Shown in pieces: positions 1 to 64,000 of a stretch of 64,000 nt of DNA. The translations under genes were made by a program, and so were the position numbers. Source of the DNA: Octopus vulgaris. Lineage: Eukaryota. Where the stretch lies: positions 93,496,001 to 93,560,000 of the forward strand of contig OX597814.1 in the NCBI GenBank assembly GCA_951406725.2. Direction: 5' to 3'. The notes beneath the pieces are model-generated. The model searched no databases. It had not been told where the DNA came from and saw only the letters and a program-made list of their open reading frames with translations. Within the stretch, counting starts at the first letter, position 1. Every line of letters begins with the position of its first letter.

Positions 1-157
1 CTAACCTCATTATTAATCCTAACCCCGAAATCTATTTTCTCCTCCCACTACTCTCTATATAAACACCCTGCCTTAACTCCTCTACCTAATACACTTACTT
101 CTCCACAAAATAATTCCATCTTAAACTCCATTCTGTCAGCACCTCAAATGTAAAATT

Positions 158-250
158 CCTCCCTGAAGACGGAGGCTGGTGGTATCCGATGATGGAATCA
201 AGTTACAGTCATTATTTTAGATCACCAAGCCCCTAGAAACAGCTGTTGGT
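158..250 (+). ncRNA. Degenerate hammerhead ribozyme-like motif with long stem II (PLE-type terminus)
   Basis: CTGAAGA at 163-169. Imperfect extended stem II (ggaggctggtggtatc / gatcaccaagcccct). GAAA at 236-239, palindromic stem III A-CAGCTG-T, then U at position 17. Stem I is only about 2 bp. Confidence 0.45.
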
Positions 251-447
251 TTCATAAAACTCTTACTCTACCCTTTTAATTCCTGATATCATTTATATTC
301 TGCGTAAGTCGGACTGTTTTTTATGTCCATACATATGTACATGATTTGTATTAAATGCATTTAATATTTTTTATACATCGACTTGCCTAACTTGCTTGTC
401 CGTACATTTATTCCTCTAACTGCTCAAGTCAAATCTTTTGAGCACTC

Positions 448-542
<95 letters not shown>

Positions 543-596
543 ATCATATATATACATATGTATATGTATGTATATGCTCATATATATTTATATTAA

Positions 597-760
597 GGAG
601 AAATCCGTCGGTTACGACGATGAGTGTCCCAGCTGATACGATCAACGGAACAGCTTGCTCGTGAAATTAACGTGAAAGTGGCTGAGCACTCAACAGAGAC
701 GAGTACCATTAACGTAGTTCTTAGGGAGATTCAGCTTGACACAAAGTGAGACAAGGCTCG
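597..760 (+). mobile_element. Interspersed repeat fragment (SINE-like)
   Basis: The core gaaattaacgtg..gtggctgagcactc..cttaacgtagttc recurs as a decayed inverted copy at about 21100-21175. Confidence 0.5.
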
Positions 761-994
761 GGAACGACCTTAGAACTTTTTCTTGCAATATACATACATA
801 AACACACACACAAACAGACACACACACACACACACATACACATGCATACATACATATATGTATATGACTTAGTGTCTGTGTATTTTTTCATGGGTGTATA
901 CATACACACACACTTGAACAAATTTATACATCAACTAAAATAACTTAGTAAAACATCCAAGACTTAAATCCATCCATCCCTCCGTACATATATC

Positions 995-1094
<100 letters not shown>

Positions 1095-1541
1095 TCAAAG
1101 TCACTAAAAGAATTAATGTCCACCAATACACCACGAGTCAGGCGACTGATTTTCTGTTTAGATAAGATGAATTTATTTTGACTTTTCTTTGCAATATACT
1201 ATTAATGTTTAAGTACTTTTTTTAAAACGGAAACTATTTTATCTCTACAAGCATCACGCCTTCTTTGCACCTAATATAACAGCAGTTTACTATTTGCAGT
1301 TCATGCTTCTTGCACAAAATTCTCGAGTAAGTGTTTAGATTGGAATAATGTCATAGTTTGTAGTAGTTTAGGCTGTTTAAAGCTATGACTTTGATTCTAT
1401 TGCGTGGGTTAACTACAGTCGAAAATATCTGTCAATTCCTCTCCTAGAATTCTGTTTTTGATTTCTTCCTTTGCTTTTTTTTTCTTCTTCTTCAAGCATT
1501 CTTTTAACGGCAGCTATACATCGTAGGGGTAAAAACGAAAA

Positions 1542-1593
<52 letters not shown>

Positions 1594-2446
1594 TCTCTCT
1601 CTTTCTCTCTCTCTCTCTCACATACACACACAAACATATATACACACACATTCTCCCCCTTTCTCTCTCACACACACATGCAATAATTTTTTAACGCTAG
1701 AATATGATGAGAACCTGTAAATAAAAGAACATTATCAAAGGAGCTCCAGATGTGACAGTACAATCTCTTTTGCTTCTGGAAGTACGTTGTTTTTAATTCA
1801 TGCTTCTTTATTCAAAACGGTATAGTTTGATTTCAAGGTGATTGAGATGCTATATCTAGCAGATCGCACAATGCATATATGCTCCTTCGTTGATTCGTAA
1901 TGCGATGCAGAATCAGGGAATATGATTATCTGGTTTAACACACAGCTAACTTTTAATGACAATATGTAGCAATACAAGGTCACTATAAAATTCTTAAATT
2001 TTATATACTAAATTATGTTATAATTTCACTTCTATATCCAATAGAAGAAATCTGGATAGAACATTTACAAGCCTGATTTATCTAGTTTATCGATGTAAAT
2101 AAAAATATTTGATATTGTTTATTAGCGAAAGTACTTTAACGTAAAGCTGCGAACTGGCAGAATTCTTAGCATGCTAGACAAAATGATTAACAGCATTTCT
2201 TTCGGCTCTTTACGTTATGAACTCAGATGTTGCTGAATAAGTACCATTTCAGCATTGAGGTCAGTGTAATCGACTTGCCTCTTCCCTAAAAGCTGCTGTT
2301 GTGCTCAAACTGGAAAGAGTTAAGCAAAAGTAATAATAATAATTACTGTCGACTCTATTTTATGGATACACTTAAAGACTGATTATTGAATAAAACACCG
2401 ATCTATAGATGACTGGTGGGTTAGGATAGCTAATGTGACAAAACAG

Positions 2447-2565
2447 TGTCTCAAACATTTGTGGAAGAATTTTTCGTATAGTGTGTTTGTAAAGTTGAAA
2501 AACGAAAGCGCTTACACACAAAATACACACTATACAAAAAACTTCTTCCCCAAAGGTTTGTGACA
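2447..2565. repeat. Fold-back element (about 40-bp imperfect inverted repeat)
   Basis: tgtctcaaacatttgtggaagaatttttcgtatagtgtgt pairs with acacactatacaaaaaacttcttccccaaaggtttgtgaca. The spacer holds GAAA-GCGC-TT, which looks like an HHR 3' half. Confidence 0.6.
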
Positions 2566-4004
2566 GTCTACTTTATCAATAATTTAAAAAAATAGATTAT
2601 AACTTCTTTAAAATAAAAACACACACACAAACAACGGACTTCAGCTCTGTCTTGTCTACCAAACTTCATTTACAAATTAATAATCAATCCGAAGCTATGG
2701 TGAAAACAATATTGAGGTACGAGATGCTATGCCTGTGCCCAGGATGAAAAATTTTATTATTAATTCAATATTCTGCTATGGACTATAACTAGATCGTCGA
2801 ACAAAATGCATTTTTGTCCTTAGTTATGGCTCTTTATGTTCTGAGTTCAAATCCTATATTTATCTGTCTCGTTCGGGTTCAATAATTATAAAGTGCTTAT
2901 CAGATTTAGAAGATCGATGAATCGACTATGGCCGCTCTCATCAATATTTGTGGCTTGAAACCATTATTGATTATAGGATGTTTTCCAATATATGCGTTTG
3001 TGTATAAATGCGTGAGTATTTGTGGCTATATGTTTGCGTGTTTATATGTTTCTGTGTCTATGTATTTGTGTGTCTGTGTCTGTACTCGTGTGAAGTCCTG
3101 AATGTGTGTGCTTATGGGTATTTCAGTATATGTCTGTCTGAACATATTATTTAGAGCTTACGAAATTGTAAATGCACTGGTGTCCTTTTTTGTGCGGAGT
3201 ATGCTTTATTTTTAATCTATATGTCAGCATCAATAACGCTGCTGTTATTGCTGTTGCTGTTGTTATTGTTGTTGTTGTTGTTGTTGTTATTGTTGTTGTT
3301 GTTAAGCAACAAGACGGGTAAGGGTGATTAGGTGATGGTCTAGGGCTTAGGGGAGGGAGACACCAGACCTTGGAAAAAAAACTTTGGTCGTCTTGTTGTT
3401 GTCGAGGGCGCTTCGTTGACGCCCGACACCACTGGGAGGTGGCCCACGAAGTCGCTGGAAATGGAGATTTCCAGGTCCAAATTCTTGAACGGATGCTGTT
3501 GCTGTTGCTGTTTCTGTTTCCTTTTTAGCATCAAGTCGAACTAATGAATGATTAAGGCATTTAAGCCCAGACAATTAACAGAACAAGCAATTACTTAATC
3601 CTTTACCTGTCCAAAGCATTTTCATAATTTTGTCCTTATCGTCCATGCTTTTTGCTAGGACTTGTTTTAAATGTTCTGAAAATCATGAAGCTTTCTTTAC
3701 ATAAGTTCCAAGTTACTGTGATGGTTGAAAAAAATGTGTATGTGTATCATATGTGATGCATGGAGGCCAGGGTAATATTCCTGTGTATACACAGGACAGG
3801 CAAAGGGTAAAAGTAATGGTTTCCAAATTGTTCACCAAAGAACAATAGTGCGCTGCAAAGAGTAGACTTTCTGCGATTTAATTCAAGACTTCAGGAAATC
3901 TATACTAATTCTATATTGTTACTTAGCATCTTGAGAAAAACTGTTATAGTATTTCTTAAAAATACTAGATATGATTAATAAAAACAAAAAAGGCAAACGA
4001 TAAC

Positions 4005-4410
4005 TAATCATTAGTCTGCGCCCATGCTGGAGCACTACCTTTTTGAGTTTAGTCAACTAAATCGACTTCACTACTTAAGTTTCTTTAAAGCCTGGTACTT
4101 ATTCCTTCGCTACTTTTGTCGAGCCGCTAAGTTACAGAGACGTAAACAAACCAACCACGAGGTGTCAAGCGGTGGTGCAGGACAAACACACACAATCCTC
4201 CCCCCCTACTCTCTCTCTCATACACACACAAAAACGCACGAGCGCACACACATATACACACACATTCGATATACTTTTTTCAGTTACCGTCTATCAAATC
4301 CACTCACAAGGCTTGGTAGGGCCGGCGTTATAGTAGTGGACACTTGCCCAAGGTACCACTCAATTGTTGGGAAGCCAACTTCTTGCTAGAAAGTCGCACC
4401 TTCGCCTTTA
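4005..4410 (-). mobile_element. tRNA-derived SINE, family B (decayed)
   Basis: Reverse complement of the family at 5033-5465 and 27219-27690 (aaatccactcacaaggct, gacacttgcccaaggt, catgctggagcac). Confidence 0.75.
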
Positions 4411-5032
4411 CATATATTTACAAATTTCTATGTCTAAATTATCTTAAAACTTTTTAAAGAAATATTTTGGGAAAAAAAACTTTCCATGCAAACCTCGCTT
4501 GTAATTACGTTTGATAGTGTGTTTCAATGTCAAAAAGCTTTAAGACGACTAATTTTGAGACTCTCTTATTTCCTCGTGTCACTTTCTGCATGTTTCTATT
4601 CGTACTATCATAAAGAGACGGTGTTTGATTGTAAATTTATGCAAAAATACACGTACATTTGTTAACCATTTACCCAATATGCTTGAAACCAGACGTATTT
4701 CAAACAACGAATTTTGGGGATTTTGAAGTGATTATATATTTTCATGTTGGGTATTAGTCTCGAGTTTTGGGGATTTTGGAGTGATTGGGCAAGGTCTCGA
4801 ATTTTGGGGAATTTGAAGTGATTGCATATTTGCAGGTTGAGCACAGGTCTCAATTTTAAATGCATTTATCATTGACATGCCATGAAATAGCTTACACGTA
4901 TTATGTGAAGGTAGTTGTACATAATTTGTCGTTTATCCAATGTCACACATGTAACAGTATTTTTTTTGAAAGTTTCGTTTTTTATCAAAACAAATTTGTT
5001 TACAACGCCTTTCATTTCAGATTATTAACATC

Positions 5033-5465
5033 ATAGGCACAGGTGTGTCTGTGAGATAAGAAGCTCGTCTCCAAACCACATGGCTCCGGGTTTAGTCCCA
5101 ATACATGTCGGGCAAGTGTCATGTATTATAGTTTCGGGCCTACCAAAGCCTTTTGGGTGGATTTGGTTGACGGAAACTGAATGAAGCCCCAGGTGTGTAT
5201 GCGTATGTGTGTGTGTGTGCGCGAATCCGTGCGTGCGTGTGTGTGTATGTGTGCATCCTGCTCCGCTTGACAACTGGTGTTGGTGTGTGTATATCAGCCC
5301 GTAAACACAACTAACGGTTCGGCAAAACAGATCGAGGGAATAAGTACCAGGCATAAAAAATTATAAGTAGTGGGGTTGATTCATTCGGCTAAAAATTCTT
5401 CAGAGCAGTGCCTCAGCATGGTCGCAGTCTAATGATTGAAACAAATAAAACATAAATGATAAAAG
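5033..5465 (+). mobile_element. tRNA-derived SINE, family B, with internal (TG)n
   Basis: tRNA-like head (ggcacaggtgtg...gggtttagtccc), CORE-like gggcaagtgtc, internal TG tract, 3' cagcatggtcgcagtc..tgattgaaaca tail. Homologous to 22303-22611 and 27219-27690. Confidence 0.8.
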
Positions 5466-5481
5466 ATCATTAAACAGATAC

Positions 5482-5667
5482 ACAGTTCTATATTCAAGAG
5501 ATGAGGAGTTATGTACATTATTTACATTATTTACATTTGACAAATATTTGTCCTCATCTTGTTTATTGTTAACACAACGTTTCAGCTGATATACCCCCCA
5601 GCCTTCATCAGGTGTCTTGGCGAAATTTCGAACCTGGGTTCTCATTCCTAAGGTATTTATCGATGTC

Positions 5668-5752
<85 letters not shown>

Positions 5753-5821
5753 TCACTGCCTAGAATCAAACTCAGAATCATGGGGTTAGTAGCCCACGCT
5801 CTTAACCACTACGCCATATGC
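5482..5821 (-). mobile_element. SINE-like unit: tRNA-like head + (AAT)n + hammerhead-containing tail (complete copy)
   Basis: Minus strand: 73-nt tRNA-like head (5821-5749), (AAT)n, tail with HHR at 5616-5571, ending ...aatatagaactgt at 5482. Confidence 0.7.
5571..5616 (-). ncRNA. Minimal type-I hammerhead ribozyme
   Basis: Minus strand: GACAC-CUGAUGA-A-GGCUG-(10 nt)-CAGCU-GAAA-CG-UU|GUGUU. Stems I and II pair and stem III is the palindrome ACGU. Predicted cut between 5576 and 5575. Confidence 0.8.
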
Positions 5822-5896
5822 TCACAGGCATATGGTGTAGTGGTTAAGAGCGTGGGCTACTAACCCCATGATTCTGAGTTTGATTCTAGGCAGTGA

Positions 5897-5900
<4 letters not shown>
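5749..5900. repeat. Near-perfect 73-bp inverted repeat of a tRNA-derived (Pol III promoter-like) head
   Basis: Arms 5749-5821 and 5828-5900 differ at one position. A-box-like TGGTGTAGTGG, B-box-like GAGTTTGATTC, anticodon-loop-like CT-ACT-AA. Confidence 0.9.
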
Positions 5901-5968
<68 letters not shown>

Positions 5969-6032
5969 TAATAATAATAATAATAATGATAATAATAATG
6001 ATAATAATAATAATAATAATGATAATAATAAT

Positions 6033-6221
<189 letters not shown>

Positions 6222-6308
6222 AATAATAATAATAATAGTAATAATAACAACAACAACAACATTGAAAAATACCTTAGGAATGAGAACCCAGATTCAAAAT
6301 TTCCCCAA

Positions 6309-6354
6309 GACATCTGATGAAGGCTGGAGGGTATATCAGCCGAAAAGTTGTGTT
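6309..6354 (+). ncRNA. Minimal type-I hammerhead ribozyme (stem III palindrome broken)
   Basis: GACAU-CUGAUGA-A-GGCUG-(10 nt)-CAGCC-GAAA-AG-UU|GUGUU. Core intact. A C>A change turns ACGU into AAGU. Confidence 0.7.
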
Positions 6355-6496
6355 AACAATAAACAATATAAGGACAAATATCCGTCAAATGTAAATAATG
6401 TGAAAAGATACACGTCTCTTATTTTTTACACTTTTATTTTCTCTTTTTTCTAAAAATATTTTTGACCGCTTCCAGAAATTTCTCACTTTTATTTCT

Positions 6497-6752
6497 CTCG
6501 AAGCAATTCAGGAATTTCAAGGTTTTCGAATTTCTGATTATGAAGGTTTTCGAATTTCGTAATATGGTTTTCGAATTTCGGAATATGAAGGCTTTCGAAT
6601 TTGGGAATTTGAAGGTTTTCGAATTTCGGAATGTGCAGGTTTTTCGAATTTTGTAATTTGAAGGTTAATGAATTTCGGAATTTGACGGCTTTTGAATGTC
6701 AGCATTTGATGGTTTTCGAATTTCAGAACTTGAAGGTTTTCGAATTTCAAGA
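6497..6752. repeat. 24-bp minisatellite, about 10-11 copies
   Basis: Unit about gaaggttttcgaatttcggaattt. Gives the KVFEFRNM periodicity in the ORF track. Confidence 0.85.
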
Positions 6753-8729
6753 TTTCTGATAACGGAATGCCAACTGCATTTGTATAAAGCTTGTGTTGGT
6801 CACTTGCTGTTTAGAGAAGATTGTATGTGGCCTCTCGAGCTGATAGAATTAATAGCCGAAGCTCATTTAAATCCAAAACTAATCTAATACTACCGACGTA
6901 CAAAAAAAAAATACGAGACGGTCATGGCGTGAATGCTTAGTTAGGGGTGTGTTGGGTGGGAAGGTGAGTTTTTGGCTCGAAGACGATGACGACGATGATG
7001 ACGATGACGGCCACCACCACCACCACCACCACCACCACCACCACCACCACCACCACCACAACCGCCACCGCCGCCACCGCTAACAACAGTAGTAAGAATG
7101 CCTGTACCCGGTTGTATTACTTTCTAGCAACAGCAGCCAAATCTTTCTCCAATCACACTCTACAATCTTCTTTTAAAAAGGACTCATTGGATAATGCAGT
7201 CCTAAATGCATTTAATTTGAATAAAAGGTTGGGCAATAATAGCTGGAATACATTTGGTCGTTGGTCTGCTCGATCCAGCTATCCTGGAGCTAAACAACGG
7301 CAACAGCAGTAGTAACAACAACAACAATAGGAGCGTCAGCCACGACGACAGCAAGAAGGTTTTATATAATCATATGAAGCTTAACACAATTCATCAGGAT
7401 GAGAAGAAGGAATTCCCTGTCTCTCTCTCCTACCCTCTCCTCTCCTCTCCTCTTTTCTCTTCTTCTCTCTTTCTTTCCACACTCTTTCTCATTCGCGCTT
7501 ACATACATACATGCACACACCCGCACTAAAATAGGCCGTTATACGTCTAACTCTCAAATATGGTCACTAGAATTCCGTGAAAAAAAAATTACTTGATGAT
7601 GATGATTGTTATAAAGAAGCATAGTCATTATACATAGTGTGAAGTTTGCACAGAAAGGATGGAAGCATTCAGTATAAATGGTATATCTCCCAGAATTTGG
7701 CGTTTTATCCTCCACACTCTCTCAGTCTTTTATTTTTTGTGTGCATATATGTGTATATACAGATACACACACACATACACATATATAAATGTAAATGAAT
7801 AGTCATTTTTGTTCAATTCATGCTACGTACGTTTCGGCAGCTGGGGAATTTATTTACGCACCATATGTTACTTAATATAATCTGAAATTACATAACTTAC
7901 TTTACACAATATGCTTTATAACCATTTATCTCGGTTCAGGAATCTTGAACTGTTGGCAGTTAGATCGGTCCACAAGTAACTCATTCTACAAGAAAACCGA
8001 TCTCTAGCATTGCTCTTAATATTGGGATTACAACATTATTGTGGAACATGATGTTACTTAAATTTCAATTTCTTTAGTTTTCTATCATCGCTGTATCTTC
8101 GGGACCAAGCATAGTTCAGAAAATAAAAAGAGTAGGCCGAGTGAGAATATGTGATCATTATTTATTTAATTTTTGTTGAAAATTCCTTATTATTTAACAC
8201 GCTGATGATGTCATAAATAAGAATAGTATATTAATTTTCGTAGTTATGCATAAATTTCATAAGAGAGTTATTATAACCCAGTATTTTTGCAAAACTTAGA
8301 GAAATGTAATTGCCAATGAATATTTACAGCAGGATAACGAATTTGTAAAAAAAACAAAGCACCTTTTCATGAAGATAACCCATTCTGTCTCTATGTAACC
8401 CCCCCACACACACGCAACCATGCGATGGGCTTCCACACAATTCCCGTTCACCAAAACACTTATAAGGCATTGGTCAATTTTGGGCTATAGTAGAACGTAT
8501 TTACCCAAAGTACCGAAAAGCATATATATATAAGTTCGTTTCTGTTTTTGTTTTTATGTTTTCGTTTCTCATTGTGTTCAACATTTTTTTGATGTCTTGT
8601 ACCCATATATGCATGCATATATACATATACATGTAGGTATGTACATATATGTATGTATATATGCATATATTTATATATTATTTATATCATTATATGATCG
8701 AACACCACGCATCCTTTTCCAAGTAAGTT

Positions 8730-8819
<90 letters not shown>

Positions 8820-8850
8820 GTCTGTCTGTCTGTCTGTCTTCTGTCTCTCG

Positions 8851-8917
<67 letters not shown>

Positions 8918-9016
8918 AATATATATACAAATATATATGTATGTATGTATGTATATATTTATATACGCGTACATAAATACACTCACAGACATATACAGTT
9001 ATATACACACACATAC

Positions 9017-9047
<31 letters not shown>

Positions 9048-10289
9048 CGCGTGTGTGTGTGCGTATGTGCGCGCGTGAGCTCATGTGTATAAATTCGGAA
9101 TAGATCATCTGCTTGTGTATATACGAAAAAGTATACGATGGAAATTACGTAATACACCAAAGCGTATATGAATTAATTAGTTCTATACAAGAGCGTTTTT
9201 TGCTGTTGTTGTTGTTTTGCTTTACTCTAAGAAAAAAAAAATTGAATCTATAATTCCTGGAGGAGGCAAACTAATTAGACAAAATACTTTCAGAACAAGA
9301 CCTGAATCTTGTGTCTCTGAGTTTCTGTAAGTTTTTCTGTCTGTCTTTTTCTTTCTTTCTTTCTTTCTTTCTTTCTTTCGTTTTTCTTCCCTCCTTCCTT
9401 CCTTTCTTTTTTCTTCTTCCTTCCTTCCGTCCTTCATTCATTCATTCATTCCTTCCTTCCTTTCTGTCTTTCTTTCTTCATTCCTTTCTCTCTTTGCTTC
9501 CTCCTGCCCCCCCTCTCTTTCTCTCATATGTGTATGTATGTATACGTACATATTCATGTATATATGTTTGCCGGTATACATGTGTGTGTGTGTGTGTGTG
9601 AGTGTGTGCGTGCATGTATACAATTTGTGCTGAGACACGAATGCAGTCTGTTAGCAACATTGATTCATAATTTTCAGAGTATATTAATTTCTAACGTACA
9701 GGGATTCAAATTTAGAAAAGGAACTGTCGTCATTTAAATCGCTTCCAGTTTTGTACTGTTACTTTATTTTATCGAGCCGCCAGAGGATGAAAGACGAAGC
9801 CGACCTCGGCGGAATTCGAACTCAGAATACTTAACAGAACGTTACTAAATCCTGTGAAAAATTTCATGCGAAGCTCTGACAACCAATCCACCACCCACCT
9901 CGGTTCTGAATATATTCATAATATTCCATGTAGATCACTAGATTTCTGAACTCTACTACACAGCTTAGTACTACTATATTCAGTGTGTTTACATTTATGG
10001 TCATCCATATTTTTCCGTAGACATTTATAAATGTTCGTAGTTGTCCATTCCTAATATCGTATTGTTCGATTTAATAACGATATCCTACTTTCATTTCTAA
10101 CAAATGTACAATATCTTTCGTACCATGTAATTTAGTTTTCCAAATTTTGGTTATAACGTTCGACGAAGACAACAGCTGTAACAACACCAACCGTTATTTC
10201 CACCATCACCACCACCACCACCACAGCCGCCGCCGCCGCCATCATCATTATTAATACTACCCTTGTGCTAATATGGTTGTTGATGTTAT

Positions 10290-11562
10290 GCAACTCCAGG
10301 TTACCCCTGATTAGAAACTGTGACCAATGGTATCATAACCGCACCCGTTTTTCCCCATAATTTTAAGGAATACATACTACTACGTTATCCAATGTTTTTG
10401 CCTTATTTAAAACAGCAGGTTGCGATTTGAAAGAGATTTGGTTGCTATTTCTAGTGAACCAACTGACTACTAGGACACTCCCTCTGTTGCTAAATGGCAA
10501 TAGAATAAGTTAAGGGTGTATCTCAATTCTCCATAATGTATGTATGTATGCATATATGCATGTATTTATGTATGTATGTATGTATGTATGTATGTATGTA
10601 TGTATGTATGTATGTGTCTATCTGTTTGTCACTCATTCAATCTATCAACCAATCAATCAATCAATCGACCAACAAACAAACCTATCTATCTATCTATCCA
10701 TCTGTCTGTCTGTCTGTCTATGTCTATCTGTCGAAACATCTCTTCATGTGTGTGTGTGTGTATGTGTGTGTGTGTGGGCGCGCGTGTGTGTGAGTGTATG
10801 CATACACACATGTACACATATGTATTTTTGTATATATCTGTACTAATGAACTATATAACCTTACATGTGCCTATGTTAAAAATCAATATATGTAATAGTA
10901 GCGGCAGTTCTTTAGCTGTGTTTTGTTGTAATAATAACGTTGCTGTAATTGTTTTTGTTGTTTAGCCCCGGGCCAGTAAAGACTGAGCAGACCTATGATA
11001 AAACACATTCTCTGCCTAATCTTTCCATCTTTTTTTTTGTACATTCAGAATTATATTAATCGTCATATCCAGTCTGTTATTTCTGTAAAATTCAATTTTA
11101 ATTTAAATCTGTAGGTTGTGATTTGAGAGGGATATGTCTGCTATTTCTTGTTGATCGTGGAATTGCTTAAATTCCTATCTTTGGCTCGAGTAATAGTAAT
11201 AGTAGTAGCAGTAGTTGTTGTTGTTACTGCTGTTGTTTAACCCTAGTCAACCTTGATTGATTAAACTCATGATAAAAAGGCATTCCAACCATGGCTATCT
11301 TTTAAGGGTGCCTGGGATTACATTATCTAATGTGTACGTCACCATATTTTTAAGACAGCGGGGTTTAATTTGAGGTAGGTTTTAGTTGCTATATCTAACA
11401 AATCAGGTGACTCTGTAGAGGCTTCTTCACTGGGTCGTATAATGGTAGGAGTTAGTTGTATAATAGTGAATAGTAATAGTAGTAATAGCAGCAGCAGTCA
11501 TTGGAGGTTAGCGTTACTTGTGCATTAGCAGTGAAAACTCCTAACAATTTATTATTATTATT

Positions 11563-11593
<31 letters not shown>

Positions 11594-12400
11594 GTAGTAG
11601 TAGTAGTAGTGTTTCGATCTCTTGCGTATCATATATCTTTATTTACAACTGTTTTGCAAGTAGATCGCCTCCACCATTATATCGAAAAAGAGAGAAAGAA
11701 AAGGAAAAAGAAAATAGAAAGAAAAACTATCGTATCATCGTCTCTCTTCACTACAACCAGCAGCATCTGTATCAAAAGAGGATTGGCGACAAGCTAGAAA
11801 TAGCAGTCAAAATATCATTTTCAAATTACACTTTATAGTCTTTTGAAAAAAGTACGCATTGCAAGACGTAGTCATGTTAGAGCGCGTGTGTCATGTGGAT
11901 TACACTACAGATATACAGACACACACTGTCAGAATAATAATTTTTAAAAAGGAATGGCCACAGCTGCAATGGTCTTTCATAATAAGTCTGGTAGGTTAAG
12001 ACGGACGTGAGACTAAATACAATACCAACAGTAGGAATCTTAACTAAATAACCCCTCAAGGTTCACTTTAAGTTTAGAAGAAGAGGTATCAGATAATGTT
12101 GTCTAAAATACAGTCAGAAATTCAAATGTGGGGATGGTCACGACTGGAACACATTTGATCATAACTCTGTTGGGTCAGGACTTGGTCAAAACTACAAACA
12201 TGAACAAAGAAGGAGCCTTGACCTGTTACACAAAGCAGTAAAATCAACCTCAAACCACAGTCGTGTGTCTTATTAAAAGTACGCATCGAATAATGTCTCA
12301 CATAGATACTATGCCTCAATAAAATCACCACAGTGGATAGGTTTGCTTCGATCATACTTGACCTGGGGTTAAACAACAACCAGAACAACAAGTGTAACAT
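10290..12400. mobile_element. Cluster of about 5 old copies of an unassigned interspersed repeat
   Basis: Shared motifs (gacctatgat..aaaggcattcca..; acattatccaatg; gtgatttgagggagatttggctgctatttctag). + copies at about 10290-10490, 10960-11190, 11235-11440. Inverted copies at about 11770-11900 and 12020-12400. More copies near 7110-7310, 29900-30070, 31870-32070, 34480-34685, 55260-55430, 56800-57060. Confidence 0.6.
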
Positions 12401-12809
12401 CCTACTGAGGTCTTTTCGAGGAACGAAAAATTAAAACATCAGTCAAGTACTGGGTCTGGTTGATAACACAGCTAACTGTTGGTTCCTTCCAACATTTCTG
12501 GCCTTGTGCCTATAAAAAGAAAGTCATTATTTAAACGATTTTCATAATGTTTTACTCAATTCTATTTCATTGGTTTTGTTTTGTGTTGCTTTTGTGAATG
12601 TTTTTCACCGAATTCTGTCATCTGTCGCTCCCCATCCTCCATCCTTTCTCTTAGCAGACGATTTTTGTTTTTTAAATGAGGAACTAGCAGTGTCACCATT
12701 ACATCAGATGACGGAGAGAGAAAGAGGGAGGGAGAGAGATGGGAAGAGGAGAGTCAGAGTGACAGAGAAAGAAAAAGAGAAAGAGAGTGAGTAAGCGAGA
12801 CACCGTGAT

Positions 12810-12880
12810 ATGACGTCATTTAACAGTTCTGTCGCTTTACATTCTTCATCTTTCTAGTAAATGGCTTTCACAATGCAAAT
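12810..12880. promoter_or_regulatory. Candidate cis-regulatory motifs: CRE palindrome and octamer
   Basis: ATGACGTCAT at 12810-12819 and ATGCAAAT at 12873-12880, in a non-repeat, relatively CpG-rich stretch. Motif match only. Confidence 0.25.
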
Positions 12881-13101
12881 AAGCGTCAACGCACTCCTAC
12901 TCGTTCACACAATCATTCACTCACTCACTCACTCATTCACACACACACGCGTGCGCGCGCGAAGTGGCAGATACAACGCGTACACATGCTAGCTCAACAA
13001 GCTATGCGAGTCCATAAAAACTACGGTCACACATATGGATATGTTTTAGCGCATATACCGCGCACAAATTTATAAAAGGGTGTGTGTGTGTATCTGTTGA
13101 G

Positions 13102-13189
<88 letters not shown>

Positions 13190-13972
13190 AGTATCTATAC
13201 ATATAAATTTGACAAGGGCGATTCTTTCTTGTCTTGGGATTCACGGTCAAACGGCTGGGTGGAATTGCGCGAAAAATTACACAGACATGTAGAATGATCC
13301 GGTGGTGTGGTTGGGCTTTATATTTTTTCATATCTCCCATGGTTACCGAGATATTCTACTATAATAATACTCTTGTGTTTATGAATAAGAAAGGAAGGGG
13401 TGATAGATGAATAAGGAAGGAAGGGGTGATGTCATACTCGGTAGTGGGAGGATGAAAATAGTACGCTGAAAAAATAAATCAAACAGCGTTTCAACTCTGC
13501 GTGAATATATGTGTGTGTATGTAAAAGTATGTGTATGTGAATGTGTGTGTGTGTGCGTGTGTGTGTTTGTGTGTGTGTGTTTGTGTGTGTATGTGTGCGT
13601 GCGTGTACTTGTGCGCAGTGGAAGTGGGATTTTTTTGTGAAGTCTTTCTTTGTAGGCTTTCATTCAGTTATTTGTTTTTGAGTTTCAGATGACTTTTTTT
13701 TGTTTTTAAATTTTGTGTAATATTTCGCATTGAGGTTGAGGCATTTAACGTTTTCCAGTTATTATTTTTCTGTTGTTTTTTGACCTTTGAAAATTTAAAA
13801 GATTTTTTACCTATTTTTTATTTCTTTTAATTTTTGTTTTATTTTTATGTTTGTTTCTGTTGATTTATCCAGCTAAGTGTTTGTATTTTATTATGAAATT
13901 GGTAAGAAGCACATACATACATACATACATACATACATACATACATACATACATACATACATACATGCATAC

Positions 13973-14039
<67 letters not shown>

Positions 14040-14095
14040 CGTATATATACATGTATATATATATATATACATGCATATATATATACATGTATATG

Positions 14096-14984
14096 TCAAC
14101 TACATATGTGGAAAATCGGTGTGTGTTTGTTTATGGCGTTGTTAGCTAATCCTCCTACATCATTTTATTGATTTTGCTGAAACTTGACACTTGAATAGAG
14201 CTCATGTATGGAAACCTCGTGACATACTTAGATTGTTGAAAAAATCGATAATAGGGGCCTTCCAATGGATCCTTCTATCTACTACATATTACTAATATTT
14301 TATTTAAACAACCCAAGGGTAATAAGCCATACCAGCTGCAGATTTTAGCGAAGCTTTCAATATTTGATTCTCACAATCAGCCGACCTAATTCTGCATTTC
14401 ACTGCTCACAGTTTTGAACTGCTGAACATTATTATTGCACTTCCATGATTTGAATCTTAAACCTTAAAGACTTCATTCATACATTTCTATACATACATAC
14501 TTGCCCATTACCCCGATAATTCTGCATTTTTACAGTTACACTTTTCCATGGCAATAGATGATTTTTTTTTATTTCACAGCGTATTTGTTGTGGCTTCATG
14601 CAGGCATAACGTGAATTTGATTGCCAAATTTCACTTAACACTTCAACAGCGCTTTTCTCATGGTAAAACAATAATTTTTCTGTGAATGACAGCAGTTAAA
14701 CATTTCCCAGATGCCTCCGTTAAGCACAATAATGTCTTTGCCTCTCGCCAACCTCCGACAACCTCTCTCACCAACGTCCGACAATCTTTCTCGCCAACCT
14801 CTGAAAACCTCTCTCGTCAACCTCCAACAATCTCTCCCTCCTCCAGCTGACAGTATTTTGTACTTTTTCGTGACGGAAAATACACCTTTTTGTGGCAGTT
14901 ATAACAAAATTGCTTTCTTATATCAGAATAATAAGGCGTTCCAAGAGAACATCTTTACCCGGGAATTACCGGGTACACCAGCTA

Positions 14985-14985
<1 letters not shown>
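14096..14985 (+). mobile_element. Non-autonomous Helitron
   Basis: 5' TC start (tcaactacatat). Subterminal hairpin tacccgg/ccgggta at 14956-14975. Ends CTAG (14982-14985) followed by T. Confidence 0.7.
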
Positions 14986-15057
<72 letters not shown>

Positions 15058-15430
15058 TATTACAAACAACTTTCTTTGAAACAGAAATATGTCAATGCTG
15101 TAGATTAATACATATTTTGATAATAATTCTGCCCATCCCTTGCCAAGCCAGAGAATGAGCCGGTCGAGGAACTCCTAGAGTTTGCTTAGTCCACTATACA
15201 AGCTGGTAAATCAGGTCCAAAAGTGCCGCCATGGTCGAACGGCGGCCTCGCATCCTCACCTCTAAGATACGTAGCCGTAACCATCAAGACTGACCTCGGG
15301 ATAATCAACCGCTATAACAACAAACACGTAAAGGCAGGCACAGTCGACTAACTACAAATAGCGGCGATATCATCAATACAATCACGCTTTATCATGTAGG
15401 TAGCACATAGTTTCGTCAAATGATATATTA

Positions 15431-15672
15431 AGGTGGCGAGCTGGCAGAAACGTTAGCCCGTCGGGCGAAATGCGTAGCCGTATTTCGTCTGCTGTTACGT
15501 TCTGAGTTCAAATTCCGCCGAGGTGGACTTTGCCTTTCATTTTTTCGGGGTCGATAAATTAAGTACCAGTTACGCACTGGGGTCGATATAATCGACTTAA
15601 TCGGTTTGTCTGTCCTTGTTTAGCCCCTCTGTGTTTAGCCCCTTATGGGTAGTAAAGAAATAGATATATTTC
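15431..15672 (+). mobile_element. tRNA-derived SINE, family A
   Basis: ggtggcgagctggcagaa head, B-box GAGTTCAAATTC, central gactttgcctttcat..tcggggtcgataaattaagtaccag. Many homologues in the window. Confidence 0.85.
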
Positions 15673-15724
15673 ACGTGAATAAAAGAAAGCAAGATCACTA
15701 CTAAAACTCTTTTTGATCATAGTT

Positions 15725-15900
15725 TTATTCGTTCATTTGAAGATACACCATCTGACTGCGGTTATGCTGGAGCACCGCCTTTATTCTTTGTAAGCCTAAT
15801 ACTTGTTCTATCGGTAATTTTTCCCGAACCGCTAGCTTACGGGTGCGTAAACACACCAACATCGGTTGGCAAGCAATAATGGGGGACAAGCATAGACACA
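15725..15900 (-). mobile_element. SINE family B, 3' half
   Basis: gactgcggttatgctggagcaccgcctt...cgtaaacacaccaacatcggttg is the reverse complement of the family B tail. Confidence 0.7.
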
Positions 15901-16136
15901 CGCGCGCGCGCACACACACACATAGTTGAGACAGACAAACTTATTTAAATATTAATTTATGTAGTCACACAATACCTCAGACTCATTTGCATACATAGAA
16001 AGACTATTCCCACCTTAATATCTTCTATTATAATTATAATGAATATTAATCATAGTTACTTAAACACATGCAATTATTTGGAAATACTTATACGCAATAT
16101 CTCATGACTACTAATAAGCGAATAGTACAAAGACGC

Positions 16137-16216
<80 letters not shown>

Positions 16217-16339
16217 GCCTGTCTGTCTGTCTGTCTAGATAATGGGTATCTATATGTATGCGTATTATACAGTATTATGATAAGCTCCCTTATAACGTGA
16301 GAATAAATATACATACGCATATATATACATATATATAAA

Positions 16340-18640
16340 CAGATACATAATGGCTTAAGCCCGATTTTGAGTGATGTTTTCACTGGCTTGCTCTCTTAAA
16401 CATGGGGAGCACGAATGTGGCTTTTCAGTCCAGCTACAAACTTAAAACTCTTGTGCGCAGATATGGCAACGATGGCTGCCTCTTACAGTAGGTGTTATAG
16501 TATTGTTTTGGCGAACCTTTACATGACAGTTCAGTCCGCTTCTAGTACACATTCTTTGCTACACTCTCTGCAAGTAGAGATGCCGTACAATGAACAGGTA
16601 AGAAGTTCTCGGTGTCTGGCCATACTCTTTTACATGTTGAATCGGGCGCTATGCCAACATACTGAGATAAATCAACATCAAGTCACTTACGAACACTTCT
16701 CTCTCTCTCTCTTGAATTTTTCATACTCGATACGATTTCGCTCGAATTTCTTCCTCCCATCATGAATTTCTTCCTCCCATAGCAAAGTTTTTCTATCCAT
16801 TTCCCAAGATTTGGCCTTCTCCAGTGTGTTCTTGATACTATTCTTATAACTTAATTTTGGTTTGTGCTTTGGTTTTTTATTTTGGGCTAAATCAACATAC
16901 AGAAACTATTTGGGGGATCTGATCATCTTTCACCTTGACCACATAACTATTCCATCGTAATCGGTGCTCAATTACTAGAGACTATATACTGGAAAACTGA
17001 TTGTATTCGAGGACTCCAGCGCCACTAATATACATTTGCCATAAGATATCCAATAAACGGCGTCAAAAATATTTCTGTCTTTATATTTCATTTGTTTCAC
17101 TTACTGGACTAGGCTATAGCAGAAGACACTTGCCCAAGGTGCCACACAGCGAACTGAATACAAAACCGCGTATTTGCGAAGCGAATCTCTTAACCACACA
17201 GTCACGTTTGGTGAAATTGCTCCAGTCTTTTCATGTCTCTCGTAACTCACGTTTCACATGCATATACCAACAAAAAGTTAAACACAAGAATTCTAGACAT
17301 TTAGCTTTGTCTCATTTAAAACTCTATGCCGAGACCATAAACGTCTATCAAATTTTCCGAATGAATCACCGACTTTCTTGATTCGGAAGGTCTCATCATC
17401 AGGAGTATTTGTCATGCCTAAATATACATGAAGCACTTTTTGTCTACTCACATAAGTTTTGGCTCAGATTTAGCTTCATCTGGTGCAGATTGGTGCACTA
17501 AGATTGACATTTTAGGCTGTTGGTTAGACCCAGTGCACAGCATGGTGTCGGGGAGGAGGCCAAAAGAAGCTGCATGTCACTCTGGGAGTGAGCAAAAAGA
17601 TCACAATCGTCAGTATGTAGGAAATACGAATTTATGCATTAGTGATGACAACAGATTTGTTATGGTAGGAAACCGTTTTATATTCAATATTCTACCAATT
17701 TTTCAGTATCTGGTCCCATGCAAGAAATCTTCAACAGCCATCAAACAAACTATAGCAAAGTGCAATGCCAGCAGATTTGGCACTGGTATCTTCCCTTCTT
17801 TAACACCATTTTCAGCCAAAATTTGATTAGAGAGCTTTCCACCCATGTTGATACATGTTTTCATTCCATCACGGAAACATCTAAGCAATTAGACAGACTC
17901 ACTACAATACCTTGCCTCTTCGGAATGCTACATTAAGAATTTCCACTTGCGGTATCAAAAGCCATAGTCAGATTAACATTAGCTTGACACATAGTACATA
18001 GCTTGACACAGGTACATCTGCTTAATTCCTTTTTCCTGTAGTTTCCAAATAGTAACGATCATATCTGCTGTACCATGTTATTCATGAAATCACACTGAAA
18101 CTCAGGAAGGACCTCGTTAGCGATGCCTTTTAAAAATCTGCCCAGCCTGATCATACACAACACATTGTCTACAGCGGAGATATTCCACAGTAAATCCAGC
18201 AGTCATCCTCCCCACCTTTCTGTTTATAGAGAACTATCATCAGCGCATCTTTCCAATGACTTGAGACGCTCTCTTCAATCCAAATATTTTGCATTTATTT
18301 CGCCGTTGAAGTAGTTTTCACTTCCACATTTCAAGGTCTCACAAGAGAATGCATCTAATCCAGACGACTCACCACTATTTAGCTTTTTGCCGCCATTTTA
18401 GCTTCAAGGAAAAGAGTTTCTACCATGCGTTCTGTTGTAAGCATGCTGAGAATCAATCCAACAAATTCATTATCAACATTTAAAGGCTCATTTAAAGATC
18501 GTTAAAATGTTCTCTGCATCAGACAGGAATATCCTTAGAATCTATGAGCAATTTCTTTCCTTTCAGAGTACGAAGAGGAGCAACAGAAGAGGAAGATGGC
18601 ACACAAACTTCCTATAACTAGTTATACAGATGCTTCGTAT
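16340..18640 (-). pseudogene. Decayed RTE-clade LINE (RT and C-terminal C2H2-like fingers), interrupted by a SINE at about 17085-17205
   Basis: Minus-strand peptides RDGMKTCINMGGKLS...NGVKEGKIPVPNLL (RT GVKQG-like), HRLRW...DDQIP, and CRECSKEC / ICAQEF..LKSH-like fingers. Many stops and frameshifts. Confidence 0.75.
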
Positions 18641-18724
18641 AGTTGGAATCAGATAAAACGATGACGACGATAAGAACAACAACAACAACAGTAGCAGCAA
18701 TAGTAATAGTAGTAGTAGTAGTAG

Positions 18725-19172
<448 letters not shown>

Positions 19173-19192
19173 GTATTATTATTATTATTATT

Positions 19193-20370
19193 CAGTAGTT
19201 TTATTTTTATAGCGTGCTTTCACTTCACTACCGAGCGCAGCTCTGTGTGCCTTGGGTATGTGCTGTGATTTGTTGTGATGCTCTGATGGTTATTGTATGG
19301 AAAGTGTTCTGCGTAGGATGTGTGCAGTGCCTAGTAGTGCAATTTTCTGTATGTTATATGTGTTTGTAAGTCCTGGTGGTTTTGTTATGTATTTGTCTGA
19401 ATATTTTTTTATCATGCCTAATGCACCTACTATGATAGGAATTGTTTCTGTTTTCAGGTTCCACATTCTAGTTATCTCTATTTCCAGGTCTTTGTATTTT
19501 GAGAGTTTCTCCATTTCTTTTAGAGACACGTTGTCATCTGCCGGTATTGATACATCAATTAGAAAGCATTTTTTTCTTCATGATCTCTGACAACTATATC
19601 TGGTCTGTTGGCCTTAATTTCTCTATCTGTGTGTATCGGCATATCCCAGAGTATGGTTGCTTTCTCGTTTTCTGTGACCTTTTCTGGTGTGTGCCTATAC
19701 CATCTTTTTTTCTGTTGTTATTCCATAATGTTGGCATAGCTTCCTATGTATGTAGGTTCCAACTCTGTCATATCTGTGAATATATTCCTTCTTAGCCAGG
19801 ACTGGGCAGCTAGAGATAATATGATTTATTGTTTCTTGTCCATCTCCACATATTCTGCAGTTACTTGTAATATTTCTTTTCATTACATGTTTTTGGTAAT
19901 TTCTGGTGGGGAGGCTTTGGTCTTGTGCTGCAATTAAAAATCCCTCTGTTTCTGCTTTGAGTCCTGAGCTTCTCAACCATTGCTGGGATTTTTCTTTGTC
20001 TATTTCTTTTGCGTTTAGTTTAGTGCAGTATTTACCATGAAGGGGCTTTTCTTGCCATCGTTTTATCATGGCTCGTTGCTGTTCTATTTTAGTTTGGATT
20101 TCATTTGTTTTATAGCTTTTGTTGTTTCTTCATCATCTTCTTCTTCTTCTTTGTGTTTATTAGGTGGTATGATTTCTTGTTTGTATTTGTCAGCTTCCTT
20201 AAATACTGAGAACAGTTTTTTGTTTTGCTCGTGTTTTGCTGCTATCTGGATCAGTTTTCCTTCCTTCTGAAGTAGGTATTTTTGCAGTCCTATGGTGGTT
20301 ATTTTATAGTAGTTTTCCAGCTGTATAAGGCCTCTACCACCTTCTATACGTTGTATATATAGTCTTTTAC
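19193..20370 (-). mobile_element. 5'-truncated R4/Dong-clade non-LTR retrotransposon (RLE type) in (TAA)n
   Basis: Frameshifted ORF: RLYIQRIEGGRGL (RT end), LKAETEGFLIAAQDQ, CRICGDGQETINHIISSC (CCHC), HRYDRV, then EKLSKYKDLEIEI..IPIIVGALG (RLE). Stop at 19290, 3' UTR to 19193. (TAA)n on both flanks. Confidence 0.9.
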
Positions 20371-20434
<64 letters not shown>

Positions 20435-20467
20435 TGAAGTAGTAGTAGTAGTGATAATAATAATATT

Positions 20468-20501
<34 letters not shown>

Positions 20502-20611
20502 GTAATAATAATAATAATAATAATAGCTGGACCCGTGAAAAATTCACGGAAAACAAAAAATGTACGCATCTTTAAACAATACACTGTTGCCATGAGAAAT
20601 GTTTGTATATT

Positions 20612-20765
20612 ATGACCGTCTATCTTTACGTTCTGAGTTCAAATTCTGCCGAGATCGACTTTGCCTTTCCTCCTTTCGGGGTCGATAAATTAAGTATCGG
20701 TTATGTACTGGGGTCGATCTAATCAACTGACCTCCTCCCCACAAAAGTTTCAGGCCTAGAAAAGT
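20612..20765 (+). mobile_element. SINE family A, 5'-truncated
   Basis: tacgttctgagttcaaattctgccgagatcgactttgcc...ggggtcgat. Confidence 0.75.
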
Positions 20766-22200
20766 ATACTGTAATAGTTACAGAATATAGAAAGTAATGT
20801 AACACCAATGACTATGTAATCCAACCAAAATATCTCAGTTTCAAAAACATAAACGGAATTATTATTTATCCTTAAAATACATCGTACATATTCAAAGAAC
20901 CTTAATGTACAAATTGAAATGCAAAAGAACAAATAATAAATAGATTTATGAATGAAAGTTTGGTAATTGCGTTTATTTCCACCACGCGACACTTATTGCA
21001 AACATGTTTAACTAACCTAAACTATACACACGCACAAATACATTCATATATATGTATATATATGCCTAGAGTTGTAGCTGTAATTCTGTGTGAGGCTGAA
21101 TTTCCATGTGAAGAACGTTAATGTTACTCTTGTCAGTGGAGTACTCAGCCAGTTGTGAGTTAATTTTATCGTCGTGTGGTAATGAAAAGTGAAATTGACA
21201 GCCAATATTTGCTGATTTTTGTATCTAAGAACTTTTCTTTGTATCTACTGTCTTCTCACTTTCTATCTTTCTCTTTCACTTCCTTTGTGTCCCTCTCTCT
21301 CCCGTTTTTTATTTAACAATGTGTTTATGTATCTATGTATCAACTTCTCTTCCGATGTGATAAACATTTAAAAACACAAAACGAACGCCGTCACTACTCA
21401 CCGGCTCTTTCACACTCTCTCTTTCTCTCTCACCTTTTCTCTCTTTCACTCTCTTTCTTTCTCTCTTACATCCTCTCTGAAACATTTAAAAGTGCCGTCG
21501 CCACTCACTGTCTCTTTTTCACTCTCTCACTTTCTCTCTCTCCCTTTCTCTCTCTCTTTCTCACTCTCTCTCTCTTCCTTCCTCTCTGTCTCCTTCTCTC
21601 TCGCTTTGTCACTTCTTTGTAGTAAGTGTGACGCACACAACAGGTACGTGCAAAAACAAAAAGTTAGCGTATTAATATTATTGATAATATATTGTTAATA
21701 AAACTGCCGTGAAATACATCCATTCCACGTGTTTTATTATCTGTGTGTTTCTCTCAAAGTAACAGTATTTGTTTCAAAACATTTTCACACAAAGAATTTT
21801 GTCAAATACAAAAACTACATACATATATGCATACAATCTCCAACATTCTCTCTTTCTGACACACACGCCCTTGCGCGCATACACAAACACATATACAGTA
21901 AATGATTACTAACGGTAGAATTCGAAGTAGATAAAGTTCTAAATTATAATATACAGAATATTGGGCTACCTGGATATATGACTTTTCTTTCCATTCGAGA
22001 TTCTTTGGGGCCAATATTCTACCTTTTACTATTTACAGTTTTATCATCTTCGAGTTACACCGATAAAACAATTTGTTTCCGATCTTACAAAGTTTCTATG
22101 AGACAATAGAATGTAACCCCCCCACATACACACATGCACACACGCAGACACGCATATAGAAACTTGTATGTTTGTCTGACTTTCTGTCTGTCTCTTTCTT

Positions 22201-22231
<31 letters not shown>

Positions 22232-22302
22232 GTACGTACGTACATATATATGTATGTAGATATATGTATGTGTGCATACACATATATGTACACAAGAGAA
22301 GC

Positions 22303-22611
22303 TTGGGTGTGTTCTACTATAGCCTGGGGCCGACCAAAGCCTTGTGAGTGGATTTGGTAGACGGAAACTGAAAGAAGCCCATCGTATATATGTATACATG
22401 TATATATGTATATATGTGTGCGTGTTTGTACCGCCAACATCGCTTGACAACCGATGCTGGTGTGTTTACGTCCCCGTAACTTAGCGATTCGGCAAAAGAT
22501 ACTGATAGAATAAGTACAAGGCTAACAAGGAATAAGTCCTGGGGTTGATTTGCTCAACTAAAGGTAGTGCTCCAGCATGTCCACAGTCAAATGGCTGAAA
22601 CAAATAAAAGT
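22303..22611 (+). mobile_element. SINE family B, 5'-truncated
   Basis: High similarity to 27290-27690, including the internal TA/TG tract. Confidence 0.85.
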
Positions 22612-22689
22612 AGCACACTTATTAAGCATGCCGAAATCGCATGGATTGTATGCATTACATGAATCTGTTGCATTCAAACAATAATCAAA

Positions 22690-23090
22690 ATACTCATAAA
22701 GCAGGCGACAAAATTCATTATATAGCAAACCTCTAATAACTAATAGTGTGAAATGCAACAAGGACACTAAAATAAAAAATTTTGTGATCAATATAAACTT
22801 CATAACAAACTACAAATGACGAATGTGATTTGTAAATTCGAAACCAGAAAGTTATGAACTTCTCAATTCCAACAACCCTTTTGCAAATTTCACTCTCTCC
22901 TGTCGATTCACTATGCACTTAAAAAACAAGGAGCAATTGTGATTCTCTATACATCTATACTCCACAGAATTCCAAACAAAAATATTGATTAATGATAGAA
23001 GGAATATGGCTCTTGTTGGTTCATCGTACATTTACAACAAGCAACAATTGTAACGCATTAATCCACACAACCCAAAACTAAATTAAGAAG
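22690..23090 (+). pseudogene. Highly decayed PLE GIY-YIG endonuclease remnant
   Basis: Peptide remnants TNVICKFE, LSCRFTMHL..(Q)GAI and NPKLN appear in the order expected for a PLE GIY-YIG domain. Heavily frameshifted. Confidence 0.4.
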
Positions 23091-23543
23091 AAATATGTTC
23101 GTGGGCAACACATCTATATTCTAAAGGATATAAAATAATAATTGTGACATGAAAAAAACAATAATCATTACACAGCACAATTATAAAATAAACACAAACA
23201 ATATAAACTAGACAACCACAAAATCAAACAGCGGATTGACGATGTATAAACTAATGATCAACATTCAAAATCCTGTGCTAATGTTTACATCAATCACATT
23301 GCCTCTACCGATAATAAAACGGTAGAAACATTACTTCATCATGCAGATGAGACATTGAAGACTTAGGGGATTTTAGGAACTTTTAATGTTCCACACAAAC
23401 TGCGAATAACGCATACGAAAATATGAAAAAAACCTTGGTAAAAAAGATAAAACTCAAACACTCAGTCGTGTTTTCAATATAGCAGACACATTCACTCATA
23501 CCTGTTCATTACACATAAGCTCCTAACCGTACATCCATAAGTG

Positions 23544-23612
<69 letters not shown>

Positions 23613-23930
23613 GTATGTATGTAGGTATGTTTGTATGCATATATGTATGTATGTGCATGAGTGGGGGGGGGGGGCGTTTGTGTGTATGAGTGTATGTGTG
23701 CCAACCTACACACATACTCACACATACATACATACATACATATATATATATATATAATAAATATTAGGGAATAAATCCAAATTTACAGGGAAAAATCAGA
23801 TTTAGGATTAAATCCAATTTTATAGTAAAATATTATATAATATTAATTAGAGACAAATCACTATTTTGCAAAACAAACAGGGAAAGACTTAATCAATACA
23901 TAAAATTTTAATAAAAAGTCAAAAAAACCG

Positions 23931-23973
23931 CCACTACAATTGTTTCTTGTCCTGATCGACAATCTTCAGGTGG
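23931..23973 (-). ncRNA. Minimal type-I hammerhead ribozyme
   Basis: Minus strand: CCAC-CUGAAGA-UUGUC-gaucag-GACAA-GAAA-CAAUUG-UA|GUGG. Stems I and II are fully Watson-Crick, stem III is the palindrome ACAAUUGU, cleavage triplet GUA. Confidence 0.9.
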
Positions 23974-24763
23974 ACTTCCAATCTAAAATATCAATATTTT
24001 AAAATATAAAAAATAATAATTTTAAAATAATTAAAGTATCAATGAAAAAATATAAATATATAATCTATATATAACCTATATATAATCCATATATAATCAA
24101 TATATAAACAATATATAAACTAAAATAAACCTATCAACAATTAAATATAAATATAAATATAAATATAAAACAAAATAAAAATAAAAATAAAAATAAACTA
24201 TATATACACCCATACACATATAACTAATTATATATAACCATATCTAAATACATACACTAAATCGCACACCTATATATATATCCCTATACATACACATAAA
24301 AACGTCTAGGCAACGATAAATAAATAAAATAGCCAAATACTTCAACACAATACTTATTCATACTCCCTCACACACACATACAACCCACATTCATAAATAA
24401 TATACGTATACCCGCTCACACATACATATACAAACATACAGAACTCGATATATACACCAATATATTCACACCCACAACTATACAGATAAATAAATTACGC
24501 AAATAATCCCCCCCACACACACACACCCATTCACACATACATAAACACTCAAAAGCAAAATAAATAATTCTTTGCACTTGTTGATCGAACGTTTTTTTTA
24601 AAAATTATAAATGGAATAATATATAATCAACTTAAATATACAGAATCTACTACAAAACACCAATAAACGATCATAATAAATGAAACCCACATACATATTA
24701 TGATAAAACTCCCCCTACCATACACAATTACACCTATATAGCAAACCCATATACACATTCACT

Positions 24764-24873
24764 AAATGATGTTCGTTTCCAGAGCGGGAATACTTCTTAT
24801 ACATATGTAAGGTTCCTATGGTAACCCCACATATGTACAAAAAACATTCCCGCTCTGGAAACGAACATCATTT
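24764..24873. repeat. Hairpin with perfect 28-bp arms
   Basis: aaatgatgttcgtttccagagcgggaat (24764-24791) pairs with attcccgctctggaaacgaacatcattt (24846-24873). Inner tacatatgt/acatatgta also pairs. Confidence 0.9.
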
Positions 24874-24953
24874 TTTTTGACTTTTTATTAAAATTTTATG
24901 TATTGATTAAGTCTTTCCTTGTTTGTTTTGCAAAATAGTGGTTTGTCTCTAAT

Positions 24954-25029
<76 letters not shown>

Positions 25030-25030
25030 C

Positions 25031-25933
25031 GGTGTTTCATCCTGAAATATAGCGTTTCCCTCCGGAAACAGTTCCGCATCCATAGGATGAATTTGATCCG
25101 ATAAAATGCTTAAGTAGTCTTGAGAATTAATTCTGCCATAAAGAGAAACCATTGGGTCGGCGGATTTCCATGATATAGCTTCCCTCCCGATCACCACAGA
25201 CCTCCTCCATGTTTAACTGTTGGAAAAAGGCAGTCTGAGTCAAATGCTTTTTTTGGATGTCTTCACACGTATACTCGGCCGGTGGTCGGAAATAAGGTAA
25301 AGGATGACTCGTCCGAGAAAATAGCATTTTCCCACTGTTTTTACTCCTCTCTAAACGCTTTGCAACGTTTGTTTTTGGAAGTAGTGGTTTTCTGATTGCA
25401 GTTTTCCCTTGAAATCCGGCTTTGTACAGCTCCCGGCGAATAATTTTTGAGGAAACTGGGTTCTAAAGGTGATCATTAAGCTCTGCAGTAATTTTGGGAG
25501 CTGTACTTTTTTGATCGTTTCTAACAATTCGCATAAGAGTCAGATGGGTCCCCATCTGAAAGTTTTGGTTTTCTTCCGGAGTTTTGTTTCGACGAGGAGG
25601 TTTTTCCCTCTTTCTCAGAGGCTGTCATTACTTTCGAGACAGTATTCCTTGATACACCAAGCATGTCTGCTGTTTTCGTTACTCTAGCGCCTGCCATACG
25701 AGCACCAACAATTTGGCCTTTTTGAAAGACCGATAGATCTGTCATTTTAATGAATCTTATTTACCTTTATCTGATGACATCTGAAAAGAAACATCAATTT
25801 TAGCAAAACATATTAAGGAACGCTTATGATAAATCAAAAACATATAAATAAACAATCTATTGACGGTTTTATAGATATTTCAAAATTATGATGTTATGAT
25901 GCTAGTTGTTTCCATTATTTTGTCCAACCCCTA
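25031..25933 (-). mobile_element. Tc1-like DNA transposon, 5' half (dead transposase)
   Basis: TIR-like (c/t)aggggttggacaaaataatggaaaca next to TA. MTDLSVFQKGQIVGARMAGA...SGRKPKLS (paired-like HTH), FSDES region, ...GRINSQDYLSILSDQIHP..FPEGNAIFQD, where it is truncated. Confidence 0.88.
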
Positions 25934-26445
25934 TATATATATATATATGCATGCACACTCATATATTGGGTTATATATCTTGTATTTGTTCAACTAGTCT
26001 CTCTCTGACACATGTTTGTATGTATTTATGCACCTCTGACCTGCCATGTAAATAGACGTCTTATATTCGGTATTTTGCTGATTTTTTCTCTGTCTCTTGC
26101 CTCTCAATTATTTTCTTCCCTTTGTCAAAGAGTATCAACTGAAACGTTAAATTCTTTTCTTTTTCTCCCCTTGGCTTATTTATATTTATTCTACACACCT
26201 TTGATTGTTGTCTCTGCTTTATATTTCTACTCTTTTTCATATACGAGCTTTCACTTGTCTGATTGCACGTATCATTTCTTTGTTTATCTTACTTGTGTTA
26301 TATATATACAAAATTTGCCTATACATGTATACATTCACACACACACACACAAACACACACACACATATATATATATACATACATACGTACATACGGACAC
26401 ACATACACACATATTTACTCACACACACACACACATATATGTATG

Positions 26446-26510
<65 letters not shown>

Positions 26511-27039
26511 GTATATATAGATAGAGATACAGGGGGAGAGAGAAGTGAGAGAGAGAGAGAGAGAGTGAGTAGGAGATAGAGACAAATGCGAGGAACAAAC
26601 GAATATACGTAGTAAGGTTTGTGGATTGGTGAACATTTGTGTAGAATTTATTGATTTATTGGATATCTATTTGTCGTCCGAACGACCGCATAGGAGCGAG
26701 AAACTCGGAGCTTCGAATAAACGAATATGTCGCAAAGAGATTTTCTTAGCCTCTAGGCCAGAATATATCTTAGTAGGGAAATGAGATTAAAAGATATTCA
26801 TACACCTTTGAAGTGGATTCATGACATGAATGGGGAAGGCAGAAGCTGCTTAGGTACTTAATTTCCATCAGGTTTTTTTGTTTTTATATTTTATGTTACT
26901 ATGTTTTAGCATTTTTTGTAAATTTATTTTTTCATTTCATTCAGTCTCTTTCCTGTTTTGTTATTGCAATCTTCCATTCGTTTCATTCGTTCAAATGTCT
27001 TTCCCATCTCTACTCCATTTATTTCCATTTTTCTTTTAT

Positions 27040-27382
27040 AAATATTTATTTTCTCTCTTATTCATCGAGTGTCTCTTTCATTCCATATTTGTCACTCAGC
27101 CTGTATTTCTCATCCATCCTACTTTTCTCATTCACTCCTTATCTCTCATTCATTCTTTATTTCTCATTCACCATATATATTTCATTCATTTTATATTTCT
27201 CATTCATTCTCTATTTTCAGGACTGGATGTGTGGTAAGTAGCTTGTTTACCAGCCACATGGTTCCGGGTTCAGTCCCAGTGCATGGCACCTTGGTCAAGT
27301 GCCTTCTCCTATAGCCTCGGGTCGACCAAAGCCTTGTGAGTGGATTTGGTAGACGGAAACTGAGAGAAGCCCGTCGTATATA

Positions 27383-27475
<93 letters not shown>

Positions 27476-28610
27476 GTGTGTGTGTGTGTATGTGTGTATG
27501 TGTGTATGTTTGTGTGTCTGTGTCCTCCCAACATCGCTTGACAACTGATGCAGGTGTGTTTACGTCACCGTAACGTAGCGGTTCGGTAAAAGAGACCGAT
27601 AGAATAAGTACTAAGCTTACAAAGAATAAGTCCTGGGGTCGATTTGCTCGACTAAAGGCGGTGCTAAAAGAGTAAAAAGAGTAAAGAGTATTCATTCTAT
27701 ATTTCTCATCCTATACTTCTCATTCATCCTATAAGTCACCTCTATTTATATTTCTTATTCGCTTACATTCCTCATTCATTCTATATTTCTCATTCATCCT
27801 CATTCCTTCTATATTTATCATTCATCCATTATTTCTCATTCATTCTGTACTTCTCAGTCATCATTCTGCATTTCTCATTCATCCAGTATTTTTCATTCAT
27901 TCTTTACTTCTCAGTCATCATTCTGCATTTCTCATTCATCCAGTATTTTTCATTCATTCTTTACTTCTCAGTCATCATTCTGCATTTCTCATTCATCCAG
28001 TATTTTTCATTCATTCTGTACTTCTCAGTCATCATTCTGCATTCTCATTCATCCAGTATTTTTCATTCATTCTTTACTTCTCAGTCATCATTCTGCATTT
28101 CTCATTCATCCAGTATTTTTCATTCATTCTGTACTTCTCAGTCATCATTCTATATTTCTCATTCATCCTATGTTCCTCAGTCATCCTATATTTCTCACTC
28201 ATCCTCATTCATTCTATATTTATCATTCATCCATTATTTCTCATTCACTCTGTACTTCTCAGTCATCATTCTGCATTACTCATTCATCCAGTATTTTTCA
28301 TTCATTCTGTACTTCTCAGTCATAATTCTGCATTTCTCATTCATCCAATATTTCTCATTCATTCTTTACTTCTCAGTCATCATTCTGCATTTCTCATTCA
28401 TCCAGTATTTTTCATTCATTCTGTACTTCTCAGTCATCATTCTATATTTCTCACTCATCCTCATTCATTCTATATTTATCATTCATCCAATATTTCTCAT
28501 TCATTCTGTACTTCTCAGTTATCATTCTGCATTTCTCATTCATCCTATGTTCCTCGGTCAGCCTATATTTCATTCCGTATTTCTTATTTACTCTATCCAT
28601 CATTCCTAAT
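27040..28610. repeat. CATT-rich minisatellite (about 18-bp subunit, 57-bp higher-order unit), interrupted by a SINE
   Basis: cattctgtacttctcagtcatcattctgcatttctcattcatccagtatttttcatt repeats with 57-bp period from 27841. More diverged 18-bp units lie at both edges. Confidence 0.9.
27219..27690 (+). mobile_element. tRNA-derived SINE, family B, near full length
   Basis: tggatgtgtggtaagtagc...gggttcagtccc head, accttggtcaagtg core, internal (TA)n(TG)n, (aaaagagt)n tail. Confidence 0.88.
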
Positions 28611-29620
28611 CTTCATACGGGCACCCATCTCGGTTGTTGAACTCATGAGTTGACAACCCATTTAGAAGTTTATTAGTTTCTTCTCCTCCTGGATTCCGTG
28701 TCTTTGAATAGATATGAGTGGATCATTTAAACAGCAGCAACAACAAAACACCAGCAAATATAACTACAACAGTAATAACAATGATATCAATAAGGAGTAT
28801 GTCGACGGCGATGAAAACGGCGACAAGGAAGTTGATGATGACGCCGACATTGACAGGGGCAACAGCAATAAGAAAACAGCAGCCATGACAACGATGACGA
28901 CGAAGACAAAACGATAACAGCGACGATAGCATTGTCAGCAGTGAATATGACAACGATGATAAGATCTGATCATATGATACCATTCTTCAGCTCTTTATTT
29001 TGTTAAGTTATAACAGCCACTACCATGCTGGAGTATCGCCGTCAGATTTGAATGTCCTATGTATTTTGCGTATATCCAAGGTCGAATGCATGTATTAGAT
29101 TCCCCGGTTTTTTCTTTCTTATTCAAGAGAGAAGACTACCATAATACCCGTGATCCATTATAGGCCCTCCAAGATTGGCAGGAAGAAGAACATGAAACCT
29201 GGCCCGAATGTTTGCAAAAAAGTGAGCTCCGCTAAAGTCATCCAATGTGGCGTTTACGGAGATCATTTTCTTGTAAAACTCTGACCTTTAAAGACGAGAT
29301 TTTACAAGAAAAGGAAGTGGGTAAATATTCAGAATTGTATTGAGGGATATGTTTGTATAGACGTGATAGTCACGGTTACAATGTCTTAAATCATTGGTCT
29401 GCTCAACCAGAGTTTAGCTAGCACTAAACAACAACGTATGCAACAAGAGCAACGATAATGATATCGGAAACAAGAGAACTGCAGCTAAAAATAACAATGT
29501 ATAAATAACCAATTCAGTCTTTATGAATTCAATTACTCCTTTAACTACTAGGGATTTCTGTTTCCCTGCGTGTTCACTCGACCTACTAGGAATCTCAATT
29601 AGATCATACTATATTATCTT

Positions 29621-29815
29621 AACCCTTTAGCATTTAAACCAGCCGTAACAGGCCCATTTAAATCAGTCGTAACATGGCGAGATCCAGCTTCTCACACCTA
29701 ACCTACAATATCATCCTAGACATAAACAAACATACTATCCTCAAAGCTGCAAGATAATGCATGATTAATTCAAAATGATGTGAATAAATAAACGTTTCAT
29801 TTGACAGAGTAATGG
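29621..29815 (+). mobile_element. piggyBac-like MITE remnant
   Basis: TTAA followed by CCCTTTAGCATT terminus. Opposite end not recognisable. Confidence 0.35.
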
Positions 29816-30737
29816 AAGCGATTTGAATGCATCAAATTTTAGGTTTATCCAAGCAGGGCACACTTAGGTGAAACAACTACAACAACGCTATTTGTCGCGC
29901 CTGCAGCTTGAAGTAGCAGCCAGATGTCCCTTAAACCACAGCTATACTATCTTTAAAAAAATTGTTCATTAGACAGAATAGTGCTCGATATGCAGAAAAA
30001 AGGTTTGTCACAGCTACAATGCTTTTGGTCATAGGTTTGTTGGATCTTGACAAATCTGGGACTAGCAATATAATCCTACAAGCTACCTTTCTTATTTTGT
30101 CCAGACAAACTCAGACACACACAAGATGGCACAAGATGGCAGAAGAGGGGAAAATATTGTGTAGAAAGAAATAGTGTACGTGTGGTTGTGGAAATGGTAG
30201 CAGGAGGAATAATGATGGAAAGGAAGTATGTGAGGATAAGTAGTTTCTAGCAAAGAAGAGTGAACGTGTGGATAGCTAATGTTAGACGTTAATGTGCCGA
30301 AGAAAATAAGCATAGGAGAGCTTTGTAATATGTACATATTTAGATATGTATTTGCTAGAGCGGAGAATTTCTCCATGTAAATGTATGTGTGTGTGTGTGT
30401 GTAAAGTGAGACGTTCAATGTGTGCGCGGTGTGAGATTGCGCGTGTATATGTAAGAGTGGAAAGTGTGAAGAAAAGAATAGCTTGAGGTATTGATATTAG
30501 TTGAAAAGTTAATGACTTAATACTGCAATTGCGTGTTTGATAATGACATATAAGTCTGGTGTACTACTGACATAAAAATAAGGGACAGCATGTTGATGAA
30601 GGTGTTAATGATGTAATGGGAAAGAACGAGTTAGTGTTCTGTGTAATTAAGACATCTTCATTATGTATGATTAAGGGTCAGATGGGCTAGAAAAGGGACG
30701 GTATGAAGTGCATGTATAGATATATATCAGGGCATGA

Positions 30738-30777
<40 letters not shown>

Positions 30778-31038
30778 AAAATTAGAATAATGTCATCTTC
30801 AAGTGTTGTCTGTTCATGACGGAATTAGAATCGGGGAAACGTAGTTCTGTGTATAATCGTTTGAAACCATTGAAACTCTCTGCCCAGTCACATTATTCCT
30901 GCAGAAGTTGATTTACAGATTTCTTAACTGAACATCAACCAAATTAATACTGCTAGTCTTGGATAGCCTGTGAAGTCCACGAAGACATAAAAATAACACA
31001 TATTCTTGTTCAGCCATCCATCAATCCATACATATATA

Positions 31039-31200
31039 AGGTGGTAGATCAGTGGTATCGTTGGAGAATCTGTCAGAAAGCTTTTGCGGGTATTCGTTTC
31101 AACCCTCAAAACATTCAGTTCAAATCCCGCCGCGGTCAACTTTGCCTTTCATCATTTCGGGTTTGATAAAGTACTGGAGACGATTTTGCTGTCTCTCCCC
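31039..31200 (+). mobile_element. SINE family A (decayed)
   Basis: agttcaaatcccgccgcggtcaactttgcctttcatcatttcgggtttgataaa. Confidence 0.65.
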
Positions 31201-31424
31201 TCTCTCTTTTTCTCTCGAATATACATATGCACACACACACACACGCGCACGCGAGCGCGCACACATACGTAGAAGCACTTTCTCTCTGGGAAAAAATGAC
31301 TGTTCAAAATTAGAGATTGACTCCACTAATTATAAAAGACGACCAAGATTCGCTTTATGTTATGCCACAACCATATAACTCCATCAGAAAGGAAGTCTCT
31401 TGCCATCCACTGTCTATCTATCTG

Positions 31425-31526
<102 letters not shown>

Positions 31527-31669
31527 CATCTATCTATCTATCTACTTTTATACACACATATATACATATGTATATAATACAATTTACTGAACCTTCAGAA
31601 TTTTAATATACTAGGTGTTAAATTGATGTTAATTAAATTAATATCCAATTTCTCACCTTCAGTTTAAAT

Positions 31670-31728
<59 letters not shown>

Positions 31729-31729
31729 C

Positions 31730-31841
<112 letters not shown>

Positions 31842-32269
31842 TCTGTCAGCTAGCCATCTATTTGCTTATCCATCTATCTTCCAGACCCAGTAAGAGAGCT
31901 TTTACGTCGGTGATCAATACACTAGAAATAAAACTTCCTCAACTCGCAGCCTATAGTGTTGGGGAAAAGAAAGCTCTTTGGATGATGTAATCCTAAACGC
32001 ACCAATAAAACAGCCTGGAATTGTTTAGATTAATTTGTCGCATGAGATCGGGCTCAGAGTTAGATGTACCACAACTATAAACACACTGTCACGAGTATGC
32101 AATATACCCTTCTTTAGGGCCCAATATTTAACTACATCCTATCCAGAAAAAGATTTATTTCGCAATCGATTTTAGCAATGGACACCGGAGACAGACATGA
32201 GTATCATGAATCCTTACGATTTAAAAAAAAATTAGCTTCATCTTTCTAATTCTCCCTCACCCCTTTTCT

Positions 32270-32313
<44 letters not shown>

Positions 32314-32437
32314 GATCTTTCTTTCTCCGTGTCACTTCTAATTACCTCTCTCTCTCTCTCTCTGTGTTCCAGTCTCTATATATCTTTTCTGTTTGTCTGT
32401 CTCTCGCTCTCTTTCTCTGTCTCTCACTACCCTCTCT

Positions 32438-32502
<65 letters not shown>

Positions 32503-33150
32503 ACATATTCTCTCTCGTTTCTTTCTCTATTTCTCACTTTTCTTTCTCAGTTACTCTGTCTTTCACCACTTCTTTCTGTTTCGTTCTTTGTGTTGCAATC
32601 TCACCCATTTGTTGGCAATCCTCTATATCGTCTCTCTCTCTCTCTCCCCCCCTCTCTCTCTTTCTCTCCCCCTCTCTCTCTTTCTCTCACACTATTCCTC
32701 TCCCTCCCCTCTCTCTTACAGACACACATACACAGAATCTGTAGCTTTGTACTTCTGTCTCTCCGTTTCTCTCTGCGCGCGCGTGTGTATGTCTGCCTAA
32801 TTTGTCCGTCCTTTTTGTTTCTCTCTCAACTGTTCTCCCTTTCTGTCTGTCTCTCTCTCTGTCTCTCAGCATATCTATTTATCTCTATCACCATCTCCAC
32901 ACATATATATATCCACCCTTCTCTCTTTGTATTCATCTTTCACTCACGCTCACACTATTCGTCTTTGATTCCAACACCACCCTCCGTTTCTTCTCTTGCT
33001 GTTTCGCTCTTCTATTTCTCTCAATATCCATTATACTCTCTTTTATTCTTCCTTTCTCTCCTCCCTCTGCTATTCCACATTTTTCATCTTGTATTTTGCA
33101 TATCAATTACATTCTGTCCATGGCCTCTGCCCTCGATGTAATATGAAATC

Positions 33151-33520
33151 AAGGCGGCGTGCTGGCAGAAACGTTATCACGCCGGGCGAAATGCTTAGCT
33201 GTATTTCGTCTGCCGCTACGTTCTGAGTTCAAATTCCGCCGAGGTCGACTTTGCTTTCATCCTTTCGGTGTCGATTAAATAAGTACTAGTTACGCACTGG
33301 GGTCGATATAATCGACTTAATCGGTTTGTCTCTCCTTGTTTCTCCTCTCTGTGGGTAGTAACGAAATAGGTATTTTGTCTGTCGCTACGTTCTGAGTTCA
33401 AATTCCGCCGAGGTCGACTTTACCTTTCATCTTTTCGGGGTCGAAAAATTAAGTATCAGTTGCGTACTGGAGTCGACTAATCCCAAATTTCGGGCCTTGT
33501 GCCTTGAGTAGAAAAGGATA
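33151..33520 (+). mobile_element. SINE family A with tandem body duplication
   Basis: Full monomer 33151-33368, then a repeat of gtattt..tacgttctgagttcaaattccgccgagg.. at 33370-33520. Confidence 0.85.
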
Positions 33521-33787
33521 TAGTATGAAATCGATGTGTACGTCTGCAGCGATATCATGCTATCGATGGAGGGTTCAAACCACGCATCTATGACTTGCAG
33601 GGTGATGCCTACCCCATCACACAACTGTAAAATACTTTTCAGTATCTGACTCTCTGTCTTTTTTACTCGGTATATCGTTTCTGCCTGTCTGTCTGTCAAT
33701 CTCTTACACACTCTTGTTTCTCTGTTACACTCTCTCGCTTGTTATCTCTATTCTCCTCTGTATGTTCTCCTCTTTCTTTCTCTCTTT

Positions 33788-33822
<35 letters not shown>

Positions 33823-34728
33823 TACACACTCACACTGTCTTTGTCGCATCATTTCGTCGTCTCTTTGTCTTTCTCCCTCTATCTATCCACCCTTCTTCTT
33901 TTGCTCAACTGCTTTCTCTTTCTTTCTTCCTTTCTTTTATTTCCATTCTCCCATTCATTCTCCATCCTTTCATTTTATTTCCTTCTTTCTTTATTCCATC
34001 CCCCTCGACACCTTATGAAATTTCCTTTCTTCTGTATTTTTCATTAACTCAATTCTTTTAATAAGTCATTCTTGAATTTATTCATCGATTCTGTCATTCT
34101 ATCAATCGTATTTTTCTTTCTTCCTCCCTTTCCCTCTTCCTCTCTTTTCTTCCTTCTTTATTAAATTCAACTCTACACCATATTTTGAAATCTCTTTTCT
34201 TCCAATATTCATTCATTCGTTCATTCTTCTATTCGTTCATTCGTTCGTTCTTTTATCACGTTCCCCTTTACACTATATTCTGAAATGCGCTACTCTTACA
34301 TAGCCATTACTACACAAACAACATACCTCCTACCTCTGTCATTTTGAATATTCAACACCCATTCCCATATTATCTTTTATATAAATGTATTCCTCCTACG
34401 CATTCGTGTTCAACATTTTCTTTGTTTAATCCTTTATCATGCTGGTTATGGCACACCAGCCCTTATTATGCAGTATTATTAAAAGCCAACAAGAGGGCTT
34501 GTATGTAATAGCTTCGGCTACTAGAGATGTAATAGCCGAATCTCTTACAGTTATTAATAAGAAAAAGAGACATTTTGATGATGCAGTCTTAGATAGACAT
34601 ATAAAAAAGGTCGATGTGGTCATGGCTAATACGCCTTTGATCATGAATGTGCGCAATCAAGGCTGAACTGGTACTAAACGACAATATTACTATTGTTTTA
34701 TCTATTATTAATATTATATGTCAATAAT

Positions 34729-35131
34729 AATCCTTTCTAATATAGGCACAAGGCCTGAAATTTGAAGAGAAGGCGGATAGTCGATTTACATTAACTCCAG
34801 TACTTAACTGGTACTTATTTTATCGACACCGAATGGGTGAAAGGCAAAGCTGAACTCGGCGGAAGTTGAACTCAGACCGTAAGGACGGACTAAATACCTA
34901 TTTCTTTATTACCCACAAGGGGCTAAACATAGAGGGGACAATCAAGGACAGACATAGGTATTAAGTCGATTACATCGACCCCAGTGCATAACTGCTACTT
35001 AATTTATCGACCCCGAAAGGATGAAAGGCAAAGTCGTCCTCGGCGGAATTTGAACTCAGAACGTAGCAGCAGACGAAATACCACTAAGCATTTCGCCCGG
35101 CGTGCTAACGTTTCTGCCAGCTCGCCACCGC
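34729..35131 (-). mobile_element. SINE family A with tandem body duplication
   Basis: Two copies of gaaaggcaaag..ctcggcggaa.ttgaactcaga, one head at 35080-35131. Confidence 0.85.
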
Positions 35132-35177
35132 TAACCAATTTGTCCAACCTGCTAACGAATCTTCCAGACTAATAATG

Positions 35178-35227
<50 letters not shown>

Positions 35228-35231
<4 letters not shown>

Positions 35232-35444
35232 GTTTCAAATTTTCCCACAAGGGCAGCCATTTTAAGGGGGGAGATGAGTCGATGATATCGATCCCAGTGT
35301 TTCACTGGTACTTATTTTGTCGAACCTGAAAGGATAAAAAGCAAAGTCGACCTCGGCGGAATTTGAACCCAGAACGTAAAGACGGCCGAAATACCGGCAA
35401 GCATTTCGCCCGGCTTGCGAACGATTCTGCCAGCAAACTGGCTT
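35228..35444 (-). mobile_element. SINE family A
   Basis: Reverse complement of the 15431 family, with (AAT)n tail. Confidence 0.8.
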
Positions 35445-36231
35445 AATGATGATGATGATGATGATAATAATAATGATTTCTTTATTTGCCACCAGGGCGA
35501 AGGATGAGGGGAATAATACAGACATAAAGTGTAGGTGTTTACACATATATATATATGTATATATACATATATATAGACACACACACACATACATACATAC
35601 ATACATACATACATACATACATACATACATACATACATACATACTGAGTAGTACTATCTTCTATAAGCTGCAGATGCGTATGTAAATCCTTGTAGTTTTG
35701 GCTTATCATTTTTTACTTGCATCTTCTACATATTTTACAATATTTTTACATATTTTCGTTTCATTATCGTCCAGAAACCTAATACGACAAACACCCATTC
35801 TTTTTCGATGAAGGCCTCATCAACTCCCCCTCACAAAAACGGAATATATGGATGGACAATTAGGTACCACTACCAAACCATCAGACATGTGCGCAACTAA
35901 CGACATTTGTCTGTATAATCAGCGATTTAATTTTGCCGAGTAGGTGCAACGAAAAGAAAGTTGAGGTGCTCGGAGTTGAACCTGGCTAGATTTCTGGGTC
36001 CGCTTGATTTTGCTTTCATCTTCCCACTACTTGTGTAGATAGCATTGCTTGTTTGGCTTCCTACTGTTTCTTTTTTTAATTTTTAATTGATATTTACTCA
36101 CGAGCATAATTTGTCTTTTATAGTTCAAAAAATATTTTTCTCATAAATATAGGTAATATTTATCTCTTGCGTGCTGTTCTCATCGTTTATATGGTGTTTG
36201 TTGTGTATAAGGATGAATATATATGTATATA

Positions 36232-36314
<83 letters not shown>

Positions 36315-36317
36315 AAG

Positions 36318-36373
<56 letters not shown>

Positions 36374-37016
36374 AACATATACACACACACATATATATAT
36401 AGACATGCATATAAATATATATATATATGAATATATACATACATAAAAGAATTTGTAGATATAGTGTCGAAGCTTGACTTTAGATGTAATATCTAAATCA
36501 AATTAAACAAGTAAAGAAAAAACAAACAAAGCAACAACCAAAAATCAAACAAACAAAAACAAAATGAAAAATATATACTTATATGAAGAATTTCAAATAT
36601 ACTCAGAATTCTAAATATATACACCTACACTATTTTATCTATTACGTATTATCTATATCTTTTCTATAATGACAGTATCCTGAGTTATTTTGCTTCTTAT
36701 TTTTTAAAAGTGACAAACAGTTTTACATATATATATATATATATGCGCGCGTGTGTGTTGGGGTGTCTCTGTTTTTGTATGTGTGAGTGTGCGCGTGGCA
36801 GTGTGTAATAATATATATATATATATGCGTAAATATTGAACAATGAAAATGAGTGCTCAACACCGCATTAATACATAAAGTGTGTGTGTGTGTGTGTCTA
36901 TATATATGTGTGTGTGTACGTGTGTGTGTGTGTGTGTGAGTGTGTGTGTGCGTGATATGAAGTTCAACAAGTAGTATAGCAGTCTGTCAGTTAAAAGAAT
37001 TAGGATGTTTTATACA

Positions 37017-38312
37017 CGAGGGGTTTTTATTAAAGATTTCCTCCGACCTACTTCCCAAAGACTGGGATAAGCGAAACTTGGCACAATTATTAGTCCCTCT
37101 TTGCATAGCCACCACCAATAGTGACATATTTCTCCCATCGCTTTATGCAGCTGTGAAGACCTCGTCTGTAGAAGTAGGCAGGCTGCATCTGGACTCAATA
37201 CTTTACCTCGGAATTAAATTCATTATCATCCGAAAAGTGCTTCCCCTTCAAAAATGACTTCAGGTTTGGAAAGAGGTAGAAGTCAGACGGTGAGAGGTCG
37301 GGAGAATAAGGGGAATGAGGAAGGATTTCATAGCTACAAGGGTGTGCTTTCATCTGGGCAACATGCGCATTGTGAACTGGGGCGTTGTCTTGGAGGAGGT
37401 TGACTCCTTTGGCGAGGTTGCCACGCCTCTCTACTTTGATGGCGTCCCACAATTTCTGTAACAGAGAGGCATAATATACCCCGTTAATTGAGGTGCCCTT
37501 TGCCAGAAAATCCATCATCACTACTCCGCACTGGTCTCAGAAGACTGTGAGCGTCACCTTGCCTACTTGAGGTCTGGAGACGAGAATTCTTTGGAGGTGG
37601 TGAGTTATCATACTTCCATTGCTTCGACCGGACTTTAGTCTCAGTCTCATTGTGATGGAACCATGTGTTATCGTGTGCGATAAGTCTGCATAAAAAGTCC
37701 TCCTCCTTTTCTCGGCACATTGCCAAAAGAGCCTGGGAGCAATTGACTCATTCCTGCTTCTGAAAAGGCGTGAGTCCCCGAGGAATCCCTCCTGCAGATA
37801 ACATCCGAATGTGCAAATATTCGTGAATGATTTTTCCCATGGATCCTACACTTATCTTCACTTCTTGGGATGCTTGCCGAATAGTTATGCGGTGATCTTT
37901 CAAAATAGCGGCTTCCACTTTATAGATGGAGTCGTCATCAATGGCAGATTGTGGCCGTCCAGGAATAGGAGTAGTTTCCACCGATGTCCGAACATATTTG
38001 AACTGGCGATGCCAGCGCTAAGACTACATCGCATGATGGTGCATCATCCCCATCAGCTTCTTTCATCTCATCGAAAGTCTCTTTTGGTGTACGGCCTTTC
38101 AAGTATAGGAACGTGATCACTGACCTTTATTCAACTGCCTCAATTACAACATCTTAGTCCACTTTAGCAGCCGTTAACGACAATCGAATACTAGTGGAAA
38201 ATTGTAATTTACAATGTGACATGTAGAGACATGTATAATTATACCAATACAAGTTCTGTTTCCTGCAATAACCGGAAGTGGGTCAGGAGAAATCCTTAAG
38301 GAACACCTCTCA
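37017..38312 (-). mobile_element. Full-length inactive mariner transposon (DD34D-type)
   Basis: About 39-bp imperfect TIRs (37017-37055 / 38274-38312), TA at the right end. Frameshifted transposase: FLYLKGRTPKETFDEM, GRP, LIAHDNTWFHH, LLQDNAPVH, HSPYSPDLSPSDFYLFPNLK. Confidence 0.93.
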
Positions 38313-38329
38313 TATGAATGTGTGTGTGC

Positions 38330-38372
<43 letters not shown>

Positions 38373-38387
38373 CGTGTGTGTATATTG

Positions 38388-38660
38388 TTGTATTTCGGGA
38401 TGGTCACTTTTCTTTTTGCCAAATACACACACGTACTATATATTTTTCTTCACTCGTTTATTACTGTTCTAATTTTATTATTTGAACTCATGTCCATTGT
38501 CCTGAAAACTTTCGTCACACATCTGTGACCTCTTCAGCGATAGTTTTCGTTTTCGTGTGTGTTCTTGCTCCACTTACTCCGAGTGAAGAAAAATATATAG
38601 TGCGTGTGTTTATTTGACAAAATAAAGAAGAAAGAAAAAATTACCATCCCGAAAATACAA
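38388..38660 (-). mobile_element. Fold-back PLE-like element with central HHR-like motif
   Basis: Arms 38388-38456 / 38580-38660. Minus-strand CUGAAGA-G-GUCACA-gaug-UGUGAC-GAAA-GUUU-UC at 38537-38504. Stem I does not pair. Confidence 0.6.
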
Positions 38661-39832
38661 TATCTGTTTCAACACACGATTTTACACAAGGAATTTTGCA
38701 AAACGAATTAATAAACGCATGCGTGTGTGTGTGTGTGTGTGTGTGTGTATCCTCTTTTAGTCTTTCATTCGTTTCAGTTATTCGACTGCAATCACGCAGA
38801 AGTACTGTGCCTTGTAGAGTTAGTCGAAAAATTCGCGTTCGCTATTCATTTATTTATTAAGCCTGGTACTTATTTTATGGACTTTTTTCTTGATCAGCCA
38901 TAGTAGAAGACACTTGCCCAAGGTGTTGCATAGTGAAATTGAAGCCCAAGCCACATGGTTGGAAAGCGCACTTTTTAAACCAGCACCAGCACCGGTGCTG
39001 ACATCACCAGCGTCATCGGCATTGTCATCGTCATCATCGTTGTTTTCATCGTCGTCATCATCATCATCATCATCATCACCAACACCCAAAATCAACCATT
39101 GCAGTTTGTTGTTCAGTTTCCATCTCAGTGAATAAGCTTGCAAATTTGCTCTAAGCATTGTGTTCCAGAATCTCAGAACACTGGTGTTGGATTGAAAGCC
39201 TTTACCCTTTGCCATGTACCCTTTTCAACATCAGAATTACTATATATCCCTGGTTCATTCTCTTGCATATACTGATACACAAAATTTCCTATAACTCTCT
39301 TCTTTTACAAACTTGGAACCTTCTCACAGAAAACGACTTAAGAAGAAGCCGTAGCTTTTTACAGATATTGTGACGGCAACCTGTCTGGGAGTCCAGCATC
39401 TGCGAAAATAAAGCAACCAGTACAGGGTTTGTGAGAAATCGTTATTATTGATGTGAAAAATCGTTATTATTCCTGGGTCCATAGATTATAATTATTACGT
39501 CGAAATTTCAGTAAATCGTGTTAGATTGAATATAAAATCGATTCTGTTGAACACCTATCAATCTGTGTGCCAGCCTGTCTGTTTGCAAGAATATCTCCAT
39601 GCCTGTCTGTCTGTCTGTCTGTCGGTTTGTTTGTTTGACTAGTAATCCATTCATCTGTCCATTTAACTAGCCAATGCGTTTTTCAATATGTGTAACGTCT
39701 CTATGTGTACTATTGCGTCTGTATGCTGTAGTCCTTCTCGTTGTGGCTCGGCACCAAAGCAGATCAGATCTGGTCGATAAAAGCTGTGATCCAAAATGTT
39801 GAGCAATGATCACTTAGCATTTTTTGTCTTAA

Positions 39833-40219
39833 TCTCTATATATAAAGCTGAAGTTGTCTGTGTATGGCAGGTTTGGTAGCCTTCAACTAGCACTATCTTC
39901 TCGAGACCTTGCGGTGCAAGCTGACCAAAATTGAGAGTATGATAGAAGGTTTGCTCTTCCTTCCGTAGTAGATAAAATACAAATCGGACCATGTTAACAC
40001 CAAAAATTATTTACATCAAAAAGGTGCTTTTTTTTGTATGAAAAGCCCTATTTTTTACGATTTTTTTACTGCTGTGTCGCCATTTTTCGGTTTATATCAA
40101 CCAGAAAATTGTTCACTTAAAGAGAAAAACAGACAACATAATGCAGAATTTTTACATTTCAGAAATTCTAATTCTAAAGGGTCGAAACAAACCCGAGCAA
40201 CGCCGGGCAATACTGCTAG
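39833..40219 (+). mobile_element. Non-autonomous Helitron
   Basis: Inserted between A (39832) and T (40220). Starts TC, 3' hairpin cccg.gc/gccggg, ends CTAG. Splits a copy of the old repeat family. Confidence 0.85.
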
Positions 40220-40560
40220 TAGAGAGTAAAGTGTGACTTGAAGGAGATAGAGCTGTCATTCTTATCCAGTCAGATGATACACGTAGACATCACTGCATTA
40301 ATTCAAGCCTATATGTATGCGTGGTGTATATGCATGCGCGCGCGTATGTGTATGTGTGTTGTACGCGCGTACAACTGTGCAAGCGTGTATGGCAACAAAG
40401 ATTGAAAACATGTCGTAGAGTAACATACATGATATCCAATGTGTGCAATTTAATACGCGCTTGAGCAATATTATGTCATTGTGCTGTGCTCTGTATGTCT
40501 GTTTCTCTCCTTCTCCCTCTTCTGCATATAATACATAACAAACACACACACACACACACA

Positions 40561-40625
<65 letters not shown>

Positions 40626-40669
40626 AACATATACACATGCATACATACATACATACATACATACAGAAA

Positions 40670-40708
<39 letters not shown>

Positions 40709-40711
40709 ATA

Positions 40712-40772
<61 letters not shown>

Positions 40773-41057
40773 GTCTATCTATATATATATAAGAATAAAC
40801 TGGACATTTACTTTATGCTTTTTGTTATAACACCATAAATTACATAATTTTTTCGCGTATATATATTTATTTATTTCTATACATATGCATGTCTCTAATA
40901 ATTCAATTTCTTCGTATAAGTTTTCTACTGCAGCTCGAATCTTATTCATTCCTACGTGAAATTTAATATTATATTCAATAGAAATATTCATGTTTACCTT
41001 CTTTCTTTAATGCATACTTATGTATAGTATTTGAATATCTGATTAATGGATAAGGAT

Positions 41058-41089
<32 letters not shown>

Positions 41090-41105
41090 TGTATGTATGT
41101 ATGTA

Positions 41106-41143
<38 letters not shown>

Positions 41144-41519
41144 GATACACACACACACATATATACAATTAGCGAAAGCCTTGTACGGGAAATCAAACTC
41201 GCTCTGATTGACGGCTTTGCATTTTTATATACATACTCATTATATACAAGGATGATGAAAAATGCATACATAGTATAATCAATATATTTATTATAAAAGT
41301 GAATTCATTTTGCCTACACACGTTCCGGTTTGTTACTAAATCTATATTAATGCAATTAAATTGCATTATGAATTTGAAAAAGCAAAATCCTTCGTTAGGG
41401 CTAAAATTGACTGTTAAAAAATCTTGTATCCTCGTGTCCAGTGTCGTGGTACCGCCACGATATTGTAACGGATGGTTTAGATACACTGTACCAGTGTTGT
41501 AACAATAAACAAGATAACG

Positions 41520-41905
41520 TGGGGCCGAGTCGGATGTCTCGAGATGTTCCGCGAACCCGTCAGCCAAGCGGCGTCCCGTTTGCCCGATTTATAGAGAAGA
41601 GCAGAGAAAGCGAGAGAGCAGGATATGCAGTAGATTACATTGGTGGAAGTGCAGGTGAAGGAGTCGGTGATATGATAGGGTCGATGATGGGTGCTGGTGA
41701 GGAGGCGTGGTGTTGGAGAGGTAAAGGCAAGTGGGCAGCATGCGCAGCGTGGACAGGGGAAGGAGTCGGGTTGGGTGGTAGGGTTAGGGAAGAAGCTGTG
41801 GACCAAGAGGTCTCGTAGGTTGCAGGCTCGTTTAAAGGAAGGGAGGGGGTCGGTTAGGGAAGACGTGTGAAGTGGAGGGGTGGAATAGTGCGTTGGAGAG
41901 GTAGT
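41520..41905 (-). pseudogene. PLE GIY-YIG endonuclease fragment
   Basis: FPCPRCACC (Cys linker), ITDSFTCTSTNVIYCISCS, then after a frameshift Y(I)GQTGRRLADGFAEHL. Confidence 0.88.
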
Positions 41906-41933
41906 GTATATATATATATGTATATAGAATAAA

Positions 41934-42184
41934 CATAAATGCGTCCTTTTAAAGCCTACCCAGGCTCATGGGCCCGGTTTTCCAGTTTCAATGGTGTATG
42001 TGTACCCCAGCTGGACAGGACGCCAGTTCATCGCAGCGTTACTCATTTTTGCCAGCTGAGTGAAGTGGAGCAACGTGAAATGAAGTGTTTTGCTCAAGAA
42101 CACAACGCGTCACCCGGTCCAGGAACCGAAACCACAATCTTACGATCATGATGCTGACACTATAACCACTAAGCCACGCGCCTC
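41934..42184 (-). mobile_element. tRNA-derived CORE-like SINE, family C
   Basis: Minus head aggcgcgtggcttagtggtta...ggtttcggttcc, core gtgttcttgagcaaaacacttc. Its 3' part resembles 60860-60950. Confidence 0.75.
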
Positions 42185-42185
42185 A

Positions 42186-42259
<74 letters not shown>

Positions 42260-42284
42260 ATGTATGTATATATATATTTATATA

Positions 42285-42341
<57 letters not shown>

Positions 42342-42405
42342 TTCCTTTTTGTATCTGGTATGAAAAATTAGTTATGTGAATTGGCGTGTTGAAGCTTATT
42401 TTATG

Positions 42406-42629
42406 GTGTCTGGGGAGAGTCATTCTGTTTTAATACCTTATGAATTAAGCCACTCATCAGTTCGATTTCCACTCATATACTTATTTATTTTTTCAAAATT
42501 GTCATTGCGTCTTGCAACCTCTTCAAGAAGCAACGAAAATTTTAGAAAAAATATGTAAATAAGTGGAAATCGAACCGGTGAGTGTCTTAATTTACAAGAC
42601 CTTAAAACAGAATGACTCTCCCCAGACAC
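42406..42629. mobile_element. Fold-back element with degenerate HHR at the inversion point
   Basis: Arms 42406-42508 / 42530-42629. Minus strand reads UUC-UUGAAGA-G-GUUGC-aagac-GCAAU-GACA. The inverted arm keeps GCAAC-GAAA-AUUU-UA|GAA. Confidence 0.65.
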
Positions 42630-42674
<45 letters not shown>

Positions 42675-43019
42675 CACATATATATTCATAAATATAGGTA
42701 TGTAGCTGTATATCTACGGTTGAGTTATGTTCGCTATAATGTAAATATTTTCGCTCTGCTATACGAATTGAGTACTCTTATTGCATGTTGAATTACATAA
42801 CGGAATACATGCGCATACATATTCGATTATACATATAGACACACACATACGCATACAAACACGCACACATATGTATGTATGATCTCAAATTTAGGTTCAG
42901 TTTAATCGGCGAGATCTTGCTACGAAGTTTGTGGCCCAGAAACCTTTCGGTGATACAAGCCTCGAACATTACAGCCAATTGCAGAAGTCATGTTTGAAAG
43001 GCTTAGTGTCACATTATAT

Positions 43020-43342
43020 CAGTGGCACCCAAGTGGGGTGCCACTGTGGACTGGTGTGCTACAAGTGATGAGTAAGTGCACTAAAAAAACATTTTTAAAA
43101 GTATAATTTAAGGCTTTAGAAAATCTACATGTGTTTGAGCGATTTGGAAAATATGTTATTCATAATTTTCTTGCTCTCAAATGCAATTAATAAAAGCATG
43201 ACAGCAATATTTCTATATATTTATGCTCTAAATATTTTAACTTTGAGACATGTCTTTTTAAATACTTTTCATACAAACTGTGCCAATAATTTCTCATTTG
43301 ATCCCCGGTGTGTCACTAAGTCAAAACGATTATGGAATACTG
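43020..43342. mobile_element. Possible hAT-like MITE
   Basis: Ends cagtggcacccaa ... ttatggaatactg (weak TIR). No 8-bp TSD seen. Confidence 0.25.
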
Positions 43343-43369
43343 ATGAAAGTGGTTGGTAAAACAAGAGGG

Positions 43370-44250
43370 ATAAAAACGAAAAGTATTTGCATGAAATTTA
43401 TGATGCACATTTAAAGAACCTCAACCGATTGAACATAACAATATATATAGTACTTCCACAATGGAATCTATTTAGAAATAATCTATTTTGACTCTTCTTC
43501 CTTGATGCAGTGCAACTAGCCAATCTTTCGTTCTGCATACTTATAATGTTGCTTTGATATTTGTTAATTCATAAGCGTCTGTATGAATCCAATTCGTTTT
43601 TTGTTTTTATTCCTGGTTGGCTTCGTAAGTCGATTTGCACAAACCGTCTAGTTTGTTTTATTTGGTCTGTTGATTGAAAAATAAATGATATACCCCACCC
43701 ATCTAACAACTAATATTAAAGTTTCTATGATAGCTTTACTCGGAAACCTAGCGTCAGTTAATTTGAATAGACTATTTTAGCAAAAAGGATATGGGAACTT
43801 GTGTTCTACGATTAATCTCTATTGACTTGGCTACGTTTTGTTGTTCTACCAACTAAGAATAATGTCAGTTCAAAGCTGACAATTACAATCAACTTAACAC
43901 GCGTTGGCGTGATTTCAAGTGATAAGAAAAGAAGGAAAACATATATTGTTGATAAGAAACCCACCATTTAACATAAGTCAAAGCAAGAGAAAAGGAATGG
44001 TTTCAATTGTAAAAGCAATAAAAGATTTAATTTTTCCTTTCTTTCATATCTTTATAAGGTTGGGTTTGTGTGCTGGAACTCGTTCTAAAAAAGCTAAATG
44101 TACATGGACGTTTCTCTTTAATTTGGTATACGACTTAGTTTCAAAGAAGCTTTTTTGCTAAGTAGATTGAATTATTAAAACGAAAAAAAAAAAAATGTTA
44201 TTACGTTATCAATGCAAACACCTCTTTACTAGCACAACAGGAGGTACATT
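43370..44250 (-). pseudogene. Possible very old PLE RT/endonuclease remnant
   Basis: Scattered peptide remnants only (AFLE..PAHKPN, Cys-rich C-terminus). Confidence 0.25.
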
Positions 44251-44503
44251 GGACTTTATTTTATCACTATTCCTTCGATACTGTGCGGTTTCGCGTTCGA
44301 AGCCTAGTGGGTAGAATTTGCTATTTACCAATGTTCTACGTGAAACAAATCCTAGGATCCGAGGAAATTAGTGATTATTTTCGACAGATATAATTCAGTA
44401 CAAAACGTTTAGAAGAGCAAGAATTTGATTTGCATTGAGAAAGAGGAGGTTCTATTGTGTTCATTTGTAATTCTGAATTAAACATTTGTCGAAAATATAT
44501 GAG

Positions 44504-44660
44504 GTGAACTGGGAAAATTAGCACGCTGGGCGGAATGCATAGCAGTATTTCGTCCATCCTTATGTTATGATTTTAAATTCTGCCGAGGTCGACTTTGCTT
44601 CTCTTTTTTTCGAGATCGATAGAATAGGTGCCAACTGAGCACTGGTGCCGATGTAATTGG
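44504..44660 (+). mobile_element. SINE family A (decayed)
   Basis: ttagcacgctgggcggaatgc...aaattctgccgaggtcgactttgc. Confidence 0.65.
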
Positions 44661-45027
44661 TGTAGAGTAGGCTCATCAAACCAGTCTGACCTAAAGCCCA
44701 AATTCACGGCCTCCATATTAGACCGATGTTGATGGGGAGAACATGCTGAGGTTTTCGCCCTGCAGTCGACTTGTATGTATATATACATATATGTACAAAG
44801 GTCTACGATAGGAAAATTATTACATTACTTAGCCACCCTACTTCCTCATCAGGAGAGGAGATAAATATGGATGCAATGCACTGGAATATTCGTCTCCTAC
44901 ATTAGGAATGACTTTAGATTAGCAACAATACATAGACACATACACAAATGAGCAAACATATATATGCATTTTTTTATAAGAGCTGCACAAATATAAAAAA
45001 AACTGCTACTCACATTCTTGCTCACAA

Positions 45028-45065
45028 CTGTCTGACGAATGGGAACGTGAAACTCTGAGTAGCAG
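45028..45065 (+). ncRNA. Minimal type-I hammerhead ribozyme
   Basis: CUGU-CUGACGA-AUG-GGAA-CGU-GAAA-CUCUGAG-UA|GCAG. GNRA-capped stem II, near-palindromic stem III, GUA site. Inverted copy of its 3' end (ctgctactca) at 45003-45012. Confidence 0.8.
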
Positions 45066-45121
45066 ATTTTACTATATAATATATATATTTTTTACTATTA
45101 TATATATATATATATATATAT

Positions 45122-45201
<80 letters not shown>

Positions 45202-45206
<5 letters not shown>

Positions 45207-45538
45207 CAAAAAAGAAAAAAAGGCAAACAAAGACTTGACAATGATATTTAATCTAGGTATATAATAAAAAGTTTACAGTCTCTGATAGCTGTTTCTAGAA
45301 TATCCCAGCTATTGGAACATTGTATTGGGGAAAGATTCTTCCACTCTTATGTAAGGTTAACATCTCTCCCTCCGATAACGATATACTCAACCAACGGAAT
45401 CTTCACTCAACACGAGGTTCCGATAATAGCTGGGATATTCTAGAAAAATGCTCTCAGAGACTATCTAGACATTTTATTATGTAGCTAGATTAAACGTCCT
45501 TGTGAAGTCTTGCCAAAGTGTTTGCCTTTTCTGCTTTA
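45202..45538. mobile_element. Fold-back element (about 140-bp arms) with degenerate long-stem-II HHR
   Basis: Arms 45202-45338 / 45397-45538. The left arm antisense reads ctaGAAACAGCTATC|AGAG. The spacer has CCGATAA (decayed CTGATGA) at 45372-45378. Confidence 0.6.
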
Positions 45539-45718
45539 ATCTATACATACTGGCTCAAGGAGAAGCTACTTCTAGCCGATTTAGGAAAGGCGTTACAAAA
45601 TCACATGTTCAGCTGCAGTTCAACTGGAATTTTAGTGGCACACTAATTTGAGCACTTAGAGTGCATACCTATTAGTCTGAGTCACCCTTATGAACACGCC
45701 TCGTATCTTGTATATATG

Positions 45719-45775
<57 letters not shown>

Positions 45776-45830
45776 CCTTAAATCCTTAAAAATGTTTCAG
45801 CCCGAAGGCTGCGGCCATGTATATATAATC

Positions 45831-46067
45831 AATCAAAGGACATACTAAGTATGTCTACCGCCTAGAAATAACAGTAAAAACTCTTATTTTAATCAACAAA
45901 TAAGAGTTTTGACTGTTATTTTCAGGAGGTAGATATACTTAGTATGTCCTTTGATTAAATTTGATCCTTCAGCTATTTAATGCTTTTTGGGGGGCCTGCA
46001 ATCGCCTATATTATTGATTCTGTTATTAACATTTCTAAATTGTTAGACTAGCTAATAACAGAGTCAA
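45831..46067. repeat. Two adjacent hairpins (59-bp arms with 8-nt loop; 17-bp arms)
   Basis: 45831-45889 pairs with 45898-45956 with about 5 mismatches. 46014-46030 pairs with 46051-46067. Confidence 0.85.
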
Positions 46068-46611
46068 AGACATCTTGGCAAGTTCTTTTTTTGTGAATTA
46101 CTTTTCTCGTGTATATGTATATATATAGGTTACATTGAAACTGAAATTTGTCTCCGAATCTGTTGTCACGTAGCAATTTAATTACGAAATAAAAATTTAA
46201 ACAATGATGGTAATAACGTCCACAGGCACACGGCCAGCTGAACTGAGGGGAAGCGATTAGCCGATTTCATCAACCCCACTATTATACTGGTATTTTATGT
46301 TATCGATCCACGATGGATGATAAGTAAACTCTGAATGTATAGCCAAACATCGTTCTGACCCACGAATGGTTCCACTAATCCACGAGGAATCTGTTGTAAT
46401 ATTAAAGGAACGATTATTATGCTGACAATGCCAAGAATTATGATGAAAACAAAACTTCAGCAATGATGTTCATTACGACGACGACGACAAGAACGATGAC
46501 GACAGCGATGATGATGATGATTATGATGATGATGATGTTGATGATGATGATGATGACTGCATCTTATTATAGTCGAAAATCATAGCATTATATTGGCAAA
46601 GTCTAAACAGA

Positions 46612-46758
46612 GAGTTGGCTCAATCATTAGCGCGCCGGACAAAATCCTTAGTGGCATTTATTCCGACTCTCTCTATATTCTAAGTTCAAATTCTACCGAT
46701 GTCGACTTTGCCTTTCGTTCTTTCGGTGTGTGTGTGTGTGTGTGTGTGTGTTGGTGTT

Positions 46759-46789
<31 letters not shown>

Positions 46790-46860
46790 GTGTGTGTGTG
46801 TGAGATAAAATAAGAACGAGGTGAATACTCGAGGCAATGTAATCGACCAACACTTTCTTT
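46612..46860 (+). mobile_element. SINE family A (decayed, split by TG tract)
   Basis: aagttcaaattctaccgatgtcgactttgcctttc..tcgg[(TG)n]gataaaataag. Confidence 0.65.
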
Positions 46861-47746
46861 GCAAAAAGGGGGAAAGGAAAAAGAAAAAGAAATGCTTGCC
46901 TTCAATTTAGAATAATTGTTCACAAAACCCTTAGATTACTATTTAACTAATGACTATCCGAAAAGATTTATATAATTGCATTTAAAAAATTCGATTGATA
47001 AATAGTAAATAGGAAAGAAAAGGAATAAGGAAATAAAAAGAATGAAAATGATTCAAAAGTTTAAAATATACTAAAAAGAAACAAAAGGCAAATGAGACAA
47101 AAATAAAACGAACCTCCCCCCTCTATCTCATATATATATATATGCATGTGTGTGTGAATATATATGTGTATATATGTATGTATATATGTGTATATACGTA
47201 TATATATATATATGTATGTGTGTGTGTATATATATGTGTGTATATATGTGTGTGTATATGTATGTATATATGCTTGTATATATGTATGTGTAAGAGAAGC
47301 AATGAAAGATTCGGGAAGGACTACAGTGAAATAACAGAAAAGAAAACTAAAAGAGAAATAACGAAACAAAAATGAAAAGAAAGAAAAAAAAATGAAGGAT
47401 CGTAAATAAGCCAGAATAGCAAACGATTCAAGATGATGAGGAAGCAGGAAAAAGCAAAAATAATCTAATAAATAGGTAAAGCTGTAGAAAGTTCTTGTTA
47501 TAATGTTATCTGACTAGATGTGAATAGATGGCTGAGTTTAAGACATTACATACATATAAAATCAATCAAACTAAAGATCGATCTACTAAGCAAGCAATTA
47601 ATCAATGCCGCCATTTTGTAAACAAACAAATGTGCAGAGACCATAGGTATATGCATACGTACATGCATACATGCATACATACACATGCGCACACAGCCAA
47701 CACATGTATATTTATACATACTCAAACATACATACATTCATTTTTG

Positions 47747-47801
<55 letters not shown>

Positions 47802-47942
47802 ATTATAATAGTCTTTGAGCTATGATTCATTCTCACAGTTACTCGTGCAGAAATGTGATATAACAAAATGATTACACATACACATACACACCCGTGCGCG
47901 CACACACGCGCACACACATATAATATATATATATATATATAT

Positions 47943-48746
47943 AGGGAGAATTCACAAAAAAAAAAGCAAAAGATGAAGACAGGTGGTGTAGACAACAAGC
48001 AGATGTATTAGTATAACGCTCGGGAAGTGAACAATGTTTCGAGCCTACGCTCTTCCACAGAAAGGAACACAGAAAGAAACAAGGAGAGAAAATAAAGAAT
48101 GTATAGTGGCTAGCGATCTATCATGGCGAATGCCAGACAGAAGGGTCACACAGGAGAGCTAGGGAAAAGGGGAGATAATAAAGTAGTGGTGACCCCAAAA
48201 CGAAGGTCTGCGTGCGTGTGTATAAGAGAGTTTGTATATGCGTGTGGAAGAGGGCTGGTGATCTTGACGTGTGCGTATGTGTATGTGTAGATTTGAAAAT
48301 GTGGGTCTGGGAAGTGGTCAGTGCTGATGTGTGCATGGTGGTGTGTTGATGGGATATGTTGTGGGATATGATGGTTTAAGGTGTAGTGGTGTGTGGTGTG
48401 TGGTGTGGTGTGATGGTTTTGGGAGGTGGGAGAGGTGAGAGTGGGGAAAGCAAGGGTGGGTGTGAGTGAGGCTGAGAGTGGGGCTAGTGGTGGGGTATGT
48501 GGGAGTGGTTGTAAGGTATGGAGTGGGATGGGATGTGGAAGGATAGGGAAAGCGGGGTGGAATATGTAGGGGTAGGTTGGCTTACGGGGGAGGGGTGACG
48601 AGGAAGGGGGAGAAGGTGCGTAGGAGATTAGATGAAGAGGGGAGGAGATTTGAGCCCATGTGAGGCAAAGGAGCAAAGAGAGAAGATTAATCCCTGTTTA
48701 CGGCGCAAACGGGAGTCTGGATGGCCCCCTGTGCAAGGACAATCCG
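47943..48746 (-). mobile_element. PLE 3' end: GIY-YIG C-terminus, 3' UTR and degenerate HHR
   Basis: HPDSRLRRKQGLIFSLCSFASHGLK..* (stop at 48628) resembles the E..LIF.L.T..P.GLN end of PLE ORFs. Downstream CUGUGGA-A-GAGC-guag-GCUC-GAAA-CAUU at 48060-48033. Confidence 0.7.
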
Positions 48747-49339
48747 CATACATACATACATACATACATATATAACAATATATACAGTTAGGCGCGGTAT
48801 AATGCCAAAAAGGAAAAAATTTATCCTCACTAATTATGACTGGGGGTGCCGAAACACCCATATTGCAAGAAATAAGATTTAAAAGCTCTTAATGTTGTAT
48901 GAAGTGCACAATATATGGTTTGTGGTAAATATATATACTGGCAGGCCGATTTAGGCAAACTAGCGAACGATTGAATAGTCTTGAGTCGCTCATAGGTGCG
49001 GTTATCTCCCCTGTCAGTATACATGTATTGCGCTGTTTATACAACATTATGAGTTTTAACTCTTACTTCTTGCAATATAGGTGCTTCGTCACCATCATTC
49101 ACAATTAATGATGATAAAACTTTTCCTACACACACATACACATACCACACACCTACATACATATACACACATATTTATTATTTATATATGTATATACATG
49201 CATATACATATATTTATATATATGTATACATACACACACATATACACACACACACATTTGTGTATGCTATGCAAAAGATATGCGTACACTAGAAAAAGTG
49301 CAAAGTCACAGGCATATATTTAATAGATATATATTTAGT

Positions 49340-50300
49340 CTCGCGGCGAAATTATACTCTGTGGTTGAATCACATCGGCTTCGATAGTTGGAAACAAGGG
49401 AAGACCTAACTGGCTTTGTGTTTCTTACGATTCATCAGAGATCTCCTACATATGGTTTTTATGTTTGTAATGCCAAAGGCAAGCATCTTAGAACTGCTTA
49501 CTGAAATTTTAAACAATTGTTTGTGCACGTATCGGAATAACAAGTAAACATAATAAACCACATATATACGGATTCATACACATACTGCATACAGTACAAA
49601 CAAATTTACCTCGTTAACGAACATCTTTCATCGTGTTGCAACGACACAACTACAAAACTTTACTTAAATGGATTATACCCAGTGAACCACCGTGGAATTT
49701 AAATCCAAACATAAAGAGGCGTAACCATATACCGAAAGATATTTTGTCTGATTCTCTGCAAATTCTACCACAGATTCTATCGCAGGTTCTAGAAAGTACC
49801 AAAGTTCAGCTCTTGAAGAATGACACAAAGTAAAATATAAGTTTCAGGCGAACTCAGCCGTGAGATAGATCCTATTTCTGATTGTTAGTATTTCACTGTC
49901 TTTAAGTCACAAATGACTTAGATAAATACTAAAGAACGCAAAACTGACAACCTTTTCTTTTGTAAATATGAGGCTTTGATGCCAATGAAAAACAATTGGT
50001 CAGACAGTTACTTGCACAAATATGCCCCTGTTTGCCAACAATATCTTATTAATACGTAATGCAATAGAAGATGCCCGCTGAAGAATAATCTTTTATTATT
50101 CACGTGTTTCGCTATTTGCTTTCTGAGAATGATCTTAGCTTTAGCACTTAAGAAATTAAAAGTTTGGAAAGCTATTGATAAGAAACAGCTTGTTTTGACG
50201 GTAAATCTAATTGGATTCGTGTGCCCCAAAGACTTCCATAAGTTAAAGAACACATTGTAAACTGTCAGTTTAGGTACTATTTGCAATTCAAATGAATATA
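49340..50300 (+). pseudogene. Highly decayed PLE reverse transcriptase remnant
   Basis: SYDSSEI (GSYDGAE-like motif), YRNN, RNHIPKDIL (SNHP-like). Shares gattcatcagaga with 58250-59240. Confidence 0.35.
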
Positions 50301-50457
50301 AGAATATATTTAATAACGATTACTATATTGCAGTAAAAAGCATTGTAACATACACTTTATATCTCTGTCTATATAGTTCGTTTTTATGTATGTATGTATG
50401 TATGTATGTATGTATGTATGTATGTATGTATGTATGTATGTGTGTATGCATGCATGT

Positions 50458-52255
50458 CAGGTCGCTCTTGAGTGCTACTGGTACCATGTAGTCTAGTATA
50501 ACCAGTTACATGGTCGGGTCGTCGGTAACTAAAGTGGCAACCCCACCAGGCTTGCTTGGTGAGGTGGGTGCTTGTTGGACTACCTGCGGGTCAAAATAAG
50601 ACCAGTGAAAGGGCGGAGGAAGTACAGCGTAGTCAACGGCCATTCGACAACGTGTGTTTGTGGACGTGGGTATGAGGTGTTTCTGTGTGTGTGTGTATTG
50701 TATATACTGCATTTTAAACTCTGTGTGTGTGTGTTGTATATATTATATTTCAACCTGTGTGTGTGCACATTGTATATTGTGCTTTAAATTTTATATATTT
50801 TATGTTAATTTTATTCTTAATTTTAGTCAATTTTATCTCATTTAAAAATTGTTTTTCTTATTTTAATATTTAAAAAAAATAAATAGATGAGGGGTGGATA
50901 GAGCTCCTCTGTTTTCCCAAGCCGTGGCGAGGCAATCTATCTAGGAGAAAGTAACTCTGAATTTAAATACTTCACGGTTGCCTTGTAGTTAGCCTTTGGT
51001 TGGCCAAAGACTGGGAGAAGGACACTCTGATATAAAACCTGCGACCGCAAATGCACCCAATGATGTCGACTTGCTCTTCTTTTTGGATCATACTTTGTAG
51101 TTTAGAGAGTGGAAATGATTTCTGTGCAAAACTTTTCCTCACTTTAAAAAGTGTCAAGCACAGGTATTGCTGGAGAGGAAAAGAAATGAACATCTTGTAT
51201 GTACATGGCTGGCCGAAGCTTAAAAAAGAACAACTAAACAATGAAAGTTGATATTGACACTGAAGCAAATGGCAAAAAGTGCCCTGGAACATTTTGTTCT
51301 GTGGTCTGGCCCGGCAGGTATCCCAGTGCCCCACAGCCTCAATCCGGACGTCATCCTGCAATTGTGAGTAAATTCAGGTTAAGATGCAAGCTTAGGAATA
51401 TAGGATGTTGGAATGTTCGAACTTTATTAGACAATGATTGTCTGAAATATCGTCCGGAGAAAAGATCCACGCTTGTTGCAATATGATGTAGATGTTGTAG
51501 CGTTAGCCGAATCAAGATTTCATGGAAGGGGGAGTTTCGTAGAGAAATCTGCAGGGTATCATTTATTTTGGAGCGTTGGAGAGGAGACCTATAAGAGAGA
51601 ACCAGGAGTTGGATTTGCAATCAAAACCACTCTGGTTTCAAAACTTGAGGAACTACCATGTGGTCTTTTTGATCGTTTGATGTCTTTAAGACTTCCATTA
51701 AGAAAAAGTCACTATGCAACACTCATAAGTATATATAGTCCAACTATGAATTCATCAGAGGATGTTAGCAACAAACAAGATGACAATTATCCGTCAAATG
51801 TAAATAATGTGCATAATTCCTCATCTCTTAAATATAGAACTGTAAACTTGCCTTCGATTTATCACTTACAGAGATTATACCCAGTATTTCCCATGATGAC
51901 AAAGCTGTCATTTTGGGTGATTTCAATGCTCGCGTTGGTGCAGATTGGGAGACTTGGGGTGTGTTAAGAAAGCAAGGGATTGGGAGTTCCAACGATAATG
52001 GTTTACTACTGTTACAAATGTGCGTAGAGATGGATTTGTGTGTCATTAATACAATGTTTCAACTAAAGAATAAGTATAAAACGACATAGATGCATCCTGA
52101 TTCTAAGAAAAGGCATATTATAGATTACATCTTCACCAGGAAACGAGATACAAGGTACTTTGCTATTGTACGAGTGATCCGTAGTGCAGAATGCTGGACT
52201 GACCATAGGCTTTTGCGTGCCAAGGTGAATTTTGTTGTTAAGCCTAAGGTTGTAT
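50458..52255 (+). pseudogene. RTE-clade LINE 5' region: 5' UTR and AP-endonuclease pseudogene
   Basis: IGCWNVRTLLD, YDVDVVALAESRF, GVGFAIK, RLMSLRLPL, ISIYSPT, ILGDFNARVG, NDNGLLLL, IDYI, CWTDHRLL. Stops, frameshifts and a 77-81-bp insertion. The 5' boundary is approximate. Confidence 0.92.
51763..51843 (+). mobile_element. Solo insertion of the post-cleavage 3' part of the tRNA-HHR unit
   Basis: tgttagcaacaaacaagatga..atccgtcaaatgtaaataatgtgcataattcctcatctcttaaatatagaactgt matches the reverse complement of 5482-5574. Removing it restores SSEDV-KLAF in the RTE ORF. Confidence 0.85.
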
Positions 52256-53218
52256 GGTGAGCTGGAAGATGGCAGGAGACCAGCGCATAAGGGCGTGCAT
52301 CTCAGCTGGAGGTCTGAAAAGACACGTTAAGTGAGTGCATATGGTGGCACCTGTTTCTCTTGCCAGTTAGCAAAGTTGTGGAGTATGTCATAAAATGTGT
52401 AAAAGTTTGGCTGGGCTTAAAAGTCATATACTGTCATCACATAGCATCAATAATGAATCATTTCAGTAAGTCTTTTTGGCAATGGCTTTTCTCGTGTCAC
52501 GAGGGTTCAGCTATGATGTATGTATGTATGTATGTATGTATGTATGTATGTATGTATGTATGTATGTATGTATGTATGTATGTATGTATGTATGTGTATG
52601 TATGCGTGTGTATGTGTGTGTGTGTCTAAGTGTGTATATGCATATATAAATACATACATATGTGTGTGTGTGAGACTGTGTACATATTCGCTTGAGTTAT
52701 TTGGCAAAATGTGTCTGTTATTTCACTCCGTTACCCTACTTAAAAGGAACAAATGAACTGCATTTGGTTTATCTCATTGCATATGTAACGGTAATATAAA
52801 GATATATTTCATAATAAAGTTTGATGGCAATACAAGTGAAAAGTGATAAATGACTTAACAAACCGCTATACGCACGCATGCACACACATGCACATGCGCA
52901 CACACACCACACACACACACGCAAACATGCATACACACACATATATACGCAAACACACACAAATTAGCTTGCCAAGGAAAGCAGAATGATGTCTTCTATA
53001 CATGTATTAGAAATATATTATTTCTTTCAACTGAATTATTCTCGAGACTCTAATTTCATGCTATAGCAATCCATAGGCGAGGACTTGTATCTGCAGTTTG
53101 ACTATTGCAATGATGTGAAACGATAAAACCACAATAATTAACTTATATGTATGTTAATTATTGTGGATTATATATGCACATACACTCAGACGTGCACATA
53201 CACTCGCGATCTTTATAT

Positions 53219-53343
53219 CATACTTAACGTAGATGTTTTATATAGTTTGTCCATATTACACTGAGGACCAGTTTTCCGCTGACCGGATATGTTATAATAC
53301 TGCACTATTAGGGCGCTGATATAGCACATCCACGTTAAGTATG
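53219..53343 (+). repeat. Small fold-back element with decayed HHR-like centre
   Basis: 18-bp arms catacttaacgtagatgt / acatccacgttaagtatg. Inner tattaca-CTGAGGA-c-cagt..accg-GATA-tgt-tataata. Confidence 0.45.
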
Positions 53344-53353
53344 GTCGTTGCTA

Positions 53354-53404
<51 letters not shown>

Positions 53405-53681
53405 CTCTCTCTCTCTCTCTCTCACAGTCCACAGATGAGATCCAGACATTCCCAATATAGACATGTATTAGTTCTTAAATGAGTCAAACTTCGACTACGA
53501 TATAATTGCCTGTCTGTGTATGATTGCCGTATGTATGTATGTGTTTATGTATGTATGTATGTGTATCTATATATATCTATATATATGTATGTGTGTGTGT
53601 ATATATATATATTATGAATATGCAGATATACATAAACATAAGCACACGCATATATATCTATATATATATATATGTGTATGC

Positions 53682-53724
<43 letters not shown>

Positions 53725-54449
53725 GTATATACATATATACATAAACATAATCACACACATTGTGTTTGTTATCACGTGGCGTGTGAAATCGCTACAGTTG
53801 AATAGAAATAACCTGTAAATGTATTTATGACTAATCTAGTTTCGCCCTTTTTTTTTATCAATGTCCTCTTTGCATTGCGTGTCTCGCGTGAAGGATGAAA
53901 TAACTACAGAATAAATTACTTAGGTCTATGTAATCGACTAGTACTATTCAAGGTCTTGGTCGAATAACTGAAACTAATATAATAATACAAGAGAATATAA
54001 ACAATATATACTTACATAAATTGATCAGACAGATCAACAACTACGTCAACTTTGCGTTTTATTTCCTTTTAATTATTGCAAGGATCTGGTTGATAAGATG
54101 CAAAGAATTGCTAACTGAATTAATATCTGTATATTATTGACGAATAGTGCAATATAACAGCTCAACCATACCCATTAACAACCGGTTACAATGATCTAGA
54201 ACTGAGGAAGTTTTGTCTGCAGTGTAGCTAGAAAGTATGAAGCCGCGAACTATGCTTGAGTTTGCCTTACCCATATGCCTCGAAAAACACTACACAGTAC
54301 ACATTAATGCAAACTTTCTCCCGCCCGCAAGGAAAATGTTACTGAGATCAGTGCGAAACAATGTCCCCACTTTAGTTACGTTAATGATGATTGAATAATA
54401 TATTCAATTATTATTAAATTAGAAACAATTATTTTAAAATTAGAAAACA

Positions 54450-54684
<235 letters not shown>

Positions 54685-55947
54685 TTGAATGAGAAGCAGT
54701 GCATGCCATCAAAATGACACTGGTGTACAAATATACGAAGCCCAATATATATGCATCACAATCATATGTGCGCGACATCGTGATCTCATATCAAGATAAA
54801 CAGCGCATGACCTTGCAGATGGGGCCCAGTTAGAATTTTCTTCAGGCTGAGTATCCCATCCCGCTCAAAAGGTCCCTGAATAAAGTTTGTTTAAGGATGA
54901 TGAACGAAACGCCCATGTTTCCAAAGGTGAATTATCCAAATCTCTAAGAATTCCTTTCAACACATGGCTATGATGCTCCCCCACTACTTCTGCTCGTGCT
55001 CAGAGATGCACATATTGTCAGCCACTAAGGGACATGGTGAACTGGTTAAGGTCAAACAACTGACAAGCAAATCTGTGGTATTAAGCAGAATATTTGCTGT
55101 AGCCCATCTTTTGTACCAAGACAAAACAATGTACATGATAACACTTCCAATCAGTTAAGATCAGCAGCCATGAGAGCCACTGTCTGGTACTGCATCAGGG
55201 CATGGTACAGCATCAGTACCATTATTATTATTATAAATAATGATAATAATGATAATATCTTGTTCTAAGTCTTATCAAACAGAACTGTGTTCAAAGGAGT
55301 CCAGCTGTGACAGTCTCGTCTATTTTTTCAGTCACAATCATGATGCTCCTTTCGGGTTTTTAAAAAGCAGGTTGTGCTTTCAAGATGATTTGGCTGCTAT
55401 TTCTTGGAGACCAAATCGCGGCATTTAATCGATTCGACTGATTCTTGTGGCTGTTGTTTTGATAGAATTGAAACATCAGAATAATGAGGTTGATCATATA
55501 ACATATGACGCAGAAGAGAAGACGCCTACTCTCATCTCAGTAACAGAATGTAAAAATTTATCATGCGTTCAGCCCACCTTTTGCTAAGAAAAATAGATCA
55601 ATTATTCTTGTCAGATATAAACATATAAACACACCTACATATATATTGATACGTATTATGACACTCTTATAAACTCGAGGGGGAAAAAAATGGAAGCAAA
55701 CTAAATCTTTGAGTTCACTTTTTTTATAACTAAGAAAAACATTGAATTCTAATTTTGCTGCCCAAGTATCAGTTTGTGGGGGTGATGTAGTCGACTTCTC
55801 TGCTTATTTTATTACGCTGTTATGCCGATAGCGGAAGAATAAAAAGCGAAATCATACTGACAAGATTTCGTTTCAGAACGTTGCCAAACATCAACGATTT
55901 GTCAATTTATGCTATTCACCAGCATTCTTAGATAGAATAACGCATTT

Positions 55948-56166
55948 TTCTAATTTTAGCACAAGACCAGCATTTTATGTATTTGTGGGGAAGAGGAAGT
56001 CCGTCTACATTGACCCTATTGCTCGACTGATACCTACTTTGGCGGCTCTCAAACGATGAAAGGCAGAGTCAACATCGGCGGAATTTGGACTCAGAACGTG
56101 AAGACCAAGATGTGCCGCTAAGCATTTCGTCCGGCGTGCCATCGATTCTCCCAACTCGTTGCCTTA
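55948..56166 (-). mobile_element. SINE family A (decayed)
   Basis: gatgaaaggcagagtcaac.tcggcggaatttggactcagaacg...ctaagcatttcgtccggcgtgc. Confidence 0.7.
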
Positions 56167-57084
56167 ATAAAAATAAAATTATAAACATATTCCCACAAAC
56201 TAAAGCGTCACCTGTGTGTATGTGTATGTGTATGTGTATGTATGTATGTATGTATGTATGCATGCATGTATGTATGTGTGTATGTATGTATATATGTATG
56301 TATGTATGTATGCATGCATGTATGTATTGCGTGTATGTATGTATTTGTGTGTGTGTGTGTGTGTGTATGTGTGTGTGTGTATCCATCTATATAAATAGCA
56401 TGAACATGCAATGATTTTGGACTGGTTTTATACAGTCCACTACAGGACGTAGATCTCAGTATGTTCTCATCACTAAACGCGGAACTCATGAGGAAGGCCG
56501 TTAATTCGAGCTTGAGATCATGCTGTTTCAATGAGTTTAGCCTATACCTCTCTGCCAACCCGACATGGCTAGGCAGAGGGATACAGTTTTAAACTCTTAC
56601 TCAGGCGTAGTTAATTCGATTACATCCACCCTAGTGCTCAATTGGTCCCAACTTCACTAACCCTCAATGGATGAAAGACAAAATCAACGGAATTTGAAAT
56701 CAGGATAGACGAAATGATGTTAATCATTTCGCTCCCCGAGCTGACAATTCTGCCAGCTTGCTGCCATGCGGTAATTAATAAGTGATAATCGATAACCAAT
56801 AGCAATACCAGTTCTACTAAATTAATATTACCCCAGATCACACATTTTACATTCTTAAAATGGAAGGAAACACTAGGTAATATTTTCCGTGATATACAAA
56901 ACCTACAGGATGGTCACGCTTGGAATACTTTTTACCAGAGATCGGATCGATCAGAGCTAAACGGGGCTAAACAACTAAAGGCGTCTTAAAGTAGTAACCG
57001 AGCCTGGCTAGAAATAGTAGCTAGTGACCCCATCTCTCATAAACCACATACTATTGCCCTAACATTATGGGCACATTAGGGAAC

Positions 57085-57207
57085 GAGGAGGAAGAGACCC
57101 CTTCGGTCATGAATGACCATGGGATTGCACCTAGAAAGTTACCCTCCGAGGAACAAGTCCGGGCAAGGTTGTTTATTGAAGGCCAGCAGTCGCCCATGCA
57201 TACCAGC
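57085..57207 (-). mobile_element. 3' end of an RTE-type or RTE-mobilised retroposon
   Basis: Minus strand ...gcaatcccatggtcattcatgaccgaagggg followed by a short ctt/cct tail. Resembles RTE-type 3' ends from memory. Confidence 0.4.
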
Positions 57208-57513
57208 AATGATTTCAAAAGGATATGTAGTCCTGCCGGTTACCGTGTTTCTTCTTAAATCGGTTTTGTATGACGGCTAACCACGGCAAATGTTGGCGAT
57301 ATCCGTGTTAACATTAAGTTGCTAGGCTCTGGTAATTTTTTCTTGCTTGGTAAATCCGAGTGTTCTACTCAGGAGTCCATAGTTTCCGGAGAGTAAGTAG
57401 TAGTATTAATAATAATCAAGAGAACGCGCGTAGGTAACAAAAGAATTCTGTAAATAACTGTTAAATAGAATTACAGATGTGGAAAATCTCCGTTTCCCTG
57501 ATTAATGATTAAT

Positions 57514-57603
<90 letters not shown>

Positions 57604-58249
57604 TATGTATATATATATGATTATTCCCTGGTACGCATACACGTTTAAAGACATACATATTCAAAGAACCACACACACACACACATGCATGCATGCCATT
57701 TTATTGATCCATCCCTTACATTTTTTATGAGGGGAGAAACTATTTCCTACACGGTTACTTTATAGCAATAATAATTAAACTCAATTGTGCAGTAGTATTC
57801 AATCCATTTATTTCTTGGTAATAAAGATGATAACCCCCCACCCCATAAAATTCCAATCTCATATACGTATTTCGATATTCGCTGGATCTCTTCAGTGTGG
57901 AGACGAATATCATTATTTGCGAGAATCAAGCTAGATGCACTTTTTAAACCATAAAAAGAGAGAGGGGGAGAGAAAGAAGAAAAGAGGGAGAAGAGAGAAG
58001 CGAGAGGAGAGAGAGAGGGAGAGAGAGAGGGGGAGATAGAGTTATTATTTAAGAGAAACAAAATTTAAGTAGTTTTTTTTCTGATCGGAAAGGAAGCGAG
58101 ATTTAATAATATAATGAAAGTATTTACACACACACACACACACAAATACACAGATACATTCAAACATGCACACGCACAGACATACACAACACAAACACCC
58201 CACACACATATATACACACAGACGGTTTCTGTAGTATAGTTTCTTCATT

Positions 58250-59240
58250 AGCCAGGTGAGTTTGCCATTGCTCTTTACCAGGTTTTCCGGGTAGCTTTCG
58301 TTGTAGGGTAGAGATTTACTCTCACTATCAAGATGCTCGAAGCTAATGACTAGTTAGATCTGTTGGCGAAGTTGGAGGAAACAAAAATGTGGGTACCGCA
58401 CTTTTATCTAAATTGTAAGCAGTTCGATGTAATACCAAGACGATCTTCCGTGATGTATTTTGACTACGATCCTTAGTTAAAAATTGTCAATTTACAAAGA
58501 ATGAATAATGGTTGAAAAATTACAGTGTCTCCCAGATTAATGAAAAGAATGTTTGTTTCACTTGGAGACATTGGTATTGGTAAATCTTTGGGCAAAGATC
58601 GGAGAAGCGGAGTACGGAATTTTCATGTGCTTTTGTAAAGAAAATGTGTACAATCTGTGTAGATTAAAAAATGAAATTGCTACAGCAATATTATAGGGTG
58701 GACTGTACTATCATATTTTTTACGCCTTTTGCGATTTGAAGTCTTAGGTACCTTATCAACGTACCTTAACTTATCGTTAAAAGCACTTCTAGATAGGACA
58801 TAGTTTTTAGTATTTTGAAAAGTTCTAAATTCTTGCTCGTTAGGTATTGAAGCCTAATGGATAAGAATTTTGGCTAAGATTCTTAAAGATAGTCATGGGG
58901 TGGTCTGAGTGGAAGCAACTGGAGTGTAATTGATTTTGTGGTGTAGAGAATATAAAAGACATTTCGGCTTGGGCTGACATATAAGTTAATTCTGGTACGG
59001 TCGGTGTCCATAGAGCTACGCAATCCTTAAAGAGGGACCTATTTGTTCCAAAATATAACTCTGCTTGCGGATTATAGTTTCGCAGTTTTCGTGTTCGTCC
59101 TCTCGCTATAATCTACCTTCAATTGCAGTAAAATAAATCCTAAGGCGTTTTAGGATCTATAGGCCAACGAGGTTCCTGTTCTCTGATGAATCAATCGTTT
59201 CTATGCTTACATCGAAATCTTTAGTTAACGAGTTTCAAGT
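58250..59240 (-). pseudogene. Decayed PLE reverse transcriptase/thumb remnant
   Basis: Minus-strand remnants DSSE, SDHPMTIFKNL, NEQEF, FNDKLRY and YSPPYNIAV (WFNPPY-like) in the expected order. Confidence 0.55.
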
Positions 59241-59568
59241 GCATGAAAAATAATATCCATATCTGCACGCACCCATCTATGTATGTATGTATGTATGTAT
59301 GTATGTATGTATGTATGTATGTATGTATGTATGTATGTATGTATGTATGTATGTATGTATGTATGTATGTATGTATGTATGTATGTATGTATGTATGCAT
59401 GTATGTATGTATGTATGTATGTATGTATGTATGTCTGTATGTATGTGTATTATGTAGGCAGGTGGGTATATAGATAGATATACATATGCACTAATTTTAA
59501 CGCGGAATCTTAAAGATGTGTTGTAGTAATTTATACTTATCTATAGACTCTCTTTACTTTCTCTCTCA

Positions 59569-59605
<37 letters not shown>

Positions 59606-60406
59606 CACATTCATATATGTATATATAGATATGTATTTGTATACATTACTTTATATCTGTGTATACATATACATTCATATATATATATATATACAATATG
59701 GTGAAAGAAAAATATTCGCTATTCCTATCTTTACTTTTCGAACTGTTTGTTTATTTCTTTTTAATTATGTTACTTTAGATAAGCTATTGTACTCGGGTCA
59801 AATGTTGTTCTTTGAAGACAAGAAAATATCTTAGAGCTGTAAGTTAGATCAAACCAGACGAAGGTTTATCAAAAGCATTGTTATTTCTTTTTCTTTTCAA
59901 ATAAAGTCCTGGTGTGTATTGCTGAAATGTCTATTGATCGAGCGTATTTTGCACCGAATTACTTGTACGATGATAATGTACAATAGTAGTTGCAGAAATG
60001 GTAAATATCTGTATGCATCTTGATACGTATTAAAAGGGGGAAAATCTGCAATGACTTGGAGAAATTTCTGAATATGTAGTATATGTAGTGCAAAAGTGAT
60101 TTGTTTGGAAGTTTAAGTTATTTTGGAATTTGCAGAGTTTTAATTTATCTCGTTCTTATGGTTGAAACGAAACGTTTAATATTCAACTCCTCGGTGGAGT
60201 TTCTGCTCGGAACTCTGGAGACGTTACTAAATTTGGTCCCAGTTGAAAATGAAAGACCAGATCTATATCCGTGTGACTCAGGACGGACGTAAATAATCGT
60301 AATCAAATATTGCATTGCAATTTCTACATTTCTTCCAGTGGCAAGTAAAGTTGCTACAGATGGTAACAACAACAAAAAACAACAACAGTAGCAGCAGCAG
60401 TAACAA

Positions 60407-60741
60407 CAATCCTTTCTATTATAGGCACAAGGCCTGAAGCTTTGGTGGGGGGGGGGGGTGAAACTAGTCGCTTACATCGACCCCTGAATTGCACTGGTAC
60501 TTACTTAATTTATCGACCCCGAAAGGATGAAAGGCAAAGTCGACCTCGGCGGAATTTGAACTCAGAACGTAACGGCATACGAAATACCTATTTCTATTTC
60601 TTTACTACCCACAAGGGGCTAAACACAGAGAGGACGAACAAAGACAGACAAACGGATTAAGTCGATTACATCGACCCCAGTGCGTAACTGGTACTTATTT
60701 AATCGACCCCGAAAGTATGAAAGGCAAAGTCGACCCCGGCG
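60407..60741 (-). mobile_element. SINE family A with tandem body duplication, head lost
   Basis: Two copies of tcgaccccgaaaggatgaaaggcaaagtcgacc. Abuts a different SINE at 60742. Confidence 0.85.
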
Positions 60742-60972
60742 GTGTGTGTGTTTATGAGTGAAACACCTAAGCTCCACGCTCCGGCAGAAGGTAATGGCGA
60801 ACCTCTGCTGACTGTTTCGCCACAACTTTCTCTCATTCTTTCCTCCTACATCTTGCAGCTCACCTGCGACGGACCGGCGTCCCCTCCAGGTGGGGAACCT
60901 ATACGCCAAGAAACCGGGAAACCGGCCCTTATGAGCCAGGCATGGCTCGAGAAGGAACAAACAAACAACAAA
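60742..60972 (+). mobile_element. SINE 3' part related to family C
   Basis: gcgacggaccggcgtccc.tccagg...gaaaccgggaaaccggccc.atgagcc with (aaac)n tail. Similar to the reverse complement of 41950-42035. Confidence 0.6.
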
Positions 60973-61954
60973 CTGCAGTTATCAAGGTCGTTATACATGC
61001 ATGACTCCAGGAGTTACAACAAAACCTGAGTTAGAAAGAAAAAGAAATGATGATAATGATTTCAGATTTTGTTAGAAGGCCAGCAGTTTCGGGGAAGGGC
61101 TAAGTCGATTACATCGATAAATTCATAAGGCATGCAGACGCAATTGTTGAGATATGCTGTTTGCTGTCGCTTCTCCTATTATGTCTGAACTCATTCCATC
61201 TTCTGTACCTGCTTCTTTGTGTGTCTATTGATATTAATGTTATCTAAAATACTTTTGTTCGTACAAATTACGTGTAAGTATTCTTGGCGTCTTCTTGCCA
61301 AAAGTGCATGGAGTTTTCTTCGCACTTGTGCCATTGTTCATGGAGATGTCATTTCTCTTTTCTCTTTTCAAATTGCGAGTGTGTACGCACGCGCCTGCTA
61401 TGCAATTAGATATTCTTGTTCTTTTTTTTTCTTTGGTTTCTGTGCAGATGTATTGATTTTAAGTTATTTCCTTCGAGGGGTACGTTGCCACAGACCCGTA
61501 GCTTTCCCCAGCGAATTGAGACAAATAAATTTAAAAGAAGTTATGTTTTAAAATGTTTTTCCACTTAACTTCACAGCTTTATATATAACACATATCTAAT
61601 ACAAGACAGAAGTAAAACATCTAACTTGTATAAAAGAGAGTACACATCTTAACTCGAAACAGGAGCGATATTCAATTCATTGAACTAGGTAAGATACAAC
61701 GATAATCATAATGGAGATAATGATAAATGTGATGATGATTGTGATAATAGTAACAATCCTCTCTGCTTTAGACACAAGACCTAGAACCTGGTCGGCAGTG
61801 GGCTAGTCAATTACTTCGACCTAGTACTTAAGTGATATTTATTTCATCGAACGCGAAATTATGAAAGGCATAGCCAGCCTCATTCGAATTTGAAGAAATG
61901 CTGCTAAGCATTTTATCCGACGTGGTAACGATTCTGCCTTCAATCACCCATCAT

Positions 61955-62570
61955 ATCTACTGAGATGCGTTGGGTGGGCCATGTTGTCCGTATGGAATAT
62001 TATAGGATTTCAAAGCAGCTGCTATACGGTGAGCTGTGTACTGGAAAGCCTTGTCATCACAAACCACAAAACGATACTAAGACTGCATAAAAAGCAACCT
62101 CAAGGAACTGTGAAGAATTAGCTTCAGAAAGAACTGAGTGAAGAAAGAGTATAAGAGATGATTGTAAAACTTTGAAGAGGGTCGATTTGAGCTCGAAGGC
62201 CTAAAGCACTGGCTTCGGAGGGGCTGTCATCAGACCCTCAGTGGGAGCATAAAATGTTGAAAGTGTGAACCGTGTGACCGTGTACTCCTTTCCAAGACTA
62301 GGTATGTCAACTATCTGAAGTCTCATGAAAGATCAATTATATGCAATAACTTTCCTCCTAGGCCAGGTGATTCGATGTGAGTAGCATGTGAAATACCTTG
62401 CAAGTCAATTTCAAGTCTGAAGAGGCATGGAGGTTCACAAGGTTCATTTCTCACAAAGTGATCCACTCACTCCAATGGAAGTCACGACTTTCGTCACTCA
62501 CTGAGGCTTCAAAACATATAGATCTGCAGCGAGACTGAATTGTCATCTACGAGGTCAGAAACAAAATGTC
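61955..62570 (+). pseudogene. RTE-clade LINE 3' end with C2H2-like fingers
   Basis: MRWVGHVVRME..RISKQLLYGEL, DCIKSNLK, CEPCDRVLLSK..YLKSH, CEIPCKS..SLKRH. Confidence 0.85.
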
Positions 62571-62660
62571 AAAAATGACATTGACAACGAGGAGTAAGCT
62601 CAGAGACCACAATGATCTGTAAAGATAAAGCAGTTATAGCACCATGCACGCATGCACACA

Positions 62661-62761
<101 letters not shown>

Positions 62762-63142
62762 ACACACGCGTACACACGCGCACACACATATGTATAAATA
62801 ATTTTATGGACTAATGGGTATATATGAATTAGTGAGTCGAGAAAAGCACGTTCAAAATTTGGGCTACCCGATGTCATGTACGGTTAAGGTATATTTTCGC
62901 TGGATCTACGTCCGGAATTCCGCGATGTTAGGTGAGATGATAATAATTAATGAGGAAAACGGAAGATAGATTTAGCACTAGTCTTTGATGCTGCACAATT
63001 AGATGCACAAAATCCTACCCATAACGGACAGTGGTAAGATGGGCCGAAACGATCGTCGTACTGAATGAAGACTAGTACTAAATCTACCTTCCGTTTCCTC
63101 TATCAATTATTATTATTATCATTATTATTATTATTACACACA

Positions 63143-63195
<53 letters not shown>

Positions 63196-63965
63196 ACACA
63201 GATACACACACACAAGAACAGGGTGTACGAAACGTCCTGAAAATTGACTGACAAAGCGTCATGCATATCTAAAGAATTCGAATGTTTAGGGTAATAACCT
63301 GGAGAAAAAAGTGATTTGTGAGTTTTCTTAGTTGATCGATAGTTTTACTTTCCACAAAGCATTGGCTGAATGAGGAAGAGAAACCGACAACGAAAGTAAA
63401 CGCTTTCAGTAGATACATAAAAGCCTTATTGATGGTATAGGGATAAAAATATAAAGTATTTGGGTAAGTTTTGTATTTTGTATGCAAAGTTATGTCTCAG
63501 TTTCAAATATTTCGTTTCAATAAAATGATTTTCATACTGCCGGATTTAGACATGTTTGGCAAGTGATTTGATCTAAGATTATAAGTAAAAAGTGAAACAA
63601 TTACAGCCTGGAAGAGTGATGATAACAATTTAAAATACTCATACACTGTCATAGTCACACTTTCTGGTGATTGTACTATATAGCCTGATGCGTCAAAAGG
63701 AATTTCATTCTACATCTACGACCTGGTCATTGACACAGAAATGGCTGATCACATACAAAAATTACTAAAACAATTGCCATCTATATGACGCCAATTTTCA
63801 CATTAATTAGAACGTGGATGGAAAATTTCTGTCGGCACAAATAAAAAAAGAAATCAATCGCAATGGAATGATGATTAATCAATACTGTTTAACCTCACTA
63901 TACTTAGTAATGACTTTAGAGACGAATATATTTGTAAAAGTTTGAAGACCGAGATACGATACACG

Positions 63966-64000
<35 letters not shown>

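Follow-up and report, generated by a model that had tools for sequence, protein, structure and literature searches.

A solo fragment of a hammerhead-bearing repeat interrupts an RTE endonuclease reading frame at 51763-51843 of the 64,000-nucleotide stretch of Octopus vulgaris DNA analysed here (the window; contig OX597814.1). As it stands, this insert is an ordinary truncated retroelement end. We read it, with a probability of about one half, as the 5'-truncated end of a high-copy repeat whose 5' end was set by microhomology with the target, a process that would not need ribozyme cleavage and that may include pausing of the reverse transcriptase at a helix. The position of the junction, a few bases past the predicted cut of the hammerhead, is at most a weak indication of ribozyme activity in the animal.

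The insert and the frame that it interrupts

The features of this locus, in window coordinates, are as follows.

51391..51766, plus strand: left portion of a decayed RTE-clade LINE endonuclease frame, from its translation and, from 51680 on, tblastn with P0002
51763..51767, plus strand: microhomology at the 5' junction, of which TGTT is certainly common to target and element; 5 letters match as now seen and 6 may have matched in the inferred empty site
51763..51843, plus strand: solo 3'-tail fragment of the hammerhead-bearing repeat, from blastn against 5574-5482 and alignments
51769..51843, plus strand: unambiguously element-derived part, starting at +8 from the predicted cut, from the sequence and alignment
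51844..52251, plus strand: right portion of the RTE endonuclease frame, 84% identical to P0001 over 136 residues, with a weak match to Exo_endo_phos_2

The insert matches the reverse complement of 5574-5482 (blastn, E 1e-17) with 78% identity over 93 columns, a value lowered by one 9-nt and one 3-nt gap, and corresponds to the element from the second base after the predicted cut to its distal 3' terminus. The stops and frameshifts of the left RTE portion fall outside the insert; the right portion has its named homologue, P0001, in Octopus bimaculoides, and its match to Exo_endo_phos_2 lies under the Pfam cut-off. In the homologues P0001 (SSED-D-KLAF) and P0002 (PDE-V-KEKF) exactly one codon separates the acidic pair, ED or DE, from the lysine, which implies that the left flank extends to 51766, that the right flank starts at 51844 and that 77 net bases, 51767-51843, were inserted. 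The flanks rejoin the RTE frame exactly, no target DNA was lost, and the duplication of the target amounts to 1-2 bases at most. A reading with a 5-nt target site duplication was rejected because the right junction is one letter short and its TGT belongs to the terminus of the family itself. The codon between the acidic pair and the lysine encodes valine in P0002, the longer RTE, and aspartate in P0001; if aspartate were ancestral, only about 2 letters of microhomology would remain and the insertion would have cost one target base. Other decayed pieces of non-LTR reverse transcriptases lie in the window at 16696-18285 (minus strand) and 61959-62111 (tblastn with P0002).

With positions numbered from the predicted cut, so that 5575 is +1, base +1 of the element, a G, is missing from the insert, where position 51762 is an A. 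Bases +2 to +6 (51763-51767) are explained equally well as target DNA, +7 (51768) differs from both element and target, and the sequence is unambiguously that of the element only from +8 (51769), so that the 5' end of the insert lies anywhere within +2 to +8. The left flank likewise ends in the four letters of +2 to +5, and the right flank opens with those of +6 and +7. No word common to the empty site and the whole 345-nt element is longer than TGTTAA, of 6 nt, at +2 to +7, exactly where truncation at a microhomology would place the junction; the next-longest shared words have 5 nt. The junction also sits at the foot of helix I of the hammerhead (+1 to +5). Proximity to the cut site and the best microhomology coincide here, and this single junction cannot separate run-off at a cleaved end from truncation at a microhomology. 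The letters +2 to +9 (5567-5574) read as a perfect 8-letter palindrome and might serve in fold-back or self-pairing.

The preliminary description of this DNA had thus been right about an insert of about 80 bp within the RTE endonuclease frame (translation, tblastn and both homologues agree), about the 3' terminus that it shares with the copy at 5482 and about the TGTTA microhomology, and comparison with RTE homologues, along the lines that it proposed, gives a putative empty site. Its central point, that the insert starts at the predicted cut itself, is not borne out by the bases at +1 to +8.

The hammerhead repeat and its likely class

The two other copies of the repeat lie together near the start of the window.

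5482..5826, minus strand: copy A, with a tRNA-like head, (AAT)n, the hammerhead and a tail reaching the distal terminus
5482..5575, minus strand: predicted 3' cleavage product, 94 nt in copy A, containing a 9-bp hairpin stem and ending in the optional tail of ~33 nt
5571..5616, minus strand: predicted minimal type I hammerhead with an intact core, a palindromic ACGU replacing helix III and a GUU triplet
5834..6401, plus strand: copy B, head-to-head with copy A; its hammerhead, at 6309-6354, has one palindrome letter changed

Three copies of the tail are therefore present in the window (copy A, copy B and the insert), where shuffled sequences give 0.00-0.01. Copies A and B both extend to the head and form a head-to-head inverted pair, with 98.7% identity between the arms over 153 nt; copy B apparently ends at the proximal terminus, near 6401. 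The arms of this pair (5482-6401) have private variants in common and would form a long hairpin. The (AAT)n of copy B holds a second, unrelated piece of ~70 bp (about 6035-6118), perhaps the 3' end of a microsatellite-targeting LINE, and a degenerate tandem repeat of ~22 bp units follows copy B directly at 6510-6760.

In both copies the predicted hammerhead has a stem I of 5 bp, a stem II of 6 bp and an intact core, and the predicted cut of copy A falls between 5576 and 5575. Searches of Rfam gave no match to a hammerhead and, up to E 10, none to a tRNA; the missing hammerhead match would be expected for a form without helix III. Matches to Rfam miRNA families at 5788-5861 were discounted, as they merely reflect the inverted pair. 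The folding z-scores of the hammerhead and of the tail were not significant (tail z -1.1). Among the variants listed for the family, those at the core places 5583, 5609 and 5610 make up about 8% of the DNA depth or less, and the predicted catalytic core is kept by the majority of the family. A frame of 55 codons is open through the hammerhead and the tail (5481-5645, minus strand). Its end resembles that of two more distant families (P0040-P0044 and family B), all of which stop at one shared motif; this suggests a conserved start signal for reverse transcription or the N-terminus of a Penelope-like element (PLE).

The repeat is likely the pseudo-LTR (pLTR) of a PLE. Because no reverse transcriptase is linked to it, this identity rests on structural hallmarks of PLE end repeats, namely the minimal hammerhead, the optional tail of ~33 nt and the head-to-head inverted pair, an arrangement also seen in 5 opposite-strand joints among the best 15 of 80. 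Loose 3' ends of the family fall at 5482/5483 and near 5514, and two such fixed termini point to the optional tail of 30-40 bp described for PLE copies (PMC8557442; PMC3846280), which in the anole element marks two start sites of reverse transcription (PMC11167929). For a reverse transcriptase or GIY-YIG frame, the 55-codon frame had 0 matches among longer proteins, and none of the 34 + 6 further peptide matches (longest 179 aa) continues into a reverse transcriptase. ARAGORN found 0 tRNA genes; in the head we noted by eye an A-box-like word and a B-box-like word with one mismatch.

Two other classes fit less well. A tRNA-derived SINE would have a LINE-shared or simple-repeat tail and a target site duplication, and here the 3' end is fixed and non-repetitive and the duplication is 1-2 bases at most. 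An animal non-LTR retrozyme consists of hammerhead units arranged head to tail, and none of the three window copies is in tandem. Related tandem units occur in family-B peptides from other sources; in P0006, P0007, P0009, P0015, P0019, P0020 and P0027-P0029, related hammerhead-plus-tail units of ~44 codons (132 nt) are joined head to tail as retrozyme-like tandems.

End points across the family and the origin of the 5' junction

Four sequencing runs, from at most four studies, one of which may have supplied the window itself, were used: the DNA runs X1, X2 and X4 and the RNA run X24. All three DNA runs also cover the unique flank, so that none is independent evidence with regard to this locus. 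The family has a very high copy number, with 15,131 to 25,261 contigs per DNA run aligned on 233 bases. Metagenome, viral and prokaryote genome collections, scanned for exact patterns, gave 0 matches each. Loose ends were taken from the best 24 of 990 rows (6 per run), with cut-offs of 55, 80 and 96 contigs and 279 reads. The 3' end of the insert is the commonest terminus of the family, holding the top row in X1, X2 and X4 and the second in X24 (179, 159 and 212 contigs and 576 reads at 5482); a 9-bp repeat variant accounts in part for the rows at 5517-5526. The loose ends on the 5' side among these 24 rows, at 5658, 5666 and 5670, lie upstream of the hammerhead, and the predicted cut site is absent from the best 24 of 990 rows in all four runs. 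Given the cut-offs and the counts at 5482, these rows exclude only a dominant single-base peak at the cut and leave room for a moderate one.

Raw reads of X24 showed no place where many molecules begin or end. Depth across the cut changed by +7.4%, much like the +8.3, +4.6, +3.0, +5.3 and +1.9 in the bins before it and +8.0 and +6.5 in those after it, in a single unstranded library of 150-nt reads, of which about 6 in 100 were read and in which a product of 85-94 nt could be missed. In X1, X2 and X4 the summed depth of contigs steps up by 36 to 40% at 5575/5576, which was rejected as evidence of cleavage because depth also rises beyond the other side of a dip at 5576-5599, and because the sums depend on graph fragmentation and on mismatches of copy A. 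The 20 family-A peptides, spurious peptides predicted on other copies, reach the distal end in 7 cases, diverge past the proximal end in 8, stop at the proximal end in 3 and are unclear in 2. Sequence upstream of the cut is contained in 19 of them, with 1 undecidable, and none of the 20 has a flank joined at the cut in this search, which is biased to long matches.

Two side observations were made on the repeat. On 5482-5672 the RNA run differs by A>G at 36 places and by T>C at 45, compared with 10-16 and 9-13 in the DNA runs, an excess that A-to-I editing of the repeat would give. Part of the repeat also lies within an annotated dystrobrevin beta gene model of Octopus bimaculoides (P0039), probably as an artefact of the model or as an exonised copy.

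Internal skips within other copies, some of which delete parts of the hammerhead region, gave a different picture. Eleven same-strand skips were drawn from the best 15 of 80 joints and the best 12 of 56 filler rows, leaving out two backward jumps, the five opposite-strand joints found among those 15 and one skip with an inverted filler (5558-5625); the left ends of four skips were shifted by hand, as their filler letters continued the element. Six of the 11 break at +2, +6, +7, +9, +11 and +13 (6 of 12 if the inverted filler is counted), and the other five at +35, +37, +38, +48 and -15. This clustering has a P of 2e-4 to 6e-4 for a 13-nt window picked post hoc and of 0.084 for any window. No skip breaks at +1, and the pattern is therefore no better matched by a trimmed run-off than by pausing at helix I or by a weak spot rich in AAC. 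The sharp peak of 5' endpoints at the cut that the preliminary description had looked for was thus met by a divided result: the cut site is among the top six rows in none of the four runs and is marked by no step in the RNA, whereas just over half of the skips break shortly past it.

How far the junction itself speaks for cleavage can be put in numbers. Under random truncation with assumed microhomology weights, a junction in +1 to +7 has a probability of 2-8%, so that cleavage or pausing gains a factor of roughly 5 to 25 from the coincidence. Taking the chance of such a junction as 70% under run-off and 3-15% without cleavage, cleavage would have a posterior of 0.09-0.32 for a 2% share of insertions derived from cleaved RNA, of 0.20-0.55 for 5% and of 0.34-0.72 for 10%; a cleaved-RNA share of 2-5% with a no-cut chance of 3-8% gives 0.15-0.55.

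In the reading that we favour, truncation at a microhomology, the endonuclease of a PLE would have nicked AT-rich DNA inside the dead RTE, and reverse transcription would have started where the optional tail ends, at the distal start site of the element. Some 80 nt further on, the cDNA, on reaching TGTTAA at the foot of helix I, would have annealed to the left flank, which could then prime the second strand. The process may have been aided by pausing at helix I, and cleavage would be allowed and unnecessary. There are precedents for parts of this proposal. An insertion of Pen2 into a non-LTR element of Adineta lacks a target site duplication and has a microhomology at its 5' junction (PMC3846280), and truncated LINEs are reported to join frequently through microhomology (PMC4245944). 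For the anole PLE it is reported that the hammerhead can be dispensed with in vitro, that its mutants inserted normally, that the main substrate is uncleaved RNA and that no RNA reads start or end at the cut (PMC11167929). Minimal hammerheads of metazoans are described as cleaving weakly, and not as monomers (PMC4209133).

The alternative, along the lines of the preliminary description, is that the template was an RNA cut by the hammerhead, probably within a dimer, which kept its start signal for reverse transcription; the cDNA would have run off at the cleaved 5' end and annealed to the flank, with loss of +1. We regard this as possible, and as less probable than truncation without cleavage. 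It would account for a 5' end within +2 to +8 of the cut, rare by chance under the weights given above, and for the six skips at +2 to +13; the intact core in the majority of the family is in keeping with it, and in R2 elements cleavage sets the 5' junction while chance microhomology primes the second strand (PMC3774820), so that a microhomology at the junction is compatible with cleavage. Set against this are the missing +1, the absence of any skip at +1 and the spread of the breaks to +13 over an AAC-rich run, as well as the loose-end rows and the RNA depth. GUU, moreover, is given as lying outside the best triplets (PMC9217987), monomeric minimal hammerheads are described as inactive or weak (PMC4209133), and the anole data reported are negative (PMC11167929). 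The wider proposition, that self-cleavage of Penelope pLTR RNA yields, throughout the family, retrocopies of ~80 nt that are dead on arrival together with template-switch deletions starting just past the cut, appears to us possible and less likely than not.

Two further explanations are less probable still. A longer copy with head, hammerhead and tail could have been inserted first and later have lost the part from the left flank to its internal TGTTAA through microhomology-mediated deletion. The same match of 4-6 nt could guide such an event, other copies do show deletions of the hammerhead region, and copies A and B both reach the head, but two events would be required, and the flanks restore the RTE frame exactly with all of the target DNA kept; we hold it to be improbable. 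The tail could also have been captured at a DNA break, as a patch from RNA or from another genomic copy, without target-primed reverse transcription driven by the element. The microhomology and the lack of a clear target duplication would suit a repair patch; its 3' end, however, falls exactly on the commonest terminus of the family, where a random patch would seldom land, which makes this the least credible of the explanations, and a very improbable one.

Related systems and what the family can tell

The repeat is most similar to the pLTRs of Penelope/Poseidon PLEs (PMC4209133; Poseidon_Ac, PMC11167929). As these are described, the shared traits are an unpaired base before helix II, a long helix II, a short helix I, a remnant of helix III that is palindromic, a pair of 3' termini separated by about 33 nt, a head-to-head arrangement and a frame open through the hammerhead. 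PLE frames overlap their pLTR, and the 55-codon frame may be compared with them. The distance from the cut to the distal terminus is 94 nt in copy A and 85-92 nt in the anole element (computed from 26 and 111-118 nt, PMC11167929). In contrast to these elements, no reverse transcriptase or GIY-YIG frame is linked to the octopus repeat, which differs further in its tRNA-like head and its internal (AAT)n. Neither account (PMC4209133; PMC11167929), in the text available, describes a solo fragment that starts near the cut, and the anole study reports no RNA ends at the cut.

The Pen2 insertion of Adineta vaga (PMC3846280) offers the closest parallel to the event itself: a PLE inserted into a LINE, with no target site duplication, a microhomology at the 5' junction and an optional tail of 31 bp, in a family with solo pLTRs. 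Unlike our insert, the Pen2 copy is a long partial tandem, and hammerheads have 0 occurrences in the available text of that report. With R2 elements bearing HDV-like ribozymes (PMC3774820) the likeness lies in the idea that cleavage defines the 5' junction and that chance microhomology serves in priming. The R2 ribozyme occupies the 5' end of a complete element, and its cleavage was shown in vitro (PMC3774820), whereas cleavage here would discard the head and the ribozyme core, leaving a dead tail of 80 nt. The SINE-like hammerhead retroposons of schistosomes and the animal non-LTR retrozymes (PMC6765202; PMC7229834; bioRxiv 10.64898/2026.07.22.740005) are, as described, likewise short, non-coding and PLE-related, with type I hammerheads, and the Pol III-type head of the schistosome retroposons (PMC6765202; PMC7229834) is a further likeness. 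They occur as head-to-tail tandems releasing monomers or circles, whereas the three window copies are solo or inverted. Among open-licence papers, judged by titles and the openings of abstracts, we found none on PLE copies that start at a hammerhead cut, and the main text of a paper on O. vulgaris repeats (PMC13282606), as far as available, does not treat ribozymes.

A short, 5'-truncated PLE-type end, joined by microhomology and without a target site duplication, is an outcome already known from the accounts of Pen2 (PMC3846280) and of LINEs (PMC4245944). Whether the minimal Penelope hammerheads of animals cut in vivo is an open question, as their cleavage is described as weak in vitro (PMC4209133) and as unneeded for insertion of the anole element (PMC11167929). 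The insert leaves this question unanswered because its junction sits on the best microhomology of the target. A family with thousands of young copies nevertheless makes in vivo cleavage testable from genome sequence alone and, if a class of retrocopies starting at the cut site did exist, the 5' endpoints in the genome would be a fossil read-out of the in vivo activity of minimal PLE hammerheads.
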